Assembly: GCA_040389905.1 (NCBI GenBank) | Contig: JAZJZK010000059.1 | Coordinates: 1-62,192, forward strand | Length of the DNA stretch: 62,192 nucleotides | Source: Gemmatimonadota bacterium | Lineage (GTDB): Bacteria > Gemmatimonadota > Gemmatimonadetes > Gemmatimonadales > Gemmatimonadaceae | Direction: 5' to 3' | Shown here: piece by piece, positions 1-62,192 of the stretch | Position numbering within the stretch: the first letter of the stretch is position 1 | Layout of the letters: every line of letters starts with the position of its first letter | Made by a program: the position numbers and the translations under genes | Notes under the pieces: model-generated | Database searches by the model: none | What the model saw: only the letters and a program-made list of their open reading frames with translations | Told to the model about the DNA's origin: nothing

Positions 1-60
1 GGCCGACGAGAGGCCGTGGTCGCACAACTCGCTTATTTTAGGCCTAGTTATCAGCTTGTC

Positions 61-107
61 AGCCCCAGCCCGGACGGGGCTCGGCACGGGCTCGGCACAG
101 GCTCGGC
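61..107. repeat. Short GCCCnn/GGGCTC hexamer-periodic repeat downstream of the YVTN gene
   Basis: agccccagcccggacggggctcggcacgggctcggcacaggctcggc; same unit type as 7561-7814. Confidence 0.5.
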
Positions 108-1262
108 TTATTTCCGAACGAGCGGGCTATACGAAATTCCGTCCGGTGCCGTTCCGACTGGTCCAATGCCCAGCACTTTGTGGGTCACGAGGTCCAGCGC
201 CAACACCTGGTCGCTGCCGTTCAAGGTTATGTACGCGATGTCTGCGATCGGATCGAACGTCACCCCTTCCGGCCCTGCGCCCGCCTGCCCGGTGCGCACC
301 GTGAGCCCTTCGAGCTTGGCCACGTCCACCGTCGCGAGTAGCCGGTTCGTCCCGATTTCGTACAACCAGATCTTGTTGGCCGTCGGATCGTTCACGACGG
401 CCACGCGTCCTGTCCGCGAAATCCCGATGCGGTAGGGGGCCCCGAATCCGGTGAGCGTGCCGATCGTGGCGCCCTTCTGCGTGTCGATGATCGTCACGGT
501 CTTCTCCGAATTGCTGCCGACCCACAGCAGAATGCCGCCCGGCGTGGTGGCGATTCCTTCATCGTTCGCCGCGGCGGGGAGCTGCCGCACCGTCTTGCGG
601 GCCTCGAGGTCGAATTCCGTGACGTTCCCGTCTCCGATGTTGGCCGTCCACGCTCGCTTGCCATCGCGTCGGACCGCCACCATGTGGGAACCCTTTCCAT
701 TCGTGGCCAGCGCCGTATCGACCTTCCCGCTGAAGAAGTCCACGATGACGAGACGCTGTGAGGTCTCGCTCGTGACGACGACTTTTCGGCCGTCCTGAAT
801 GAAGGCAGCACCGTGCGGCCGTTTGTATTCGCCGAGATCGATCGTGCGGACGACGGAAAGTGTTGGCGCGGCTAAGTCAATGACGCTCAACGTGTTGCCG
901 AGCGTCGTGCGGTCGCCGTAGTTGGTGACGATGCCCCATCGTCCGTCGGGCGAGATGACGGTCTCGTGCGGGCCAACGCCCACCGGAATCGTGGCGACCG
1001 GCGCCATGGTGCCCGCATCGAGCACGGTCGCACTGGCCGCCTGCTGGTTGGCGACGAGCAGCAACCCTGCGCGCGCCGGCGCGTCGGGACGAGAATTCTC
1101 CGTCACCCGGTTCATGCGCGCGGAGTCGATGCCCGCACGGATGAGCGGTTGCGGACCCGATCGAGGTTGCTCCTCGGTTGGTGGGGTTTGCGTCGAAGCG
1201 CACGCCGTCAGGAGCGTCGCGAGAAGTGGCAAGGCAAGGCGTGGCATCATCATCATTCGAAT
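108..1262 (-). CDS. YVTN/YncE-type beta-propeller lipoprotein
   Basis: Lipobox LLTAC; repeated strand motifs (ATIPVGVGPHETVISPDGR, VGTAPDGISYSP). Start placed at the MMMMPR Met cluster; the ORF is open to 1322. Confidence 0.8.
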   Translation of the reverse strand: MRMMMMPRLALPLLATLLTACASTQTPPTEEQPRSGPQPLIRAGIDSARMNRVTENSRPDAPARAGLLLVANQQAASATVLDAGTMAPVATIPVGVGPHETVISPDGRWGIVTNYGDRTTLGNTLSVIDLAAPTLSVVRTIDLGEYKRPHGAAFIQDGRKVVVTSETSQRLVIVDFFSGKVDTALATNGKGSHMVAVRRDGKRAWTANIGDGNVTEFDLEARKTVRQLPAAANDEGIATTPGGILLWVGSNSEKTVTIIDTQKGATIGTLTGFGAPYRIGISRTGRVAVVNDPTANKIWLYEIGTNRLLATVDVAKLEGLTVRTGQAGAGPEGVTFDPIADIAYITLNGSDQVLALDLVTHKVLGIGPVGTAPDGISYSPLVRK

Positions 1263-1326
1263 GGTGCAGTAGGAGGTCATTCCCAACTCAGGCTTCGGAT
1301 GTTCGTCGGCCGGCGTTTTCATTTTT

Positions 1327-1431
1327 ACCGCAGAGGGCGCAGAGGAGCAGAGGTACGCAGAGGAACAACGGGATGTGCAGCCCTACACGCATTTCCTCTG
1401 CGTTCCTCTGCCCCTCTGCGTCCTCTGCGGT
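1327..1431. repeat. Palindromic intergenic repeat, ACCGCAGAG family (~9-nt periodic arms)
   Basis: accgcagagggcgcagaggagcagaggtacgcagagga ... tcctctgcgttcctctgcccctctgcgtcctctgcggt. Confidence 0.85.
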
Positions 1432-1539
1432 TCAAATGAGTGGGACTCTTCATTCGCAGGGTAAGCCCAAGTGGCGAATGGACACCTGAACGTGGACTCC
1501 GCTACCCGCCAGAGAGACACCTCGCCCTCCCATGTCCCT

Positions 1540-4158
1540 CTATACCCGTACCCCCACACCCCCCGGTGATCCCACCTCGGCCGGCACGGTAACGGTCTCG
1601 AGCACTGGCAACCGAATCGTGAATGTCGTCCCGACCCCGACCTCGCTCTCGACGTCGAGCGTGGCTCCGATGAGGTGGACGAACGACTTCACGATCGACA
1701 ATCCAAGGCCCGTTCCACCGAACTGCCGGCGCGTCGAGCTATCACCCTGTTCGAATGGCTCGAAGATCTTGTCCTGACGCTCCGCCGGAATCCCCATGCC
1801 CGTGTCGCGCACGATGATCTCCCGGGCATGCGACGTGACCGGATCGGCAATCACGCGCACCAGCACCTCCCCCTGCGCCGTAAACTTGATCGCGTTGCCG
1901 ACGAGGTTGATGAGGATCTGGCGCAGTTTGCCCGCATCGGTGACAAACGGAACCACCCGGTCAGGCACCTCCTTCCTCAACGTCAACCCCTTCGACTCCG
2001 CCGTCGACTCCAGCATCGCGAGCGTTTCGTTGACCAGGGCGTCGAGCGCCACGGTATCGCGATCGAGCTCCATGCGTCCCGCTTCGACCTTCGCGACGTC
2101 GAGGATCTGGTTGATGAGTGAAAGGAGATGCATGCCGTTGTCCAGGATGCGCTCCGTGTAGAGCTGCGCACCCGATGACAACACGCCGGCGCGCCCCTGC
2201 AACAACACTTTCGAGAAACCGATGATCGCCGTGAGTGGCGTGCGAAGTTCATGGTTCATGCGCGTCATGAACTCGCTCTTCGTCCGGTTCGCCGACTCCG
2301 CCGCATCCTTCGCCAACCGCAGCGCGTCTTCCACCTTTTTCCGCTCGGCGATGTCGTGCCAGACGGCGAGAATCACGTCGCGCCCATGGAGACGGAGCGG
2401 TGTGAGCGTGACTTCGACCGGGAACTCCGTTCCGTCGTCGCGACGGTGCACCCACTCGAAGCGATGATTGCCGGTAATGCGCGCCTTCTCCCGCATCTGC
2501 GCGCCGACGACGACCGAGAGCCGCCCATCCGGTTGGCGGAGGGGCGAGAGGTCGGCGGGCCGGCGACCCACGAGCGATTCGCGGCGCGGCACACGGAGCA
2601 TGCGCAGTGTGGCCTCGTTGCAGTCGATGATGCCGGCGGCATCGTAGAGCATGTGCGCGTCCGTCGAGCGCTCGAACAGGAGGCGGAAGCGTTCGTCGGA
2701 GGCCTCACGTTCCGTCACGTCGGTACCGGCGGCGATCAGGCCGTGCACCGGCTCGCCGATTCCTGCGCGCAACGGCGTGATGTTCCAGAGCACCATGTGC
2801 CGTTCGTCCGTCGTACTCTTGACCGGGCCGAGCAGGTTGCGAATGGGTTGTCCGTTGAGAACGCCGGTAATGCCCTTTCGCATGCGCGAGCGATGATCCG
2901 TCGTCACGAACTCCGTGGCGTAGTCTCGACCGAGCGCGTTCGCGCGGGTGACACCGAAGAGGACCTCGGCTTCGCGGTTCCACTCGAACACGCGCCCGTC
3001 CGCATCGAGTCCGACGATCACGCTCCCCGCCGTCTCCACGAGGGACCGGAAGAGGGCATGGCCGCGTTCGAGCGCTTCTGCCTGGGCCAGAAGCTCCTGG
3101 TTCTGCATCTCGAGCGCCTGCGCCTGTGCGAGCCGCTCTTCTTCGACTCGGCGCGCGGTGGTGACGTCGCGGAAGATCGTCACGGCGGCGTGCGGGTCTT
3201 CGCTCTCCCCGCGGTATAGCGGGTTGGTGTTGACGGAAAGCCACTTGGTCTTGCCCTTCCCCAGTGCCACGGCAAGCTGAAGGTCTTCGAGCGGCTTGCC
3301 GCTTTGCAACGTCATGCGGCTTGGCGCCTGTTCCAGCGGCGCGCCGTTCTCATCCGTCAGTTGGCGCCCCTTCTCCTTGAGCTGCTGGGCCGCGTTCTCC
3401 TCGCTCACCTCCAGGATCTGCAACGCACTCGGATTCCACGCGATCACATCGCCGTTCTTGTCCGAGATGAGCATTCCATCCGACATGGCGTCGAAAATGG
3501 CCCGGGTGCGGGACTCGCTTTCCTCGAGCGCCTCGACGGTCGCGTTCAGTTGCGCCTGCGTTGGCTGGAGCGCCTGCCGGATGCCGAAGCCGAGCGCAAT
3601 GAGCAGCAAAATGACGCAGGCCGCTTCGAGTTGCAGCAGGTGGTCGACCTGACGGCTCCACTCGATTTCGAGCTCGTCGACGACGTGTTCGAGCGCGACG
3701 GCGAGGCGCTTCTGCTGCGACAGGAGTGAATCGATCTGGGAGGGCGAGGCGTCGGGGGAGGCGGCTCGCAACGCCGATTCCTTGACCGAGTCCTGAAGAG
3801 CCACGAGCGATTCGTAGTCACGAGCCGCGGACGTGTTCTGCGGGATGACGGCGCCGCCGGACGTGAGCGGACGAAGCTCCTGTGAGGCGATGCGAAGCTC
3901 GGTGACGGTCGCGTCGATGCGCGGGGCCCACATCACCCGTTCCTCAGGCGTGGACGACTGCGCGATCAGGGTGAGCGCGACGAGGCGTTCACTGAGCATG
4001 CGCTGGTGGCCGGCCACGTTCATCCGAGCGCCGTCGATGCTGTGGCGCGACGTCTGCGCCACGAGCAATCCAAGTACCGCCACCGCGACGGCGATGACCG
4101 CCAGAACGGTGACACTGGCACGGCGGCCGAGGTTGCTGCGGGGAGGGGCGAGGGGCAT
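1540..4158 (-). CDS. Membrane sensor histidine kinase (PilJ/NarX-like periplasmic domain, 3 PAS, HisKA, HATPase)
   Basis: MNVAGHQRMLSERL P-box-like motif after TM1; H-box MNHELRTPL; N-box NLVGNAIKFT; DTGMGI and GGTGLGL; no receiver domain. Confidence 0.9.
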   Translation of the reverse strand: MPLAPPRSNLGRRASVTVLAVIAVAVAVLGLLVAQTSRHSIDGARMNVAGHQRMLSERLVALTLIAQSSTPEERVMWAPRIDATVTELRIASQELRPLTSGGAVIPQNTSAARDYESLVALQDSVKESALRAASPDASPSQIDSLLSQQKRLAVALEHVVDELEIEWSRQVDHLLQLEAACVILLLIALGFGIRQALQPTQAQLNATVEALEESESRTRAIFDAMSDGMLISDKNGDVIAWNPSALQILEVSEENAAQQLKEKGRQLTDENGAPLEQAPSRMTLQSGKPLEDLQLAVALGKGKTKWLSVNTNPLYRGESEDPHAAVTIFRDVTTARRVEEERLAQAQALEMQNQELLAQAEALERGHALFRSLVETAGSVIVGLDADGRVFEWNREAEVLFGVTRANALGRDYATEFVTTDHRSRMRKGITGVLNGQPIRNLLGPVKSTTDERHMVLWNITPLRAGIGEPVHGLIAAGTDVTEREASDERFRLLFERSTDAHMLYDAAGIIDCNEATLRMLRVPRRESLVGRRPADLSPLRQPDGRLSVVVGAQMREKARITGNHRFEWVHRRDDGTEFPVEVTLTPLRLHGRDVILAVWHDIAERKKVEDALRLAKDAAESANRTKSEFMTRMNHELRTPLTAIIGFSKVLLQGRAGVLSSGAQLYTERILDNGMHLLSLINQILDVAKVEAGRMELDRDTVALDALVNETLAMLESTAESKGLTLRKEVPDRVVPFVTDAGKLRQILINLVGNAIKFTAQGEVLVRVIADPVTSHAREIIVRDTGMGIPAERQDKIFEPFEQGDSSTRRQFGGTGLGLSIVKSFVHLIGATLDVESEVGVGTTFTIRLPVLETVTVPAEVGSPGGVGVRV

Positions 4159-4274
4159 CTAGAGCAGACAGATCACGGGGAACGAACGTCACTCCAATCT
4201 GTCTGACTGGCGAACGCTAGGACAGTCTAGGCTGCCACCTTCGTTCCATATGTTGCGTCCGACCCTCTTACCGG

Positions 4275-4601
4275 TCAGTCCGCTACGCCGACCCGAAGCA
4301 GGGTATCGGCGTCGAGGGTGCGCCAATGGCGAGGGTACTGCCACAGCCGTCTCACACATTCGCGGGAATTGAGCACCAGACAGCGGGAGGCACGCGCCCA
4401 CGACTGCGGCGTGGCCACCTCGCGCACACTCCATTCCACGCCATTCCGATCAATGACGATGTGTGGGTATTGCTCATCGGCCGCCCCGCCACCCGAGGGG
4501 AAGACATGGCCGTTCGTATCGACACTCCAGGACACGGTTATCACCTGCTCTCCGCTGACATCAAATCCGGCACTCACGCGGCCGGGCTGCGGTACCACCA
4601 T
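4275..4601 (-). CDS. Small hypothetical protein (start uncertain)
   Basis: Protein-like C-terminal part GVEWSVREV...CLVLNSRECVRRLWQYPRHWRTL; co-oriented with neighbours. Confidence 0.5.
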   Translation of the reverse strand: MVVPQPGRVSAGFDVSGEQVITVSWSVDTNGHVFPSGGGAADEQYPHIVIDRNGVEWSVREVATPQSWARASRCLVLNSRECVRRLWQYPRHWRTLDADTLLRVGVAD

Positions 4602-4663
4602 GGCCTTTGCATAGGAAGCTTCGTGCCGCGCGCGGCGAATGTGCGGTTTTGGACCGAAAAAGG

Positions 4664-5275
4664 TCAGATTTCGCCGAGCAAGTTGTTGATTCGCTTCTCC
4701 GCGGCGTCCATCGCGCGGCCTTCGAGGATCGAGCGCATGAGATCGTCGACTTCCAACTCGAAATCATCCGGAAACTTCCGGTTTTCCGGAAATCTCAGCA
4801 CGGCTCCGATGACGAGGGGAAAGTGCGGCTCGTTTTCGCTCTTCTCTGCATCGTCATCCTCGCTTTCGTCCTCGGCGGATTTGACGACCTCCTCGAAGGA
4901 CTTGCCCCCGAGGGACACCGAGGTAGCCCAAGGCTCCGCGGGCCGCTCCTCGTCTTCGGGCGACACGTTTTCCTGAATCGCCTGCATGACGCGTTCGGAC
5001 AACAGGGCGCTCAGTTCTCCGCGGACACCGCCTTCTTCTTCCCACGCCGCGCCGACAACGATGACGGGCTCTCCGAAGGCATCGCTCGCGAAAAACGCCT
5101 TCACGAGCTGTGCGGGATAGGCGTTGATGGCGAGGAGGATTTCTTTCGGTCCCGCGCGTGTGAACGCTACAGGTTGGTCGCCGGGCGCGGCGCCCGGACG
5201 GTCGAGTCGCTCGATGCGAAGGAGCAGCGGCTCCGGCACGATGAAGGTCAGCGGGTTTTCGCGTGTGAAGTTCAT
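4664..5275 (-). CDS. Hypothetical acidic protein
   Basis: 203-aa ORF starting 21 nt after the kinase stop; no recognised motif. Confidence 0.7.
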   Translation of the reverse strand: MNFTRENPLTFIVPEPLLLRIERLDRPGAAPGDQPVAFTRAGPKEILLAINAYPAQLVKAFFASDAFGEPVIVVGAAWEEEGGVRGELSALLSERVMQAIQENVSPEDEERPAEPWATSVSLGGKSFEEVVKSAEDESEDDDAEKSENEPHFPLVIGAVLRFPENRKFPDDFELEVDDLMRSILEGRAMDAAEKRINNLLGEI

Positions 5276-5296
5276 GCTGAAAGCATAGACGAGCTT

Positions 5297-7462
5297 CTAG
5301 GTACGTGTAAGCAGTGAGTCGATTGCGCCGCATAGTCCTTCAATCGAGTACGGTTTCGGCACGAACAGCGTTCGTTCGCCGAGCGGAAGATCCCGATCGT
5401 CCGCGGTGTATCCGGAGACGAACACCACAGGCAAGGTGGGTGCGTGCTCCCGAATGAGCGAGACCATCTCGACGCCGCCCATCGTCGGCATCATGACGTC
5501 GCTCACAACCACATCGATGGCTCCCTCGCGTGCGCGAAACTGAAAGAGGCCTTCCACGCCGTCATGTGCGTCGGTGACCGAGAAGCCGGACCGCTCGAGG
5601 AGCCGGCGCGCCTGCGCACGCACCCGTGGCTCGTCCTCCACGAGCAACACGCGACCGCGACGCCCGATGGCCACCTGCTCGCCTGTCACGTGGGGGGTAG
5701 TCGGCGGTTTTGCTTCCTGCGACGTCAATGGGAAATAGAGACGGACACGAGTTCCGGCGCCCGGAGCGCTGTCGAGCGTGACACCGCCGCCTGACTGACG
5801 AGCAATGCCATACACGGTGGACAGGCCGAGTCCCGTTCCACTATGGGGGCCTTTGGTGGTGAAGAAGGGCTCGAAGGCGCGCGCGCGGGTCGGCTCGTCC
5901 ATCCCCATGCCATCGTCCAGCACCTCGAGCGCCGCGTAGGTACCGGCCTCGATTCCGATCACGGCTGCCTCGCTCTCCGACAGCGTGCGGACGGCGGTCG
6001 TCAGGGTGAGCGAGCCACCGGCCGGCATGGCATCGCGCGAATTGATAGCCAGGTTGACGATGACCTGCTCGAGCTGGCCCGCGTCGGCCATGATGTAGAG
6101 TGACCCTGGTGCGCGGTGCACGTCCGTGCGCACCTGCGGACCCAACGCACGGAATAGCAGGCGCGAGACGTTCGTCACCACCTGATTCAACTCGAGCAGT
6201 TCCGGAGCCCGGACCTCTCGGCGCCCGAGGGAAAGCAGTTGGCGCGTGAGCGCGGCCCCGCGTTCGGCGGAGTCGCGAATGTCCTTCACGTCTTCCTGGA
6301 GGGGGCTGCTGGCGGGAAGGTCGCGACCAATCGATTCGGACGCGCCAAGCATGACGCTGAGGAGGTTGTTGAAGTCGTGCGCGACGCCGCCGGCCAGCCC
6401 GCCGACCGCCTCCATCTTCTGCGCCAGCCGGAGCTGCTCCTCGACGGAGCGCTGGCGTTCCTGGAGCTTGATTTCGTCGGTGACGTCCTGCGCCACGACG
6501 ATACGCGCGCGGCGCCCCTCGAGGAGAAAATCACGGGCGACCAGATCGACCTGGATGCGCGTGCCGTCTTTCTTCATATGCTCGACGCGGCTCGGGCTCG
6601 GCGTTCCATCCGCGTTCTCGGCGAAGAGCGTGAAGTTGTGCGCCCCTTCCGGCGTCCGGATGTCGAGCAACGTCATGTTCAGGAATTCCGCTTCGCTGTA
6701 CCCATAGTGCGCCACGGCAGCCGGGTTGACGGCACAGAAGCGAAGGGTTTCGACATCGAAGACCCAGGTGGGCAACGGCGTCACGTCGAACAGGGAGCGG
6801 TATCGCCGTTCGCGGTCGGCGAGTTCCTGCTCGTTGCGGCGGCGCTCCGTGACATCCTCCAGCACGGCGACACTTCCGCTCACCCGTCCGCCCTCGTCGA
6901 ACATCGGGGACGCGGTGATCGACGCGGTGAACACGCTGCCGTCCTTGCGCCGGTGCTCGAGCTCGTACTTCTCGGCGGTCCCCGCGAGCCGCGCGCGCCA
7001 CCGGGCGCGCATGCGTTCACGGCCGGCCTCGTTCGCGAGAAGATCGGCAAAGTCGCTGTCGATCAGCTCTTCGGCGCCGTACCCGGTGAGGTTCGCCAGG
7101 CATTCGTTGGCGTAGACGATCCGGTTGCCCGCGTCAGTGATAACCAACGCGACGTTGAGGCTCTCCGCCAACGCGTGAAAGCTCGCGTCGGCACTATGCA
7201 GCGCGGCGGCTGAGGGGTGTCGGCCGGTCTGGCGCACGCAGATGAGAGCTGCCCCGTCCGGAAGCCTGGAGCTGTGCTGGGATATGGATGGACCCAGGGA
7301 AACGACGAGGCCGCTATATGCCCGTCCAGTGAGGGTGGGAGGCGCTGCCCCGACGAGTTGCCCGAACCGCTCATTCGCCTCGATGACCTGTCCCGCCGAG
7401 TCGACGATGACCATGCCATCAGGGGCATGGAGGAAGTGAGCGCGAAAGTCGGGGAGCGTCAT
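5297..7462 (-). CDS. Cytoplasmic hybrid PAS histidine kinase/response regulator (CckA-like)
   Basis: 3 PAS domains; QKMEAVGGLAGGVAHDFNNLL; EPFFTTKG..GTGLGL; C-terminal receiver (LLVEDE, SDVMMP, KPY). Confidence 0.92.
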   Translation of the reverse strand: MTLPDFRAHFLHAPDGMVIVDSAGQVIEANERFGQLVGAAPPTLTGRAYSGLVVSLGPSISQHSSRLPDGAALICVRQTGRHPSAAALHSADASFHALAESLNVALVITDAGNRIVYANECLANLTGYGAEELIDSDFADLLANEAGRERMRARWRARLAGTAEKYELEHRRKDGSVFTASITASPMFDEGGRVSGSVAVLEDVTERRRNEQELADRERRYRSLFDVTPLPTWVFDVETLRFCAVNPAAVAHYGYSEAEFLNMTLLDIRTPEGAHNFTLFAENADGTPSPSRVEHMKKDGTRIQVDLVARDFLLEGRRARIVVAQDVTDEIKLQERQRSVEEQLRLAQKMEAVGGLAGGVAHDFNNLLSVMLGASESIGRDLPASSPLQEDVKDIRDSAERGAALTRQLLSLGRREVRAPELLELNQVVTNVSRLLFRALGPQVRTDVHRAPGSLYIMADAGQLEQVIVNLAINSRDAMPAGGSLTLTTAVRTLSESEAAVIGIEAGTYAALEVLDDGMGMDEPTRARAFEPFFTTKGPHSGTGLGLSTVYGIARQSGGGVTLDSAPGAGTRVRLYFPLTSQEAKPPTTPHVTGEQVAIGRRGRVLLVEDEPRVRAQARRLLERSGFSVTDAHDGVEGLFQFRAREGAIDVVVSDVMMPTMGGVEMVSLIREHAPTLPVVFVSGYTADDRDLPLGERTLFVPKPYSIEGLCGAIDSLLTRT

Positions 7463-7560
7463 TCAATCCGGAAGGATGCGATGTCAACTATCGAACAGTG
7501 TCGGCATGTGATGGGCGTCACGTTAGTACGACGGGCATGCGCTTTTTCGCACGCGCACTG

Positions 7561-7814
7561 CGGGCGTGGGCCCGAGCCCCAACCGCGGGCTTGGGCGCGG
7601 GCAGGGGCTAGGGCCCGAGCTGGGGCTTACCGTCAGGCTCGGGCAGGAAGGCTTGGGCTGGGGCGTGGGTGGCTTCGAGCGCTGGCCCGAGCCCTTGCCC
7701 GCGCCCTTGCCCAAGCCTGCAGGCAGGCCCGAGCCCAAGCCGTAGCCCGAGCCCGCGGCCAAGCCCGCAGTTGGCCCGGGCCCGAACCCGCGCCCAGGCC
7801 CGCAGTTGGCCCGC
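7561..7814. repeat. Low-complexity hexamer-periodic imperfect inverted repeat array
   Basis: Left half rich in GGGCTn/GGGCnn units, right half in GCCCGA/GCCCAA/GCCCGC units; lies between divergent genes. Confidence 0.7.
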
Positions 7815-7934
7815 ATCCCTAGTTATCAGCCGGGTTCCAAGGGGTGAAGTCCCCAATGCCGTTCGTATCACTCGTGAATAGATTGTTTCCGCGGCGACGT
7901 ATACCGCAGGCGCCCCTTTCAGTCAGGGAACCCC

Positions 7935-8978
7935 ATGCAGGCCAAATCTGAACCAGCGCTCCGGCTCGCCAGAGCGGACGCGCCCGCCTCGACTCCATCC
8001 GATCACCCGTCGCATCTGTCCGCGGCGCACGTCGAGCGGAATCCTGGCACCGCGCTCGATCTCGACATCGTGCGATCCCTTCGGGTGAACCGCTCCGCCG
8101 TCGAGCGACGCTCTGCGACCATCCCGACACGGCGTACCGTGAAAAAGGAGTGGCAGGCCGGCTGGCTGCTGCGGGCGATCACCATGATCGACCTCACCAC
8201 GCTCGCCGGTGACGACACCCCCGGCAATGTCCGCCGCCTGTGCGCCAAGGCCGCACACCCGATCAGGCCGGATCTCGCCGAGTCACTCGGCGTCGCAGAT
8301 CTGCGTCTAACGACTGGCGCAATCTGCGTCTACCACGCGATGGTGCCCACCGCGGTCGAGGCACTCAAGGGAACGGGCGTCCCCGTCGCTGCCGTGTCCA
8401 CCGGCTTTCCCGCCGGCCTCTCACCCCTCGAGGAGCGCGTCCGTGAGATCCGCGCCTCCGTCGCCGCCGGCGCAAAGGAAATCGACATCGTCATTACCCG
8501 CGGCCACGTCCTCACGGGCAACTGGCAGGCGTTGTACGACGAGGTGAAGCTCTTTCGCGAAGCCTGCGGCGACTCCCACATGAAGTCGATTCTCGCCACC
8601 GGCGAGTTGGCGACGCTGGGCAATGTCGCGCGCGCGAGCATGGTCGCCATGATGGCCGGCTCGGACTTCATCAAGACCAGCACCGGAAAGGAAGGGGTCA
8701 ACGCAACGCTCCCCTTCTCGCTCGTGATGGTCCGGATGATTCGTGAGTACTATGAGGCGACGGGTTATGCCGTGGGCTACAAGCCCGCCGGCGGAATCCG
8801 CAGTGCGAAAAATGCCCTCGAATATCTGTATCTGATGAAAGAGGAACTGGGGAATCGCTGGCTCCGGCCGGACCTGTTCCGCTTTGGGGCAAGCGCGTTG
8901 CTCACGGACATCGAGCGCCAGCTCGAGCACTTCGTCACCGGGCGCTACTCTGCGGCGCACCGTCACCCCATGGTGTGA
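7935..8978 (+). CDS. deoC: Deoxyribose-phosphate aldolase
   Basis: IDLTTL, GFPAG, GAKEIDIV, DFIKTSTGK, KPAGGIR, FRFGASALL motifs. Confidence 0.95.
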   Translation: MQAKSEPALRLARADAPASTPSDHPSHLSAAHVERNPGTALDLDIVRSLRVNRSAVERRSATIPTRRTVKKEWQAGWLLRAITMIDLTTLAGDDTPGNVRRLCAKAAHPIRPDLAESLGVADLRLTTGAICVYHAMVPTAVEALKGTGVPVAAVSTGFPAGLSPLEERVREIRASVAAGAKEIDIVITRGHVLTGNWQALYDEVKLFREACGDSHMKSILATGELATLGNVARASMVAMMAGSDFIKTSTGKEGVNATLPFSLVMVRMIREYYEATGYAVGYKPAGGIRSAKNALEYLYLMKEELGNRWLRPDLFRFGASALLTDIERQLEHFVTGRYSAAHRHPMV

Positions 8979-8980
8979 CC

Positions 8981-11407
8981 ATGACCACTGTGCGCGACGC
9001 ATTCGAGACGATGGAATACGGACCGGCACCGGAAGCGGACAAGCCCGCCGTCGAGTGGTTGAACAAGTTCGAAGGGAAGTTCGGCCAGTACATCAACGGC
9101 GCATGGACCAAACCATCCGGCACCTTCGACGTCATGAACCCCGCGACGAGCAAGCGCATCGCGCAGGTGTCGCAGGGCACGAAGAAGGACGTCGACGCCG
9201 CCGTCAAGGCCGCCCGCAAGGCGTTGCCGGCGTGGCAGGCACTCGGCGGACATGGCCGCGCGCGCTACCTGTACGCCCTCGCACGCGCCGTGCAACGCAA
9301 TTCGCGTCTCCTCGCCGTGCTGGAATCGATGGACAACGGCAAGTCGATTCGCGAGACACGCGACATCGACGTCCCGCTGGTCGCCCGGCACTTCTATCAC
9401 CACGCCGGTTGGGCGCAGCTCATGGAGAGCGAGTTCGCCGGCTACCATGGCGCCGGTGTCGTCGGCCAGATCATTCCCTGGAACTTTCCACTGCTGATGA
9501 TGGCGTGGAAGGTTGCCCCCGCACTCGCTGCGGGGTGCACCATCGTCATCAAGCCGGCGGAGTTTACGCCACTCACCGCGCTCGTGTTTGCCGAGTTGGC
9601 CGATGCCGTTGGGCTTCCGGCCGGTGTGCTCAACATCGTCACCGGTGATGGCGACACGGGTCGCGTGATTGTCGAGCATTCGGATATCGATAAGATCGCC
9701 TTTACCGGGTCCACGGAAGTCGGTCGCATCATCCGCAAGGCCACCGCGGGATCCGGCAAAAAGCTCTCCCTCGAACTTGGCGGAAAGTCACCGTTTATCG
9801 TCTTTGAAGACGCGGATCTCGATTCGGTCGTCGAGGGCGTCGTCGATGCGATCTGGTTCAACCAGGGGCAGGTCTGCTGCGCGGGCTCGCGCTTGTTGGT
9901 GCAGGAAGGTATTGCCGATCGGCTTTACGCGAAGTTAAAGGCCCGGATGGAGAACCTCCGGCTTGGCTCCCCGCTCGACAAGGCCGTCGACATGGGCGCG
10001 ATCGTGGCGCCCGTGCAACTCGAACGGATCCGGTCGCTCGTTGAGCAGGGACGCGAGGAAGGCGCAGATTTCTTCCAGCCGTCGTGGGCCTGTCCCGCCG
10101 AGGGCTGCTTCTATCCGCCAACGTTGTTCACGAACGTGCAGCCGTCGTCGACGATTGCGCAGGTGGAGATTTTTGGACCGGTGCTCGTGGCCATGACCTT
10201 CCGCACGCCGTCGGAAGCGGTCGCCTTGGCGAACAACACGCAGTACGGTCTCGCGGCGAGTGTCTGGAGCGAGAGCATCAATCTCGCGTTGGACATCGCG
10301 CCCAAGATCAAGGCCGGTGTGGTCTGGATCAACAGCACCAACCTCTTCGACGCCGCGGCCGGCTTCGGCGGGTATCGCGAGTCCGGGTTTGGCCGCGAGG
10401 GCGGACGCGAGGGGATGTATGAGTATCTCAAACGCGATCGCGTCAGTGCCACGGATGATCTTGCGGCCGGGCGTGCCGCGCGTGCCTCTGCACGTGCGGC
10501 AGCGAAGGCCAACGCGGCGAAGCCGATCAAGCGCGCAGCGGAGCTCGACGATCCCGATCGCGGCGGACCGCCGGTGGACCGCACGCCGAAGTTGTTCATC
10601 GGTGGCAAGCAGGCGCGTCCCGACTCCGGCTATTCCATACGAATTACCGGCGCCGATGGCCGCGCACTCGGCGAAGTCGGCGAGGGTAACCGCAAGGACA
10701 TTCGGAATGCGGTCGAAGCGGCGCACGCGGCGGCGGCGGGTTGGTCGAAAGCCACGGGACACAGCCGCGCGCAGATCCTGTATTACATCGCCGAGAATCT
10801 CGCGACGCGCACGGACGAATTTGCGCGTCGCTTGTCGGCATTGACCGGCGGTGACGGCGCGGCGGAGGTGGAGGCGTCGGTTCGGAGACTGTTCACGTAC
10901 GCAGCGTGGGCGGACAAGTACGACGGGCTGGTCCATCAGGTGCCGTTACGCGGTGTCGCGCTCGCGATGAACGAACCGATTGGTGTGATCGGGCTCGGCT
11001 GTCCCGAAGAGGCTCCGCTATTGGGCCTCGTGTCGCTCATCGGTCCGGCGCTGTGCACCGGAAACACGGTGGTCGCGATTCCCTCGGAGCGAGCGCCGCT
11101 CGCCGCAACGGATTTCTATCAGGTGCTCGAGACGTCCGATGTGCCGGCTGGTGTGGTTAACATCGTGACGGGCGGAAAGGAGTCGTTGATCAAGACGCTC
11201 GCCGATCATGATGACATCGATGCCGTGTGGTATTTCGGCACGCGCGACGGCGTGCGCGCCGTCGAGCTGGCATCGGCCGGCAACATGAAGCGCACGTGGG
11301 CCGAGTGGGAGCCGCGTCTGTGGGCCGATGCGGCGGATGGAGAAGGGCGTGATTTCCTCCGCGAGGCGACGCAGGTGAAGAACATCTGGATTCCGTACGG
11401 AGAGTAG
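8981..11407 (+). CDS. Two-domain aldehyde dehydrogenase (ALDH16-like)
   Basis: PWNFP, FTGSTEVG, LELGGKSP, GQVCCAG, EIFGPV, then a second partial ALDH fold; coupled to deoC. Confidence 0.92.
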   Translation: MTTVRDAFETMEYGPAPEADKPAVEWLNKFEGKFGQYINGAWTKPSGTFDVMNPATSKRIAQVSQGTKKDVDAAVKAARKALPAWQALGGHGRARYLYALARAVQRNSRLLAVLESMDNGKSIRETRDIDVPLVARHFYHHAGWAQLMESEFAGYHGAGVVGQIIPWNFPLLMMAWKVAPALAAGCTIVIKPAEFTPLTALVFAELADAVGLPAGVLNIVTGDGDTGRVIVEHSDIDKIAFTGSTEVGRIIRKATAGSGKKLSLELGGKSPFIVFEDADLDSVVEGVVDAIWFNQGQVCCAGSRLLVQEGIADRLYAKLKARMENLRLGSPLDKAVDMGAIVAPVQLERIRSLVEQGREEGADFFQPSWACPAEGCFYPPTLFTNVQPSSTIAQVEIFGPVLVAMTFRTPSEAVALANNTQYGLAASVWSESINLALDIAPKIKAGVVWINSTNLFDAAAGFGGYRESGFGREGGREGMYEYLKRDRVSATDDLAAGRAARASARAAAKANAAKPIKRAAELDDPDRGGPPVDRTPKLFIGGKQARPDSGYSIRITGADGRALGEVGEGNRKDIRNAVEAAHAAAAGWSKATGHSRAQILYYIAENLATRTDEFARRLSALTGGDGAAEVEASVRRLFTYAAWADKYDGLVHQVPLRGVALAMNEPIGVIGLGCPEEAPLLGLVSLIGPALCTGNTVVAIPSERAPLAATDFYQVLETSDVPAGVVNIVTGGKESLIKTLADHDDIDAVWYFGTRDGVRAVELASAGNMKRTWAEWEPRLWADAADGEGRDFLREATQVKNIWIPYGE

Positions 11408-11434
11408 CCATCGGCTTCTGTGCACCGGCACATT

Positions 11435-11606
11435 GAACGCGGATTGAGCGGATGGAGCGGATAAAATCTGATCCACTCGAGTAGTTCAATTGCCGGCGCT
11501 CCACTCTAACCCCTTCGCCATCAAAACTTTTCTTGACGGTGCGACTCAGGCGTGGATGTCCGCTGGACAATCCGCATAATCCGTTCAATCCGCCCAATCC
11601 GCGTTC
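11435..11606. repeat. Palindromic intergenic repeat, GCGGAT family (9-nt periodic arms)
   Basis: gaacgcggattgagcggatggagcggat ... atccgcataatccgttcaatccgcccaatccgcgttc. Confidence 0.8.
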
Positions 11607-11654
11607 GCCGTAGGCGGTCAGTTGCGGTTCCGCTGTTGCGGTTCCGTCTTCGGC

Positions 11655-12485
11655 TTATCGCAGCGTCTTCATATCGACCGGACTCATATCCGCGTAATCC
11701 TGATTCTCCCCACCCATCGCCCAACAGAACGCGTAGTTCGACGTCCCGCACCCGGCGTGAATCGACCACCCCGGCGATAGCGCGACGTCCCCATCGCGCA
11801 CGATGAGATGCCGCGTCTCGGTTGGCTCACCCATCTGGTGAAAGACCACCGCCGTCTCCGGAACATCGAAATAGAGATACACTTCAGTGCGCCTGTCATG
11901 CGTATGTGCCGGCATCGTGTTCCACACGCTCCCCGCTTCGAGCGCCGTCATGCCCATCACGAGTTGCGCGCTCTGCACGCCACCGGTGTGGATGTATCGC
12001 GCAATCCGCCGCCGGTTCGCTTGCTCCATTGAACCCAGCTCTCCCGCCTGCACATCACTCGCGAGAACACGTGTCGTCGGATGGTCTGCATGCGCCGGAT
12101 AGCTGACGATGTAGAATCGCGCAGGAATCCCAGCGTCATCACTCGAAAACACGACCGCTCGGCTCCCACGGCCGATATAAACCAAGTCGCGATTGCCGAG
12201 CCGGTGCTCGACGCCATCGACAGTGACCGTACCGGACGCTCCGATGTTCAGTACGCCGGCTTCCCTCCGCTCGCAGAAGAATGCTGCGAGTAGCCAGTCC
12301 GGCGTCGGCAACGTCAGTGACTCCGTCGTCGGCACCGCCCCGCCGAGCACCACGCGATCGAGGTCGATATGACGAAGGTTCACTGCACCAGGTTGAAACA
12401 ACCCTTCAACGAGAAAACTCGCGCGAAGTTCGTTGGTGGTCATTCGCGCGGCGCGCACTGCATCCGGAAGAAAATGCATCGTCAT
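11655..12485 (-). CDS. kduI: 5-dehydro-4-deoxy-D-glucuronate isomerase
   Basis: WNTMPAHTHDRRTEVYLYF, SPGWSIHAGCGT, WAMGGENQDY motifs. Confidence 0.95.
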   Translation of the reverse strand: MTMHFLPDAVRAARMTTNELRASFLVEGLFQPGAVNLRHIDLDRVVLGGAVPTTESLTLPTPDWLLAAFFCERREAGVLNIGASGTVTVDGVEHRLGNRDLVYIGRGSRAVVFSSDDAGIPARFYIVSYPAHADHPTTRVLASDVQAGELGSMEQANRRRIARYIHTGGVQSAQLVMGMTALEAGSVWNTMPAHTHDRRTEVYLYFDVPETAVVFHQMGEPTETRHLIVRDGDVALSPGWSIHAGCGTSNYAFCWAMGGENQDYADMSPVDMKTLR

Positions 12486-13258
12486 CTAGCCATCCATCCG
12501 CCGTCGACCACGAGCACGTGGCCATTGATGTAATCACTCCCACGCGACGCCAGAAAGACGACCGCACCCGCAAGATCGGATGGTTCGCCCCAACGACCCG
12601 CGGGAATCCGCGCACTGATCTGTTCGAAGCGCAGCTGGTCCTCCTGCAGTTTCTGCGTGTTGTCCGTGCGGAAATAACCTGGCGCGATGGCATTGACCTG
12701 CACGCCGTGCATTCCCCACTCGTTCGCCAACGCCTTCGTCAGTCCTGCCACGGCGTGCTTGCTCGCGGCATACGCCGGTACCGTAATACCGCCACTGAAC
12801 GACAGGAGAGACGCGATGTTGATGATCTTCCCCACACCGCGCGTCACCATCTCCGCGCCATAGTGCTGGCAGAGAATGAACGTGGCGTCGAGATTCGTCC
12901 GCAGCACCGTGTCCCAATCCGCCATCGAATACTCGACGGCAGGCGTGCGCCGTACCGTACCGGCATTGTTGACGAGGATGTCGATCGTCCCCACGGCGAC
13001 CTCGATGTCGAGCAGCATCGACTCGATCGACGCCCGATCGCTGAGGTCCGCGACGACTTCCCACGCCTGACGACCGAGCCCCTCGATGGCGGCCAGCGTG
13101 GCCCCCGCACCGCCCGGCTGCGTGGTCGCACACACGACGTCCGCACCCGCGCCCGCGAGCGCCTCCGCCATCGCGCGCCCAAGCCCGCGGCTTGCCCCCG
13201 TCACCAACGCACGCTGGCCGTTGAGGGAAAACAGCGAGCTCAGGTCACCCATCGTCAT
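12482..13258 (-). CDS. kduD: 2-dehydro-3-deoxy-D-gluconate 5-dehydrogenase (SDR)
   Basis: TGASRGLG, NNAG, YAASK, VNAIAPGY, VDGGWMAR; ATGA overlaps with both neighbours. Confidence 0.92.
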   Translation of the reverse strand: MTMGDLSSLFSLNGQRALVTGASRGLGRAMAEALAGAGADVVCATTQPGGAGATLAAIEGLGRQAWEVVADLSDRASIESMLLDIEVAVGTIDILVNNAGTVRRTPAVEYSMADWDTVLRTNLDATFILCQHYGAEMVTRGVGKIINIASLLSFSGGITVPAYAASKHAVAGLTKALANEWGMHGVQVNAIAPGYFRTDNTQKLQEDQLRFEQISARIPAGRWGEPSDLAGAVVFLASRGSDYINGHVLVVDGGWMAR

Positions 13259-14715
13259 ACGGACTTGCCGTTGATCGTGACGCGGTCGTACGTGAGTCCA
13301 TGCACGTTCTCGAGCACGCTCGGACTCGCGACGTCGTCGAAACGGCAGTTGATGAGCTTGATGTCGGAGATCGGCGCATTCTCGAAGCCGCGCAAATACA
13401 GCGCGTACTTGCTCTTCTTGCTCGTCACGCGTTCGACGTTGATGTCGCGCGCGACCGGCGTGAAGTTGCCTTTCTTGCCTTCTTCGTAGTAGAAGTCGAC
13501 CGACACGATCGAGTCCGCAACCTGTCCGATCGTGACATCGCGCATGTAGATGTGTTCGAGCGTACCACCGCGCGATGCGTTGTTCTTGAGGCGGAGCGCG
13601 CGATCCAGGTTCGGGCTGTCCATCGTGCATCGCTCGGCGAAGACCCAGCGGACGTCGCCGGAAATCTCGCTGCCGATCGTCACGCCGCCGTGCCCGTCCT
13701 TCATGACGCAATTGCGCACGATGACGTTCTCCGTGGGCGCGGCAACGCGTCGCCCGTCTTCGTTCCGTCCCGACTTGATGGCGATGCAATCGTCGCCCGT
13801 ATCGAATTCGCAGCCGTCGATCAACACGTCACGACATGATTCCGGATCGCACCCATCATTGTTCGGGCCATGCGACTTGATCTTCACTCGGCGAATCGTG
13901 ACGTTGGTGCACAGGAGCGGATGGAGCTCCCACATCGGAGAGTTCACGATGGTAACGTCCTCGATGAGCACGTTGCGACACCGGTGTGGCTGCACGAAGT
14001 TCGGCCGCAGGAACGACCCCTCCCCAAACTGCCGCTGAGCAACGGGGAGGGCGTCTTCCATCGCCTTGTACAGCGCCGCGCGCGCCGCGCGCTGATTGCC
14101 CTCGCCGGTTTTCCAGCCGTAGCGCGGGTTGCCGTTCCACGGCCACCACGCGTCATTGGTGGACTGGCCATCGAGCGTCCCCGTACCGCTGATCGCGATG
14201 TTCTCCTGGTCGTACGCATAGATGAAGGGTGAATACCCCATCATCTCCATTCCCTCGAAACGGGTGAGCACCGCCGGCAGGTAAGCGCGCGCATTTGTGC
14301 TGAAGAGAATCGTCGCGTCGGCCTGCACGTGGAGATTCACATTGCTACGCAGGTGAATCGGACCGGTGAGGAAACGCCCCGCCGGCACGACCACACGCCC
14401 ACCGCCCGCGGCGTTACATGCTCCGATTGCCGCCTTGAATGCGGCCGAGCAGTCAGTGGTTCCATCGCCTTTGGCCCCGTACGCAGTGACCGCGAAATCA
14501 CGCGCGGGAAAGCTCGGCGCCACGATTCGCGCGAGAATGCCCGGCACCCGGTCCCAGCCGTCGGCGGCGCTTGCGATTGCACCCGTCGTCGCGCCGCCTG
14601 ATAGCGAGCGACAGCCGGTCATCGCCGAGAGGAGCGTCGGCGAGACAATCACGCCACCCGCGCTGGCGGCGACCTGGCGAAGAAACTGGCGGCGCGATGA
14701 TCGCGATTCACTCAT
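13255..14715 (-). CDS. GH28 polygalacturonase, Tat-exported
   Basis: SRRQFL twin-arginine signal; NNDG, GDDCIAIKSG, GHGGVTIGSE, RLK motifs. Confidence 0.92.
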   Translation of the reverse strand: MSESRSSRRQFLRQVAASAGGVIVSPTLLSAMTGCRSLSGGATTGAIASAADGWDRVPGILARIVAPSFPARDFAVTAYGAKGDGTTDCSAAFKAAIGACNAAGGGRVVVPAGRFLTGPIHLRSNVNLHVQADATILFSTNARAYLPAVLTRFEGMEMMGYSPFIYAYDQENIAISGTGTLDGQSTNDAWWPWNGNPRYGWKTGEGNQRAARAALYKAMEDALPVAQRQFGEGSFLRPNFVQPHRCRNVLIEDVTIVNSPMWELHPLLCTNVTIRRVKIKSHGPNNDGCDPESCRDVLIDGCEFDTGDDCIAIKSGRNEDGRRVAAPTENVIVRNCVMKDGHGGVTIGSEISGDVRWVFAERCTMDSPNLDRALRLKNNASRGGTLEHIYMRDVTIGQVADSIVSVDFYYEEGKKGNFTPVARDINVERVTSKKSKYALYLRGFENAPISDIKLINCRFDDVASPSVLENVHGLTYDRVTINGKSV

Positions 14716-15955
14716 GATCTTTCTCTCCTTGACTCGTCGGCGGATGCTCGCGTGCCCATGACTCGTACGTACGAAGTGCCTCGGCCGGCTCGGTACTGAA
14801 CCATGCGTAGCCGGTTCGCCGATCGGTGAGCTTGTTCCAGTCATACAACGTGATGCCGTCCCGATTCGCAAAGATCGGCTTGTCGGACGACACCTCGGTC
14901 AGTCGCGCCCAGATCGGTTTCGCTGCGCTGGAGTCTTCACGCAACCCAAACCCGTCATATCTCCAACCCTTCAGCACGTGCGCGCGAAACCACGCCGCAG
15001 CTCCGTGTACCGCGCGCACGACCGTGGCATCGGGTTTCTCGAGCGACATCAAATACGTCATGACCGCGGCGCTCTCCTTGCCGGACAGCCCTGCCAACTC
15101 GTAGCTCCGGGCCGCTACCATCTCGAGCGTGATCGGATCGTGCTGTTGTCCCCAGACCGTTGGCTGGCCATTCACGACAACCTGCACCGCAACCAGGCAT
15201 GCGATGCCGCGCCGCACGCTCTCACCAGCGATGCGTTTCTGCGTCGCTGTCGCGAGGTCGATCTTCCCCGCAGCCACCTCGCCCAACAACTCGAGGATGA
15301 GGACGTTCGTGTCATCGTTGAACGTGATGGCATCGTGATATCCTCCGTCGAGCGGAAAGCTCTGCGGCCAGCATCCGTTCGGCTGCTGCGCCGCCAGCAG
15401 CAATTCCAGTCCGCGGTTGAACGCCGATGCAAAGCGCGAGTCGATGTGACGCGCGGCGAGCGCCGTCATGAAGCGCATCTGCCCCGTCGTCGCGCCGTTG
15501 TCGAATGTCGGGATGTAGTGCCACGACTCCGTTTCGGCGTAGTAACTCGTGCCGGCGGGCCGCGTTCGTGTCATGTCGGTGCGCTTCGACCAGCCGCCCG
15601 ATGGCGTCTGAAAGCTGATCACCGCTTCGCCGATGATCCGCGCGCTGTCGCTCTTGAGCCATGCATCGCTTCGGCGTGCGAGGTCGAAGTTCGGGCCGGC
15701 GTACGGCGCCTTGCTCATGGTCGTTCGGCCCACAGCGACCAACTCGGCCGCCATCGACGCGCTGTCGCGACTGCGCAGCTGTCTCGAGCGCGCAACGTAC
15801 GTCGTCCACGCTGCGCGCCGTGCGGTCGTCAGTCCTTCGATTCTCGCGGACGAGAGACGATCGGGCCCGTTGTTCTCTTCCTGTTGTGCGTGCGCTCGCG
15901 GAGTCACCATCACCGCGAGCGCGAATAGAACGGCCAGCGAACGAGCGGGTGTCAC
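14708..15955 (-). CDS. Pectate lyase, PL10/PelA family
   Basis: Signal peptide; Q..SGGWSK, TFDNGAT, GCWPQ, ITFNDD, WGQQHD, ARSYE motifs. Confidence 0.9.
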   Translation of the reverse strand: MTPARSLAVLFALAVMVTPRAHAQQEENNGPDRLSSARIEGLTTARRAAWTTYVARSRQLRSRDSASMAAELVAVGRTTMSKAPYAGPNFDLARRSDAWLKSDSARIIGEAVISFQTPSGGWSKRTDMTRTRPAGTSYYAETESWHYIPTFDNGATTGQMRFMTALAARHIDSRFASAFNRGLELLLAAQQPNGCWPQSFPLDGGYHDAITFNDDTNVLILELLGEVAAGKIDLATATQKRIAGESVRRGIACLVAVQVVVNGQPTVWGQQHDPITLEMVAARSYELAGLSGKESAAVMTYLMSLEKPDATVVRAVHGAAAWFRAHVLKGWRYDGFGLREDSSAAKPIWARLTEVSSDKPIFANRDGITLYDWNKLTDRRTGYAWFSTEPAEALRTYESWAREHPPTSQGEKDHE

Positions 15956-17253
15956 CCCGCTTCACCATCCAGCCGCGCCGGCTCCAACCTCGGCGCGAGG
16001 AGATGAATCACCAGCAGCGCGGTCACGTATGCGAATCCGCAGAACAGAAACACTGTTCCGTATGCCGTCGGATCCGCCTCCAGGATCCATCCGGTCAGCT
16101 TCTGGAAGCCGACACCGCCCAGCGCGCCGGCGAAACCACCCAACCCGACGACGGTCGCAACCGCTCTGCGTGGAAACATGTCACTCGACAACGTGAACAT
16201 GTTGCACGACCACCATTGATGTGCTGCCGTCGCGACGCTGACGATCGCGACCGCTATCCAGAGCGACGGTGCGCGTGGCGCCAGCATTGTTGGTATGATC
16301 ACGAGCGCCGCCATGAGCATCGTGAGTTTGCGTCCGCGATTCACGCTGGCGCCGCGCTTGATCAGGAAGCTCGACATCCAACCGCCGCCGATCGACCCGA
16401 TATCCGCGATGATGTAGATGACGATGATCGGAGCCGCGATGCTACCCAGCTTCACCCCAAAGCGCGCGTCGAGGAACTTCGGCAGCCAGAACAGATAGAA
16501 CCACCACACTGGATCGGTAATCGTCTTGCCGAGGATGAAGGCCCACGTTTGGCGGTGCCTGAGAACGCCGAGGTACGACACCGGTGTATCGCGCTCGACG
16601 GGATCGCTCCGAATGTATGCCAGCTCCGCGGCACTTACCTTCGCATGCTCTTCCGGCGTCTTGTAGACCAGCAACCACGCGATGAGCCAGAGGAACCCGA
16701 GTGAGCCCGTGAAGATGAAGGCCCATCGCCATCCCCAGTGCAGCGTGATGAAGGGGACGATGATCGGTGTGAGGACCGCACCCACGTTCGTCCCGGAATT
16801 GAACAATCCCGTGGCGAATGCGCGCTCCTTCTTCGGAAACCACTCGGCCGTCGCCTTGATGGCACTCGGGAAATTGCCCGCCTCACCGAGGCCGAGCGCC
16901 GCCCGTGCCGCATAGAAGCCGTGGAGGGTGGTTGCGAACGCCGTCGACATCGCGGCGATACTCCAGAAGATGATCGCGCCCGCGTACCCCTTCTTCACAC
17001 CGACGCGGTCGAGTAATCCGCCCCCGCCCAGATACCCGATCGCGTAGGCGAAGGTGAACCAGGCCGCCGTTGATGCGTAGTCCGACTCCGACCAGTGCAG
17101 CTCACTCTGGAGCGTGGGCGCCAGGAGACCGATGACACCACGATCGACGTAATTGATCGTCGTCGCCATGAAAATGAGCAAGCAGATGGTCCATCGATAT
17201 CCGACACCGGGTGGTGCCACACTGTCTACCGTCCTCACATCCTGAGCTGCCAT
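15952..17253 (-). CDS. exuT: MFS hexuronate transporter (ExuT-like)
   Basis: INYVDR, GEAGNFP, EWFPKKERAFATGLFNSG, DPVWWFYLFWLP. Confidence 0.88.
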   Translation of the reverse strand: MAAQDVRTVDSVAPPGVGYRWTICLLIFMATTINYVDRGVIGLLAPTLQSELHWSESDYASTAAWFTFAYAIGYLGGGGLLDRVGVKKGYAGAIIFWSIAAMSTAFATTLHGFYAARAALGLGEAGNFPSAIKATAEWFPKKERAFATGLFNSGTNVGAVLTPIIVPFITLHWGWRWAFIFTGSLGFLWLIAWLLVYKTPEEHAKVSAAELAYIRSDPVERDTPVSYLGVLRHRQTWAFILGKTITDPVWWFYLFWLPKFLDARFGVKLGSIAAPIIVIYIIADIGSIGGGWMSSFLIKRGASVNRGRKLTMLMAALVIIPTMLAPRAPSLWIAVAIVSVATAAHQWWSCNMFTLSSDMFPRRAVATVVGLGGFAGALGGVGFQKLTGWILEADPTAYGTVFLFCGFAYVTALLVIHLLAPRLEPARLDGEAG

Positions 17254-17284
17254 TCGTTACCCCTCGAAGTGTGTGGCCGTGCTC

Positions 17285-18385
17285 CTACCGGATGACTCGC
17301 GCTCCCTTGCCCTTCATTGCCGCTTCGACTTCCTCCACCCGCACCATCGACGTATCGCCGGGCGTCGTCATCGCCAGGGCACCGTGCGCCGCACCGTACT
17401 CCACCGCAGCCTGCGGCCCCTTCCCCTCCAGGAAACCATACGCGAGGCCCGACGCAAAGCCATCCCCGCCGCCCACCCGGTCGTAGATCTCCAGATTCTC
17501 GCGCTTCACCGACTGATAGAGCTCGCCCTGATAATAGAGAATCGCACTCCAGTCGTTAAACGTTGCAGTTGTCGCCTTTCTGAGGGTTGTGGCCGCCACC
17601 TTGAAGTTCGGAAATTCGGTCACGGCGGTCTGGATCATCTTCTGGAAGCTCTCGGTCTCGATCTGCGTCAGGTGCTCGTCCGCCCCCTCTACCTCGAAGC
17701 CGAGGCAGGCCGTGAAGTCCTCCTCGTTGCCGATCATGACGTCGACGTACTTCGCGATGTTCCGATTGATCCGCTGCGCCCCTTCCTTGCCGCCCTGGCT
17801 CTTCCACAAGGATGCGCGATAGTTGAGATCGTATGCCACAACCGTTCCATACTGCTTCGCCACTTCCACCGCCTCGATCACCGCCTCCGCCGTATTCGAC
17901 GCAAGCGCCGCGAAGATGCCGCCGGTGTGGAACCACCGAACGCCATCCTCGCCGAAGATCTTCTCCCAGTTCACCTCGCCGGGCTTGATCTGCGACGCCG
18001 CGGAGTGGCCGCGATCGGAGCAGCCGAGCGCCGGACGGATGCCGAAGCCCTTTTCCGTGAAGTTGAGCCCCACGCGCGTGTTGCGGCCCAGTCCGTCGAA
18101 GTCGCGCCAGATGACGTTCGACATGTCGACACCGCCCTGCATGATGAAATCCTCGACGAGCCAGCCGAGGTCGTTCTTCGGCAGCGCCGTCACGACGGCG
18201 GCGCGCTTCCCCCAGCACTTCCGCATCGCCCGTGCGACGTTGTACTCGCCGCCCCCTTCCCAGACCTGAAAGCTTCGCGCATTGCGCACACGTCCGAAGC
18301 CCGGGTCGAATCGCAGCATCACCTCGCCGAACGACATGCAATCCCACTTCGTCTCGGCGGCTGTCTTGATCGTTAACGCAGTCAT
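17285..18385 (-). CDS. kdgK: 2-dehydro-3-deoxygluconokinase (PfkB family)
   Basis: FGEVMLR, GGGEYNVA, DLNYRASLW, DRVGGGDGF; operon context. Confidence 0.88.
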   Translation of the reverse strand: MTALTIKTAAETKWDCMSFGEVMLRFDPGFGRVRNARSFQVWEGGGEYNVARAMRKCWGKRAAVVTALPKNDLGWLVEDFIMQGGVDMSNVIWRDFDGLGRNTRVGLNFTEKGFGIRPALGCSDRGHSAASQIKPGEVNWEKIFGEDGVRWFHTGGIFAALASNTAEAVIEAVEVAKQYGTVVAYDLNYRASLWKSQGGKEGAQRINRNIAKYVDVMIGNEEDFTACLGFEVEGADEHLTQIETESFQKMIQTAVTEFPNFKVAATTLRKATTATFNDWSAILYYQGELYQSVKRENLEIYDRVGGGDGFASGLAYGFLEGKGPQAAVEYGAAHGALAMTTPGDTSMVRVEEVEAAMKGKGARVIR

Positions 18386-18432
18386 GAGTTCTGTTGGTTG
18401 TTGTCACAAGAGCGGAACTGAAAAGCATTTCT

Positions 18433-18551
18433 ACCGCAGAGGTCGCAGAGGAACGCAGAGGACGGCGTGAACTGCAACTTCAAACGCCTTGCTTCATCTT
18501 TTCGGCTTCGCTGTTCCGTCGTCCTCTGCGTTCCTCTGCGACCTCTGCGGT
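18433..18551. repeat. Palindromic intergenic repeat, ACCGCAGAG family
   Basis: accgcagaggtcgcagaggaacgcagaggac ... gtcctctgcgttcctctgcgacctctgcggt. Confidence 0.85.
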
Positions 18552-18579
18552 CAAATTCCTTGCTGCTCCGCTGTTCCAG

Positions 18580-19254
18580 CTATTTGCCGCGAATCGACTT
18601 GATCAACTGCACCGTATCCCGAACCTTTGCCTCGATGCCCGCGTAGTCCTTCCTATCGAGCAGTTCCTTCGTCACGAGGTTGCTGCCGATGCCACATGCG
18701 ACGATGCCCGCCTTGAACCATGCGCTGAGTGACGCCTCGCTCGCGTCCACGCCGCCGGTCGGCATGATTTTCGTCCACGGCATGGGGCCGAGTATGCTCT
18801 TCACGAAGTCTGGTCCGCCCACCGACGATCCGGGGAAGACCTTCACAATCTCGCAACCGAGTTCCTGCGCGTAGCCGATCTCCGTCGCCGAGCCACAGCC
18901 GGGGCTGTACGGAATTCCTCGCCGGTTGCACACCTTTGCGACGTCGGCATTGAGCAGCGGCCCAACGACGAACTTCGCGCCATTGGCGATGTAGATCCCC
19001 GCCGTAGGTGCGTCGACGATCGAGCCGACGCCCATGATGACCGACGGATCTTCCTTCGCGAAGTGGTACGTCACTTCGTGAAACACATGCGACGCGAAGT
19101 CGCCTCGATTGGTGAACTCGATGCACTTGGCGCCGCCATTCGCGCACGCCTGAATCACTTTCTTGCAGACGTCCACATCCGGGTGATAGAACACCGGAAT
19201 GACGCCTTGATCCATCATCGCCAGCAGGACGGAGATGCGGTCCTTTGCGCTCAT
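18580..19254 (-). CDS. eda: KDPG/KHG aldolase (paralog 1)
   Basis: IEFTNRG, GAKFVVGP, VKVFPG, MPTGGV. Confidence 0.88.
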   Translation of the reverse strand: MSAKDRISVLLAMMDQGVIPVFYHPDVDVCKKVIQACANGGAKCIEFTNRGDFASHVFHEVTYHFAKEDPSVIMGVGSIVDAPTAGIYIANGAKFVVGPLLNADVAKVCNRRGIPYSPGCGSATEIGYAQELGCEIVKVFPGSSVGGPDFVKSILGPMPWTKIMPTGGVDASEASLSAWFKAGIVACGIGSNLVTKELLDRKDYAGIEAKVRDTVQLIKSIRGK

Positions 19255-19280
19255 CGTGTCTGTGTCAAAATGTTAAGTAG

Positions 19281-19330
19281 TGCAGTTCGGCTCGTTTTGT
19301 CGCCCTGAGCGCAGCGAAAGGCCTGCACCT
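19281..19330 (+). repeat. REP-like TGTC..CTGAGCG.AGCGAAGG repeat
   Basis: Near-identical to 24988-25030 and 29976-30024, related to 27899-27940. Confidence 0.75.
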
Positions 19331-19342
19331 GCAACTGCCTTT

Positions 19343-19474
19343 ACCACAGAGGACACAGAGGACACAGAGGACACGGAGGACTGCATGAACCTGTTCTTTG
19401 CGTGCCTTCCGACCTCTTCGTTCAATGCTTCTGCTGTTATGCAGTCCTCTGTGTTCCTCTGTGTCCTCTGTGGT
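19343..19474. repeat. Palindromic intergenic repeat, ACCACAGAG variant
   Basis: accacagaggacacagaggacacagagg ... tcctctgtgttcctctgtgtcctctgtggt. Confidence 0.85.
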
Positions 19475-19495
19475 TCAAAAGCTGTTGCAGTCCGA

Positions 19496-20155
19496 TCACG
19501 GATGCGGATCCATCAAGCTCACCAGCGACATCACGTTGAACGTCTCATCGCGAATCCGTTCGAACGCACCTTCAGTAATCCACTCAGCAGGCGCCATCCA
19601 CGAACCGCCACACGCCACCACGCGACTGTACCCGAGATAACTGCCGAGCGACTCACGAGTGATCCCGCCCGTCGGCATGAATTCCAGCGCCCCGTACGGT
19701 GCCGCGATCGCCTTGAGGTATTTCACCCCACCAGACGGCTCCGCAGGAAAGAATTTCAACGTCCGCAACCCGAACTCCATCGCCCGCTCGATGTCGCTCG
19801 GCGTGCAGACACCTGGGTAGATCGGCAATCCGATCTTCAGACAATGCTCCACGACGCGCGGGTTCATTCCCGGTGCGACGGCGAACTGTGCACCCGCGTC
19901 GAGCGCAAGATCTGCCTGTTCCGTCGTCGTGACCGTTCCGGCACCGACGAGAAAATCCGGCCGCGCGCGAGCGATCCGCGTCAGCGCCTTTTCCGCACCC
20001 TCTGTCCGAAACGTGACCTCGGCGCACGGCAACCCACCCTCGGCAAGCGACTCGGCGAGGGATATGGCTCGGTCGGGATCGTCGATGACAATGACCGGCA
20101 CCACGCGCAATGCACGCAGTCGCGCGTTGATCGGCGCATGCAGCGATTCGCTCAC
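19496..20155 (-). CDS. eda: KDPG/KHG aldolase (paralog 2)
   Basis: AEVTFRT, GAGTV, LKFFPAE, FMPTGGI. Confidence 0.9.
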   Translation of the reverse strand: MSESLHAPINARLRALRVVPVIVIDDPDRAISLAESLAEGGLPCAEVTFRTEGAEKALTRIARARPDFLVGAGTVTTTEQADLALDAGAQFAVAPGMNPRVVEHCLKIGLPIYPGVCTPSDIERAMEFGLRTLKFFPAEPSGGVKYLKAIAAPYGALEFMPTGGITRESLGSYLGYSRVVACGGSWMAPAEWITEGAFERIRDETFNVMSLVSLMDPHP

Positions 20156-21687
20156 GTCACCGACGCCTCGATATGATGTTCGAGCGCAACGCGCATCCCC
20201 TGCGTGCGCATGCGCGAGAGGTGCTGCGCCACCGCTTCACAGAATCCGGGCTGCTGAGTCAGATCGACACCCCAGAGCGTGGCGTCACGACACACGGCCT
20301 CCACGAGACCGTCCACCGGCGCCGATGCATCCTCGGGGAATCCCTCCCAGTGCGCCTGAAGCTGCGCGATCTGGTCATCCGCCGGCACCTTCAATCCCTG
20401 CGCCTTCCGCTCGGCCTGACGCTTCCCTTGTGCGAAGAGCAGGAACGCCGCGAATCCGAACGCGAGCGACTGAGGCACTTCACCTTTCTCCGCGATGTAC
20501 CGCTGAATCGTCGGCACGATGCGGACGCGCGTCTTCATCACCGCCTGCAGCGTGATATCGAATAGCGCGTGCTTGATGAACGGATTCCGGAAACGATCGA
20601 GCACGGCGTCGGCAAAAGCGTCCGCGCCTTCGACATTCAGCGTCGGCGCGATCTCCGTATGCATCGCGTGATACACGAATTTTCCGATCGACGGATCATT
20701 GATCGCGTCACGCACCAACTCGAATCCCATCTGGAGCGCGACAGGGATGAACAGCGTGTGCGCGCCATTCAAGAGATGCACCTTCCGCTTGCGATACGGC
20801 GCAATGTCCTGTGCGATGATAATCCCCGGATCGGCGCTCGCCCAGGTCAGTTTGCTCCGAAGCTCGTCACCGCCCTCGATCGCGAGGAGACGATACGGTT
20901 CGCAACACGTCAGCAGCGCGTCCTCGTAGCCGAGCAGGTTGTTGAGCCGCTCGATGCTCTCGTCGCGTGGTGCGCCTGGCACAATGCGATCGACAAGCGT
21001 GTTGCAGAAGGGCACCTCGTCGCTCACCCAATTGTAGAAGTCCTCGCCGAGTTCCCACCGCTCGGCGAGTGCGAGGACGATGTCCTTCAGCTTGTCGCCA
21101 TTGTTCTCGATCAACTCGCACGGTACGACCGTGACGCCGTGCGCCTCGTCGTACCCGAATGTTCGTCCACGCTCATAGAGGAAGCGAGTCAACTTCGCGG
21201 GAAACGAGCTCGGGGGCGCGTCGTCTGGCCCATCAGTCGGGTGGAGCATGATCCCGACTTCCGTCGTGTTCGAGAACACGTACTTGAGTTCCGGATTGCG
21301 CGCCACCTCGAGCACGCCCTGCCAGTCGTCCACGGCAGACAGCGCACGGCTCAGCGAGCTGATGACGCGCACCTCCTGCATCTGCTGTCCATTCTCGATC
21401 CCTTCGACAACGAGCGTGTAGAGCCCATCCTGCTCCGTCAGCGCGCGATCGCGATTGCTGCCTGTCGAGCCCACGGCGACGATGCGGCCGTCGAACGTGC
21501 CCTGAACGTTCGCGCGATGAATGAAGTCGTCGAGAAACCCGCGGAGGAATCCACCCGTGCCGAATTGCACCACGCGCTCAGGTAGCTCGAGCAATGCCTC
21601 CGACGGCATGTCCACCACACGCCCAAGTTCTGCGCGCACGGTTGCGAGGTGCGAGCGGGTGAGGCGAGGGAGCGTTGTCGTCGTCAA
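20152..21687 (-). CDS. uxaB: Tagaturonate reductase (altronate oxidoreductase)
   Basis: QFGTGGFLRGF, SNTTEVGI, FPAKLT, PCELIENNG, NTLVDRIVPG, RFRNPFIKH. Confidence 0.93.
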   Translation of the reverse strand: MTTTTLPRLTRSHLATVRAELGRVVDMPSEALLELPERVVQFGTGGFLRGFLDDFIHRANVQGTFDGRIVAVGSTGSNRDRALTEQDGLYTLVVEGIENGQQMQEVRVISSLSRALSAVDDWQGVLEVARNPELKYVFSNTTEVGIMLHPTDGPDDAPPSSFPAKLTRFLYERGRTFGYDEAHGVTVVPCELIENNGDKLKDIVLALAERWELGEDFYNWVSDEVPFCNTLVDRIVPGAPRDESIERLNNLLGYEDALLTCCEPYRLLAIEGGDELRSKLTWASADPGIIIAQDIAPYRKRKVHLLNGAHTLFIPVALQMGFELVRDAINDPSIGKFVYHAMHTEIAPTLNVEGADAFADAVLDRFRNPFIKHALFDITLQAVMKTRVRIVPTIQRYIAEKGEVPQSLAFGFAAFLLFAQGKRQAERKAQGLKVPADDQIAQLQAHWEGFPEDASAPVDGLVEAVCRDATLWGVDLTQQPGFCEAVAQHLSRMRTQGMRVALEHHIEASVT

Positions 21688-23195
21688 AGCGTTACTCCGT
21701 CCTTCCAGATGGCAATTTCACGATACCCGTGTTGTTCATTGTTCGTGCGCGTGGTACCCGACGCAACGCTCAGTACGTACGAGAACAGTTCGTCGCCGAG
21801 CGCGTCCATCGTGTGCGTACCGTCGAGCAGTGCGCCCGCGTTGAAGTCGATCCAGTGTGGCTTCTTCGCGGCGATGTCGGAGTTCGACGAGATCTTGATC
21901 GTCGGGACCGGGAATCCGAGTGGCGTGCCTCGGCCTGTCGTGAAGAGCAGTACCGTCGCACCACTCGCGATCATCGCCGTGCATGACACGCCGTCGTTGC
22001 CGGGTCCTTCGAGGAGCGAGAGTCCGCCCGTTCCTGCGGGCTCGCCGTACCGGAGGACGCGCGTCACCGGCGCCTGTCCGCCCTTCTGAATGGCGCCGAG
22101 TGATTTCTCCTCGAGCGTCGTCAGCCCGCCCGCTTTGTTTCCGGGCGACGGATTTTCGTAGATGCTCTGACCGTGCCGGATGAAATACGCCTTGAAGTCG
22201 TTGATCATGGCGACGAGCTGTTCATACACCGGCTCACTCGTCGCACGGTTCATCAACAGCTGCTCGGCACCGAACATCTCTGGTACTTCGGTGAGCAGCA
22301 CGCCCCCGCCGAGCGACGTGAGCTTGTCTGCGATTCGCCCGACGACGGCATTGGCCGTGATGCCACTGAAACCGTCGGAGCCTCCGCACTTGTGGCCGAT
22401 CACCAACTCCGACGCGGGAATCGTCGTGCGCTTGTCGTCTGCCATGCGTGCGACCAGCTCCTCGACCATCGCGAGTCCGCTGGCGCGTTCATCCATCACG
22501 TCCTGCGAATTGAAAAACCGAATTCGACTACGATCGACGTCGCCAGCGCGCGCGAGGAGCGCGTCCATCTGGTTGTTCTCGCAACCCAACCCCAGTACGA
22601 GCACGCCGCCCGCGTTCGGATTGCGCATCAGCCCCGCGAGCACCGCCTGCGTATGCGAGAGGTCATCGCCAAGCTGGCTGCAACCGAACGGATGACCGAA
22701 GGCAAAGACACCGTCGACGTACGGCGTGTCGGCGATGCGCTCCATCGCCTTCTTCGCGATTCCCTCGGCGACGAAGTTGACGCAGCCGACGGTATTGAGA
22801 ATCCACACCTCGTTCCGCGTCCCGACGCGGCCGTCCGCTCGGCGATATCCCTCGAAGGTCGGCATGTCGCCGGGCGCAGCGATGCGTCCTTCGCGCGGGG
22901 CGTATGCGTACGAGTGCATGCCCTCGAGCTGCGTCTTGAGGTTGTGGCTGTGGATCCAGCTGCCCTTCGGCACGGGCTGTGTCGTGACGCCGATGGGAAA
23001 GCCGTACTTCACCACTGCTTCCCCAAGTGCCAAATCACGGAGCGCGAACTTGTGGCCGGGCGCGATGAATTCGTTGAGCTGCACACCGGCACACAATTCA
23101 CCCGCACTCAGATTCCGAACGGCAACCGCGACATTGTCATCCGGGTGGATCTGAACCGCGTCGAGCACGTTTACATCAGGAGCCGACTCAGCCAC
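21684..23195 (-). CDS. uxaA: Altronate dehydratase
   Basis: N-terminal SAF domain; GCSQLGDD, KCGGSDGFSG, ENPSPGNKAGG, FTTGRGTP. Confidence 0.93.
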   Translation of the reverse strand: MAESAPDVNVLDAVQIHPDDNVAVAVRNLSAGELCAGVQLNEFIAPGHKFALRDLALGEAVVKYGFPIGVTTQPVPKGSWIHSHNLKTQLEGMHSYAYAPREGRIAAPGDMPTFEGYRRADGRVGTRNEVWILNTVGCVNFVAEGIAKKAMERIADTPYVDGVFAFGHPFGCSQLGDDLSHTQAVLAGLMRNPNAGGVLVLGLGCENNQMDALLARAGDVDRSRIRFFNSQDVMDERASGLAMVEELVARMADDKRTTIPASELVIGHKCGGSDGFSGITANAVVGRIADKLTSLGGGVLLTEVPEMFGAEQLLMNRATSEPVYEQLVAMINDFKAYFIRHGQSIYENPSPGNKAGGLTTLEEKSLGAIQKGGQAPVTRVLRYGEPAGTGGLSLLEGPGNDGVSCTAMIASGATVLLFTTGRGTPLGFPVPTIKISSNSDIAAKKPHWIDFNAGALLDGTHTMDALGDELFSYVLSVASGTTRTNNEQHGYREIAIWKDGVTL

Positions 23196-23196
23196 C

Positions 23197-24681
23197 TCAG
23201 TTCGCCGGCACGGGGAAACGGTAGGTCTCCCGGACGAGGTCCACGGCGCAGGCGTGCGCGATTTCCCGCGCTTCGTCCATTTCGATCAGGTGTCGCGCAA
23301 CGAGGCCCGCAATCCAGTTGGCATCCATGCGACGCGCGAGATCGTGGCGAGCGGGAATCGAACAGAATGCGCGTGTGTCGTCGTTGAAGCCGGAGGTGTT
23401 GTAGATGCCCGCCGTCTCCGATACCTGTTCGCGATAGCGGCGCATGCCCTCGATGGAATCGTGGAACCACCACGGTGGGCCGAGTCGCACCGCTGGATAG
23501 TGTCCTGCTAATGGGGCAAGTTCGCGCGAGTAGGTGCTTTCGTCGAGCGTGAACAGCACCATGGAGAATCGCGGATCGCTGCCGTAGCGGCTGAGCAGTG
23601 GGCGGAGGTTCCGCGTAAACTCTGCGATAATCGGAATATCCGCGCCCTTGTCCGGTCCAAAGCGCGCAAACATTGCGGCGTTGTGATCACGGAAGGAACC
23701 GGGATGGAGTTGCATGACGAGACCGTCCTCGACGGACATGCGCGCCATCTCCATCAGCATGTGCCCTTCGAACTGGCGCTGATCCGCCGGTGTCGCTTCG
23801 CCACGCTTTCCGAGCTGGAACAGCCGTTCTGCTTCTTCCGGCGCTAGTTCCGTCGTAAATGGCTCCAACACACCGTGATCGGTGGCGGTTGCGCCGAACG
23901 ACTTGAAGTAGCGACGGCGGTCCGCGAGCGCAGCGACGAGCGACTCGGCACTGTTGATCGACATGCCGCTCACGCTCTGGAGCGCGTTGACGTCTGCGTT
24001 CCAGGTTGGCAGCGCAATGCGAAACACCGCGTCCGGCCGGAAGCTCGGAACGACGCGGTGCTTGCCGAACGTCCAGTCCGACGCACGTATGGTCTGGTGG
24101 TGCGGGAGCGGATCGGCGGCGAAGTCCGTCGTCGCCAACATCTCGATCTTGAACTGCTCGAACAGCGCCCTCGGCAGGAACTCCGGGCTCGTCAGCTTCT
24201 CGGCGATTTCGTCATAGATGTACTGCGCATTCTCGCCGTCCAGCCGGCGGCGGACGCCGAACACTTCATAGAGTTCGTGCGCCAGCCATGCGCCGGACGG
24301 CGTGCCGCGGAAGAGGTACCAGTGATCTGCGACGCGCTGCCAGATGACGCGCGGGTCGCTCTCGACCGCGGTGCCATCGCGCGTCGGGACGCCGATGTCT
24401 TCCATCGGCACGCCGCGGCTGTAGAGCATCCGGAAGATGTAGTGATCCGGAATGATCAGGAGCGCAGTGGGCTCCGGAAACGGATTGTTCGTGGCGAGGA
24501 TCGACGGGTCGACGTGCCCATGCGGACAGATCAGCGGCAGGTCACACGTTTCGGCGTAGAGTTCGCGCGCAACGCGGCGAATTGCCGGGTCCGAGTCGAA
24601 GAATCGGTCGGCGTGAAGCGTGAGGGGCGTGCCGTCGCCGTTCTGGGCGCTGGCTCGTACGTGGTTCACCACACTCGCCAT
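23197..24681 (-). CDS. uxaC: Uronate isomerase
   Basis: PHGHVDP, PDHYIFRM, PPWWFHDS, GFNDDTRAF, PARHD. Confidence 0.95.
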   Translation of the reverse strand: MASVVNHVRASAQNGDGTPLTLHADRFFDSDPAIRRVARELYAETCDLPLICPHGHVDPSILATNNPFPEPTALLIIPDHYIFRMLYSRGVPMEDIGVPTRDGTAVESDPRVIWQRVADHWYLFRGTPSGAWLAHELYEVFGVRRRLDGENAQYIYDEIAEKLTSPEFLPRALFEQFKIEMLATTDFAADPLPHHQTIRASDWTFGKHRVVPSFRPDAVFRIALPTWNADVNALQSVSGMSINSAESLVAALADRRRYFKSFGATATDHGVLEPFTTELAPEEAERLFQLGKRGEATPADQRQFEGHMLMEMARMSVEDGLVMQLHPGSFRDHNAAMFARFGPDKGADIPIIAEFTRNLRPLLSRYGSDPRFSMVLFTLDESTYSRELAPLAGHYPAVRLGPPWWFHDSIEGMRRYREQVSETAGIYNTSGFNDDTRAFCSIPARHDLARRMDANWIAGLVARHLIEMDEAREIAHACAVDLVRETYRFPVPAN

Positions 24682-24832
24682 TGCTCGACGGGGTGCGTAG
24701 AAGAGAGGAAGCGGGCCGGTGACACCCGGACGCGCCGGAGAGGGAATGCTTGGGGAACAAAAGCTTCGTCGGACTGCTGTATTCTCTTATCGGACAACAA
24801 CTTGCGCGTGCAGCCCGCGCTGACGTGCGTCG

Positions 24833-24853
24833 AGTTTGTTCGAACTACAAACT
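24833..24853. promoter_or_regulatory. Palindromic operator, XylR/ROK-like
   Basis: AGTTTGT-N7-ACAAACT perfect inverted repeat just downstream of the uxaC promoter. Confidence 0.7.
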
Positions 24854-24866
24854 AATACAGACGTTG

Positions 24867-24895
24867 AATGTACAGAGGCGCATTACGACTGGCAA
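24867..24895 (-). promoter_or_regulatory. Sigma70-type promoter of the uxaC operon
   Basis: Minus strand TTGCCA-17 nt-TACATT in an AT-rich patch. Confidence 0.7.
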
Positions 24896-24987
24896 TATTT
24901 TGGGACCGTGTTCGATAATATCAATCGGATGGTTGGGCTCGTTTGGCACGCTAGGTGAAACGAAGAGTCTGCACGTGTCGTTGCGAT

Positions 24988-25030
24988 GTTCCGCTTGTTT
25001 TGTCGCCCTGAGCGAAGCGAAGGGCCTGCA
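24988..25030 (+). repeat. REP-like TGTC..CTGAGCG.AGCGAAGG repeat
   Basis: gttccgcttgttttgtcgccctgagcgaagcgaagggcctgca. Confidence 0.75.
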
Positions 25031-25069
25031 TGTGCAGTACGGCTGCCACTCCTCCTGTGATACTACCAT

Positions 25070-27895
25070 ATGCTGAACAACTCGGACGCCAGAGTCCCGA
25101 ACAGTTCTGACCCCCACGATGGCCCGACCGCCACTCGCGACGTCGACCTCCCCCTCCACGAAGACGTCCGCCGCCTCGCTGCCGCCCTCGGCCGCGTCAT
25201 CCGCCGTCTGGAGGGCGAGGAAGCCTTCCTTACCGTCGACATGCTTCGCCGCGAATCGCGCGCGCGCCGCCGCAATGACCCCGGCGCGCCGACCCTCGAG
25301 ACGCAACTCGAGTACGTCGACCACCTTTCACTCTCCCTCTGCGCCGTCTCGGCAAGAGCCTTCACGCTCTTCTTCCTCCTCATCAACACCGCAGAGCAGG
25401 TGCACCGCGTGCGTCGGAGTCGAGCGTACGCCGAGGACGCCGACGCCGCGCCGCAGCCCGCCTCTGCACGCTGGACCATGCGGAAGCTGCGCGAAACCGG
25501 CCGCTCGGCCGGCGAGGTGCTCGACGCGATCACGCGACTCGACGTACGCCCCGTGCTCACCGCGCATCCGACGGAGTCCACTCGGCGTACCCTGCTCGCG
25601 TTGCAAGCACGCGTCGCCGATCTGTTGCTGCGGTGGGAGGCAACTGCGAGAGGCGAGCGCCGCGAGCTCGAAGAGCGTCTCGACGGCGAGATCGAACTCC
25701 TCTGGCTGGCCGCTGAGGTTCGGCGCGATCGGCCGACGGTACTCGATGAGGTGAGTACAGTCCTGTGGTATCTCGAGACCAGGCTCCTCGACGCCAGCGC
25801 TACCGCGCGCGACGCCCTCGTACGCGCATTCGAGGATGAATTCGGTGCCACCGCCGATGCGTTGCGCATCCCTGTCCCCATTCACATCGGCAACTGGGTC
25901 GGTGGCGATCGCGACGGAAATCCATTCGTCACTCCTGACACCACCATCGCCGCCGCGCGCCGCGCGAGTCACGTGATACTCGGCCGCTACGGCCGCATGC
26001 TCGACGATCTCATCGAACGTCTCGCGCTTTCGGCGCAACATGCTCCGCCGCCGGAAGCGTTGCTCGCGTCGCTCGAGACCGACAGCGCGCTGCTTCCTGC
26101 CGTGTTTTCCACCAACCGCGCCCGCAACGCATCGGAACCCGTGCGTCTCAAGCTCAGCTTCATTGCGGAGCGTATCGCCGCCACGCGGCGGCGCGTTGCG
26201 TCGCGCGACGCTGGCGCACTGCGCGCCGAACCTGCCGCGTACGAAAACGCGGAGGCGTTCGACGCGGACTTGATGCTGATCCGCGAAAGCTTGCTGAGCG
26301 CCGGCGCAGTCGAGGCGTGTCGCACCGTGCTCGATCCACTGATCGCGATCGTGCGCGCGCACGGTTTCCACGGATTCATGCTCGACGTGCGCGATCATGC
26401 CGACATGCATCGTGCTGCAGTTGACGAGATCGCGACGGTGCTTGGCTTGGCGAGCCTGGACGGCGCCGCACTTCGCGCCGAGCTCACCGGCCGGCGTCCC
26501 CTGGTGGGGACCCACCTTCCCCTGGGTGAAGCCACGCGACGCGTCCTCGACACCTTCGCCGCCATTCGTCTCATTCAGGACGAGTCCGGCCAGCAGGCTG
26601 CGCAGACATACATCGTATCGATGTCGCGCGAGCCGGAAGATCTCCTTCGCGTCCTGCTGCTCGCGCGTGAAGCCGGCCTCGTCGATCTCGCTGGCGATTC
26701 CCCAATGTCGCGACTCGACGTCGTTCCGCTGTTCGAGACCCTCGCCGATCTCGATTCTGCGCCAAGCGTCATGCGTGCGCTACTCGATGATCCGGTCTAT
26801 CGACGTCAGCTCGGCGCGCGCGGCAATCGGCAGGAAGTCATGCTCGGCTATTCCGACTCGGCGAAGGATGCGGGCCTCCTCTCAGCGTCGTGGGCGCTCT
26901 ATCGCGCGCAGGAGTCGCTCGCTGCGCTGTTCAAGGACAGCGGTGTCGAACTGCTCATGTTCCATGGTCGCGGCGGAGGTGTGGGACGCGGCGGCGGCTC
27001 ACCCGTGCATCGCGCACTCTCGGCGCTGCCTCCGGGTACGACCGGTGGCCGGATCAAGATCACCGAGCAAGGCGAGATTATCTCGCAGCAGTTTGGCTTG
27101 CTGCCTGTCGCCGAGCGTTCGCTCGAGGTGTCCATTTCCGGTGTGTTGTTGCATGAGTTCACGGACTGGCGCACAGGCCTCGATGTCGCGGAAGTCTCCC
27201 GTTTTCGAGACGTGGTGGATTCGCTTGCCGCGCGCTCGTTTGGTTTCTATCGCGCGTTAGTGCATGAACGGCCGGAGCTGTTTGCTCTTTTTCGCACTAC
27301 GACGCCGATTGCGGAACTTGCCGATGCGCGCTTCGGCTCTCGTCCCGCGTATCGCCCCGGGGCGAACGCGGGCATCGATGGCATTCGAGCGATACCGTGG
27401 GCCTTCGGCTGGACGCAAATCCGACTCATGCTCACCGGCTGGCTCGGCGTCGGCACGGCGCTTTCTGAGGCCTGTTCGAGCGATGAGGGATTGCGGGAGC
27501 TGCAGCACATGACGCGAACGTGGCCTTTCTTCGACGACTTCCTGTCGAAGGTGGAGATGGTCTGCGCGAAGACCGATCTCGACATCGCGCGCGCGTACGT
27601 GGAGCGTCTTGGTGGCGATGCGATCTTGTTCGATGCGCTGTGCGATGAATATCGCCGCACCGTGGATGCGGTGCTGCGCATTCGCGAGACAACGCAGCTC
27701 GTGTCAGATGTCCCGGTGCTCCAGGCAGCGATCTCGCTGCGGAACCCGTATGTCGATCCGTTGTCGCTCCTTCAGGTAGCGCTACTGCGCCAGAAGCGCG
27801 AGGCAGTGGCGCGTGGAGACGATCACGCGGCGATCGACGAAGTTCTTTCGACGACACTGAGTGGCATCGCACAGGGACTGAGAAACACCGGTTGA
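25070..27895 (+). CDS. ppc: Phosphoenolpyruvate carboxylase
   Basis: VLTAHPTE, GGDRDGNP, VPLFET, MLGYSDSAKD, FHGRGG..GRGG, TEQGE, RAIPW, LRNTG. Confidence 0.97.
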   Translation: MLNNSDARVPNSSDPHDGPTATRDVDLPLHEDVRRLAAALGRVIRRLEGEEAFLTVDMLRRESRARRRNDPGAPTLETQLEYVDHLSLSLCAVSARAFTLFFLLINTAEQVHRVRRSRAYAEDADAAPQPASARWTMRKLRETGRSAGEVLDAITRLDVRPVLTAHPTESTRRTLLALQARVADLLLRWEATARGERRELEERLDGEIELLWLAAEVRRDRPTVLDEVSTVLWYLETRLLDASATARDALVRAFEDEFGATADALRIPVPIHIGNWVGGDRDGNPFVTPDTTIAAARRASHVILGRYGRMLDDLIERLALSAQHAPPPEALLASLETDSALLPAVFSTNRARNASEPVRLKLSFIAERIAATRRRVASRDAGALRAEPAAYENAEAFDADLMLIRESLLSAGAVEACRTVLDPLIAIVRAHGFHGFMLDVRDHADMHRAAVDEIATVLGLASLDGAALRAELTGRRPLVGTHLPLGEATRRVLDTFAAIRLIQDESGQQAAQTYIVSMSREPEDLLRVLLLAREAGLVDLAGDSPMSRLDVVPLFETLADLDSAPSVMRALLDDPVYRRQLGARGNRQEVMLGYSDSAKDAGLLSASWALYRAQESLAALFKDSGVELLMFHGRGGGVGRGGGSPVHRALSALPPGTTGGRIKITEQGEIISQQFGLLPVAERSLEVSISGVLLHEFTDWRTGLDVAEVSRFRDVVDSLAARSFGFYRALVHERPELFALFRTTTPIAELADARFGSRPAYRPGANAGIDGIRAIPWAFGWTQIRLMLTGWLGVGTALSEACSSDEGLRELQHMTRTWPFFDDFLSKVEMVCAKTDLDIARAYVERLGGDAILFDALCDEYRRTVDAVLRIRETTQLVSDVPVLQAAISLRNPYVDPLSLLQVALLRQKREAVARGDDHAAIDEVLSTTLSGIAQGLRNTG

Positions 27896-27898
27896 GTA

Positions 27899-27940
27899 TT
27901 GTCACCCCGAGCGAGCGCAGCGAGTCGAGGGGTCTGCACC
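27899..27940 (+). repeat. REP-like repeat (variant) directly after the ppc stop
   Basis: ttgtcaccccgagcgagcgcagcgagtcgaggggtctgcacc. Confidence 0.65.
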
Positions 27941-27983
27941 TGCTGTTCCGCCGTTCCGCTCGTTGTCGCGGTGAGCTTCAGCT

Positions 27984-28589
27984 TCAGCGCGGCAATGCAA
28001 GCGTGATCCCCATCGTCATGCGCACGAAGCCGTAGTCTCTCTTGTACGCCGCGGAGTTGTCCTTATCGACGATCGCGCGGATATACCGCAGATCGCTTCG
28101 GAAGCCGAAGATGCCGGTCACCGACCGCGACACCCCAGCACCGACGTTGAATGCCATGTCGGTTTGATCGACGTCGTATTGGGTTCCCGGCCCTTCGATC
28201 CATGGGTGGATCATGCCGACGCCCGCCGTGGCATACGGACGCCATTTTTCCTCGTTGCCTCGCAGCGGGAACACCACGTTCCCCATATAGCTCCAGGCGC
28301 GCGTGTTGAGGTCGATGCACGCCGTTGTGCGGGCGACCACGCCGCAGTTATTGGGAATGAGGTCAACATTCCGGTCCTTGAAGAAGTGGAAGTATCGCTG
28401 GACCTCGACTTCGAACCCTACCCGATCACCGAATACGCCGAGGGCGAGGCCCGGACCGCCTCTGCGGAACTCGGCGTCCCCAGCGAGGTTGCCGCCCATG
28501 AAGGGCGTGGCCACCAGCTGCGCGTGTGCGGTCGTCGCCACGGATGAGACCACCAGCGCGATGAGAAGACTGTATCGGCGAACGCGCAT
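27984..28589 (-). CDS. Outer-membrane beta-barrel protein
   Basis: GGAG RBS; signal peptide ending AHA-Q; amphipathic strands (RPYATAGVG, FNVGAGV, FRSDLRY). Confidence 0.8.
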   Translation of the reverse strand: MRVRRYSLLIALVVSSVATTAHAQLVATPFMGGNLAGDAEFRRGGPGLALGVFGDRVGFEVEVQRYFHFFKDRNVDLIPNNCGVVARTTACIDLNTRAWSYMGNVVFPLRGNEEKWRPYATAGVGMIHPWIEGPGTQYDVDQTDMAFNVGAGVSRSVTGIFGFRSDLRYIRAIVDKDNSAAYKRDYGFVRMTMGITLALPR

Positions 28590-28745
28590 GCGAAGTTCTC
28601 CAATTGGCAAGGATGTCCGGTTGAGCTTGCGCCCACGGTGGGTGCGCCTGATTTTGTCCATTCTGTCACCCCGTGCGTGCGACACGTTGTCGAGGGGTTC
28701 ACTTGAGCCAGGTGGTACTGTGACGATGCACCCACGGACCCTCGT

Positions 28746-29963
28746 TTGAGAAAGATCGACACGCGCGACTTTCGTCGTGCTACCCGCACGACGTCGCGCG
28801 AAATCAACCGCCGCATTGTGCTCAACCTCGTCCGCGATCATCAGCCTGTGTCGCGCGCCGACCTCGCTCGGCGCATGGATATCGGGCGCGGCGTCGTGAC
28901 GTCGATCATTCAGGAGCTGATCGACGAGGGAACCATCTACGAAGGCGCCACTGGCCCCGCCGCCCGCGGCCGGCGCCCGACCATGCTGTACGTGCGGACG
29001 CAGGATCGCCTCGTCGTCGCCGTGGATATTCGGTTCAGCCGCACCTTTATCATGCTCAGCGATTTTGCGGGGACGCAGATCGCACTCGAGTCCTTCGAAA
29101 CGATCCTTGACCCGGCAGCGCTGATGAACGAGCTCGCCGAGCGGATCAATCGATTGCTTGCGTCGCGCGATGCGCGCGGTCGTTGTGAAGGTGTTGGCCT
29201 GGTGATTCCAGGCATGGTGGAGCGCGTGACCGGCCGCGTGTTGCTGTCCCCGCAGCTCGGCTGGCGCGACGTGGACATTCGTGTGTCGCTGGCGACGGCC
29301 GTGGGATTGCCCGTCATCATCGAGAATGCGCCGATGGCGTGTGCGCTCGCGCAGATGTGGTTGGGCCAGCGTGGAAACAGTCCGGACAACTTCGTCTATG
29401 TGACCGTGTCCGATGGTGTCGGTGCGGGCATCGTCTTGAACGGCCAGTTGATTCGCGGCGACACCAATTCGGCGGGTGAGTTCGGGCACATTCTGCTCGA
29501 TCCTGCGGGTCCGCAATGTCTCTGTGGTGCGCACGGATGTTGGGAAGCGTATACGTCCAACCAGGCGACGCTGTCGCGGTACCTTGGACGTGAGCTCACT
29601 CCAATCTGGGGCCAGTCAACCAGACAAGCGGTGCCGTTGACGATCGACGATCTCATATCGAAAGCGCGAGGCGGCGATGCGCGCGCGTCGAGCGCGATCG
29701 AGGCGACGGGCCATTATCTCGGCGTTGGTATTGGGGGAATCATCAATGCGCTCAACCCGTCGCAGGTGTTTCTCGGTGGCGAGATTACGGGCGCGTGGGA
29801 CATGATCGAAACCGCCGTGCGAGAAGGAATCATGGAGCGTGCGCTCACGCGGGCCGGGGCGGCGACGCCGGTGGTGCCGGAGCAGATGGGTGGGTATCCT
29901 CGGCTTCGAGGCGCCACCGCGTTGGTAGCGGCGCCACACTTTGCGGCACCGCGTGTGGCATAG
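28746..29963 (+). CDS. ROK-family transcriptional regulator (NagC/XylR-like)
   Basis: N-terminal HTH (SRADLARRM..GRRP); GVGAGIV, AGEFGH, CLCGAHGCWE zinc motif. Confidence 0.93.
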   Translation: MRKIDTRDFRRATRTTSREINRRIVLNLVRDHQPVSRADLARRMDIGRGVVTSIIQELIDEGTIYEGATGPAARGRRPTMLYVRTQDRLVVAVDIRFSRTFIMLSDFAGTQIALESFETILDPAALMNELAERINRLLASRDARGRCEGVGLVIPGMVERVTGRVLLSPQLGWRDVDIRVSLATAVGLPVIIENAPMACALAQMWLGQRGNSPDNFVYVTVSDGVGAGIVLNGQLIRGDTNSAGEFGHILLDPAGPQCLCGAHGCWEAYTSNQATLSRYLGRELTPIWGQSTRQAVPLTIDDLISKARGGDARASSAIEATGHYLGVGIGGIINALNPSQVFLGGEITGAWDMIETAVREGIMERALTRAGAATPVVPEQMGGYPRLRGATALVAAPHFAAPRVA

Positions 29964-29975
29964 GACAGATGCGAG

Positions 29976-30024
29976 TGCAGTTCCGCTTGTTTTGTCGTCC
30001 TGAGCGCAGCGAAGGACGTGCACC
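29976..30024 (+). repeat. REP-like TGTC..CTGAGCG.AGCGAAGG repeat
   Basis: tgcagttccgcttgttttgtcgtcctgagcgcagcgaaggacgtgcacc. Confidence 0.75.
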
Positions 30025-30551
30025 CTTCACGTGAGCCTTGTTGGGCTCGCGTGGACGTGATTCGTTAGAAAGCAACACACTACCGCATCAGAGCGTTTGT
30101 TCCTGCCGGAGCAAATCCTCACACTGGGACTGTTTCGTCAGGCAGTCCAGGAAACGCGAGACGCCATTCGCAGCGGTGACATTGTCCCTTCCTCAGGTTT
30201 TGGTAACGCGTACCTTGCCTTCAACGATCTCGCTGCGGACGTCGCGTGCTTAGTCGGTGCGGACATTGCGAATCGAGCTATTGGCCCCCTCGAAGCTAAA
30301 CGGAATCTGGCAAGTATTGCGGACATTCATAGCGCGGATTGGCAGCAACGAATTGTCACGTATACTTCCGCGTGCGACAGCAGACCTAAGATAGAACCCG
30401 CCGGCGGTCCATAGCATCCCTCCGCTCTATCGGCATGCTCGCTCGTCAGGCGCTGCTCGCCTGGAGAACGTGCTTCGCGAGAGTTGGATGACGCGACACT
30501 TGGGCGACAGGCACGTTAGCGATCACGGCTCGCCAACAACCGAGGCTATCA

Positions 30552-31469
30552 ATGACATCGCATGCAATGGATCGCCGAGAATTCGCGCTTCTGGCGTTGG
30601 GAGCGTCGGGCGCCACGGCGTTTGCAACGCCACGGCCTCAACCCTCCCAAGCTCCGCAGGGGAGCTGGACACCGCTTTGGAACGGGAAGGACCTCGACGG
30701 GTGGACGACCTGGATGCAGCGTCCAGAGCCGACCTCCGATGTGCCGGGATTGGCGCGCGACGCAAACGGCCGGTACACGGAGCCGATCGGCTCCAACCGC
30801 GACCCGCTGAAGGTATTCACTGTGGTGCCCGACGTAGACGGAAAGCCCGCCATCCGCATTTCCGGCGAGGCGTTCGGCGAGCTACGCTCCACGCGCGGCC
30901 TCGAGGACTACCACCTGAGGTTCCAGTTCAAATGGGGTCAGAAGAAGTGGCCACCTCGGGATGCGGCCACCAGAAAGCGAGATAGTGGCGTCCTCTATCA
31001 CGTGCACGCCGGCCCGGGTGAGGACGGGCGCCTTTGGGCACGCTCGATCGAGCTGCAGATCCAGGAGGGCGACACCGGCGACTTGTATGCGGTAGGATCG
31101 GCGATCGCCGTCAGGGCCAAGACCGTTCCGGGCACAATGCCGGCGGAGTACGTCTACGACCCGAGCGGCCCGTGGACCTACTTCTCTCAGATCGCAGGTC
31201 AGAGCGGTCGATGCATCAAGCAGTCGGACGCGGAGCGTCCGAGCGGAGAATGGAACACGGTGGAGATCGTCTGCCTGGGGCAACGATGCATCCATGTCGT
31301 GAATGGCAAAGTCGTGATGCGGTTGCACGGTGCCACACGGATCACGGGCGAGTTGCCTACACCGGTCACCTCTGGTGCGATCATTCTACAGTCGGAAGGC
31401 GCAGAGGTGTTCTATCGAGACGTTGCGATGCGCTCGATCACCGCAATACCGCCGGAGCACGCGGAGTAA
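30552..31469 (+). CDS. DUF1080 (3-keto-disaccharide hydrolase-like) protein, Tat-exported
   Basis: DRREFA signal; LWNGKDLDGW, DSGVLYH, ELQI, GEWNTVEI, LQSEGAEV.YR. Confidence 0.88.
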   Translation: MTSHAMDRREFALLALGASGATAFATPRPQPSQAPQGSWTPLWNGKDLDGWTTWMQRPEPTSDVPGLARDANGRYTEPIGSNRDPLKVFTVVPDVDGKPAIRISGEAFGELRSTRGLEDYHLRFQFKWGQKKWPPRDAATRKRDSGVLYHVHAGPGEDGRLWARSIELQIQEGDTGDLYAVGSAIAVRAKTVPGTMPAEYVYDPSGPWTYFSQIAGQSGRCIKQSDAERPSGEWNTVEIVCLGQRCIHVVNGKVVMRLHGATRITGELPTPVTSGAIILQSEGAEVFYRDVAMRSITAIPPEHAE

Positions 31470-31474
31470 CGAAG

Positions 31475-31512
31475 AACAGAACGCCCGCACGTTGGTGCGG
31501 GCGTTCTGTTTT
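31475..31512. terminator. Rho-independent terminator, probably bidirectional
   Basis: aacagaacgcccgcac-gttg-gtgcgggcgttctgtt-tt between convergent genes. Confidence 0.85.
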
Positions 31513-31531
31513 CAGGAACCTGCCACTCTTG

Positions 31532-32797
31532 TTACTTGAAGTTCGGATTGTTCCGCGTCTCGACGTCCGGCAGTGGCGTGCACGTGAGATCGCTGTACGT
31601 ATTCCCCTTGAGCGTGAGCCCTTTCACGAACGGCAGATTGTACCGCAGCATGTCGCCATACCGCTGCCCTTCGCTGAACAGCTGACGACGGCGCTCCTCG
31701 AGCACCAGATCCGTGTATGCCTGCCCGGTTGGCGGCGGACCAGCAAGCGTCGGAACGGCGTTGGCCGTGCGAACACGGTTGATCGCGTCGAATCCCGCTT
31801 GCCCACCCACAGCCTCGGCGTAAATGAGCTGCGCCTCGGCCCACGACGCGATGGGATGATTCGAGTTGCCGGCGAGGAATTTCTGCTGTTGGAATAGCGG
31901 CGTGACACCGTCGTTGGCTTTCTTGGCCGCGTCCTTCACCTTCACGCGTGGATCCGCCACATTGCCCGCGACGCCGTTTACGGTGAGGTTGCGGTACGGA
32001 ATCGACACCGAGAGATATTCGTTCCGGATCGTCAGGTTAAAGATGCGATTCTCGCGCTGTGCCGCTCCACCCTCGGTGAATTCGGCGTTCCGCACGAAGG
32101 TGGTCGGAACGAGGTTCGCGTCGGACGCCGCACCCGCAAGGTTCTTGAGATTGAGACGTGCGCGCGCTCGGCCGACGCGAGCCATGTTGAGAATGCTCTG
32201 GTCATTCACCGCCGTCGCCCGGTCGATGGCGTCGGTGAAGCGCCCCTCGGCGGCTGTAAATACTTCTGCGCGAGTCATCTTTGGACCGTTGTCCATCGTC
32301 ATCTCGCACATCCCTTCGCCGAGCAGCAAGTCGGCATAGCCGCCGTACGCGCGCATGGTGGCCATCAACAGCAATCGGCTCGGCACCTGGGCATCGGTGA
32401 ACTTCTCCAGACGGTTGAACGCGTCGTCGAGCTGGAATCGCGCCTGCTGAAGCGGCGTGTAGTAACCCATGGCCGTTGTGCCTCGGCCGTAGTTGCAGTT
32501 GCCGGGTGCGGACTTGATCTCCGTCACGCCGCGCCATTCCCACGGGTGATTGTCGACGAAGCCGTTGGCGTTCAGGTATTCGCCGCTCAGCATGGCGGCG
32601 GTGGCGGCATACTGGATGACACCGCATTGCAGCGTCTGCATCGCGGCAGCCGCGAGTGCCGGCGCGAGCGTCGGATCCGACAGTGATTCTGCCGGTACGC
32701 TGCCCGGATTCTCGACGTCGAGGATTTTGTCGCACGCGGCGAGGCCGATGAGCGCGAACGCAACCAGCATCGACCGATGAGTGAGTCTATGTGACAT
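31532..32797 (-). CDS. RagB/SusD-family nutrient-binding lipoprotein
   Basis: Lipobox LAAC; INRVR, EERRRQLFSEGQRYGD, ETRNNPN; directly after susC. Confidence 0.9.
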   Translation of the reverse strand: MSHRLTHRSMLVAFALIGLAACDKILDVENPGSVPAESLSDPTLAPALAAAAMQTLQCGVIQYAATAAMLSGEYLNANGFVDNHPWEWRGVTEIKSAPGNCNYGRGTTAMGYYTPLQQARFQLDDAFNRLEKFTDAQVPSRLLLMATMRAYGGYADLLLGEGMCEMTMDNGPKMTRAEVFTAAEGRFTDAIDRATAVNDQSILNMARVGRARARLNLKNLAGAASDANLVPTTFVRNAEFTEGGAAQRENRIFNLTIRNEYLSVSIPYRNLTVNGVAGNVADPRVKVKDAAKKANDGVTPLFQQQKFLAGNSNHPIASWAEAQLIYAEAVGGQAGFDAINRVRTANAVPTLAGPPPTGQAYTDLVLEERRRQLFSEGQRYGDMLRYNLPFVKGLTLKGNTYSDLTCTPLPDVETRNNPNFK

Positions 32798-32823
32798 GAT
32801 TCTCTTGTCTCCTCGGTGAGTGG

Positions 32824-35800
32824 TTAGTAGGTGAGACGGAACGTCATCACAAAGCTCTGCGTCGGCGGCATGATCGTCTGGAAGCCGTTCGCGAGCGAGC
32901 CGAGGGCGCGGATTTCTGGATCCCACACGTGCTGTCCGGCGACGTCGACGTAGATCTCACCGTCGCGCGACGTATTCCAGCCCTGCTCCGCGGTCCACAA
33001 CATCGAGAGGTTTCGGCCGGCGAGCGTGACCGAACCACCCGCCGCGCCCAACTTTGCCACGTGAGACGGCTTGAGCGTGTATGACGCCGAGAGCTCTCGC
33101 AGCTTCAGGAATCCCGCCTGATACGTGCTCGCCGCGTCGGTATCGATTGTCCGATAGACCTGCAGGAACGGATCGTTCTGCTCGATCACGGCCTTCGTCG
33201 AACCCTGGTTGTGCAGCGCGCGAATCTCGGTATCCGACTGCCAATGGCCCCCGTTCCCATCGACGCGCGCATAAAAACGCAGGTTGTCCCAGAGAGTGAC
33301 CTGCGTGTTGTAGCCCTGTTGCCACGTCGGTTGTGTGTGGCCCCAGTACACGCGCGGCGCGGCTGTGCCGGTATACGTGCCGATGGGGCACGGAGCGTCT
33401 GGCCCGCCCTGTTCGAGTCCCGACTTGCCTGTTCCGCCGTCGCAGATCGCGGACTGCACGACCCCCGTCGGGCTGAGCACAGCGGAGCGAACCTTGTAGA
33501 AGAAGAAGTCAGCGATGCCGTAGCCGACGCGCGCCTGTGCCAGCCCACCGCCGCCGACCGTCAGGAAGTCGTTACCAGATCCCAGATCGTCGACGCGATT
33601 GCCGTTGTTGGCGAGCTGCGTTCCGACGTCCCACGCAACGCGACGGCCCTGGAGCACCCGGAAGTTGACCGACAGCTCGTTGCCCCACGTCGACAAGTGG
33701 CCGATGTTGACGACCTGACTCCCGGGAAAGCCGACGGACGGGGGCACCGGCACGTTCACGATCGCGTCGGTGACCGAGCGGCGGAAGTTCGTGTAGCTCA
33801 CGTCCATGCGCCGATTCAGGAGCGACGTCTCGAAGCCGAGCTCGAGCTCCGTGCTCCGCTCCGGCTTGAGTTGCGGGTTTCCAAACGACGACGGCACGAG
33901 CCCACCGGCGTTCTGATATCCCACACTCGACGTGTACAGGCGCGCCGCGTCGAACGTGCCGGGCTGCGCTCCCGCTGCGCCGAATGCACCGCGAAGCCGC
34001 AGGTCGCCAAGTGCGCGTGCCACGGCGCCGGCCTTCTTGGTCCACATCGGATCTTCGCTCAGGACCCACGATGCGCTGACTTTCGGATAGTACGCGGCAG
34101 AGTACTCCTTGCCGAATGCACTATTGTCATCGGCGCGGAGCGCGGCGGTGAGAAAAAGACGGTTCTGCCACGCGAGCTCCTGCTGTACGAACAGACCGAC
34201 CGTCGCATTGGCGACGTAGCCTTCCGTCGCGTTCTTCGTCGTCGTGCCGGACACGGTCGTGATGGGCGACGCCGGGAAGGTGGTACCGCTCGCCGAGATG
34301 TTGCTGAGCTCCGACCGGTAGGCCTGGAAGCCCATGGCGGTCGTCAGGTCGAACGACCGCAGGCCGTACTTGACGTTTCCCGAATAGTCGAGTGTGAGGA
34401 AGTTGCGCGACGCGCGCTCGACGCTCTTGGCGCCCAGCCCGTTGGACCCGTAGAACGTGGCGTTCGCCGCCGTCTCCCTTGGGTACAGTGTCGAGTTATT
34501 CTCCGAGTTCACGTCGAGGCCCACGGCCAGGCGATTCGTGAACCACGTGGCCGGTTCGAATCGCGCCGTCATGCTCGACGTCATGCGATCGACGTCCGCG
34601 CGATCTTCCACGTCGTCCCAGAGGTCCGCCGGTGCGAAGCCGAATCCACCGGTGGTCGGGATCAGGCTACGCCGGCCCCAGACGAGATTACTGAATGGAT
34701 CAGGGTTGATCGAGCCGTTCTGGGCCAGCCGAATGCGGTCGCGAATGAAGCCGAGGTTTCCCTCGATGCGAAGCTTCTTGTTGGCTTCGATGTCGATATT
34801 GGCGCGCCCGGCGAACTTCTTGTCGGTATTCCACGCGACGACACCCTGGTCGTCGTCGTACCCCGCGGAGAGATAGTAGCGCGTGATGTCGTTGCCGCCG
34901 TGCAGATTGGCCGAGTATCCCTGGTTCTTGCCGTTGTGGAAGATGGGCCCGGCGCCGCTGTCGATCGCGTAGCGATAGAGGTTGAGCGTCTCGAGCTGCC
35001 CAGCCGCGTTCTTTGACCAGAGCGTGCCCGCGCGGCCCTCGGGGTTCGCGAGCCAGTTCGTTCCCTGGCGCGTGGTAAAGTCCCAGTGCGGCGTGCTGTT
35101 CGATCCGCGCTTGGTGATGATCTGCACCACGCCGTTGGAGGCCTCCGTGCCATAGAGCGTCGCCGCGGCGGGGCCCTTGATGATCTCGATGGACTCGATG
35201 TCCTCGGGATTGATGTCGTTGAGACGACTCGCGCCGGCGCCGCCCCGCTGCGCGGGTCCTCGCGAGGTGTTCGCGTCCATGCGTACACCGTCGATGTACA
35301 CGATGGGATCGGTGCTGAGCGAGAGGCTTCCGACCGAGCGGACGCGGATCTGTGCACCGGTGCCGACCTGCCCCGTCGCCGGGAGGATCACGACGCCCGG
35401 CGTCCGCGCCCCGATCAGCTGCTCGACGCTGCGTGGTGCGGAGGTCTTCATCACCTCACTCGCATTGATGGTTTCGATGACGTTGCCCACCGCGCGTCGT
35501 TCGACGGCGCCACCGGTGCCGGTGACGACGACTTGATCGAGCTGGATAGAGCGCTGCGCGAGCATGAAGTCGGCGGTGAGCGTCTGCCCCGACGCCAGGG
35601 AGACGGTGCGATCCTTTGCCGCGTAGCCGAGCATTCGGGCATGTAGCTGTACAGTGCCAGCGTTCACGGCGCCGAGGGTATATCGGCCCGTGGCGTCTGA
35701 TCGCGCGCTGGCCAACGTGCGGTTGCCATCGCCCACCACCGTAATCGTGACGCCCTCGATTGGGCGTCCCCCGGCGGTGTCGGTGACCACTCCAGTGATT

Positions 35801-35886
35801 CTGCCCGTCTGCGCGTGCGCTGCGGCGCCGACGAAGAACGCTGCTACCATCAGCGGCATCCATCGAGCTACGATGCGATACACCAT
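32824..35886 (-). CDS. SusC/RagA-family TonB-dependent receptor
   Basis: Carboxypeptidase-regulatory-like N-domain; DINPEDIESIEIIKGPAAATLYG..ASNGVVQIITK; GNPQLKPERS; ends in Y. Confidence 0.93.
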   Translation of the reverse strand: MVYRIVARWMPLMVAAFFVGAAAHAQTGRITGVVTDTAGGRPIEGVTITVVGDGNRTLASARSDATGRYTLGAVNAGTVQLHARMLGYAAKDRTVSLASGQTLTADFMLAQRSIQLDQVVVTGTGGAVERRAVGNVIETINASEVMKTSAPRSVEQLIGARTPGVVILPATGQVGTGAQIRVRSVGSLSLSTDPIVYIDGVRMDANTSRGPAQRGGAGASRLNDINPEDIESIEIIKGPAAATLYGTEASNGVVQIITKRGSNSTPHWDFTTRQGTNWLANPEGRAGTLWSKNAAGQLETLNLYRYAIDSGAGPIFHNGKNQGYSANLHGGNDITRYYLSAGYDDDQGVVAWNTDKKFAGRANIDIEANKKLRIEGNLGFIRDRIRLAQNGSINPDPFSNLVWGRRSLIPTTGGFGFAPADLWDDVEDRADVDRMTSSMTARFEPATWFTNRLAVGLDVNSENNSTLYPRETAANATFYGSNGLGAKSVERASRNFLTLDYSGNVKYGLRSFDLTTAMGFQAYRSELSNISASGTTFPASPITTVSGTTTKNATEGYVANATVGLFVQQELAWQNRLFLTAALRADDNSAFGKEYSAAYYPKVSASWVLSEDPMWTKKAGAVARALGDLRLRGAFGAAGAQPGTFDAARLYTSSVGYQNAGGLVPSSFGNPQLKPERSTELELGFETSLLNRRMDVSYTNFRRSVTDAIVNVPVPPSVGFPGSQVVNIGHLSTWGNELSVNFRVLQGRRVAWDVGTQLANNGNRVDDLGSGNDFLTVGGGGLAQARVGYGIADFFFYKVRSAVLSPTGVVQSAICDGGTGKSGLEQGGPDAPCPIGTYTGTAAPRVYWGHTQPTWQQGYNTQVTLWDNLRFYARVDGNGGHWQSDTEIRALHNQGSTKAVIEQNDPFLQVYRTIDTDAASTYQAGFLKLRELSASYTLKPSHVAKLGAAGGSVTLAGRNLSMLWTAEQGWNTSRDGEIYVDVAGQHVWDPEIRALGSLANGFQTIMPPTQSFVMTFRLTY

Positions 35887-36074
35887 CGATTCCCCCGTTT
35901 GACGTGAGAAATGTCGGCGCATCGTCGCGCTGCTAAGGAAAGTCCGAGACTGCGAAGATGCCGATCGAGGCTCCTTACGCAAGTCGCCGGCGAATCGGAC
36001 GTCGGTGACATTCCCTGCATGAGTAGTGACCCGGTGTGTCCGAACGACCGTCACACGAGGTAGATTCACCGCCC

Positions 36075-37598
36075 ATGAGTTCTCAGAAACGCGTTGCCAT
36101 CATCGGCGCGGGCATCTCCGGCCTCGCACATGCCGACGTCTTCACCCGTTGCGGCTTCACCGTCGTGATCTTCGAGCGAGCACCACGCATCGGCGGCGTG
36201 TGGGCTTGTTCGTATCCGGAGGTCAGTCTGCAGAACACCTGGTGGGGCTATCACCTCAGCAGCTTCCCCTGGCCCGCCGTGCCAAACGAGCACCCGACGG
36301 GAACGCAGATTCTGCAGTATCTCGATGCGCTCGTCACGGCGCGCGGGTTCGACGTTCGGCTCGAGCATGAGGTCACCTCCGCGCGCGAGGCAGCAGATTG
36401 CCGCTGGACGTTGCGCGTGCAGAGTGTCGCCGGCGAACACGTCGAACACTTCGATCACCTCGTCGTGTCCGTCGGCCAATACACAGAGGGCAAGCACCGC
36501 CCGCACCTCACGGGCGAATCGGAATTCGCCGGCGTCGTGTTGACCGAACGTGACATCAGCGACCTTACGCGCTTCGATGGCAAGCGCGTGGTGGTCGTCG
36601 GCTTCGGCAAGAGCGCGCTCGACATGGCCACGTTCGCGGCACCACGCGCGGCGTCGGTGCATCACGTCTTCCGCACGCCGCGCTGGACGTTGCCGCGCAT
36701 GATCTACGGCGTGCATTACACCAAGCTGCTCTTCAACCGGTTCGGCTCCGTCATGATGACGAGCTGGGCGCACCCGACGCGTGGCGAACGTTTTCTGCAT
36801 CGACGCACATCGTTCATTCGCAGCTTCTGGAGTGGACTCGAGAAACTCTTTACGCACATCGCCCGGCACGAAGGCCGCGGACACGGAGCGGCCGGTGAGG
36901 CGCGGATCGCGGCAGTGATACCCTCACATTCGCTCCTCCCCGACCTCCGTTCCGCTGCCGCGCTCGCGTCGACAGGATACTATGGACATGTGGGCGCAGG
37001 CCGGATCGAGCCACGCCGCGCGGAGGTCGTGAGCCTGTCCCGTGATGGCGTGCGGGTGTCGAATGGTGAGGAGCTTCCCGCAGATATCGTTGTGCTCTCG
37101 GTTGGCTCAGGCACGCCACGCTTTCCCTTTCTCGACGAATCGTCGCGCGCGCTCCTCGAATCGGAGCACGACGGCGTCCAGCTCTATCGACACGTGGTAC
37201 ACCCTCGGCTTCCGGGCCTCGGGTTCGCCGGATTCAATCACGGGTTCATGCACGTGCCCGCAGCGGAAGTCGGAGCGTTGTGGCTTGCGGCCTTGTGGCG
37301 CGGGGAACTGACGTTGCCGCCTGTGGAGCAGATGGAGCGCAATATCGAGCACATTCGCGCGTGGAAGCGCGAGCACATTCACTTCGAACCGTCACGCGCT
37401 TGCGCCGTGAACACGCGCTTTCAACAGTACCTCGATATCATGCTCGCGGACCTCGGCCAATCCCCTTACCGGAAACTGCCGAATGTGTTCGCGGAAATCT
37501 TCGCTCCCTACTGTCCCGCTGACTATGCCGGCGTTGTCGATGCGCATCTTGCCAAGACGCGACGCAAGGTGCTCACGCCCGTCGCACTTCCGACCTGA
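36075..37598 (+). CDS. Flavin-containing monooxygenase
   Basis: GAGISG, GGVW, second Rossmann motif VVGFGKSALD. Confidence 0.85.
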   Translation: MSSQKRVAIIGAGISGLAHADVFTRCGFTVVIFERAPRIGGVWACSYPEVSLQNTWWGYHLSSFPWPAVPNEHPTGTQILQYLDALVTARGFDVRLEHEVTSAREAADCRWTLRVQSVAGEHVEHFDHLVVSVGQYTEGKHRPHLTGESEFAGVVLTERDISDLTRFDGKRVVVVGFGKSALDMATFAAPRAASVHHVFRTPRWTLPRMIYGVHYTKLLFNRFGSVMMTSWAHPTRGERFLHRRTSFIRSFWSGLEKLFTHIARHEGRGHGAAGEARIAAVIPSHSLLPDLRSAAALASTGYYGHVGAGRIEPRRAEVVSLSRDGVRVSNGEELPADIVVLSVGSGTPRFPFLDESSRALLESEHDGVQLYRHVVHPRLPGLGFAGFNHGFMHVPAAEVGALWLAALWRGELTLPPVEQMERNIEHIRAWKREHIHFEPSRACAVNTRFQQYLDIMLADLGQSPYRKLPNVFAEIFAPYCPADYAGVVDAHLAKTRRKVLTPVALPT

Positions 37599-37967
37599 GA
37601 CTCCGCTCGAGTGCATCGAAACCGATCGTTAGAATGAAGTGCACGCATTGTGTTTCACCCGAAATACGGCTTCTTGCTGGAGTCGTGTCGAAAATGATTT
37701 CGCGGACCGCGGTTTCGTTTGCAAGACTTTCTGCTACTCTTCCGGAGAGACGATTCCGTTGGGTTGGCCGTGCCGACGTTCAGCGTCTCATGCACCCGCA
37801 ACTGCTCGCCATGTACGCGCGACGAGGATCTCCTGCTGGACCGCTCGCCCGCAGCAGTTGAGCGACCTGCGTCAACATCTTGATTGCGACCGGCGACGCA
37901 GGCGGAAGGCAACCATGTGGTCGTGCGGGTCGCGGTGGGCGCCAAATGACTTGAACGTGAGCGCGTC

Positions 37968-38846
37968 CTATGCGCCTCCCACCCACATGCCTAGCTCGCG
38001 GAGAGCACTCTCGACGTCCGTGCGATTGCCGTCGATGACCTGGGCATCACGCGACCAGGACTCGGCGATGTAATCCCGAAGCGCGATCGAGTCCGGCGAC
38101 GCATCGGGCGGCGTGGGATGGAGAACACCAACCAGTCGTAACTCACTGTTGGTCTGCGCGCGAATCAGCGGCCTGAGCTTTCCTGCATACGCATTGAACG
38201 CTTGACCGATTCGCCCTGCTGCCTCGCGGACGGATTGCACATCGTTTGCGCTCTCCACCGCAAGACTATCGATCAATGCATCCCGACCAAAGCTACCACG
38301 GAATGCACGGGCGAGGTGCGGCACGTGATAGAGAACGTGCCGCTGGATCTTGCCATCATAGAGATTGCGAAGTCGAATATCCTTTTCAATGAGTACGCCC
38401 CGGGGTTTCGCCAGGGTGAGCTGAACGTCGAGCTTTGCCACCGACCGAGTCACAAGCGCCTCCAGGTTCTCGCGCACTGGCTGTTTTGGCGCGGATAAGA
38501 AGCGCTCAGCGAGTCGCTCCAGCAACGCCTCGTCCGGAGCGCGGGCGAGCTCATGGCACTCGCCAAGCATGAGTTGCGGCGCGAGAACGCCGGAAACCGA
38601 TGCGAATTCCATAGGACGCGTGCGGATCATGTCAGCGACCGTTTCCAGCACAGCCGCATAGACGTTCACCTCATCGGCCGCTGCGATGCCCGCGAGGCGC
38701 GGCAGCTTCTTCTTGAAGCGCAGCGCGGTGACGTGTCCATTGCCGACGAGCACTCCGACATTCACCCGCTCGCCACTTTCTGGCATGGGTGCGGCCGACA
38801 CGAGACTATACCAGAACCGCTCCGTATCGCGAAAAAGGTCACGCAT
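37968..38846 (-). CDS. DUF3037-domain protein
   Basis: N-terminal YSLV...P...GERVNVGVLV typical of DUF3037. Confidence 0.7.
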   Translation of the reverse strand: MRDLFRDTERFWYSLVSAAPMPESGERVNVGVLVGNGHVTALRFKKKLPRLAGIAAADEVNVYAAVLETVADMIRTRPMEFASVSGVLAPQLMLGECHELARAPDEALLERLAERFLSAPKQPVRENLEALVTRSVAKLDVQLTLAKPRGVLIEKDIRLRNLYDGKIQRHVLYHVPHLARAFRGSFGRDALIDSLAVESANDVQSVREAAGRIGQAFNAYAGKLRPLIRAQTNSELRLVGVLHPTPPDASPDSIALRDYIAESWSRDAQVIDGNRTDVESALRELGMWVGGA

Positions 38847-39060
38847 TGCATACCTCCTTGACGAGCTTGCTGATATTCGCGCCTCGCGTCACCAGGAAAT
38901 CGACGGCACCGTCCCTCCACGGGACCTGGTACGGAATTGCATCTTGCACTACTTGGAACATAGGGGCGATGTCATCCTTTGTAATACCCTGAATCGCAGA
39001 GCACGCCGCGTCAGGAAACGGCAGATGCTCGTTCAGTTGATCCCGCGAGCCTGTTAAGCG
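38839..39060 (-). pseudogene. 3' remnant of an upstream gene, possibly a HipA-like kinase
   Basis: Helical C-terminus (DFLVTRGANISKLV) overlaps the DUF3037 start by 8 nt; no plausible N-terminus; 5' limit approximate. Confidence 0.4.
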
Positions 39061-39419
39061 CCCATAGGCGCACCACGAATCCGCTCGTACACGCCGCCGC
39101 AATCGACCGTACTTGGTCAGCACTTCTTCAGCGTCGTAGGCGCTGGCTACTCCGTCCCGGTCGCCGTGATGCGAGTGGATAGGGAGCAAGCGAAGTCGAG
39201 GAGTGGGACACGCGGTGTCATGAGACCATGGGCGAAATGGGTTCGGTAATGTTACTGCGTGCGTGGCTGAACAACGACCAACCCTGCGACGCACTCCTGA
39301 CGGCGACGCCTTTGACAAAAACTGGCTGGCTTGCTGCGCCCACCTGCCGCATTCTTCAGGGAGTGCCGCGGCTCGCTCCAACCCGTTAGGCGGCCAGACA
39401 GAAACCGGAGGACTCCCAG

Positions 39420-39782
39420 ATGCCCCACGGCAAGATCTGTTACCTCGAAATCCCCGCGAACCGCGCCGAAGATTCAGCGCGCTTCTACTCGGACATCTTC
39501 GGCTGGAAGGTGCGTGCACGCGGAGATGGCAACCTGGCATTCGATGATACTGGAGGTGTCAGCGGGACGTGGGTGAAGGAAAGCGACCGGACGCCCGATG
39601 AGCGCACCCGGACCTACATCATGGTCGACAGCATCGCCGAGTCGTTGAAGCAGATCGAGAATGCCGGTGGCAAGGTGGTCACGCCACGCAAAGACATTGG
39701 ACCGAACATGGGGGCATTTGCTGCCTTTACCGATCCGGTCGGAAACGAGTTCGGTCTCTACGAAGAACCGCGACAGCGCTAG
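39420..39782 (+). CDS. VOC/glyoxalase-family protein
   Basis: GGAGG RBS; ICYLEIPA, FYSDIFGW, FTDPVGNEFGL. Confidence 0.9.
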   Translation: MPHGKICYLEIPANRAEDSARFYSDIFGWKVRARGDGNLAFDDTGGVSGTWVKESDRTPDERTRTYIMVDSIAESLKQIENAGGKVVTPRKDIGPNMGAFAAFTDPVGNEFGLYEEPRQR

Positions 39783-39784
39783 CG

Positions 39785-40014
39785 TGATCGAGAGCTTTTT
39801 GCTTCGCGTGAGGTACGGATCGTGGAATCTCTGGCGCGATGAGAATCCAGACGCCGCCATTGTTCTCGACGACGCGAATCTCCATGGAATGATTCTCACG
39901 GGGATACATCTCTCGCGAGCGAATCTCGAGGAAGCGGACTTGATCGGGGCGAATCTCGAGGGCGCGATGCTCGAGCATCTCGCCGCCAACACACACATCC
40001 AGGAGCACGCATGA
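39785..40014 (+). pseudogene. Pentapeptide-repeat protein fragment
   Basis: WNLWRDENP followed by A(N/D)Lxx repeats (ANLHG, ANLEE, ADLIG, ANLEG), then early stop. Confidence 0.55.
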
Positions 40015-40058
40015 TTCCTGGGTAGCTGAACCCTCAGCCTTCGCCTACCCTTCACGAC

Positions 40059-41063
40059 ATGCAAGCCTTCGTGATGACGCGGTATGGCGGACCCGAGGCG
40101 ACCGAACTCCGCGACGTCCCAGAACCCTTCGCGGGCCCGAATGAAGTCCGCGTCCAGGTCCGCGCGGCAGGGCTCAACCCCGTCGACCTGAAGACGCGAG
40201 AGGGCAAGCTGAAAGTGATCCGTCGCTATCCGCTTCCGGCAATTATGGGAAACGAGATCGCCGGTGTGGTCGAGTCGGTTGGCAGCGGCGTGACGCGCTT
40301 CGCGGTCGGCGATCGCGTCTACGCGCGGCTCAGCAAGGACACCATGGGTGGATTCGCCGAGAAGGCGGTCGTGCATGAGGACCATCTCGCCATGATGCCG
40401 GCCTCGCTCGACTTCGAGGCGGCTGCCGCGGTTCCACTCGCCGCGCTCACCGCACTGCAGACGCTCCGTGACGAACTCCAGCTGCGCGAGGGCCAGCGCG
40501 TCTTCATCTCTGCGGGCGCAGGCGGTGTCGGCACCTTCGCCATCCAGATCGCCAAGTATTTCGGCGCGCAGGTTGCGACCACCGCCTCGCCGCGAGGCGA
40601 TGCGCTGGTGCGGCGGCTTGGCGCGGACATCGTGATCGACTACACCCATGAGCGTTTCGAAGACTCGCTCCGCGACTACGACGGCGCTTTCGATCTTCTC
40701 GGCGGCGACGACCTTGTGCGCACCTTCTCGGTGGTCAAGCGCGGCGGTTCGGTGGTATCGGTCGCAGGGATGCCGGAGCCGGAGACAGCTCGGCGCGACC
40801 TTGGTCGCGGCAGCGCGCTGGCCGCGCTTTTCTGGGTTGTGAGCCTCGGCCTACGTCGGTCGGCCGCGAAGCGCGGCGTCCGCTACCGCTACCTGTTCAT
40901 GCATCCGAGCGGCGCCGATCTCGAGACACTTGCCGCGCTCATCGACGCGAAGATGCTGGAGGTGGTCGTGGACCGCGTCTTCCCCTTCGCCGAGACGAAG
41001 GAGGCACTCGCATACCTCGAGAGCGGCAGGGCCAAGGGGAAGGTGGTTGTCCGCGTGCCGTGA
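40059..41063 (+). CDS. NADP-dependent oxidoreductase (MDR/quinone oxidoreductase-like)
   Basis: AAGLNPVDLK, AGAGGVGTFAIQ, GRAKGKVV. Confidence 0.9.
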   Translation: MQAFVMTRYGGPEATELRDVPEPFAGPNEVRVQVRAAGLNPVDLKTREGKLKVIRRYPLPAIMGNEIAGVVESVGSGVTRFAVGDRVYARLSKDTMGGFAEKAVVHEDHLAMMPASLDFEAAAAVPLAALTALQTLRDELQLREGQRVFISAGAGGVGTFAIQIAKYFGAQVATTASPRGDALVRRLGADIVIDYTHERFEDSLRDYDGAFDLLGGDDLVRTFSVVKRGGSVVSVAGMPEPETARRDLGRGSALAALFWVVSLGLRRSAAKRGVRYRYLFMHPSGADLETLAALIDAKMLEVVVDRVFPFAETKEALAYLESGRAKGKVVVRVP

Positions 41064-41833
41064 TCCTCACGGTTGCGCTCCCCGAACCGCCAGGTCCTAT
41101 TTCCCAGGTGAGTCACACCAACGAGTCGGCCGCCCCGGCGCCACGGCACCCGCGCTTCGTTCGCATCACGCACTGGCTCACCACCATTGCGTTCTTCGCG
41201 CTCCTCTTGAGCGGCGGGGAAGTCCTCCTCTCGCATCCCCGCTTCTACTGGGGAGAAGTCGGCAACGCGAACATGACCCCGCTCCTGGTCATCCCGGTGC
41301 CCTCGTCGCGCTCAACCATTCCTACCGGCTACAGCTTCAACCTGCCGGACCAGAATGGGTGGAGCCGCTCTCTGCACTTCCAGGCGGCGTGGCTCCTGCT
41401 CTTCGTGGGCCTCGCGTACGTGCTTGCCGGTATGCGCAGCGGGCATTTCCGTCGCAACCTGGTACCCTCGCCGTCGGACCGCTCCTTGGGCGCCCTGCGA
41501 CACGCCATCGCCGAGCACCTGCGCTTCGCAGCGACGGCCGTCGGCGATGCCTCATCGTACAATGGGCTGCAGCGGCTCTCGTATCTCGTCGTCGTCTTCG
41601 TGCTCTTCCCGCTCATCATCTGGACAGGATTGGCAATGGCGCCCGGCTTCACGGCGGTCTTCTCGCCAGCCGTGTCGCTCCTCGGCGGCCAGCAGTCGGC
41701 ACGCACGCTCCATTTCGTCGTCACGATCGCCTTGGTGCTGTTCACGCTCGTTCACCTCATGATGATCGTCCTCGCGGGATTTCGTGCGCGCGTTCTGCCG
41801 ATGATCGCCGGGACCACGGAGGAAAACCGATGA
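41060..41833 (+). CDS. Cytochrome b subunit (Ni_hydr_CYTB/YdhU-like)
   Basis: VRITHW, RSLHF, YNGLQRLSY, ARTLHF, VHL heme-ligand histidines; 4 TM segments. Confidence 0.85.
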   Translation: MILTVALPEPPGPISQVSHTNESAAPAPRHPRFVRITHWLTTIAFFALLLSGGEVLLSHPRFYWGEVGNANMTPLLVIPVPSSRSTIPTGYSFNLPDQNGWSRSLHFQAAWLLLFVGLAYVLAGMRSGHFRRNLVPSPSDRSLGALRHAIAEHLRFAATAVGDASSYNGLQRLSYLVVVFVLFPLIIWTGLAMAPGFTAVFSPAVSLLGGQQSARTLHFVVTIALVLFTLVHLMMIVLAGFRARVLPMIAGTTEENR

Positions 41834-42585
41834 GCGATATCTCACGTCGTGCGCTCGTGGGGAGTGCCATCGTGGCTGCCGGTGCGGCCGTCGGCGCTAC
41901 GCTCAACGCCGTTGGTCGTCGTTTCGGCCTCGTGCCACCCGATGCGGGCGGCATCTACGGCCCGGGTGAAACGCTTGCCTACGCGGCACACCGGCTGCTC
42001 GGCCGCAATGCCCTGGCCCGCGAGTTTCCGCGCGACATGATCTCGGCAAAACCGTTCGCGAATTCGATTGCACCGCATACCGAATCGTTCGAGCGGCATC
42101 GAGCGGCGAACTTCGCGACCTGGCGCCTCCACGTGCACGGTCTCGTGACGCGACCCGCGTCGCTCTCGCTCACCGACCTGCGCGCGATGCCCACGCATTC
42201 GCAGATAACGGCCGTGACGTGCGAAGAAGGATGGTCGTACGTGGCGGAGTGGACCGGAACGCCGTTGTCGGGTCTCCTCAACGCGATCGGCGTGCGCCCG
42301 ACGGCTCGCTACCTGGTCTACTACTCGTCCGATCCCGACTGGTGGGAGAGCATCGACATGGACGAGGCCATGCATCCGCAAACGCTCGTGACATGGGGAA
42401 TGAACGGCGCGGACTTGCCCGTCCCCTTCGGCGGTCCGCTACGCCTGCGCGTTCCACGGCAACTCGGCTACAAGAGCGTCAAGTTCATCAATCGTCTCGT
42501 GCTTACGGATTCACTCGACGAATTCGGATCGGGAACGGGGCAGTCCGCGGTGAACGACGGCTACGCGTGGTACGCGGGAATCTGA
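41830..42585 (+). CDS. Molybdopterin-dependent oxidoreductase (sulfite oxidase/MsrP-like)
   Basis: SRRAL Tat-like signal; CEEGWS Mo-ligand Cys; GGPLRLRVPRQLGYKSVK; ATGA overlap with cytochrome b gene. Confidence 0.88.
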   Translation: MSDISRRALVGSAIVAAGAAVGATLNAVGRRFGLVPPDAGGIYGPGETLAYAAHRLLGRNALAREFPRDMISAKPFANSIAPHTESFERHRAANFATWRLHVHGLVTRPASLSLTDLRAMPTHSQITAVTCEEGWSYVAEWTGTPLSGLLNAIGVRPTARYLVYYSSDPDWWESIDMDEAMHPQTLVTWGMNGADLPVPFGGPLRLRVPRQLGYKSVKFINRLVLTDSLDEFGSGTGQSAVNDGYAWYAGI

Positions 42586-42892
42586 CGGGCGGCCATAGTG
42601 CGACACCCTTCGGCTCGCTCAGCCGGGCGTTTTCTTCGCGTGAGCGGTGGGGGCGATGCGATGCACCGTGAAATCGAGCTCGCCATCGGTGCGCGTGCCG
42701 GTGAGCACAAAGGCCGCACCGGCGGTGTCGAGGCCGACGAGACAGAGGCGACGACCCTCCCGCCACCCGAACTCACATGTTGGTTCCTCTCGAACGACGA
42801 CAGACGTGGCTTCTGTAGGCATTCGACAGTAAATCCAGCCCGATGGTTTCCCGCCTCCGCCGGTCGACTTTCGGCGCTCGACAGCGGTTCTA

Positions 42893-43534
42893 CTAGTGCT
42901 CGCCGACCAGCATCACGCCGTAGCCTGCCAGCGCGGCGCCCATCGAGTAGTAGGCGTAGTTGCGATGATCGGCACGGCCAACCGCACTGTGCTCCGCATC
43001 GCCGGCGAGGACGAGCCCCGTGTACGCGAACCCCGCATCGGATGCGAGCAACAACGCGGAGTGAATCAGCCGCTTGGTGCGTCCGACCTCGTTGGACCGT
43101 GACTCGTAGAGGGTCCACAGCCCGGTGACGGTATTGACGGAGAACAACGTGCCCAACCCCGCCGCACCAAGGCTGTGTGCCGACTTCGCCCACGAGGGCC
43201 GGGGGGCACCGGACTTGTCGGCTTGAAAGAGCTGGTTGCCGGCAACCGCCTGGACGGCGAACATCGGAATCATGGAATACGACGCGTATCGATGAATGCG
43301 AAGCATCAATTCGTAGTACTCGCTCACTTCGACGGCCCGCGGACGCCGGCGAACCGTGTCGCTGGCCATGGCCGCTCCGTTTGTGACGCCAGCAGGCGCG
43401 AAGGCGCCCAGCACCACGTGTCTTGTTGTGTCTGTTGCCGGAGTCGCCTGTGCCTGTGCAGAATCAAGGGCGCTGGTCAGGGCCCATGCGATCACAGCAA
43501 TGGTGAGTGCGCGGGATGATGAGGTACGTGACAT
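42893..43534 (-). CDS. Hypothetical membrane protein with several TM histidines
   Basis: Signal-like N-terminus; IHRYAS, AHSLG, IHSALL, DHRN in helical segments. Confidence 0.65.
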   Translation of the reverse strand: MSRTSSSRALTIAVIAWALTSALDSAQAQATPATDTTRHVVLGAFAPAGVTNGAAMASDTVRRRPRAVEVSEYYELMLRIHRYASYSMIPMFAVQAVAGNQLFQADKSGAPRPSWAKSAHSLGAAGLGTLFSVNTVTGLWTLYESRSNEVGRTKRLIHSALLLASDAGFAYTGLVLAGDAEHSAVGRADHRNYAYYSMGAALAGYGVMLVGEH

Positions 43535-43734
43535 GTGCGCGTATACGGGCAAAGTACGCGCCACTTTGCTCGGCCCCTAAGTCCATCACGCGAACATGCG
43601 GCCTCGCGAGTGCTGCGGCGTGCTGCTCCGGGGATTCCAGCTCTTGTCGCCGAAGGGGGTAATCCGCTCCAGCGCCTGATGTGTAGATTCGGTCAAGTGT
43701 CATCGACGGTCAACGACCTACCGCGAAAATTACC

Positions 43735-45039
43735 GTGACCAACCAACGCTCTGCGCACCGTTTCTGCACGGTCGCTCTGGCAACGCTTGGCGTCGTCTCA
43801 TTGCCGACGGCCTCACTCGCGCAGGCCCGCACGCCGGGCGTGTTTTACCTCGGCGCGGACATCTCGTCCCTCGCCGGCGCCCGCCCTCCCGTCAGGCCGC
43901 CTGATTCTTCGGCGACCGGGACTACGACGCCGCCCGCCACGCCCGGCGGTGGACGCGGACGCACGCCATTCATCTATCGCGAGAATGGTGTGGAGACCAC
44001 CGAGTACGCGATCATGCGCAAGAATGGGTGGAATGCATTCCGGCTGCGCGTCTTCGTGTCGCCAGTACGGAGCGCGCCCAACAACACACTCGAGAACACC
44101 ATCCCCCTCGCGAAGGCCATCAAGGACGCGGGCGGCATGTTCATGCTCGACATCCACTACTCCGACACGTGGGCTGATCCCGGCCATCAGGATACACCCG
44201 TCGCGTGGCGTGACCTCGACGTGCCAGGCTTGGAAGCGAAGGTCGAGGAGTACACGAAGGATGTGATCGCACAGCTCAAAACCGCCGGCGCGATGCCCGA
44301 CATGGTGCAGGTGGGCAACGAGATCACCGGCGGATTCCTCTGGCCACTCGGTCACCTGCATGTGCCGAGCTCGGAGGTAAAGCAGGAAGGCAACGAGCAG
44401 ATTCGCGGCGGCTACATCACGCCGTACGACGAAGCGAAGGTGTGGGACAACGTCACGCGCTTTCTCAAGGCGGGCATTCGTGGTGTGAAGACCGCGTCAG
44501 GCAACACGCAGCCGAAAATCATCCTGCACACCGACACCGGTGGCGACTGGCAGGTGACCAAGTGGTGGTTCGATCACGCCACCGCCGCGAAACTCGAGTA
44601 CGACATCATGGGACTGAGCTTCTACCCCAAGTATCACGGCACCCTTGCCATGCTCCAGCAGGTCATGATCGAGAGCGAGAAGCGCTATCACAAGCCATTC
44701 ATGGTCGTTGAAACCGGCTACGTGCAGAACGATACGAACGCCATGTCGCCACCTGAAGCGATCGCAACGCCGGTGCTCTCGGCAAAGACACCGAAGGAAA
44801 AGGGATACATGCAGTGGCCCGGCACGCCGCAGGGTCAGCGTCAATTCATGGCCGACATCATCAACACCGTGAAGCGAAACAATGGACTCGGGGTGTTCTA
44901 TTGGGGTCCGGAGGGCACGCGCGGCGACGGCATGTGGAAGGCCGACGGCAGCGCGGCGCCGTCCATCTCGGTGTTGGACCATCTCGAGGAGCTGAAGGTG
45001 CGTCCACCGAGCATGATGCCGCCTGCGGCACGGCCGTAG
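43735..45039 (+). CDS. GH53 endo-1,4-beta-galactanase
   Basis: GADISS, RLRVFV, DIHYSDTWADPG, VQVGNEI, GLSFYP, VVETGY, GVFYW. Confidence 0.92.
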   Translation: MTNQRSAHRFCTVALATLGVVSLPTASLAQARTPGVFYLGADISSLAGARPPVRPPDSSATGTTTPPATPGGGRGRTPFIYRENGVETTEYAIMRKNGWNAFRLRVFVSPVRSAPNNTLENTIPLAKAIKDAGGMFMLDIHYSDTWADPGHQDTPVAWRDLDVPGLEAKVEEYTKDVIAQLKTAGAMPDMVQVGNEITGGFLWPLGHLHVPSSEVKQEGNEQIRGGYITPYDEAKVWDNVTRFLKAGIRGVKTASGNTQPKIILHTDTGGDWQVTKWWFDHATAAKLEYDIMGLSFYPKYHGTLAMLQQVMIESEKRYHKPFMVVETGYVQNDTNAMSPPEAIATPVLSAKTPKEKGYMQWPGTPQGQRQFMADIINTVKRNNGLGVFYWGPEGTRGDGMWKADGSAAPSISVLDHLEELKVRPPSMMPPAARP

Positions 45040-45059
45040 CTCTCGACAAGCAACCGCAA

Positions 45060-45956
45060 ATGCCCACCATCGCGATCATCGGGCCAGGCGCAATTGGCGG
45101 CATTCTCGCCGCCTGGCTTGCGCAGGACGCTGCGAACGACGTCACTGTCTGCGCGCGTACATCCTTCGATCATCTCGAGGTTGAGACGCCGAATGCGGTG
45201 ATCATTGCGCATCCGCGTCTGCTCACGGATCCACAGATGGCGACACCGGTTGATTGGATCCTCATCACGACAAAGGCCTATGACGCCGCCGCCACGGCGA
45301 CGTGGTTGCCTGGTTTGCGTGGCGACCACTCACGCGTCGTCGTACTGCAGAACGGCGTCGAACATGTTGAGCGATTCACTCCGTACCTGCCCGCCGAAGT
45401 GCTCGTCCCCGCCGTCATTGATTGCCCGGCGGAACGCACGGCGCCTGGCCGCATGCGGCAGCGCGGGCACTCGTGGATCGTGGTGCCGGATTCAGTGAAC
45501 GGCCGCGCGTTCCTGCCGCTTTGGAAGAAGACAAATTTCGCCGTCACCACCGACGACTTCACCACGCGCGCGTGGGCGAAGCTGTGCATCAACGCACCGG
45601 GCGCCATCAGCGCGATTCTCCTCAAGCCAACCGGCGTGATTCAGGTCGAGCCGATTCCCGACCTCGTGCGAGCCATGGTGCGGGAATGCATCGCCGTGGG
45701 TCGCGCTGAGGGCGCAATCCTCGGCGACGAGATTGCGGAGCAGGTCGTTGAGGGCATGCGCCGAGCGTATCCGGACGCGCTGAATTCACTGATCGCGGAT
45801 CGGTTGGCGGGGCGCCCGATGGAGATCGACGCGCGCAATGGCGCCGTGGTGCGATTCGGCAAGAAACACGGCATACCTACGCCGATGAATGAAATGGCGG
45901 TGGCACTGTTGATCGCAACGCAGGACACGCTCGTTTTCTCGCCTGCCTGCCCTTGA
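45060..45956 (+). CDS. Ketopantoate reductase-family oxidoreductase (PanE/ApbA-like)
   Basis: IIGPGAIGG, TKAYD, LQNGV, WAKLCIN, EIDARNG. Confidence 0.85.
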   Translation: MPTIAIIGPGAIGGILAAWLAQDAANDVTVCARTSFDHLEVETPNAVIIAHPRLLTDPQMATPVDWILITTKAYDAAATATWLPGLRGDHSRVVVLQNGVEHVERFTPYLPAEVLVPAVIDCPAERTAPGRMRQRGHSWIVVPDSVNGRAFLPLWKKTNFAVTTDDFTTRAWAKLCINAPGAISAILLKPTGVIQVEPIPDLVRAMVRECIAVGRAEGAILGDEIAEQVVEGMRRAYPDALNSLIADRLAGRPMEIDARNGAVVRFGKKHGIPTPMNEMAVALLIATQDTLVFSPACP

Positions 45957-45983
45957 GGAGCGCAAGCGCAGAGCGCCGCTTCG

Positions 45984-47435
45984 TTACACGTCGTTTCGTG
46001 GGCGAGGGCTGGCGCTCTTCGTCGACCGACTCGGTGGAGCCTTCCATCGCTGAGTCGAGCGGCCGGGTGCGGATCCGGGGGGCAGGACTTCCGTAAACCC
46101 GCGCGGAATGGCGAGCGTGGTGAGATCGACAGTTCTGGCGTGGAGCTTGTTGACTTCCTGCTTGAGAATGAAGCTGACGAACACGCCCGGTATGCGCGAT
46201 GGGAAACGCGGAACTGCCGTGGTAAGGGTCACGCGACCCATCGGCAGTGGACGACCAAACTCGGCGAGCTCCGCAAACGCGCGCGTCGCCGCAAACCATC
46301 GCGCCACATTGAACTCGCCAGCAGGTGCGTTATCGAGAGTGATACGTCCACGGGCGATCGCGACGTCCGGTAGCGCGTCGGTGTGCCAGAACACATTGAC
46401 GGCATTCCTTGCTGATCGTTGCACAACGGCTGTGGACACGAGTGTATCGAGCCGAGGCGCCACAAAATGAAAACCGTCCGGCCATCCATCGCGGCGGCCT
46501 TCGAAATTGTATGAGTCCTCGGAGATGGCGTGGACGGTAAACGTCCTGGACGCTGGGTGCACGAGCACAAAACCCGTGCTATCGAACAGGTAGTAGTCGC
46601 CCTTCGCGGCGACTGGAGCTGCCTCGACGCTGTCGACCAGAATGGACGGTCCTCCGCGCCTCGACGTTATGTCCATGCGTCCTCGTCCCGACGCGAACGT
46701 GATACTCGCCGTATACGACGCAAACGAGCGCCATTCGAGCAGTGCATCCTCTCCCGGAGGAAGCGCGTTGGCGTTGAACGTGACCGTGTCGACGACAAAC
46801 GTGATGCCATGGGCGGTGGTCGAGTGCACGTCGTCCGCCGAAGTTGCGCGATCAGCCACGAGACTCGCAACGATCACCTCCTTGGCGGGACGGCAGTCGC
46901 ACACGACCACCGTGCGAAACAGTTCGACAGGCGAACTCCTCGAGCGCGATTCGCTGTCTCGCTTGCCACCCGCGATACGTACCTTCGCAATTCCTGGAAC
47001 GTCAAAGCGAAGGCGCGCCTTGTGTTCGAGTGGAACGCGATCGTCGAGGCATGATACGCCGCCATGATTGTGGTCGTACGGCTGGAGCATGGCGGTTCCG
47101 TACGACATGGTCACCGCTGTGCGAGCCGCCTCGCGAACGCATCCGCCGCCGAAGGTCGAGAACGTGACCTCGAAGGGCTTCCCGGGTGCGACGGTGTCCG
47201 GCATCGATATGTGTGCCGTGTCGCCGTCCGCGATGACGAGCGACTGTTCGTCACGCGGCTCGGTGGGAATGCGCCGGGACCATGCATACGTGGTGAGGAT
47301 CGCGGCGAGCCCAATGCCGAGAATGACTGACGTACGCTGGGATGTTTTCACGACGATACTCCAGTGGCGTGATTGCGGGTACAGCATCGAATCAAGTGTG
47401 GCCATCAGGATGCGAGCGCAGTCGGCGCGCGGCAA
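45984..47435 (-). CDS. Hypothetical exported/membrane-anchored protein (start uncertain)
   Basis: Long ORF with one N-terminal TM segment and beta-rich domains; no family recognised. Confidence 0.55.
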   Translation of the reverse strand: MPRADCARILMATLDSMLYPQSRHWSIVVKTSQRTSVILGIGLAAILTTYAWSRRIPTEPRDEQSLVIADGDTAHISMPDTVAPGKPFEVTFSTFGGGCVREAARTAVTMSYGTAMLQPYDHNHGGVSCLDDRVPLEHKARLRFDVPGIAKVRIAGGKRDSESRSRSSPVELFRTVVVCDCRPAKEVIVASLVADRATSADDVHSTTAHGITFVVDTVTFNANALPPGEDALLEWRSFASYTASITFASGRGRMDITSRRGGPSILVDSVEAAPVAAKGDYYLFDSTGFVLVHPASRTFTVHAISEDSYNFEGRRDGWPDGFHFVAPRLDTLVSTAVVQRSARNAVNVFWHTDALPDVAIARGRITLDNAPAGEFNVARWFAATRAFAELAEFGRPLPMGRVTLTTAVPRFPSRIPGVFVSFILKQEVNKLHARTVDLTTLAIPRGFTEVLPPGSAPGRSTQRWKAPPSRSTKSASPRPRNDV

Positions 47436-47492
47436 TGAACTGAGGTTACGGGTTGATTAAGTGGCCATGATGACTCGGTGAACGTGCGTAGC

Positions 47493-47534
47493 TTCCTCTG
47501 CGTTCCTCTGCTCCTCTGCGCCCTCTGCGGTAAA
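47493..47534. repeat. Single arm of the ACCGCAGAG palindromic repeat
   Basis: Reverse complement matches ~1324-1365 with one mismatch; no partner arm nearby. Confidence 0.8.
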
Positions 47535-47689
47535 TCTCTCGGAGCTTCCCGAGCGATTCCGTCGGTCTCAGGTGCATTCGAATGACGCTTGCGCTCCGCT
47601 CACCTGGGCCGCAGATTCGCGCATCTGGTATACCACAATGGTTGCCACAACACGGCGCCTGCAGTCCCTCCGGCGCCCGGAGAACAGTC

Positions 47690-50600
47690 ATGATCCGTCG
47701 AATCGCCATTCTCTCGCTGGCGCTCGCGAGCGCCGTCGGTGCTCAGGGCACTCGCCTGCTCCGTCATCCGTCGATCCGTGGCAATACCATCGCGTTCGCA
47801 TACGCCGGCGACCTCTGGAGCACAACGCGCGACGGCGGTACAGCACGGCGCATCACCGCAACGCCGGAGGCGGAAAGCGAACCGGTCCTCTCGCCAGATG
47901 GATCGATGCTGGCGTTCAGCCGCAGCGCCAACGGCAACGTCGATGTCTACGTCGTGCCGACCAGCGGCGGAGAAGCGCGACGGCTCACGTGGCATCCCTC
48001 CACCGACCGCGTGCGTGGCTGGACGCTCGATGGCAAGCGCATCGTCTTCATGACGACGCGCAACAACGCCCCGTCGGCAGCGTACGCGCGATTGTGGACG
48101 GTGTCGGTGGACGGTGGCAACGAGGATGCGCTCCCGCTTCCACGCGCCTTCGACGCGTCCTATTCGCCAGACGGCAAGCGCCTCGCCTACCAGGAAATCT
48201 CGCAGACGTTCATTCCCGACTGGTACGAGAACAGCTATTGGCGCAACTATCGCGGCGGCCGCACACAGCCAGTTCGCATCTTCGACTTTGCGTCGCGCGA
48301 GATGCAGATGCTGCCATGGAACAACTCGAACGACGCCAACCCCATGTGGGTCGGCAACTCGATCTACTTCATCTCCGATCGCAACAACCGGCCCAACCTC
48401 TTCAGTTACGACGTGCAATCGAAGCAGGTGAAGCAGATCACGAAGCACGACGTCGACGTCATGAACGCATCCGCCGACGGTGATGCGATCGCGTACGAGC
48501 AGAACGGATACATCCACGTCCTGGACGCGAAGTCCGGCCAGAGCAAGCAGCTGAGTGTGAATGTTGTCGGTGAATTCCCGTGGGCCCAGCCGCAATTCAA
48601 GAAGGTCGCGGCGCTGATTCGCGACGCGGCGTTGTCCCCAACCGGCGTGCGGGTCGCATTCGAGGCGCGCGGCGACATCTACAGCGTCCCCGCCGAGAAG
48701 GGTGACTGGCGCGCGCTCACGCGTTCGTCGGGCGCAAATGAGCATAGCCCCGCCTGGTCGCCCGACGGGCGTGAAGTCGCGTGGCTCTCGGATTCCGGTG
48801 GCACGCACACCCTCATGATCGGCGACCAGCTGGGTACCACAAAGCCGAAATCGATCGCGCTCCCCGGCAATGGTGCGGCGTATTTCACCGAGTTGCACTG
48901 GGCACCCACGGGCAAGCAGTTGACGGTCCTCGACAATCATCTCACGCTGTGGCTCGTCGATCCCGCCACTGCAAAGACGACGCGTATCGATTCCGACCTC
49001 TTCGAGACACCCGGCCGGACGATCGACGCAAGCTGGTCGCCCGATTCACGCTGGGTCACATACTCCAAGAGCCTCGAGAGCCATCTGCGCGCCGTGTTCG
49101 CGTATTCGATCGCGGAGGGCAAGTCATACCAGGTCACGGATGGTCTCGCCGACGCGAGCTCACCCACGTTCGATGCCGGTGGCAAGTATCTCTACTTCCT
49201 CGCGAGCACCGACTACGGTCCGCGCACGAGCTGGTTGGAGATGAGTTCCGTCGACCGGCCGGTGCGGCGAGCGATCTATGTGGTTGTGCTCAGCGCAGCC
49301 GATCCCTCGCCACTGTTGCCGGAGATGGGCGATGAAGGCGAAGCGCCTGCGGTACCGGCATCAGGGGCCGGCCGCGCGCGTACGGATACGACAGCAATCC
49401 GCATCGACATTCCGAATATCGCGCAACGCGTGCTGAGCCTGCCCGTCCCCGCCGGTGACTACTCGCAACTCGGCGCCGGGCCCGCAGGATCCGTGCTCTA
49501 TCTCGATCCCACCGGCGCCGCATCACCGGCGGCTGGGTTGAAACTGATGCGGATGCAACTGCGCGAGCGCGCGCCGGCCGCAATGCTGGAAGGCGTTCGC
49601 GCATACAGCGTCTCGGCAGACCACAAGAAGTTGCTGTACCAGGCCGCGGGTGGTGCGCCGCGCTGGGGTGTCGTCACGTTCGACCGCCCGGCAACTGTCG
49701 GCGTCGGCCTCGTGAACGTCGCGGCGCTCGAGGCGTGGATCGACCCGCACGTCGAATGGGCCGAGATCCTCCGCGAGGCGTGGCGCACGCAGCGCGAGTT
49801 TTTCTATGACGCGAAGATGCACGGCGCCGATTGGGCTGCCGTGTGGGCGAAGTACAGCCCACTCCTCCCCTATGTGAATCACCGCGCCGACCTCACCTAC
49901 GTGACGGCACAGATGGGCGGAGAACTCGGTGTTGGGCATTCGTACATCGCCGGCCGCGGCGATGAGCCGAGTGAAACACCTGTGAACGTCGGCTTGCTCG
50001 GCGCCGATTATCGCGTCGAGAACGGACGCTATCGCATCAGCCACATCTACTCGGGCGAGAACTGGAACCCCGAGTTGCGCGCGCCGCTCAGCGCGCCCGG
50101 GATCCGCGTCGCGGAGGGCGACTACATCCTCGAGGTGAACGGACGTCCGCTCGCGTCTCCCACGAACGTCTACTCTGTCTTCGAACAGACGGCGGGGCGT
50201 CAGACGACCTTGCGATTGAACTCGACACCGGCGATGGAGGGTTCGCGTCTCGTTACCGTGGTTCCAATTCCGAACGAGGATGCTCTTCGCACGCGCGCGT
50301 GGGTGGAAGCCAATCGCCGGAAGGTCGACTCGCTGTCGGGAGGAAAGCTCGCGTATGTCTGGCTTCCAAACACCGGCGCCGGCGGATACACGTACTTCAC
50401 GCGCTACTTCTACGCGCAACAGGATAAGCCGGGCGCGATTATCGACGAGCGATACAACCAGGGCGGTATGGTCGCCGACTACATCGCCAATGAGCTCGAG
50501 CGAAAGCAGATGGGGTTCTTCGCGCTACGGAATGGCGCGACATGGACGTCGCCCGCGGCAGGTATCTACGGACCGAAAGTGATGCTCGTGAATGAGTCTG

Positions 50601-50950
50601 CCGGTTCCGGCGGCGATGCGCTTCCGTACATGTTCAAGCAGCGGAAGACCGGCGTGATCGTTGGCACGCGCACGTGGGGTGCGCTCGTCGGTACCCTTGG
50701 CATTCCGCCGACGATCGATGGCGGCGGTGTGACTGCTCCATCGTTGGCATTCTACGACATGAATGGAAAGTGGAGTGTCGAGAACGAAGGCGTTACGCCG
50801 GATGTCGAAGTGGAGTACACGCCGGCGGAGGTCATCGCGGGCCGAGATCCACAACTCGAGCGTGCAGTGCAGGAGGCGCTCAAGCAATTGGCGCAGTCTC
50901 CCGTAAAGCGCGTGCCGCGGCCGGCGCCGATCGATCGGGTTCATCCCTAA
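47690..50950 (+). CDS. Tricorn-like S41 protease
   Basis: Signal peptide; PD40 propeller repeats (SPDG); PDZ; IDERYNQGG, AGSGGD catalytic Ser, GTRTWG, ENEGVTPD. Confidence 0.95.
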   Translation: MIRRIAILSLALASAVGAQGTRLLRHPSIRGNTIAFAYAGDLWSTTRDGGTARRITATPEAESEPVLSPDGSMLAFSRSANGNVDVYVVPTSGGEARRLTWHPSTDRVRGWTLDGKRIVFMTTRNNAPSAAYARLWTVSVDGGNEDALPLPRAFDASYSPDGKRLAYQEISQTFIPDWYENSYWRNYRGGRTQPVRIFDFASREMQMLPWNNSNDANPMWVGNSIYFISDRNNRPNLFSYDVQSKQVKQITKHDVDVMNASADGDAIAYEQNGYIHVLDAKSGQSKQLSVNVVGEFPWAQPQFKKVAALIRDAALSPTGVRVAFEARGDIYSVPAEKGDWRALTRSSGANEHSPAWSPDGREVAWLSDSGGTHTLMIGDQLGTTKPKSIALPGNGAAYFTELHWAPTGKQLTVLDNHLTLWLVDPATAKTTRIDSDLFETPGRTIDASWSPDSRWVTYSKSLESHLRAVFAYSIAEGKSYQVTDGLADASSPTFDAGGKYLYFLASTDYGPRTSWLEMSSVDRPVRRAIYVVVLSAADPSPLLPEMGDEGEAPAVPASGAGRARTDTTAIRIDIPNIAQRVLSLPVPAGDYSQLGAGPAGSVLYLDPTGAASPAAGLKLMRMQLRERAPAAMLEGVRAYSVSADHKKLLYQAAGGAPRWGVVTFDRPATVGVGLVNVAALEAWIDPHVEWAEILREAWRTQREFFYDAKMHGADWAAVWAKYSPLLPYVNHRADLTYVTAQMGGELGVGHSYIAGRGDEPSETPVNVGLLGADYRVENGRYRISHIYSGENWNPELRAPLSAPGIRVAEGDYILEVNGRPLASPTNVYSVFEQTAGRQTTLRLNSTPAMEGSRLVTVVPIPNEDALRTRAWVEANRRKVDSLSGGKLAYVWLPNTGAGGYTYFTRYFYAQQDKPGAIIDERYNQGGMVADYIANELERKQMGFFALRNGATWTSPAAGIYGPKVMLVNESAGSGGDALPYMFKQRKTGVIVGTRTWGALVGTLGIPPTIDGGGVTAPSLAFYDMNGKWSVENEGVTPDVEVEYTPAEVIAGRDPQLERAVQEALKQLAQSPVKRVPRPAPIDRVHP

Positions 50951-51040
50951 GAAGCACCTCTTTGCCGGACTAAGCGATGTCTTCCCGTACGAGCCGCGTA
51001 GCGAGTGAGTGCGGGATGACCGCCACCCTTACTCACTGCT

Positions 51041-51231
51041 CGATCGGCGACGTCGGCGCGATCGGCATGGCGCGGTGGCTGGCGAGCCTGCTCGACGACG
51101 TGAGTCCGACCGATTCCGTCGTGCTGGTGGCGATGCCCCTCGGATTGGCGGCGGTGGCGCTCGCGACGTGCTACCTGCCCGCTCGGCGAGCGGCGGGGAG
51201 CGATCCGCTGACGGTGCTGCGCCGGGACTGA
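51041..51231 (+). pseudogene. Inverted 3' end of an ABC (MacB/FtsX-type) permease
   Basis: IGDVGAIGMARWLASLL..VSPTD..CYLPARRAA..DPLTVLR, the typical permease C-terminus; continues the minus-strand fragment in frame if flipped. Confidence 0.8.
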
Positions 51232-51250
51232 GTCGAATTCACCAGAGGGA

Positions 51251-51880
51251 CGACGTCGCCGATCGCCACACCAAGCCCCGCCAGCACGGCACGTTCGCCC
51301 AGTATCAGGCGAATGAGTCTCCTTGGCTCGGCGCCTACGGCGAGCCGGATGCCAACCTCACGGCCGCGATTCGCGACGTGAAGTGACATGACGCCATAAA
51401 TCCCGACGACCGCCAGAATCAATCCGACGAGGGCGAAGCCGCCAAGCAGGAGCTTCGTGAGCCGCCGCGTCGCGAATGTGCGATCGACGATGGTCGAGAG
51501 ACTCTGTACATCATCGAGCGGAATCGACGGCTCCATCTCGGTGCTCGCACGACGTGTGTTGGCGATCACGCCCGCCCATGGGCCGCTCGTGCGCGACGCG
51601 AGTGACAACGGATTGCCACCGGCCTGAGGAAGGCTGAAGTACATGTGCGGCCAGGGCGCTTCTGCCGCGTCTCCGTCACGCAAAGCGCCAACGACACCGA
51701 TGATCGAGAACCATTGCTGGTTGCCCGTATTGCGAACCTGCTTGCCGATCGCCTTCGCTCCCTTCCAGTATCGGTTCGCGAATGTCGCGTCCACCAATGA
51801 CGACGTTCACACTCGCCGAGTCATCGCCAGCAACAAAATCGCGTCCCGCAAGCAGCGGAATGCTGAGAGTATTGAAGTAC
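51251..51880 (-). pseudogene. Internal fragment of an ABC (MacB/FtsX-type) permease
   Basis: YFNTLSIPLLAGRDF...(frameshift ~51797)...VDATFANRYW, VGIYGVMS, REVGIRLAVGA; 5' part missing, starts at an attC. Confidence 0.85.
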
Positions 51881-51966
51881 GCCCCAGCTAAGCTGCGAAC
51901 GCATCACATAAATGCGAGCGAACCGAGCTACCGACGATCGCTCGTCAGCTTCAGCGCACGTTATTT
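51874..51966 (-). other. attC site (distal; HicAB cassette), non-canonical R'
   Basis: Minus: AAATAAC..gctGaagctgAcgagcg ... cgttcgcagcttagc..GTACTTC; two unpaired bases. Confidence 0.75.
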
Positions 51967-51974
51967 GCAAGTGA

Positions 51975-52196
51975 CTATGCGGCCAGAAAGTCTTCAGCGA
52001 AGACGCCGATGTCCCGGCAGATCTGGCGCAAGAGAATCGGTGAGATGTCGCGTCCTCCGTGCATCGGCACCGTCGTGGCGCGGCCATCCGGATGACGGAA
52101 CTGCTTGTGAGACCCACGCTGCCGGACCTCGACGAACCCGAGCCGTTCAAGGCGCGCGACGACCTCACGCGGCTTGAGCACCGGCAGCGAACCCAT
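51975..52196 (-). CDS. hicA: HicA-family toxin
   Basis: [28 protein letters not shown]. Confidence 0.93.
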
Positions 52197-52406
52197 TCAG
52201 GCAACGCGAACCGTCTGGGTCCCAACGAACTCGGCTTCGAGGTGCGGCTCACCGTCCTCGAGGAGCATGGCCACAACCTCTGCGAGGTTGGCCTGCAATT
52301 CTTCCATGCTCTCGCCCTGGCTATGCGCGCCGCGAAAGCCCGGAATATGGCCCACGAGCAACCCAGTCTCCGTGTCCCGCTCGACCACTGCTGTATATGA
52401 CCGCAT
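52197..52406 (-). CDS. hicB: HicB-family antitoxin (short form)
   Basis: GGAGG RBS; VGHIPGFRGAHSQGESMEE. Confidence 0.9.
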   Translation of the reverse strand: MRSYTAVVERDTETGLLVGHIPGFRGAHSQGESMEELQANLAEVVAMLLEDGEPHLEAEFVGTQTVRVA

Positions 52407-52624
52407 GCTGACCCTCCAGTGCAGAGATTCTGATTTGAAGATAGGGACGGTCCGCCATGGTGGATAGCTACGCGAGCAGGGACGAACGCGGGCGCTCAGC
52501 AATGATGCGTGCCGAGGATGCACGCTGACGGCGGCGTTCCCAGTTCGAGGGGAGTGTTGCAATGATCCGGCGACACGAGCATCGCAGTTGTCGTGCACTG
52601 TCCTGTCATCGACAGCTTGTTGCC

Positions 52625-52694
52625 ATATAACGTCTTTGGCCATCAGCCGCGAGCGCCGCTGCGGCGAACGCCGGCTGCATGGCCTTGCTGGCAT
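52625..52694 (-). other. attC site with degenerate R''
   Basis: Minus: TGCCAGC aaggccatGcagccg ... cggctgatggcc aaagac GTTATAT. Confidence 0.7.
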
Positions 52695-52921
52695 GTCACA
52701 CTATCCGACGATCAAGCCCGCGTCTTCCTGGCGCCAGCGATTCTGTCGGGGCCGCGCACACCGACGGGCAATCGGCGGAACGGGCCGCGATCAACAGCAT
52801 CTGGCCTTTGTGGGTCTTCAGGAAGTCGAGTGCGTAGCAGCGTGTTGGCGGAAAGGAGTTGTGCGTTTGCGATCCGCGGTCGACGGTCAACGATTTCTCC
52901 CGGCCGACTAAACTGCGCCGG

Positions 52922-53686
52922 TTAACCCGGCCCCGTCTTGCTGCCGATCACGTAGCCAAATTGAATCGATCCAAACGTGATCACGGTTAGCAGGTATGAG
53001 ACGATTCCCTGGACGCACCGCGCATCGACGCCGGCATCGCGCAGGGTGGCGGCGTATTGTCTGGTGTGGCGCGCGTCCACGATCAGCACATGTCCGCCGG
53101 AATTAAGCACGCGCGCGATCTCGCGCACGGCGGTTTGCCGCTCGCCGGCGTTGTAGATGTTGTGCAACGCCATGCTCGAGAGGACGACGTTGAAGCTGGC
53201 GTCGTCGAAAGGCAGCTTGCGTGCATCACCGGTGTGCACCTCGACCTTGTCGGCCACGCCTTCGATCATCGCGTTGTTGAGTGTCCCCGCAGCGTTGTTG
53301 CCGCTAAGATCTTCTTGCTGCCATTTGTCGATCCCGACCGCGCGGCCGGTGGAGAGCCGCTTGGCGGCGCCGATCAGAAACAAGCCGAGACCGCACCCCA
53401 CATCCAGCACGCGCTCATCACCCCGCCAGGCAATCTTGTCGAGGTATTCTTCGCGCTCGCGCGCCTTGCCGATCTTGCTGTCGTAAAGCATCCACAGGCC
53501 CATCGCGCCGCTGCCCAGGCCGGCCCCGATCAATGGCCGCGCGATCGCCGCGATGAGGTCTTCCCTTGACCACACGCCGAGCAGCCGCGTGATCAGCGAG
53601 ATCACTCCCAGCGCTGCCACGATGAACAGGTTGCGCACCGCCAGCGGCGCGTCGATGCCGTAGTTGGGGGCGGGATTGCGTTTCAT
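52922..53686 (-). CDS. Class I SAM-dependent methyltransferase with N-terminal TM helices
   Basis: YGIDAP; VLDVGCGLG; GDARKLPF; SSMALHNI. Confidence 0.9.
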   Translation of the reverse strand: MKRNPAPNYGIDAPLAVRNLFIVAALGVISLITRLLGVWSREDLIAAIARPLIGAGLGSGAMGLWMLYDSKIGKAREREEYLDKIAWRGDERVLDVGCGLGLFLIGAAKRLSTGRAVGIDKWQQEDLSGNNAAGTLNNAMIEGVADKVEVHTGDARKLPFDDASFNVVLSSMALHNIYNAGERQTAVREIARVLNSGGHVLIVDARHTRQYAATLRDAGVDARCVQGIVSYLLTVITFGSIQFGYVIGSKTGPG

Positions 53687-53747
53687 TCAGCGGCAAAACC
53701 TAATACTTGTTTGCTCACGACGCCACCACATGCCGGGGCGCTGACCA

Positions 53748-53842
53748 AACCAACGCCAAAGTGCACTTGCAAGGGAATCAAACAAATGCGAGCGCAGCGC
53801 GCTACCGAAGCTCCTTTGACAAGTGCAACGCCTCGTTAGAAT
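53748..53842 (-). other. attC site (DUF2971 cassette)
   Basis: Minus: ATTCTAAC..gtTgcacttgTcaaagga ... tcccttgcaagtgcac..GTTGGTT. Confidence 0.85.
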
Positions 53843-53857
53843 GCACGGCGGGAGACA

Positions 53858-54634
53858 CTATCCCTCAGACTGGATTTCTACTCCGAAATGATGCGTCGCT
53901 AGGTGCGCTCGCTTCACGGCAACTGAAGGTACGCGCGCCTGCGCCCATTGGGCGAGGGTGGCTTGAGTGGACGTGGTCATCCGAGCCCCAAATATGACGG
54001 CAGTGAGGCACTCAGGCGGAAACGCTTTCACGCCCTGTCCCCAGATAATAAGCCTCCATTCTTGCTCATATGACCAAGGCGTTGCCTTCGTCAGGAATGT
54101 CGGACGAAAGGTATCATCACCAGAATGCGTGATCGGCCTAGGTACGGGATACTCGCTCTGGTAATGGACCGCATGCGCTTCCCCGATAGCGGCGGCCAGT
54201 TGCGAACGGTCGAACTCTAGGCACACGCCTGTGTGCGAGTGCGCATAGTGACCCCACATGAGAATGTCGTCGGGGCATGCAGACATGCAGCAAAGGCCAA
54301 TGTCTACGTCAAACCGGCGGTCGATGTTCTGAGCCACATTCGCCTCCCGGATCTGCCGATCTGAAACGACGCGCTCAACTATCTCCTTACGCTGGTTGGC
54401 GGTGAGCCCGGGCTCCTTCGCTACGGTCTTCGTGGCGTAGGCGCGTATTTGCTCCCGAGTGCCATCGAGCGAAAGGCGCGGCCGACAATCGAAGGGATCA
54501 TTGAACGCCGTGCGAGCAGCAAAGAACAACTCATGGTGCAAGATAGTACGCTCGGCGTACTTCAGGCGCTCGCCTGCAAGGCTCGCGTATTTGTAGAGAT
54601 GGCGCGGCTCGTTGTCAGCTGTGGGAGCTGCCAT
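53858..54634 (-). CDS. DUF2971-domain protein
   Basis: LYKY, FNDPFD, LMWGHYA..HTGVCLEF, TK...WSYEQEWR; GGAG RBS before MAAPT. Confidence 0.88.
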   Translation of the reverse strand: MAAPTADNEPRHLYKYASLAGERLKYAERTILHHELFFAARTAFNDPFDCRPRLSLDGTREQIRAYATKTVAKEPGLTANQRKEIVERVVSDRQIREANVAQNIDRRFDVDIGLCCMSACPDDILMWGHYAHSHTGVCLEFDRSQLAAAIGEAHAVHYQSEYPVPRPITHSGDDTFRPTFLTKATPWSYEQEWRLIIWGQGVKAFPPECLTAVIFGARMTTSTQATLAQWAQARVPSVAVKRAHLATHHFGVEIQSEG

Positions 54635-54656
54635 CCGGACTCCGTGGGATGAGTGC

Positions 54657-54748
54657 ATTCTACGCCCAAGCTCAGCTGCGGGCGAGTTCATAAAGCGAGC
54701 GAAGCGAGCCATCATTGAATCGCCCGACTGCTGCAACGCATGTTATTC
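54657..54748 (-). other. attC site (HEPN cassette), R' missing one T
   Basis: Minus: GAATAAC (contains the gene stop)..gttGcagcagTcgggcga ... tcgcccgcagctgagc..GTAGAAT. Confidence 0.8.
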
Positions 54749-55852
54749 AGCAGCTTGGCGCTCCAGGGCTGAACCGAGGTCGGCGGGCGCAGCGAACGGT
54801 ATGATGCGACCGAACATGCCCCAGACTGTGCGCCACAGCATCGTTGTTCGGTCATTTAGGACAATTAACTGCTCGGGATCTTCCGCATCAATGAACCCGT
54901 GAGCGATAGCATTGCGAAAGCGTGATAGGCTCATGCTGCGCGGCTGCGCATAGAAGACCTCATTGATATAGAGGCTGGCCGCGGGGCCGAAACACACCTC
55001 CAATGCATGCTTGGCTCTGACGGAGAATGCAGGATCTGCTACCGAATGATATAGGTGTCTGACCTGCGCCAACGTGAGACGTCCGTTGCTGCCGCGCAGA
55101 TACTCGTCAATGGCTGCTTGCTTGGCGGCATCGTTGGTGCGGGCCAGAGGGCGTATGAGTAACACCGCGTCAATGAGGCACTCGAATGCGTTCCAGTAGG
55201 CCGCAAACGTGCGGACTGTGTCGTCTCGCGAAACCTCATTCATGAGGTTTCTGGACTCTCTAATCCAATAGAGCGCCGTGGCAACCTTGCGCTGAATATT
55301 CAGCGGCAACGTAGCGAATGCACTGACGGTCGGCGCGACGTCATGTGCATCGAGCGCCACCAATGTGCCACCGCCGCGAAGATGTGTGATCCAACACCAC
55401 CAACGCACAGGATTGTTGCCCCAATCCGCTAGTGTCAGTATGCCGCAAACTACGTTTGCTCGCGCAATCGCGTCAGACACTCCAGCGACGGTGCGTTCGC
55501 TGATGGTAATGGTGCCCTTGAGGGTAGTTCGGGCGTTCAGATCGATTGAATTGGAGGACCGCAGAACCTGTTCCTGGGAAATAGAGATTCCAAGGGTCGG
55601 ATAGTTCAGTGAAGTCGACGGAGCCTCGAAGTCTCCGTATACGAGAATGTGCAGCCGATCTTCCCATTCGGCGGGCCAGCTCAGCAGACGCTGCTCGAGG
55701 GCCGCAACGCCCCACGCATGACTCCAAGACAGGCCACTCGATTGGAGCGCTTTGGCGCGAACGAACACATCGTCCGCCTGAGCATCGTCAGTTGCCACGA
55801 GGAGTTTCGGAAGGGGCTGTGGTCCTAAAGATGCGCTGCTGTTGTGTGGCAC
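54743..55852 (-). CDS. Hypothetical protein with C-terminal HEPN-like motif
   Basis: YWNAFECL and RNAIAH (R-x4-H) motifs; start uncertain. Confidence 0.7.
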   Translation of the reverse strand: MPHNSSASLGPQPLPKLLVATDDAQADDVFVRAKALQSSGLSWSHAWGVAALEQRLLSWPAEWEDRLHILVYGDFEAPSTSLNYPTLGISISQEQVLRSSNSIDLNARTTLKGTITISERTVAGVSDAIARANVVCGILTLADWGNNPVRWWCWITHLRGGGTLVALDAHDVAPTVSAFATLPLNIQRKVATALYWIRESRNLMNEVSRDDTVRTFAAYWNAFECLIDAVLLIRPLARTNDAAKQAAIDEYLRGSNGRLTLAQVRHLYHSVADPAFSVRAKHALEVCFGPAASLYINEVFYAQPRSMSLSRFRNAIAHGFIDAEDPEQLIVLNDRTTMLWRTVWGMFGRIIPFAAPADLGSALERQAAE

Positions 55853-55942
55853 ACCGTGATATATGGCGTCCGGCGAGAGGCCGTCCCGACGAGGATGCCG
55901 GATGCGAGCGCAGCTCTCGGGCGCGCGCCATCGCCGTTCAGG

Positions 55943-56284
55943 CTAGACATCATGCGCGCGCGCCTCGACCTGTCTTTCAAGCTCGTCGGGATCACGGTGC
56001 TGATCGAGGCACCCGAGAACGTGAACCGCTCCCGGGATGACCACGTAGTAGATGCTGTACGGGAAACGCGGAATGAGCGCGCGCCGCACGGGCGGATCGA
56101 GTTGATCGAAGACGATCCGACGAGCTTGCGGCCAGCGCCGGACCGACTTCAGGCACGCATCGATCGCACGGATCAGTTTGACGCCGAGTCCGGCTCGCTG
56201 GCCGGCGTACCACCCAACGGCTGCGTCCATGTCGGCCTCGGCCTCCTCGTGGATGATGAGGGCAGCCCGCCGTCCGCGTGTCAC
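55943..56284 (-). CDS. RelE/ParE-family toxin
   Basis: EAEADM..AVGWY..QRAGLG, RRALIPRFPYSIYY; GTGA overlap with antitoxin. Confidence 0.85.
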   Translation of the reverse strand: MTRGRRAALIIHEEAEADMDAAVGWYAGQRAGLGVKLIRAIDACLKSVRRWPQARRIVFDQLDPPVRRALIPRFPYSIYYVVIPGAVHVLGCLDQHRDPDELERQVEARAHDV

Positions 56285-56550
56285 AACCGACGACGGCGTT
56301 TCACAGAGCGTTTCGTCGGCTCGCCCGCCGCCGCCCGGGCGAGCAGCCGATCCTTCACTTCCTCCCATGGCGTCCCTGCGGCGGGATCCGCTAGATACGC
56401 AGCGTGTCGGCGCGTGATCTCAGTCTCGTGGGTCGAGGGCACGGGCAGGTCGTCCTGGTGCTTCAGGGCGATACTGTCCCAGAGATCAACGGCCAGTTGA
56501 GCGCGTTGGCTGGGCGTGAGGTGGCTGAAGTCGAAGAGCGGGTGCGCCAT
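56281..56550 (-). CDS. Addiction-module antitoxin component
   Basis: LTPSQRAQLAVDLWDSI...EITRR..AY..DP..GTPWEEVK. Confidence 0.85.
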   Translation of the reverse strand: MAHPLFDFSHLTPSQRAQLAVDLWDSIALKHQDDLPVPSTHETEITRRHAAYLADPAAGTPWEEVKDRLLARAAAGEPTKRSVKRRRRL

Positions 56551-56744
56551 CTCTGAAGAATGTCGACCGTAGCCGGACGGGGCAAGCGACGGCGTGTCTG
56601 GGCGAACAATTGGCGGTCCCGGGCGGTTCCGGGACACGAGAGTCGCCGTTCAGGTGGATCGCAACGCGTGCAGGACCGACAGTGCCTTGGCGAGCGGCAC
56701 TCGGCACCATGAGCTATGCGAACACCTCAGATTGGTAGATGTCT

Positions 56745-57287
56745 ATCCGCCAGAAGTCGCGCAACAGGGTGAGGGCGGCGGTCGGCAGGGGAACGAGGCG
56801 ATCTTTCCCACCCTTGCCGCCGCGGATATGGAGCAACTGGCGCGCGCCGTCAATCGCCGGCACCCTGCAGCCGCAGCCCCTCGAGCAGCCGGAGGCCGCA
56901 GGTATGGAGGAGGGTCAGGCAGACGCGGTACGGACGCATGCGCACGGCCGCCAGCACGCGCTGCACTTCCTCTTGGCTCAGGACGACGGGGAGCCGTGCC
57001 TCGCGTTTCGGGCGCGCAACGTCGAGGACCGTCCACTGCCAGCCGAGCGTTTCCTGATAGAAGAACTTCAACCCGCACAGTGTCTGCGTAAAACTGCTCG
57101 CGGCAATCCGGCGCACGGTACTGAGATGCAGCAGGTAATCGCGCAGCTGCTCTTCCGTCAGCCGGTCAGGGGAGATCCCATAGAACTTGGCCAACTGCGA
57201 GACCGCGAGCAGGTACGCCTTGATCGTGGGCTCGGCATAGCCACGGAGCTGCAGGTCCTCGGTCATCCGGCGGCGAAGGGCTGTCAA
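56745..57287 (-). pseudogene. Tyrosine recombinase remnant (SAM-like N-domain), of the type paired with IS91-family transposases
   Basis: LRRRMTEDLQLRGY..TIKAY, LPVVLSQEEV, CGLRLLE; frameshift ~56860; GKGGKDRLVPL; similarity stops at LRDFWR, so no HxxR or Tyr. Confidence 0.8.
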
Positions 57288-57405
57288 ACCATCCTCTCGG
57301 AAAAGGGTCGAGAGGACCAGACAGCGCAACTCTCCCGCGGGCAATCACCTGAGGGTGGGGCGCGACGATCCTAATCGCTCCGCCTATCCGCCGCAGGCAG
57401 ATTGA

Positions 57406-57462
57406 GTTCAACAGCAGATTCTGCCGTGGCTTCGCGCGGCAAGAATCTCTGTATCGTTAGCT
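57406..57462 (-). other. attC-like site (FAD oxidoreductase cassette), right arm shortened
   Basis: Minus: AGCTAAC gatacag agattcTtgccg ... cggcagaatct gct GTTGAAC. Confidence 0.65.
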
Positions 57463-57490
57463 GGCGGCGCAACGAAGCCGAGGAATAGTG

Positions 57491-58678
57491 TCAGACGATG
57501 TGCTTCGCCACTTCGCGAGCGAGATCGAACATGAGGCTGGCCTTACCTGGGAGCGCCACGGTCAAACCCCGGACGCCGTGACCGCCCATGCCCTCATCCT
57601 CGGTGTACACCTTGATATCCACACACGGATGAGAGGCGTTGTATTGCTCGGTCTTGAAACAGGTGCGGGGCGTGAAGCCTGACATGCTGAATGGCCGAAC
57701 CGACGCCGACGCGAAGCACTGGTCCATCTCGGCGTTCAACGCAGCCACGTCGGACGGTGCCGTCCTCAGCGCTTCGAGCGAGCACCCGCGGACACCGTAC
57801 ACGACTCGGAAGTCCGTTCCGGCCGCGAGTATGTGATCGCGGTAGGGCACCAGGGTGAAGTCACCCCGCGTCCCGTCCTCCTTTTCTACATCCAGCCAGA
57901 CCGTGATCCGGTCAAGGTCCTGCTGCGACTCTCGTATACCGCGCTTGAACGCAACAACCAGGCATTTCTTCCGAATCAGTGGGAGGCTGACGCCGATTCC
58001 CTCGAGGAGCTCGTGCGACCATGCTCCCGCAGCCACGATACACTGATCGCAGGTGAGCGTCCCGCGTCTCCCGTGCCATTCGTAGTCCACGCCAGTCATT
58101 CCGTGCGGCCCGCGGCGCAGGTCCAGTACCCTCGCCCCCTCCATGACCGTACCCGTGGCTTTGATCGCGGGCAGGTGTCTGCTATCCTCGAGTTGTCCGG
58201 CGATATGCCGGCGCATGTCGCGGACGAGTGCCGGAAAATCAACGGCACAGTCCGGAGTAACCCAACCGCCCGAGAAGTTGATGCCAAGCGACGCAAGCCT
58301 CGCCCGGTCGCCGGCCTCCAGAGGGTAGGCATCTGGAACGCGTCGACCGTCGGCCTTCCACTTCGCCCACATATCAGTACGAGCACGGAGGGTGTCGTCG
58401 GTTAGCGCAAGGAAATAGGCCTTCTGTGGGCCGACGAGATACTTCGCCTTGATGTCCCAGTCGATGTTCCGGTGCGTCCATGCCCGCTCAGCCAAACTTT
58501 CGGAGGGGTACAGCAGGCCGCTGTGGAGCCACTTCTGATTGGTGTCGGTGGCGCTCGGGACATCATCGCCGTGGCAGAGTAGGGTGACGCGCTTACCCTC
58601 CTCGGCCAGTCGGTGCGCAATGGCGGCACCCGCGCAGCCACCGACTACTACAACCTGAGGCAGTCGTCCGTCCGTCAT
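57491..58678 (-). CDS. FAD-dependent oxidoreductase (DAO/GlpD-like)
   Basis: VVVVGGCAG, NQKWLHSGLLY, IVAAGAWS; GAGG RBS. Confidence 0.8.
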   Translation of the reverse strand: MTDGRLPQVVVVGGCAGAAIAHRLAEEGKRVTLLCHGDDVPSATDTNQKWLHSGLLYPSESLAERAWTHRNIDWDIKAKYLVGPQKAYFLALTDDTLRARTDMWAKWKADGRRVPDAYPLEAGDRARLASLGINFSGGWVTPDCAVDFPALVRDMRRHIAGQLEDSRHLPAIKATGTVMEGARVLDLRRGPHGMTGVDYEWHGRRGTLTCDQCIVAAGAWSHELLEGIGVSLPLIRKKCLVVAFKRGIRESQQDLDRITVWLDVEKEDGTRGDFTLVPYRDHILAAGTDFRVVYGVRGCSLEALRTAPSDVAALNAEMDQCFASASVRPFSMSGFTPRTCFKTEQYNASHPCVDIKVYTEDEGMGGHGVRGLTVALPGKASLMFDLAREVAKHIV

Positions 58679-58712
58679 TCGCCACCTCTTACTGGAATCA
58701 AAAGGGGACTAT

Positions 58713-58807
58713 GTCCAACGCCGAAGCTCTGCTGCAAGCGACTCAATAAAATGCGAAGCGCAGCGAGCTACCGCAAATCGCTTGACAGCAGCAGCGCACG
58801 TTAAGGC
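58713..58807 (-). other. attC site (zinc-ribbon cassette)
   Basis: Minus: GCCTTAAC..gctGctgctgTcaagcga ... tcgcttgcagcagagc..GTTGGAC; canonical extrahelical G and T. Confidence 0.88.
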
Positions 58808-58828
58808 GCAGGCGCACAACTGGCCGCA

Positions 58829-59239
58829 CTATGCCTTCCCGTCGCCGCGCTCGACCTCGACTCCCGTTAGGCCAATCGTCAACCGTCGTATGCCCCCCAC
58901 CTTACTCAGTATGCGACGCAGATTCCTGGTGAAGCCGCATGTACGACACTCGACGTGCGCTACGAATGCAAAAGAGCCGTTCGTTTGCTCCAGTGAGCGC
59001 ACGCGATATCGGAACCACTTGAACGCGCATTGTGGGCAAGGGAGCGACGGATACTGAACAGGTATCTCGCGTCGGGCGACGTCAAATATCGTTCCGCAAT
59101 TCGCGCAATGTCCGTGGATACACTGTACGACCTTCGCCTTCCCCTCGACTTCCCAAGAGTCTTCACCGGCAGTGAACTTTGTAAGCACCACAGCCTCGCG
59201 CGCCCGTACGTCATCGAGTCCGCAACTAGGGCATTGCAT
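58829..59239 (-). CDS. Hypothetical protein with four CxxC motifs (double zinc ribbon)
   Basis: CPSC, CANC, CPQC, CRTC in 136 aa; bounded by attC sites. Confidence 0.7.
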   Translation of the reverse strand: MQCPSCGLDDVRAREAVVLTKFTAGEDSWEVEGKAKVVQCIHGHCANCGTIFDVARREIPVQYPSLPCPQCAFKWFRYRVRSLEQTNGSFAFVAHVECRTCGFTRNLRRILSKVGGIRRLTIGLTGVEVERGDGKA

Positions 59240-59344
59240 CAACGGTCCAGGACCGCTCTGCGATAGCGGAGCAGCGACCGGGGGTCTGGTGAGGGAGCGC
59301 TTGGGAGTCAATGCAAGTGTCCTTCGATGAGATAGGTGTTGTCG

Positions 59345-59363
59345 GCCTAACGCATAAGTTGAG
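59345..59363 (-). other. R' half of an attC site interrupted by the IS
   Basis: Minus: ctcaacttatgc GTTAGGC; GTTAGGC nearly complements R'' GCCTTAAC at 58800-58807. Confidence 0.65.
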
Positions 59364-59464
59364 TTGGTATGAAGCGGCTGGACCTCCGCGGTCCCGTGGT
59401 GGCAACGTACGCCCCACACACTTTACACGCGGTCGGTGCCGCACAACCAACCGGGAGGCCAGCC

Positions 59465-60491
59465 ATGGATAGCATAGGGATCGACCTGCACAAACGCGAG
59501 AGCCAACTGTGTATCCTCACGGCGGACGGTGAGCTGATCGAACGCCGCATCGTGACCAGTCGCGAGCGGTTCACGGCCGTCTTGGGCGAGCGGCCGCCGG
59601 CGCGCATTCTGCTCGAGGCTGCGACGGAGAGTGAGTGGGTCGCCCGCCATCTCGAATCGCTCGGCCATACGGTGATCGTCGTGGACCCGAGCTTTGCCGC
59701 GATGTACGCTACGCGCTCCAAGCGGGTGAAGACGGACAAGCGTGACGCGCGCACGTTGTACGAGGCGCTACAACTCGGCGCGTATCGCGCGATCCATCGC
59801 GCGTCGGATGCGCAACGCCAGGTCCGCGCGCAGCTCGCGGTACGCGATGCGTTGGTGCGGACGCGCACGACGGTACGTGGCGATCATCAAGGCGTCCGTG
59901 CGCCGCGAAGGACTGCGGATTCCCAGCGGCGACGCCGAACACACCGTGACCAGGCTCCTCGCGTTACCGTTACCCGCCCACGTGTTCGAGGCGCTCGCCC
60001 CGTTTGATCGCGCTGTGGGGGCGCTCCAAACCGAGTTGGAGGCCGCCGACGAGCGGCTCAGCGCGTTGGCCACGGCGAATACCGCGATCACGCGGTTGCG
60101 CACGATGCCGAGCATCGGCCCCGTGACGGCGCTGGCGTTTGTGGCATCGCTTGACGACGTGGAGCGCTTTCACAGCGCGCACCAGGTGCAGGAGTATCTA
60201 GGATTGGTGCCAAGTGAGTATAGCTCGGGCGACCGACGACTCCGCGGGCGGATCACGAAACGCGGCGATGCGCGGATGCGGTGGCTGTTGGTCGAGGCGG
60301 CGTGGCGCATTCTCCGCTCGCCGAATCCGGAGCTCGCCGCGCTGAAGGCGTGGGGCCAACAGATTGCAGAGCGCCGTGGCAAGCGCATCGCCACGGTCGC
60401 CGTCGCGCGACGCGTGGCGGGCATTCTCTACGCGATGTGGCGGGACGACGTTGATTACGCGGCGAGCACAGTGCGCGCGGTGGCTGCCTAA
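59465..60491 (+). pseudogene. IS110-family transposase with a +1 frameshift near 59870
   Basis: GIDLHK, LLEA, KTDKRDA (DEDD); PSIGPVTA, YLGLVP.EYSSG, ITKRGD, AVARR; removing one A joins the two frames. Confidence 0.88.
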
Positions 60492-60760
60492 CGCGCACCG
60501 ACCGCACGCACCACTCCGCCGACCGAGTATCGGGGTGACTGACCTGGGCACGCGCTGAGCGCGACGCAGCTCATGGCCGCTATCGAGACCGAAGTTTAGT
60601 TGAGCGCCGCCGTGTCCAATCCGTATACCCATCTGCGCCGGCGAGGCATTCCCTCGCTTCCACATCGAGCGCGAACAGAAGACTGAGCAGCATCTCGCGA
60701 TCTCAGGTCGGCATCACATCACCACGGCGCTCGTTCTTACGACGGGGCTTGACATCGCAC
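60492..60760 (+). ncRNA. Putative bridge/seek RNA region of the IS1111-type element
   Basis: ~270-nt non-coding stretch between transposase stop and right IR, with short matches to the target and to the IS end. Confidence 0.5.
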
Positions 60761-60958
60761 GCCGCTTCACAGAAGAAGTGCTGGCAAGCCAACAAGGGTT
60801 CGCTGCGGACGCCGACGGTCTTCTGCACCGCGGAGCCGGGAGGTGTGCGCCGCGGGACGCGCACTCGTATCCAATGGGGCACAGGCGCGTTGCTCGTGTT
60901 GCTCCCAGGTCTCAAGTCTCATATTATGAGCCACCTAATGAAGGGACATGGAGCCTCG

Positions 60959-62077
60959 ATGCGTACGCTCGCAATTACATCTCTCGTCGTCGTCCTGGCA
61001 GCGTCCGGCGGGTTCATCACCTCGGCTGCGGCGCAGGCGTACACCATCCGAGACCTTGGAACGATTGGCCCGGGCATCACCTCAGGTCAGGCGATCAACA
61101 GCGCTGGACAGGTCGCTGGTGTGTTCTTCCCCCCAGCGCCCACGGTAAACGCATTCGGCTTTCTCTTTAATGGCACCGCAACAACCCTGCTCGGGATTCC
61201 TGCTGGCGGATACACCATCAGCGACGCCTATGCCATCAACAACGCGGGGCAAACCGCCGGATACGTCGTTTCGCCGGTTTTGCCGATTGAACGCCAGGGG
61301 TTCTTGAACAGCGGCGGTGCTTGGACCTTGCTCGGCACACTCGGTGGACGAGCCTCGACCGCGACGGGCATCAACGACCTCGCGCAAGTCGTCGGCGGCT
61401 CCTACACGGCAGGAGACGCTGCTTTCCATCCGTTTCTGTACGGTGCGGGCGGAATGTTGGATCTTGGTAGTCTGGGAGGCTTCGAGAGTGCCGCGTCTGA
61501 CATCAACAACCTGGGGCAGGTGGTCGGATACAGCCAACTCGTAGGCGATGCTGTGTTTCACGCATTCCTCAACGAGAGCGGCATCATGACCGACCTCGGG
61601 ACACTCGGAGGCGGCAACAGCCGCGCAACTAGCATCACCGACTCGGGGCTGATCACGGGCTTTAGCGACGTCATCGGGGGCGCCGCAACGCACGCCTTCG
61701 TCTACGGCGGCGGAACTATGCAGGACATTGGATCTCTTGGTGGCAACTTTTCTTCAGGTTTCGGCATCAACAGCAGCGGCCAGGTAGCCGGCTGGAGCAA
61801 TCTCGCCGGCAACACAGTCTTTCACGGCTTCCTCTACAGCGGGGGCGTCATGACGGATCTGAATGACTTGCTCCCTGACGATTCCGAGTGGGAGCTCGAG
61901 GTTGCGTACGGGATCAACGACGCTGGCCAGATGACGGGCTCCGGCCTCATCGGCGGGGAGCGACACGCGTTCCTGCTCACGTCGGAAGCTGTCCCGGAGC
62001 CCGGGACGTTTGGGTTGATCGGACTTGGCCTCGGCTTTCTCGCACTCGGCTGGCGCCGCAGGCCGTCTGCGACGTGA
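60959..62077 (+). CDS. HAF-repeat extracellular protein with PEP-CTERM sorting signal
   Basis: Signal peptide; repeated DLGTLGG..S.A..IN..GQVVG and HAF; VPEPGT-TM-RRR C-terminus. Confidence 0.92.
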   Translation: MRTLAITSLVVVLAASGGFITSAAAQAYTIRDLGTIGPGITSGQAINSAGQVAGVFFPPAPTVNAFGFLFNGTATTLLGIPAGGYTISDAYAINNAGQTAGYVVSPVLPIERQGFLNSGGAWTLLGTLGGRASTATGINDLAQVVGGSYTAGDAAFHPFLYGAGGMLDLGSLGGFESAASDINNLGQVVGYSQLVGDAVFHAFLNESGIMTDLGTLGGGNSRATSITDSGLITGFSDVIGGAATHAFVYGGGTMQDIGSLGGNFSSGFGINSSGQVAGWSNLAGNTVFHGFLYSGGVMTDLNDLLPDDSEWELEVAYGINDAGQMTGSGLIGGERHAFLLTSEAVPEPGTFGLIGLGLGFLALGWRRRPSAT

Positions 62078-62192
62078 CGGGCACGGTGGCGCGGAGGTGG
62101 CACGGTTGCCGATCAGTGAACTCTGAGGTGCTTTCGGTCTCCTAAGAAACTACTGCCTCGATGACCTCGCCGGACGCGAGATCGACGAGACC

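Follow-up and report, generated by a model that had tools for sequence, protein, structure and literature searches.

Orphaned integron cassette arrays (CALINs) are already well known: a 2022 survey counted 2961 of them, and an insertion sequence (IS) lies beside 38% (PMC4889954; PMC9024848). Complete integrons occur in 20% of Gammaproteobacteria (PMC8618304), a stricter measure than the IntI frequency used below. Integrons have also been recorded in Gemmatimonadota (PMC8618304) and an element carrying over 10 attC sites was reported from Gemmatirosa (PMC9024848); arrays were already known in Gemmatimonadaceae (PMC9024848), the probable family of the host, and the initial annotation, which called integrons little studied in this lineage, overrated the novelty. 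Integron frequencies for the phylum may already be available from published per-genome tables (PMC4889954; PMC9024848). At the R''-proximal unpaired base of attC sites a G is usual; blaVIM-2 was the sole example of a C, and sites with a C recombine well (PMC3053210). The locus described here was found in 62,192 nucleotides of a Gemmatimonadota bacterium (the window). We conclude with high confidence that it is a CALIN, likely assembled by an IntI that is no longer next to it and likely in decay, its last site being fused to an ABC permease gene and its first interrupted by an attC-targeting IS1111-type element. It is an ordinary CALIN with an unusually legible history.

Results

The initial annotation described a CALIN-like array without an integrase, in which imperfect palindromes separate genes that all lie on the minus strand from 51975 to 59239. 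Palindrome positions and gene directions were both confirmed (Table 1). The array holds four strong attC sites (s1, s3, s4 and s6), s2 and the half site s7; one palindrome, s5, had been counted in excess, and two mobile elements and a permease junction had been overlooked. A profile built only from the intI-adjacent attC sites of relatives, with no sequence of the source genome included, scored the four strong sites at 35-50 bits; 20 dinucleotide-shuffled versions of the entire window gave no score above 10.7 bits. The same four sites share the loop motif noted earlier. The proposed attC architecture stands for them and fails for s5, the end hairpin of a mobile element, which gave no match to the host profile and does not combine a profile match with standard spacing. 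The match of s2 was only 2.8 bits, though its stem fully pairs by eye and its folding reached z -2.8; folding energy alone did not single out s1, s3, s4 and s6 (z -0.5 to -1.5). An Rfam scan gave 0 matches.

Table 1. Features of the array and its flanks, in window coordinates
Feature	Coordinates	Strand	Basis and remarks
ABC permease pseudogene, inverted C-terminal scrap (residues 919-968 of homologue)	51073..51222	+	tblastn, 80% identity
ABC permease (FtsX) remnant, residues ~705-889, frameshifted	51321..51879	-	coding sequence starts one base past the s1 crossover G
attC s1, last site of array	51873..51967	-	profile E 3e-12; crossover G at 51880, then permease DNA (G↓TA)
HicB-like antitoxin and HicA toxin cassette genes	51975..52409	-	Pfam
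attC s2, CAT/ATG type, degenerate R'' (AGC), 9-nt spacer	52623..52694	-	weak profile match
SAM-dependent methyltransferase cassette gene	52922..53686	-	Pfam
attC s3, core boxes intact	53748..53842	-	profile E 5e-10
DUF2971 cassette gene, candidate anti-phage family PDC-S31	53858..54634	-	Pfam; PADLOC E 3e-53
attC s4, R' without one T	54656..54748	-	profile E 1e-14
369-aa protein of unknown type with RxxxxH motif	54743..55852	-	no Pfam, NCBIfam or PADLOC match
Addiction-module antitoxin and ParE-like toxin, attC on neither side	55943..56550	-	Pfam; attC profile
Tyrosine recombinase of IS91-type two-gene element, frameshifted, truncated, not IntI	56717..57287	-	profiles, tree
Left end of IS91-type element, starts G↓TT (57412)	57288..57412	-	end comparison
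s5, attC-like terminal hairpin of IS91-type element, joined reversed to left end	57406..57462	+	comparison with relatives
FAD-dependent oxidoreductase (DAO family) cassette gene	57491..58678	-	Pfam
attC s6, core boxes intact	58713..58806	-	profile E 1e-10
Zinc-ribbon protein cassette gene	58829..59239	-	domain matches below curated cut-offs
attC s7, half site (R', spacer, part of L'), interrupted by IS	59345..59361	-	sequence comparison
IS1111-type element, 1412 bp	59362..60773	+	frameshifted transposase 59465-60491, subterminal inverted repeats, downstream non-coding region

The core boxes (R'' AAC, R' GTT) assigned to the palindromes are intact at s3 and s6 only; R' reads GTA at s1 and s4, R'' reads AGC at s2, and half of the pair is present at s7. 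Likewise, the reported agreement between the start of a cassette and its own R'' was upheld for DUF2971 save one missing T, covers only 4-5 bases in the HicAB and zinc-ribbon cassettes, and is absent from the methyltransferase and oxidoreductase cassettes. As described, the arms pair except for one or two unpaired bases. These lie on the gene-proximal arm, the 3' arm of the bottom strand (scores at s1, s3, s4 and s6 were 11-13 with the correct arm versus 7.5-8.5 with the other). Over 30 sites the 16-pair stem with two bulges was 97% paired and 10 pairs had changes on both sides, a covariation count that is partly circular because the sites were picked for pairing. In 70 of 72 family sites the bottom strand has a C as its R''-proximal unpaired base; the reading of this C as a sign of reversed orientation was ruled out by gene direction, the R'/R'' matches and the orientation behind intI.

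A CALIN was defined here as two or more attC no further than 4 kb apart with no intI nearby; the largest gap separating strong sites is 3.97 kb. No IntI was detected in the 62-kb contig, nor above the TIGR02249 cut-off in the assembly. The genome search for intI that had been suggested recovered no intact copy, only a decayed remnant on contig C15 that lies upstream of degenerate attC in the orientation typical of the family. No attC separates the four genes that lie between s5 and s4 (2.67 kb); a candidate at 55850-55945 has the loop motif, but it had no profile match and a folding z of +0.6, and was not counted. Among the sequencing runs listed, one contained the window and no RNA run did. 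Contigs of this run, possibly the source of the assembly and not independent of it, were identical to the window over both frameshifts and the GTA sites; no excision joint was seen in these contigs, which cannot show absence.

The array carries typical cargo, with two toxin-antitoxin pairs, two enzymes and one or two genes that are candidates for an anti-phage function. Comparison of cassette order among relatives showed that the HicAB cassette recurs between other cassettes in two congeners (97% identity in G029, 80-89% in G261), and a 75% homologue of the methyltransferase lies within an array of G261. This agrees with the definition of a gene cassette as one unit that occurs among different neighbours. 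The remaining cassettes had no DNA match in 40 congeners among the matches listed. Atlas neighbours of the 369-aa protein carry HEPN_Apea or MauJ in 15-24% of their members, and the protein is possibly HEPN/ApeA-like, which we offer as a lead only.

IntI is present in 24 of 33 congeners and exceeds the cut-off in 69 of the 120 family genomes sampled. Of 20 intI loci retrieved for the family, 14 have sites of this array's attC type downstream of intI and on its strand; the other six reach the contig end within 1.4 kb. The idea that the window is the ancestral integron locus of the genus was rejected: intI of congener G029 is near a tricorn gene whose orthologue in the source genome is on contig C3 (68% vs 48%), with no intI or attC there. 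In support of the CALIN explanation, five of five congeners have no attC within about 8 kb after the tricorn orthologue.

At the downstream end, permease homology begins at 51879, and two paralogues read PG-YF where the window reads attC-YF. The s1 crossover G was likely fused to this mid-gene sequence through off-target recombination; G↓TA misfits the GNT secondary-site motif (PMC10127599), so that a plain deletion with one end at the crossover could also explain the junction. Neither the 5' permease piece nor a partner junction turned up in the assembly.

The recombinase inside the array belongs to an IS91-type element. In relatives a transposase-like ORF follows the recombinase, and an s5-type hairpin follows the end of the transposase. 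ISfinder names for IS91-family elements with an upstream tyrosine recombinase include ISAzo26 and ISWz1. The window copy has no Y2 transposase, the assembly holds only an unrelated fragment of one (on contig C50), and no intact copy of the element was found there. Ends of the element follow an N↓TT rule and coincide with attC core boxes in 11 of 63 cases versus 41 of 4551 control GTT; an attC profile match lies within 125 bases upstream of 18 of the 29 motif matches in the family. Elsewhere in the source genome, left ends of the element lie at attC on contigs C12 and C61, and its hairpin ends contigs C4, C26 and C42.

The element at the upstream end is of the IS1111 type by its DEDD transposase, its subterminal inverted repeats with 7/3 extensions (9/10 matched) and its long downstream non-coding region. 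Two guide-like stretches in this region (~60565 and ~60591) spell the attC L' box and match the two target strands, as expected of a predicted RNA guide; in an alignment of relatives with other targets, both change together with the flanks. The 88% identical IS of congener G262 lies within a complete attC, inserted at this same base, and an attC-type right flank was seen in 16 of 23 relatives. In the window the right flank is not the other attC half, the far half of the site having been lost, and the assembly contains neither other copies of the IS ends nor a partner junction.

Discussion

The locus can be accounted for by the following history. An IntI of the family's "inverted" type would have lined up the cassettes through recombination, at G↓TT, of attC hairpins folded from the bottom strand. 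Recombination at the s1 crossover, by off-target integration or deletion, would have joined the array to the permease in mid-gene. An RNA-guided IS1111 may have inserted in the L' box of the attC furthest upstream; the rest of that site and everything upstream, where intI would lie, would afterwards have been lost by deletion or rearrangement. The IS91-type element, bringing a recombinase and an attC-like end hairpin of its own, would have entered the site of the oxidoreductase cassette and then decayed. The proposal that the array is decaying fits because core boxes are broken and pseudogenes are present. As to intI, supposed earlier to lie elsewhere or to be lost, a decayed copy exists on C15, yet the assembly is incomplete; either reading fits.

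The sites, junctions, clades and the reshuffling of cassettes among congeners are observed, and the enzymes, the order of events and present inactivity are inferred from them. We give somewhat less than an even chance to a live satellite array serviced in trans by an intact intI that is missing from the assembly, a situation compatible with the CALIN label. The assembly is 84.6% complete and also lacks rpoB, most congeners have IntI, six of 20 intI loci of the family run into a contig end, and 20 attC matches at E<0.01, many of them intact, were found across nine contigs. The broken core boxes of s1, s2 and s4, the pseudogene state of both mobile elements and the intI remnant on C15 argue for decay instead. 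A reading of the sites as REP-like repeats, or as terminators lying between ordinary genes, is very hard to sustain: the folding energies of four sites, which are not significant alone, and the common loop motif would suit it, but not the core boxes, the one-sided bulges, the strict placement after stop codons, the clustering of the sites behind intI in relatives or the reshuffling of cassettes.

The recombinase within the array might be taken for its own degenerate integrase, which would make the locus a decayed complete integron; it has a SAM_4 domain and, at 85 bits, ranks second in the genome for TIGR02249. This reading is refuted, and we give it almost no weight, since the protein scored 263 bits against an IS91-associated profile versus 75 against family IntI, spans the IntI-specific insertion point without the ~29 residues, and groups with IS91-associated recombinases outside the IntI clade at 99/99; its full-length relatives reach 203-208 in TIGR02249, below the cut-off of 265. 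A related proposal is that this IntI-sister recombinase, rather than IntI, made some of the array junctions on host attC. The N↓TT ends and the homing of the element to core boxes agree with it, as do its left ends at attC and its hairpins at contig ends in this genome, but the recombinase lacks the IntI insertion used in hairpin recognition (10.1101/542381), shows no sign of moving cassettes beyond its own element and has no intact copy in the assembly, and we regard the proposal as quite unlikely.

The cassette-like IS91 element is the novel lead of the locus. It is somewhat more likely than not a cassette mimic; that it acts on host cassettes is unlikely. It is likewise improbable that the element is a self-propelled cassette, in which the rolling-circle transposase would produce a single-stranded circle whose hairpin would act as a working attC, and the recombinase would integrate this circle at N↓TT, would also recombine host attC and would build and reshuffle orphan arrays in genomes without IntI, as a living model for integron origin. 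No paper describing IS91-plus-recombinase elements as cassette-like or attC-homing was found among titles and abstract openings. The array offers substrates with which the activity of an IS91-type IntI-sister recombinase on attC-like hairpins can be tested, a question relevant to how integrons arose. It also records at base resolution two of the routes proposed for CALIN formation, off-target recombination and IS-driven separation. The IntI frequency, the co-oriented arrays and the C-bulge attC sites together point to a large integron reservoir in the family.

Compared with described systems, the sites resemble canonical attC (VCR, aadA7; PMC3053210) in their AAC/GTT core boxes and in a pair of unpaired bases, spaced six apart, on the bottom strand's 3' arm, whereas family sites have a C at the R''-proximal bulge and often a 4-nt R''-L'' spacer. 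As in the inverted-integrase integrons of Treponema and others (PMC4889954), intI lies on the strand of the cassettes; here this co-orientation is seen in all 14 informative loci of the family. The permease junction appears similar to IntI off-target recombination (secondary sites, PMC10127599; attG, as cited in PMC12901181) in that an attC is joined at the crossover base to unrelated coding DNA, although the triplet is GTA here and GNT at secondary sites. The IS91-type element shares with the IS91 family with upstream tyrosine recombinase (10.1101/542381) a SAM_4 recombinase without the IntI insertion and, in relatives, a Y2 transposase after it; it differs in its cassette-like ends, its own attC-like hairpin and its homing to attC core boxes, for which the papers searched gave no precedent, and, in the window copy, in the missing transposase. 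The IS1111-type element resembles the IS1111-attC group (ISKpn4, ISPst6, ISPa25; seekRNA, PMC11187229) in the subterminal repeats with 7/3-nt extensions, the downstream non-coding region, two short target matches and the attC target. It is probably a separate lineage with the same habit, because its closest transposase among 72,556 plasmids is ~34% identical. The array as a whole is like described CALINs (PMC4889954; PMC9024848) in having about six attC, no intI nearby, an IS beside it and a cargo of unknown and toxin-antitoxin genes, and it is distinguished from them by a lineage-specific site type and by two ends that are readable at base resolution.

The attC sites and their cassettes

Four of the palindromes, s1, s3, s4 and s6, were matched at E values of 1e-14 to 5e-10 (order s4, s1, s6, s3) by an attC profile built from 70 intI-adjacent sites in nine loci of relatives, leaving out the genome of the window, G000. 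The attC architecture proposed in the initial annotation was recovered with relatives' sites only. The next best match scored 10.8 bits, and the maximum over 20 shuffled windows was 10.7 bits. In s1, s4 and s6 the minus strand, which is the top strand, opens with AAC and a 4-nt spacer (5 nt in s3). The first arm follows, with three paired bases, an extra G, six paired bases and then an extra T or A; past the loop come the mirror arm, 6 nt and finally G|T. Over 30 sites, four of them from the window, 97% of the stem is paired and 10 of 16 pairs show changes on both sides, a level reached in 0 of 500 shuffles, although this covariation is only supportive because the sites had been selected for pairing. 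Folding energy by itself was not significant for s1, s3, s4 and s6. The whole assembly gave 20 profile matches at E<0.01, spread over nine contigs.

The palindromes had been described as running from AAC to GTT and as separating every gene. Both core triplets are present in s3 and s6 only: s1 reads G|TA, the R' of s4 is one T short, s2 (2.8 bits) has AGC at R'', and s7 is half a site. The four genes from s5 to s4 have no site between them, and s5, taken for a host attC, belongs to an IS91-type element.

Location of the features
Feature	Contig	Position	Strand
Cassette array	window	about 51874-59363	minus
ABC permease homology	window	51879 to 51321	
s1	window	51873-51967	minus
s2	window	52623-52694	minus
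s3	window	53748-53842	minus
s4	window	54656-54748	minus
RxxxxH-motif family member	window	54743-55852	
IS91-type recombinase remnant	window	56717-57287	minus
IS91-type left end	window	57288-57412	minus
s5	window	57406-57462	plus
s6	window	58713-58806	minus
s7 (half site)	window	59345-59361	minus
IS1111-type element	window	59362-60773	
PEP-CTERM gene	window	60749-62077	
Decayed intI, small genes, two attC	C15	51868-54150	
intI fragment	C15	53798-54150	
IS110 scrap	C15	52077-52176	
Cassette between element ends (locus L032, 7240-8200)	C12	190240-191183	
Interrupted attC	C34	85448-85526	
Interrupted attC	C31	916-1100	
IS1111 transposase scrap	C42	2252-2427	

Elsewhere in G000, attC are interrupted beyond the L'' arm or the loop (C34, C31). 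The interrupting sequence resembles a group II intron 3' end in reverse, as with IIC-attC introns, and looks like a third attC parasite of this genome. Contigs C38, C42 and C65 end in a common 52-bp hairpin-like sequence with AAC/GTT, distinct from the IS91-type hairpin. An abundant, unrelated palindromic repeat of 9-bp tandem units (C7, C8, C14, C19, C25, C34, C35 and others) mimics attC in mechanical scans.

Comparison of cassette order, one of the checks initially proposed, was informative in a search of 40 congeners. One array of G029 (97% identity, same cassette start) and one of G261 (80-89%) contain the HicAB cassette, each amid other neighbours; a methyltransferase homologue lies two cassettes upstream of HicAB in G261, whereas in the window the methyltransferase is adjacent to it. 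None of the remaining cassettes was found among the matches listed for these congeners. In five of five congeners no attC follows the tricorn orthologue within about 8 kb, which shows that the array is no fixed feature of this locus. Sequence comparison identifies the window units as gene cassettes. Their cargo comprises two toxin-antitoxin pairs, a DUF2971 gene (PADLOC candidate PDC-S31), a methyltransferase, a FAD oxidoreductase and a zinc ribbon. The member of an uncharacterised RxxxxH-motif family, a candidate anti-phage nuclease, is possibly HEPN-like, a lead only.

The missing integrase

The window had been described as lacking an integrase, and this extends to the entire assembly (5.08 Mb, 84.6% complete; the window is the whole of its contig C59): TIGR02249 had no match above cut-off, and a six-frame search with the family IntI profile found no intact intI. 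A fragment on C15 scored 56 bits as IntI versus 26 as IS91-type recombinase and fell inside the IntI clade with 99/99 support, though just 18% of columns were filled. Small genes and two degenerate attC come after it in the same orientation; together they probably make up a dead integron, and within this stretch there is also an IS110 scrap.

IntI above cut-off was found in 69/120 family genomes and in 24 of 33 congeners of at least 85% completeness. In 14 of 20 fetched intI loci the attC lie exclusively downstream of intI, on its strand; nine of these 14 also served to build the attC profile. The remaining six loci run into a contig end. In the window, intI would thus be expected past 59363, a stretch occupied by an IS and a PEP-CTERM gene. 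The IntI tallies, the congener search and the 29 motif matches discussed below include unpublished genomes (G007, G034 or G266), on which no claim solely depends. The loci L155 and L156 hold large complete integrons with highly uniform sites (16 and 15 attC in <10 kb).

By GyrB, a single marker compared across four genomes, the host shares 78% identity with a named Gemmatimonadaceae genome, 67% with a Longimicrobiales one and 56-59% with an acidobacterium and a planctomycete; it is therefore placed within Gemmatimonadota, probably Gemmatimonadaceae.

An IS91-type element with cassette-like ends

The recombinase remnant shares about 80% identity with proteins of 290 residues that lack the IntI insertion, a lack also described in IS91-associated recombinases (10.1101/542381). 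Loci from many phyla were compared, 79 in all from the best 80 of 597; a transposase-like ORF usually follows the recombinase. These units measure about 2.3-2.5 kb. NTT is the first triplet; at the far end the complement of the unit's start precedes a hairpin and a second NTT, and the end triplets covary (AAC/GTT, AAT/ATT, AAA/TTT). Across five copies in a single genome (L061-L065) the unit is shared and the surroundings differ, and one contig (L080) closes the hairpin onto the element start. The terminal hairpin of such an element is what s5 represents.

Left end and flank were readable in 63 of these loci (16/79 were dropped). Of the 63 left ends, 11 lie where an attC-like stem has its R'' GTT, versus 41/4551 control GTT, and 52 do not. 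At a low 6-bit threshold, the attC profile hit just upstream of 29 family motif matches was reversed in 16, forward in 2 and absent in 11; eight reversed hits outside G000 reach at least 18 bits. Intact forward copies lie directly after intI and before cassettes (L238), and before another array (L239). G070 has three identical intact elements (L235, L236), all reversed at R''; two share a neighbouring attC and diverge past it.

In the window, s5 is fused to the left end in the opposite orientation, an arrangement shared by no other of the 29 family motif matches. It would be explained by an internal inversion or by a second insertion. Two sequencing-run contigs, which may not be from this organism, show the standard layout (2568 bp) and a hairpin end at about 3x array depth (1561 bp). 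Contigs C4, C26, C42 and C61 stop at the element's hairpin (identical in three of them) or at its left end, which means that additional copies are missing from the assembly. On C12, one cassette lies between a right end with hairpin and a left end, both forward, with an IS3-like element beyond the right end.

The two ends of the array

Permease homology starts immediately past the crossover G of s1 and continues through a frameshift; two paralogues have PG-YF where the window has attC-YF. The C-terminal scrap lies in inverted orientation, and the assembly lacks the first 700 residues. Because the break falls exactly on the crossover, the junction points to a recombinase acting at a secondary site. 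Two observations speak against it: the triplet GTA departs from the GNT secondary-site motif described in PMC10127599, and s1 is the sole site with such a fusion among 25 tested in G000.

The other end abuts the IS1111-type element, whose transposase is frameshifted. Relatives occur in 25/250 family genomes, with an attC-type right flank in 16 of 23; an intact copy in G262 (88% identity) sits inside a whole attC at the same L' box base. Two stretches of the downstream non-coding region, one matching the left flank and the other the complement of the right flank, vary with the target in relatives inserted elsewhere, as described for seekRNAs (PMC11187229). The IS1111 relatives L135, L136, L138, L131 and L140, with altered guides and non-attC targets, represent natural reprogramming in a single clade. 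The left junction in the window agrees with the guide and the right flank does not, from which we infer that, once the IS had inserted, the far attC half was lost along with all the DNA upstream of it. A search of the assembly for a partner junction was negative. A scrap of this transposase on C42 (95% identical) breaks off at G|TTAGG, as though a cassette start had been joined to it. The PEP-CTERM protein past the IS has repeated motifs, and its gene has a close DNA match in one congener only, among the matches listed.

Comparison with known systems

Gemmatimonadota are listed among integron carriers (PMC8618304), and an element with >10 attC is described in Gemmatirosa (PMC9024848). An outer-bulge C is given as rare in clinical cassettes, yet functional (PMC3053210). 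A search-level look at the open-access literature found no study of integrons in Gemmatimonadaceae and no paper on a cassette-like IS91-type element. CALINs, cassette arrays without a neighbouring intI, are reported as common, half of them in genomes without IntI and 38% with an adjoining IS (PMC4889954). Their numbers are inflated by draft genomes (PMC9024848), which does not apply here because the array is flanked internally within its contig. We consider it highly likely that the array is a genuine, probably decaying CALIN. This kind is already known and the array as such is ordinary; what it adds are two junctions that can be read, the frequency of IntI and the type of attC across the family, and a candidate cassette-mimic element.

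Follow-up and report, generated by a model that had tools for sequence, protein, structure and literature searches.

The window, by which we mean the whole stretch of 62,192 nucleotides that was analysed, carries an array of gene cassettes with hairpin-forming attC sites on its minus strand (51.8-59.4 kb), and an insertion sequence (IS) of the IS110 family lies inside one of these sites (Table 1). The attC boxes are referred to as R', L', L'' and R'' according to the standard nomenclature. The array genes include HicA, DUF2971, a methyltransferase and an addiction module. One toxin-antitoxin-like cassette (window 51975-52412, -) holds HicA with a probable HicB partner, and a second (window 55943-56552, -) an addiction-module antitoxin with a small neighbour. 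A truncated and frameshifted tyrosine recombinase (Phage_int_SAM_4; 56750-57344, -) is also found within the array, and its score is far under the integron integrase cut-off. No match to the integron integrase profile TIGR02249 above cut-off was found in the genome (G000, 84.6% complete), and the array is not classed as a complete integron. Further attC sites are present on contigs C15, C26, C31, C42 and C53 of G000, and two short remnants of related IS copies were detected on C42 (2252-2427) and C15 (52077-52176). Directly right of the IS, beyond the array, a HAF-repeat PEP-CTERM protein is encoded (window 60961-62077, +).

Table 1. Features of the invaded attC site, the inserted element and its predicted RNA (window coordinates).
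Feature	Position	Strand	Description	Basis
Uninterrupted attC	54657..54748	-	target site AAGCTC/AGCTGCG at 54668, 2 mismatches	
Next uninterrupted attC of the array	58713..58806	-		hairpin and end boxes
Gene cassette after the invaded attC	58829..59239	-	zinc-ribbon-like ORF, start codon uncertain	weak TIGR02605 match, below cut-off
Surviving half of the invaded attC	59345..59361	-	R' box GTTAGGC (59351-59345), spacer, L' start	sequence
IS1111-type element	59362..60773	+	1412 bp	homologue junctions and 7/3 extension rule
IS left end	59362..59378	+	7-nt extension AGTTGGT, subterminal IR ATGAAGCGGC at 59369-59378	homologue junctions
DEDD transposase/recombinase pseudogene	59465..60491	+	~341 codons in intact relatives	profile matches, alignment to relatives
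Predicted bridge/seekRNA	60530..60702	+	target-binding loop, then donor-binding loop	consensus fold
Right-target guide	60565..60573	+	CGCAGCTCA, complementary to T-G-AG-CTGCG of the target top strand	covariation
Left-target guide	60592..60599	+	AAGTTTAG; flank AAGTTG, one mismatch at -1; ends in the donor-end AG	
Candidate handshake guide	60600..60602	+	TT(G), putatively matching the IS left end past AG	
Candidate right-donor guide	60629..60634	+	CCATCT, 5/6 complement of AGTTGG; weak, variable	
Left-donor guide	60675..60681	+	ACAGA+AG, matches the right IS end	
Candidate -35 of a circle-junction promoter	60749..60754	+	TTGACA	fixed spacing to right end
IS right end	60761..60773	+	subterminal IR GCCGCTTCAC (9/10 match), 3-nt extension AGA	
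Right flank unlike attC continuation	60774..60790	+	begins AGAAGTGC	contiguous with the IS in X1 contig

The element and its broken transposase

A preliminary description of this DNA had placed the start of an IS1111-type element 10-12 nt from an attC R' box. An IS110-family transposase element was confirmed to begin 10 nt after this box, and the positions of all the short sequences quoted in the description were confirmed as well. The IS is read on the bottom strand of the attC (R' box gcctaac, 59345-59351), and the element is antisense to the cassette array, as in the IS1111-attC group. The same R'-spacer-L' context is present in homologues and in empty attC sites of the genome. Under the 7/3 extension rule the element runs from 59362 to 60773, the right end having earlier been put at 60775. 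Extensions of 7 bp (left) and 3 bp (right) have been described for IS1111 in the accessible text of PMC11187229, and extensions of these lengths lie outside the subterminal inverted repeats (IRs) of the window IS. The IR itself spans 10 bp with one mismatch, the usual length in IS1111 being 11-13 bp. The non-coding DNA is likewise distributed as in IS1111-type elements, with a long region of 282 nt 3' of the transposase stop and only 103 nt 5' of the start.

The transposase is read in two overlapping frames, which carry PF01548 (IS110 N-terminal) and PF02371 (C-terminal); NF033542 also matches. The DEDD and SG motif residues are retained despite the broken frame, and the combination of a RuvC-like N-terminus with PF02371 is that of the IS110/IS1111 superfamily. 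Identity to two IS1111 references is 28-31% over the full length, and is weaker to an IS110-type protein; the transposase tree holds three references. The closest homologue, locus L002, shares 87.7% DNA identity with the window IS across the full length and 89% at the amino acid level. Relative to L002 the transposase carries three indels, at 59870 (+1), 60004 (+1) and 60021 (-1), where a single frameshift had previously been reported. Relatives in sequencing runs X2 and X5 are free of them (for the indel at 60004 this was seen in X5 only), and Logan assembly contigs of run X1, probably built from the same reads, are identical to the window with zero differences, right junction included. Since the indels are missing from relatives and yet reproduced in the X1 contigs, the window copy is a pseudogene.

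Close to the right end, TTGAC(A), which corresponds to the standard -35 consensus, was spaced 19 nt from the end in 94 of 94 distinct ends, with a search pattern that permitted a 9-nt range. A search for the -10 box of this candidate promoter returned none that was convincing. A conserved leader starting from an ATG inside the left IR was rejected for this clade, because it is in frame without a stop in 8/52 cases only.

At the other side of the element the attC does not continue. From the other attC sites, the sequence TGAGCTGC had been predicted to follow the insertion; it is intact in L002, but the right flank of the window differs, agreeing with its own guide at 4/7 positions. Elements scoring 5/7 or less are few (7/97, the window among them). 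Searches of the genome, of the fetched loci and of 54 genomes from the same genus returned no homologue of this flank. Because the expected CTGC is absent and no homologue was found, the other half of the attC must be regarded as missing, and a later deletion or an off-target join is the probable cause. One could also suppose that no complete attC ever surrounded this copy, which would have inserted off target at a site matching its left guide only, or that the junction is an assembly chimera. The poor match of the right flank and the absence of an attC far end would fit such an origin. However, on the left a regular R'-spacer-L' start is present and leads into the cassette array, mismatched right flanks are rare among the 97 elements, and the X1 assembly crosses the junction without differences, even if it probably derives from the same reads. 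We therefore find this origin unlikely. The segment at 60782-60810 (+), which reads GCCAAC-AAGGG-TTCGCTGC, resembles the degenerate R''-L'' start of an oppositely oriented attC, whose far end was not found.

Sampling of homologues

Homologues were drawn from three sources: 12 loci from 61 genomes (the window's own included), 120 of an estimated 350 metagenome stretches, chosen by a donor-loop motif, and 80 genome loci, the best out of 401, among which the closest titled relatives are Gemmatimonadaceae. The motif was carried by 168 loci, of which 144 could be parsed and 138 were kept, after six misparsed rows had been dropped and two re-parsed by rule. For the covariation counts, duplicates were collapsed on sequence and the window was counted as one row. 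As kin are not independent, guides were also compared in non-overlapping pairs on a transposase tree. In this tree the three references sit on long branches, and the root, placed on L227, is unreliable owing to its long branch.

A two-loop consensus fold of the predicted RNA with unpaired guides

The consensus fold was derived from 51 RNAs sharing no more than 90% identity, after 9 of the 60 representatives had been set aside for their longer or irregular loops. It consists of two stem-internal-loop-hairpin units in which every guide is unpaired. In this alignment 95.5% of the cells are paired and two-sided change is seen at 9 of the 26 pairs, which none of 500 shuffles equalled. The compensatory changes fall mostly within the target loop; the stems of the donor loop are nearly invariant and hence uninformative. 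Folded alone, the window RNA is no more stable than shuffled sequences (z=0.45), so the single-sequence fold was rejected as support. Its minimum-energy structure pairs GCTCA with 60554-60560 and buries the right-target guide, a pairing that the preliminary description had put forward as a competing one. Of 30 distinct guide contexts just 1 allows such a pairing, and it is shared by L002, both flanks of which are correct. Opening both guides of the window RNA costs 6.2 kcal/mol; a heavily constrained fold (-38.9 kcal/mol) was discarded, since forcing the alignment pairs overstates this cost. It had been argued that guides lying in stems would speak against the proposal, and in the alignment fold they were unpaired.

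An RNA model built from the alignment gave 130 bits on the window, which belonged to the training set, and matched 7 of 151 genomes of the phylum, G000 included. One genome harbours three related copies, with an attC-type left flank beside each. An Rfam scan of window 48000-62192 gave zero matches.

Guides and flanks change together

The segment GCAGCTCA, proposed earlier as the guide for the right side of the target, occupies an unpaired conserved loop and covaries with the right flank. The right-target slot agreed with this flank at 6.57 of 7 positions against 5.07 in shuffled pairings (n=97, 0/5000), the best of three registers being taken for data and shuffles alike. On the tree, 20 of 21 contrasts were concordant, none was discordant and one was a tie, although these contrasts are biased upward because the register was picked with each element's own flank. 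The left side required correction. The segment first proposed, AGTTGAGC, scored 1.71 of 5 against 1.86 shuffled (n=58); its last two letters are in a stem, and the AGTTG that it contains matches the IS's own left end. The correct slot lies at 60592-60599: its first six positions (homologous to 60592-60597) matched the left flank at 4.66 of 6 against 2.42 shuffled (n=58, 0/5000), and of 25 tree contrasts 16 were concordant, 3 discordant and 6 ties. In sister pairs, single-base differences in the guides follow the flanks. Four elements (L081, L164, L190 and L230) have AAGCTGC-type guides and a right flank one letter shorter (AGCTGC), possibly through a one-base loss or a register slip upon insertion.

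In the second loop ACAGAAG, whose match to the right IS end had been noted earlier, is also unpaired and conserved and covaries, as the donor guide, with that end. Agreement was found in 117 of 118 cases (111 ACAGA and 6 jointly changed to AGAGA), in a set that was partly selected on this motif. The letters that follow the guides were examined as candidate handshake positions. Those in the target loop matched positions 3-4 of the left end at 1.76 of 2 against 1.35 shuffled (n=58), with 3 of 14 tree contrasts informative, and the first letter after the donor guide agreed with the next base of the target at 0.65 versus 0.44 (n=74). In the window copy the corresponding donor-loop letters, AC, mismatch the target CT.

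From the ACAGAAG match an AG core had been deduced. Among 60 elements whose left end begins with AG (68 rows in all), the right flank starts with AG in 33, AA in 23, GG in 3 and AT in 1; the AG count at the left junction is partly built in, because the left-end pattern of the close set required AG. Where branches have left ends starting with GA or AA, the left-target guide differs accordingly in its two final letters. We conclude that AG belongs to the left end of the IS and is not a required target core.

The chance of a single 7-8-mer match in the shuffled non-coding region is 0.002-0.011. Single matches of this length are weak alone, and the case for the guides is carried by covariation. 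The target predicted from the guides, the 13-mer AAGTTGAGCTGCG, has 4 exact matches in the 5.08-Mb genome, against 0.19 expected under a Markov model. All four lie in attC-like contexts (on C26, C31, C42 and C53), three of them with a recognisable far end. With one mismatch there are 8 sites, and among the 6 listed 1 is an attC.

Relation to known attC-targeting elements

SeekRNAs matching attC have been purified for ISKpn4 and ISPst6 and predicted for ISPa25, according to the accessible text of PMC11187229, so that RNA-guided attC targeting is not in itself a new idea. With the IS1111-attC group (ISKpn4, ISPst6, ISPa25 and ISPa21) this clade shares the DEDD transposase, an RNA in the 3' non-coding region, the 7/3 extensions, antisense insertion into attC and the order of the guides. 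The guide complementary to the top strand (60565-60573 in the window) comes first and that for the bottom strand (60592-60599) second, an order characteristic of IS1111. The point of insertion is different. The clade inserts in L', 9-12 nt from R', whereas members of the group insert near the 5' end of attC, between R'' and L''. Targets such as GGCTTGAA/CGAATTGTTAG are given for the latter in the parts available of PMC13604230 (Table 1) and PMC3001079, and we saw the L''/R'' insertion directly for ISPa21 on NZ_CP041734.1 (locus L223).

The question arises whether the clade is a divergent member of this group that inherited its attC targeting instead of gaining it separately, and the identical antisense orientation, 3' RNA and guide order would agree with that. 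Against it, transposase identity to ISPa21 is 30.6%, near the 28.6% found with an unrelated reference element that we take to be IS4321-like, and ISPa21, the only member of the group that was aligned, clusters with this reference and not with the clade. The subterminal IRs differ from those of ISPa21, and opposite ends of attC are used. The RNA model matched 39 of 39 more divergent loci of the clade and 0 of 3 reference IS loci, L223 among those without a match. Moreover, members that do not target attC lie between the attC clade and the references, of which there are three, on long branches. Unlike the known IS1111-attC members, the clade is centred on Gemmatimonadota hosts and contains several retargeted sub-branches. 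Inheritance from the group is thus improbable. The element works like the IS1111-attC elements and is not a member of their group by the criteria tested; attC targeting was probably reached by a separate lineage that uses the opposite end of the site.

Three motifs typical of the clade were absent from the ISfinder protein set in the portion of the PMC11187229 source data that was available. A tblastn search of plasmids gave matches that were all below 60% identity, with no named attC element among the best 40 of 193. In the open full-text literature nothing was found on this clade or on handshake positions in IS1111; Tetu & Holmes 2008 and Post & Hall 2009 could mention L'-side insertions.

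As far as the accessible parts of PMC11208160, PMC11208158 and PMC13626964 describe it, IS621 has in common with the clade two internal loops, a two-base core and candidate handshake letters adjoining it. Unlike IS621 as described there, the clade has its RNA 3' of the gene, with the guides in reverse order, longer IRs and a target core that need not equal the donor core. The IS621 protein (8wt6) matches the clade profile distantly (E 1e-24). In the accessible text of PMC11187229, the pairs ISEc11/ISXne4 and ISEc21/ISMch6 show that guides change with targets among close relatives, as they do here; in contrast to these pairs, the clade provides dozens of guide/target pairs in at least five target classes.

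Targets other than attC

Both flanks were available for 46 elements, of which 23 passed a strict attC rule; visual inspection adds about 9 that are attC-like, and the remainder are not. Judged by guide pattern, 60 of 89 tree tips (the mislabelled L183 having been removed) aim at the L' of attC. Nested within the attC clade are sub-branches retargeted to a tRNA-Pro(GGG) anticodon loop, to GGGAT/AGGAATTT and to other sites, and their guides match the new targets. In the most divergent members, which by record title come from Acidobacteriota, Rokubacteria, Myxococcota and others, the targets are unrelated and the guides again match them. Homologues that keep the window's guides at non-attC sites, which the preliminary description held to be incompatible with its proposal, were not seen; at such sites the guides had changed. 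It could still be argued that the folded single-stranded attC hairpin, or protein-DNA recognition, directs targeting and that the RNA matches are secondary, given that attC hosts most close relatives and that attC bottom strands fold, but close relatives nested in the attC clade hit a tRNA fragment and non-attC sites with matching guides, and one-base guide differences track the flanks between sisters, which makes this very improbable.

The tRNA-Pro(GGG) sub-branch comprises L056, L175, L177, L036, L084, L087, L114, L117 and L121, and its right flanks match the 3' half of the tRNA-Pro(GGG) of the window genome. ARAGORN found no whole tRNA at the insertion points of this class in 15 loci, and the left flanks are not tRNA. 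The combination of tRNA-matching right flanks with non-tRNA left flanks suggests that these elements insert into tRNA fragments, such as the att sites of integrated elements. The GGGAT/AGGAATTTCAATC sub-branch (L023, L050, L062, L134, L187, L199 and L211) has a longer inner hairpin, and its motif is present in one unoccupied copy in the window genome (G000:C50 near 49018, -). L195 and L196 are two tandem copies whose left ends start with AA. They are inserted some 30 nt ahead of a GTTAGG box, which may represent a third insertion point in attC-like repeats.

Discussion

Taken together, we put at about 0.88 the probability that the window holds a broken IS1111-type IS in the L' arm of an attC, and that a two-loop bridge RNA, predicted to be encoded in its tail, likely directed an intact ancestor to this site. 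The proposal of an RNA-programmed, attC-targeting recombinase with readable guides is well supported by the covariation among homologues; the window copy itself is a pseudogene without the right half of its attC.

In the IS110/IS1111 family, as stated in the available text of PMC11187229, PMC11208160 and PMC11208158, the element excises as a circle whose joined ends drive the transposase and the RNA. The complex formed by these two recognises target and donor through pairing with both strands of each, and recombines the two DNAs. For IS621, the accessible parts of PMC11208158 and PMC13626964 describe a core that moves together with the left portion of the top strand, which is exchanged first, and handshake letters that come after the guide on the 3' side. 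In the clade described here the first loop would read the target AAGTTG/AGCTGCG and the second the joined IS ends CACAGA/AGTTGG. As its guides stand in the opposite order to those of IS621, the clade probably has a mirror-image geometry, with the bottom strand exchanged first. The donor AG would then stay at the left junction and the target's own letters at the right one, and the letters after each 3'-side guide, here the left guides, would serve as handshake guides. We give this model of strand exchange roughly even odds. After insertion, the window copy would have decayed and lost the right attC half, probably by deletion, leaving an array without an integrase.

More tentatively, and with the odds somewhat against the whole, the clade may represent an undescribed, Gemmatimonadota-centred lineage of bridge recombinases that came independently to target attC in its L' arm, was later re-aimed several times, uses a mirror-image RNA and inserts at mismatched cores. 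If this is true, a target guide that already carries the donor AG would permit insertion where the central two bases differ, removing the constraint of core identity.

What the clade adds is an extensive, naturally occurring set of guide/target pairs for an RNA of the IS1111 type with both loops readable, so that the strand order, handshake positions and core tolerance of IS1111 become directly testable. The findings suggest that attC was selected on more than one occasion, and at different ends, as a safe place for insertion, and a recombinase tolerant of core mismatches would broaden the sites that can be addressed by bridge editing.
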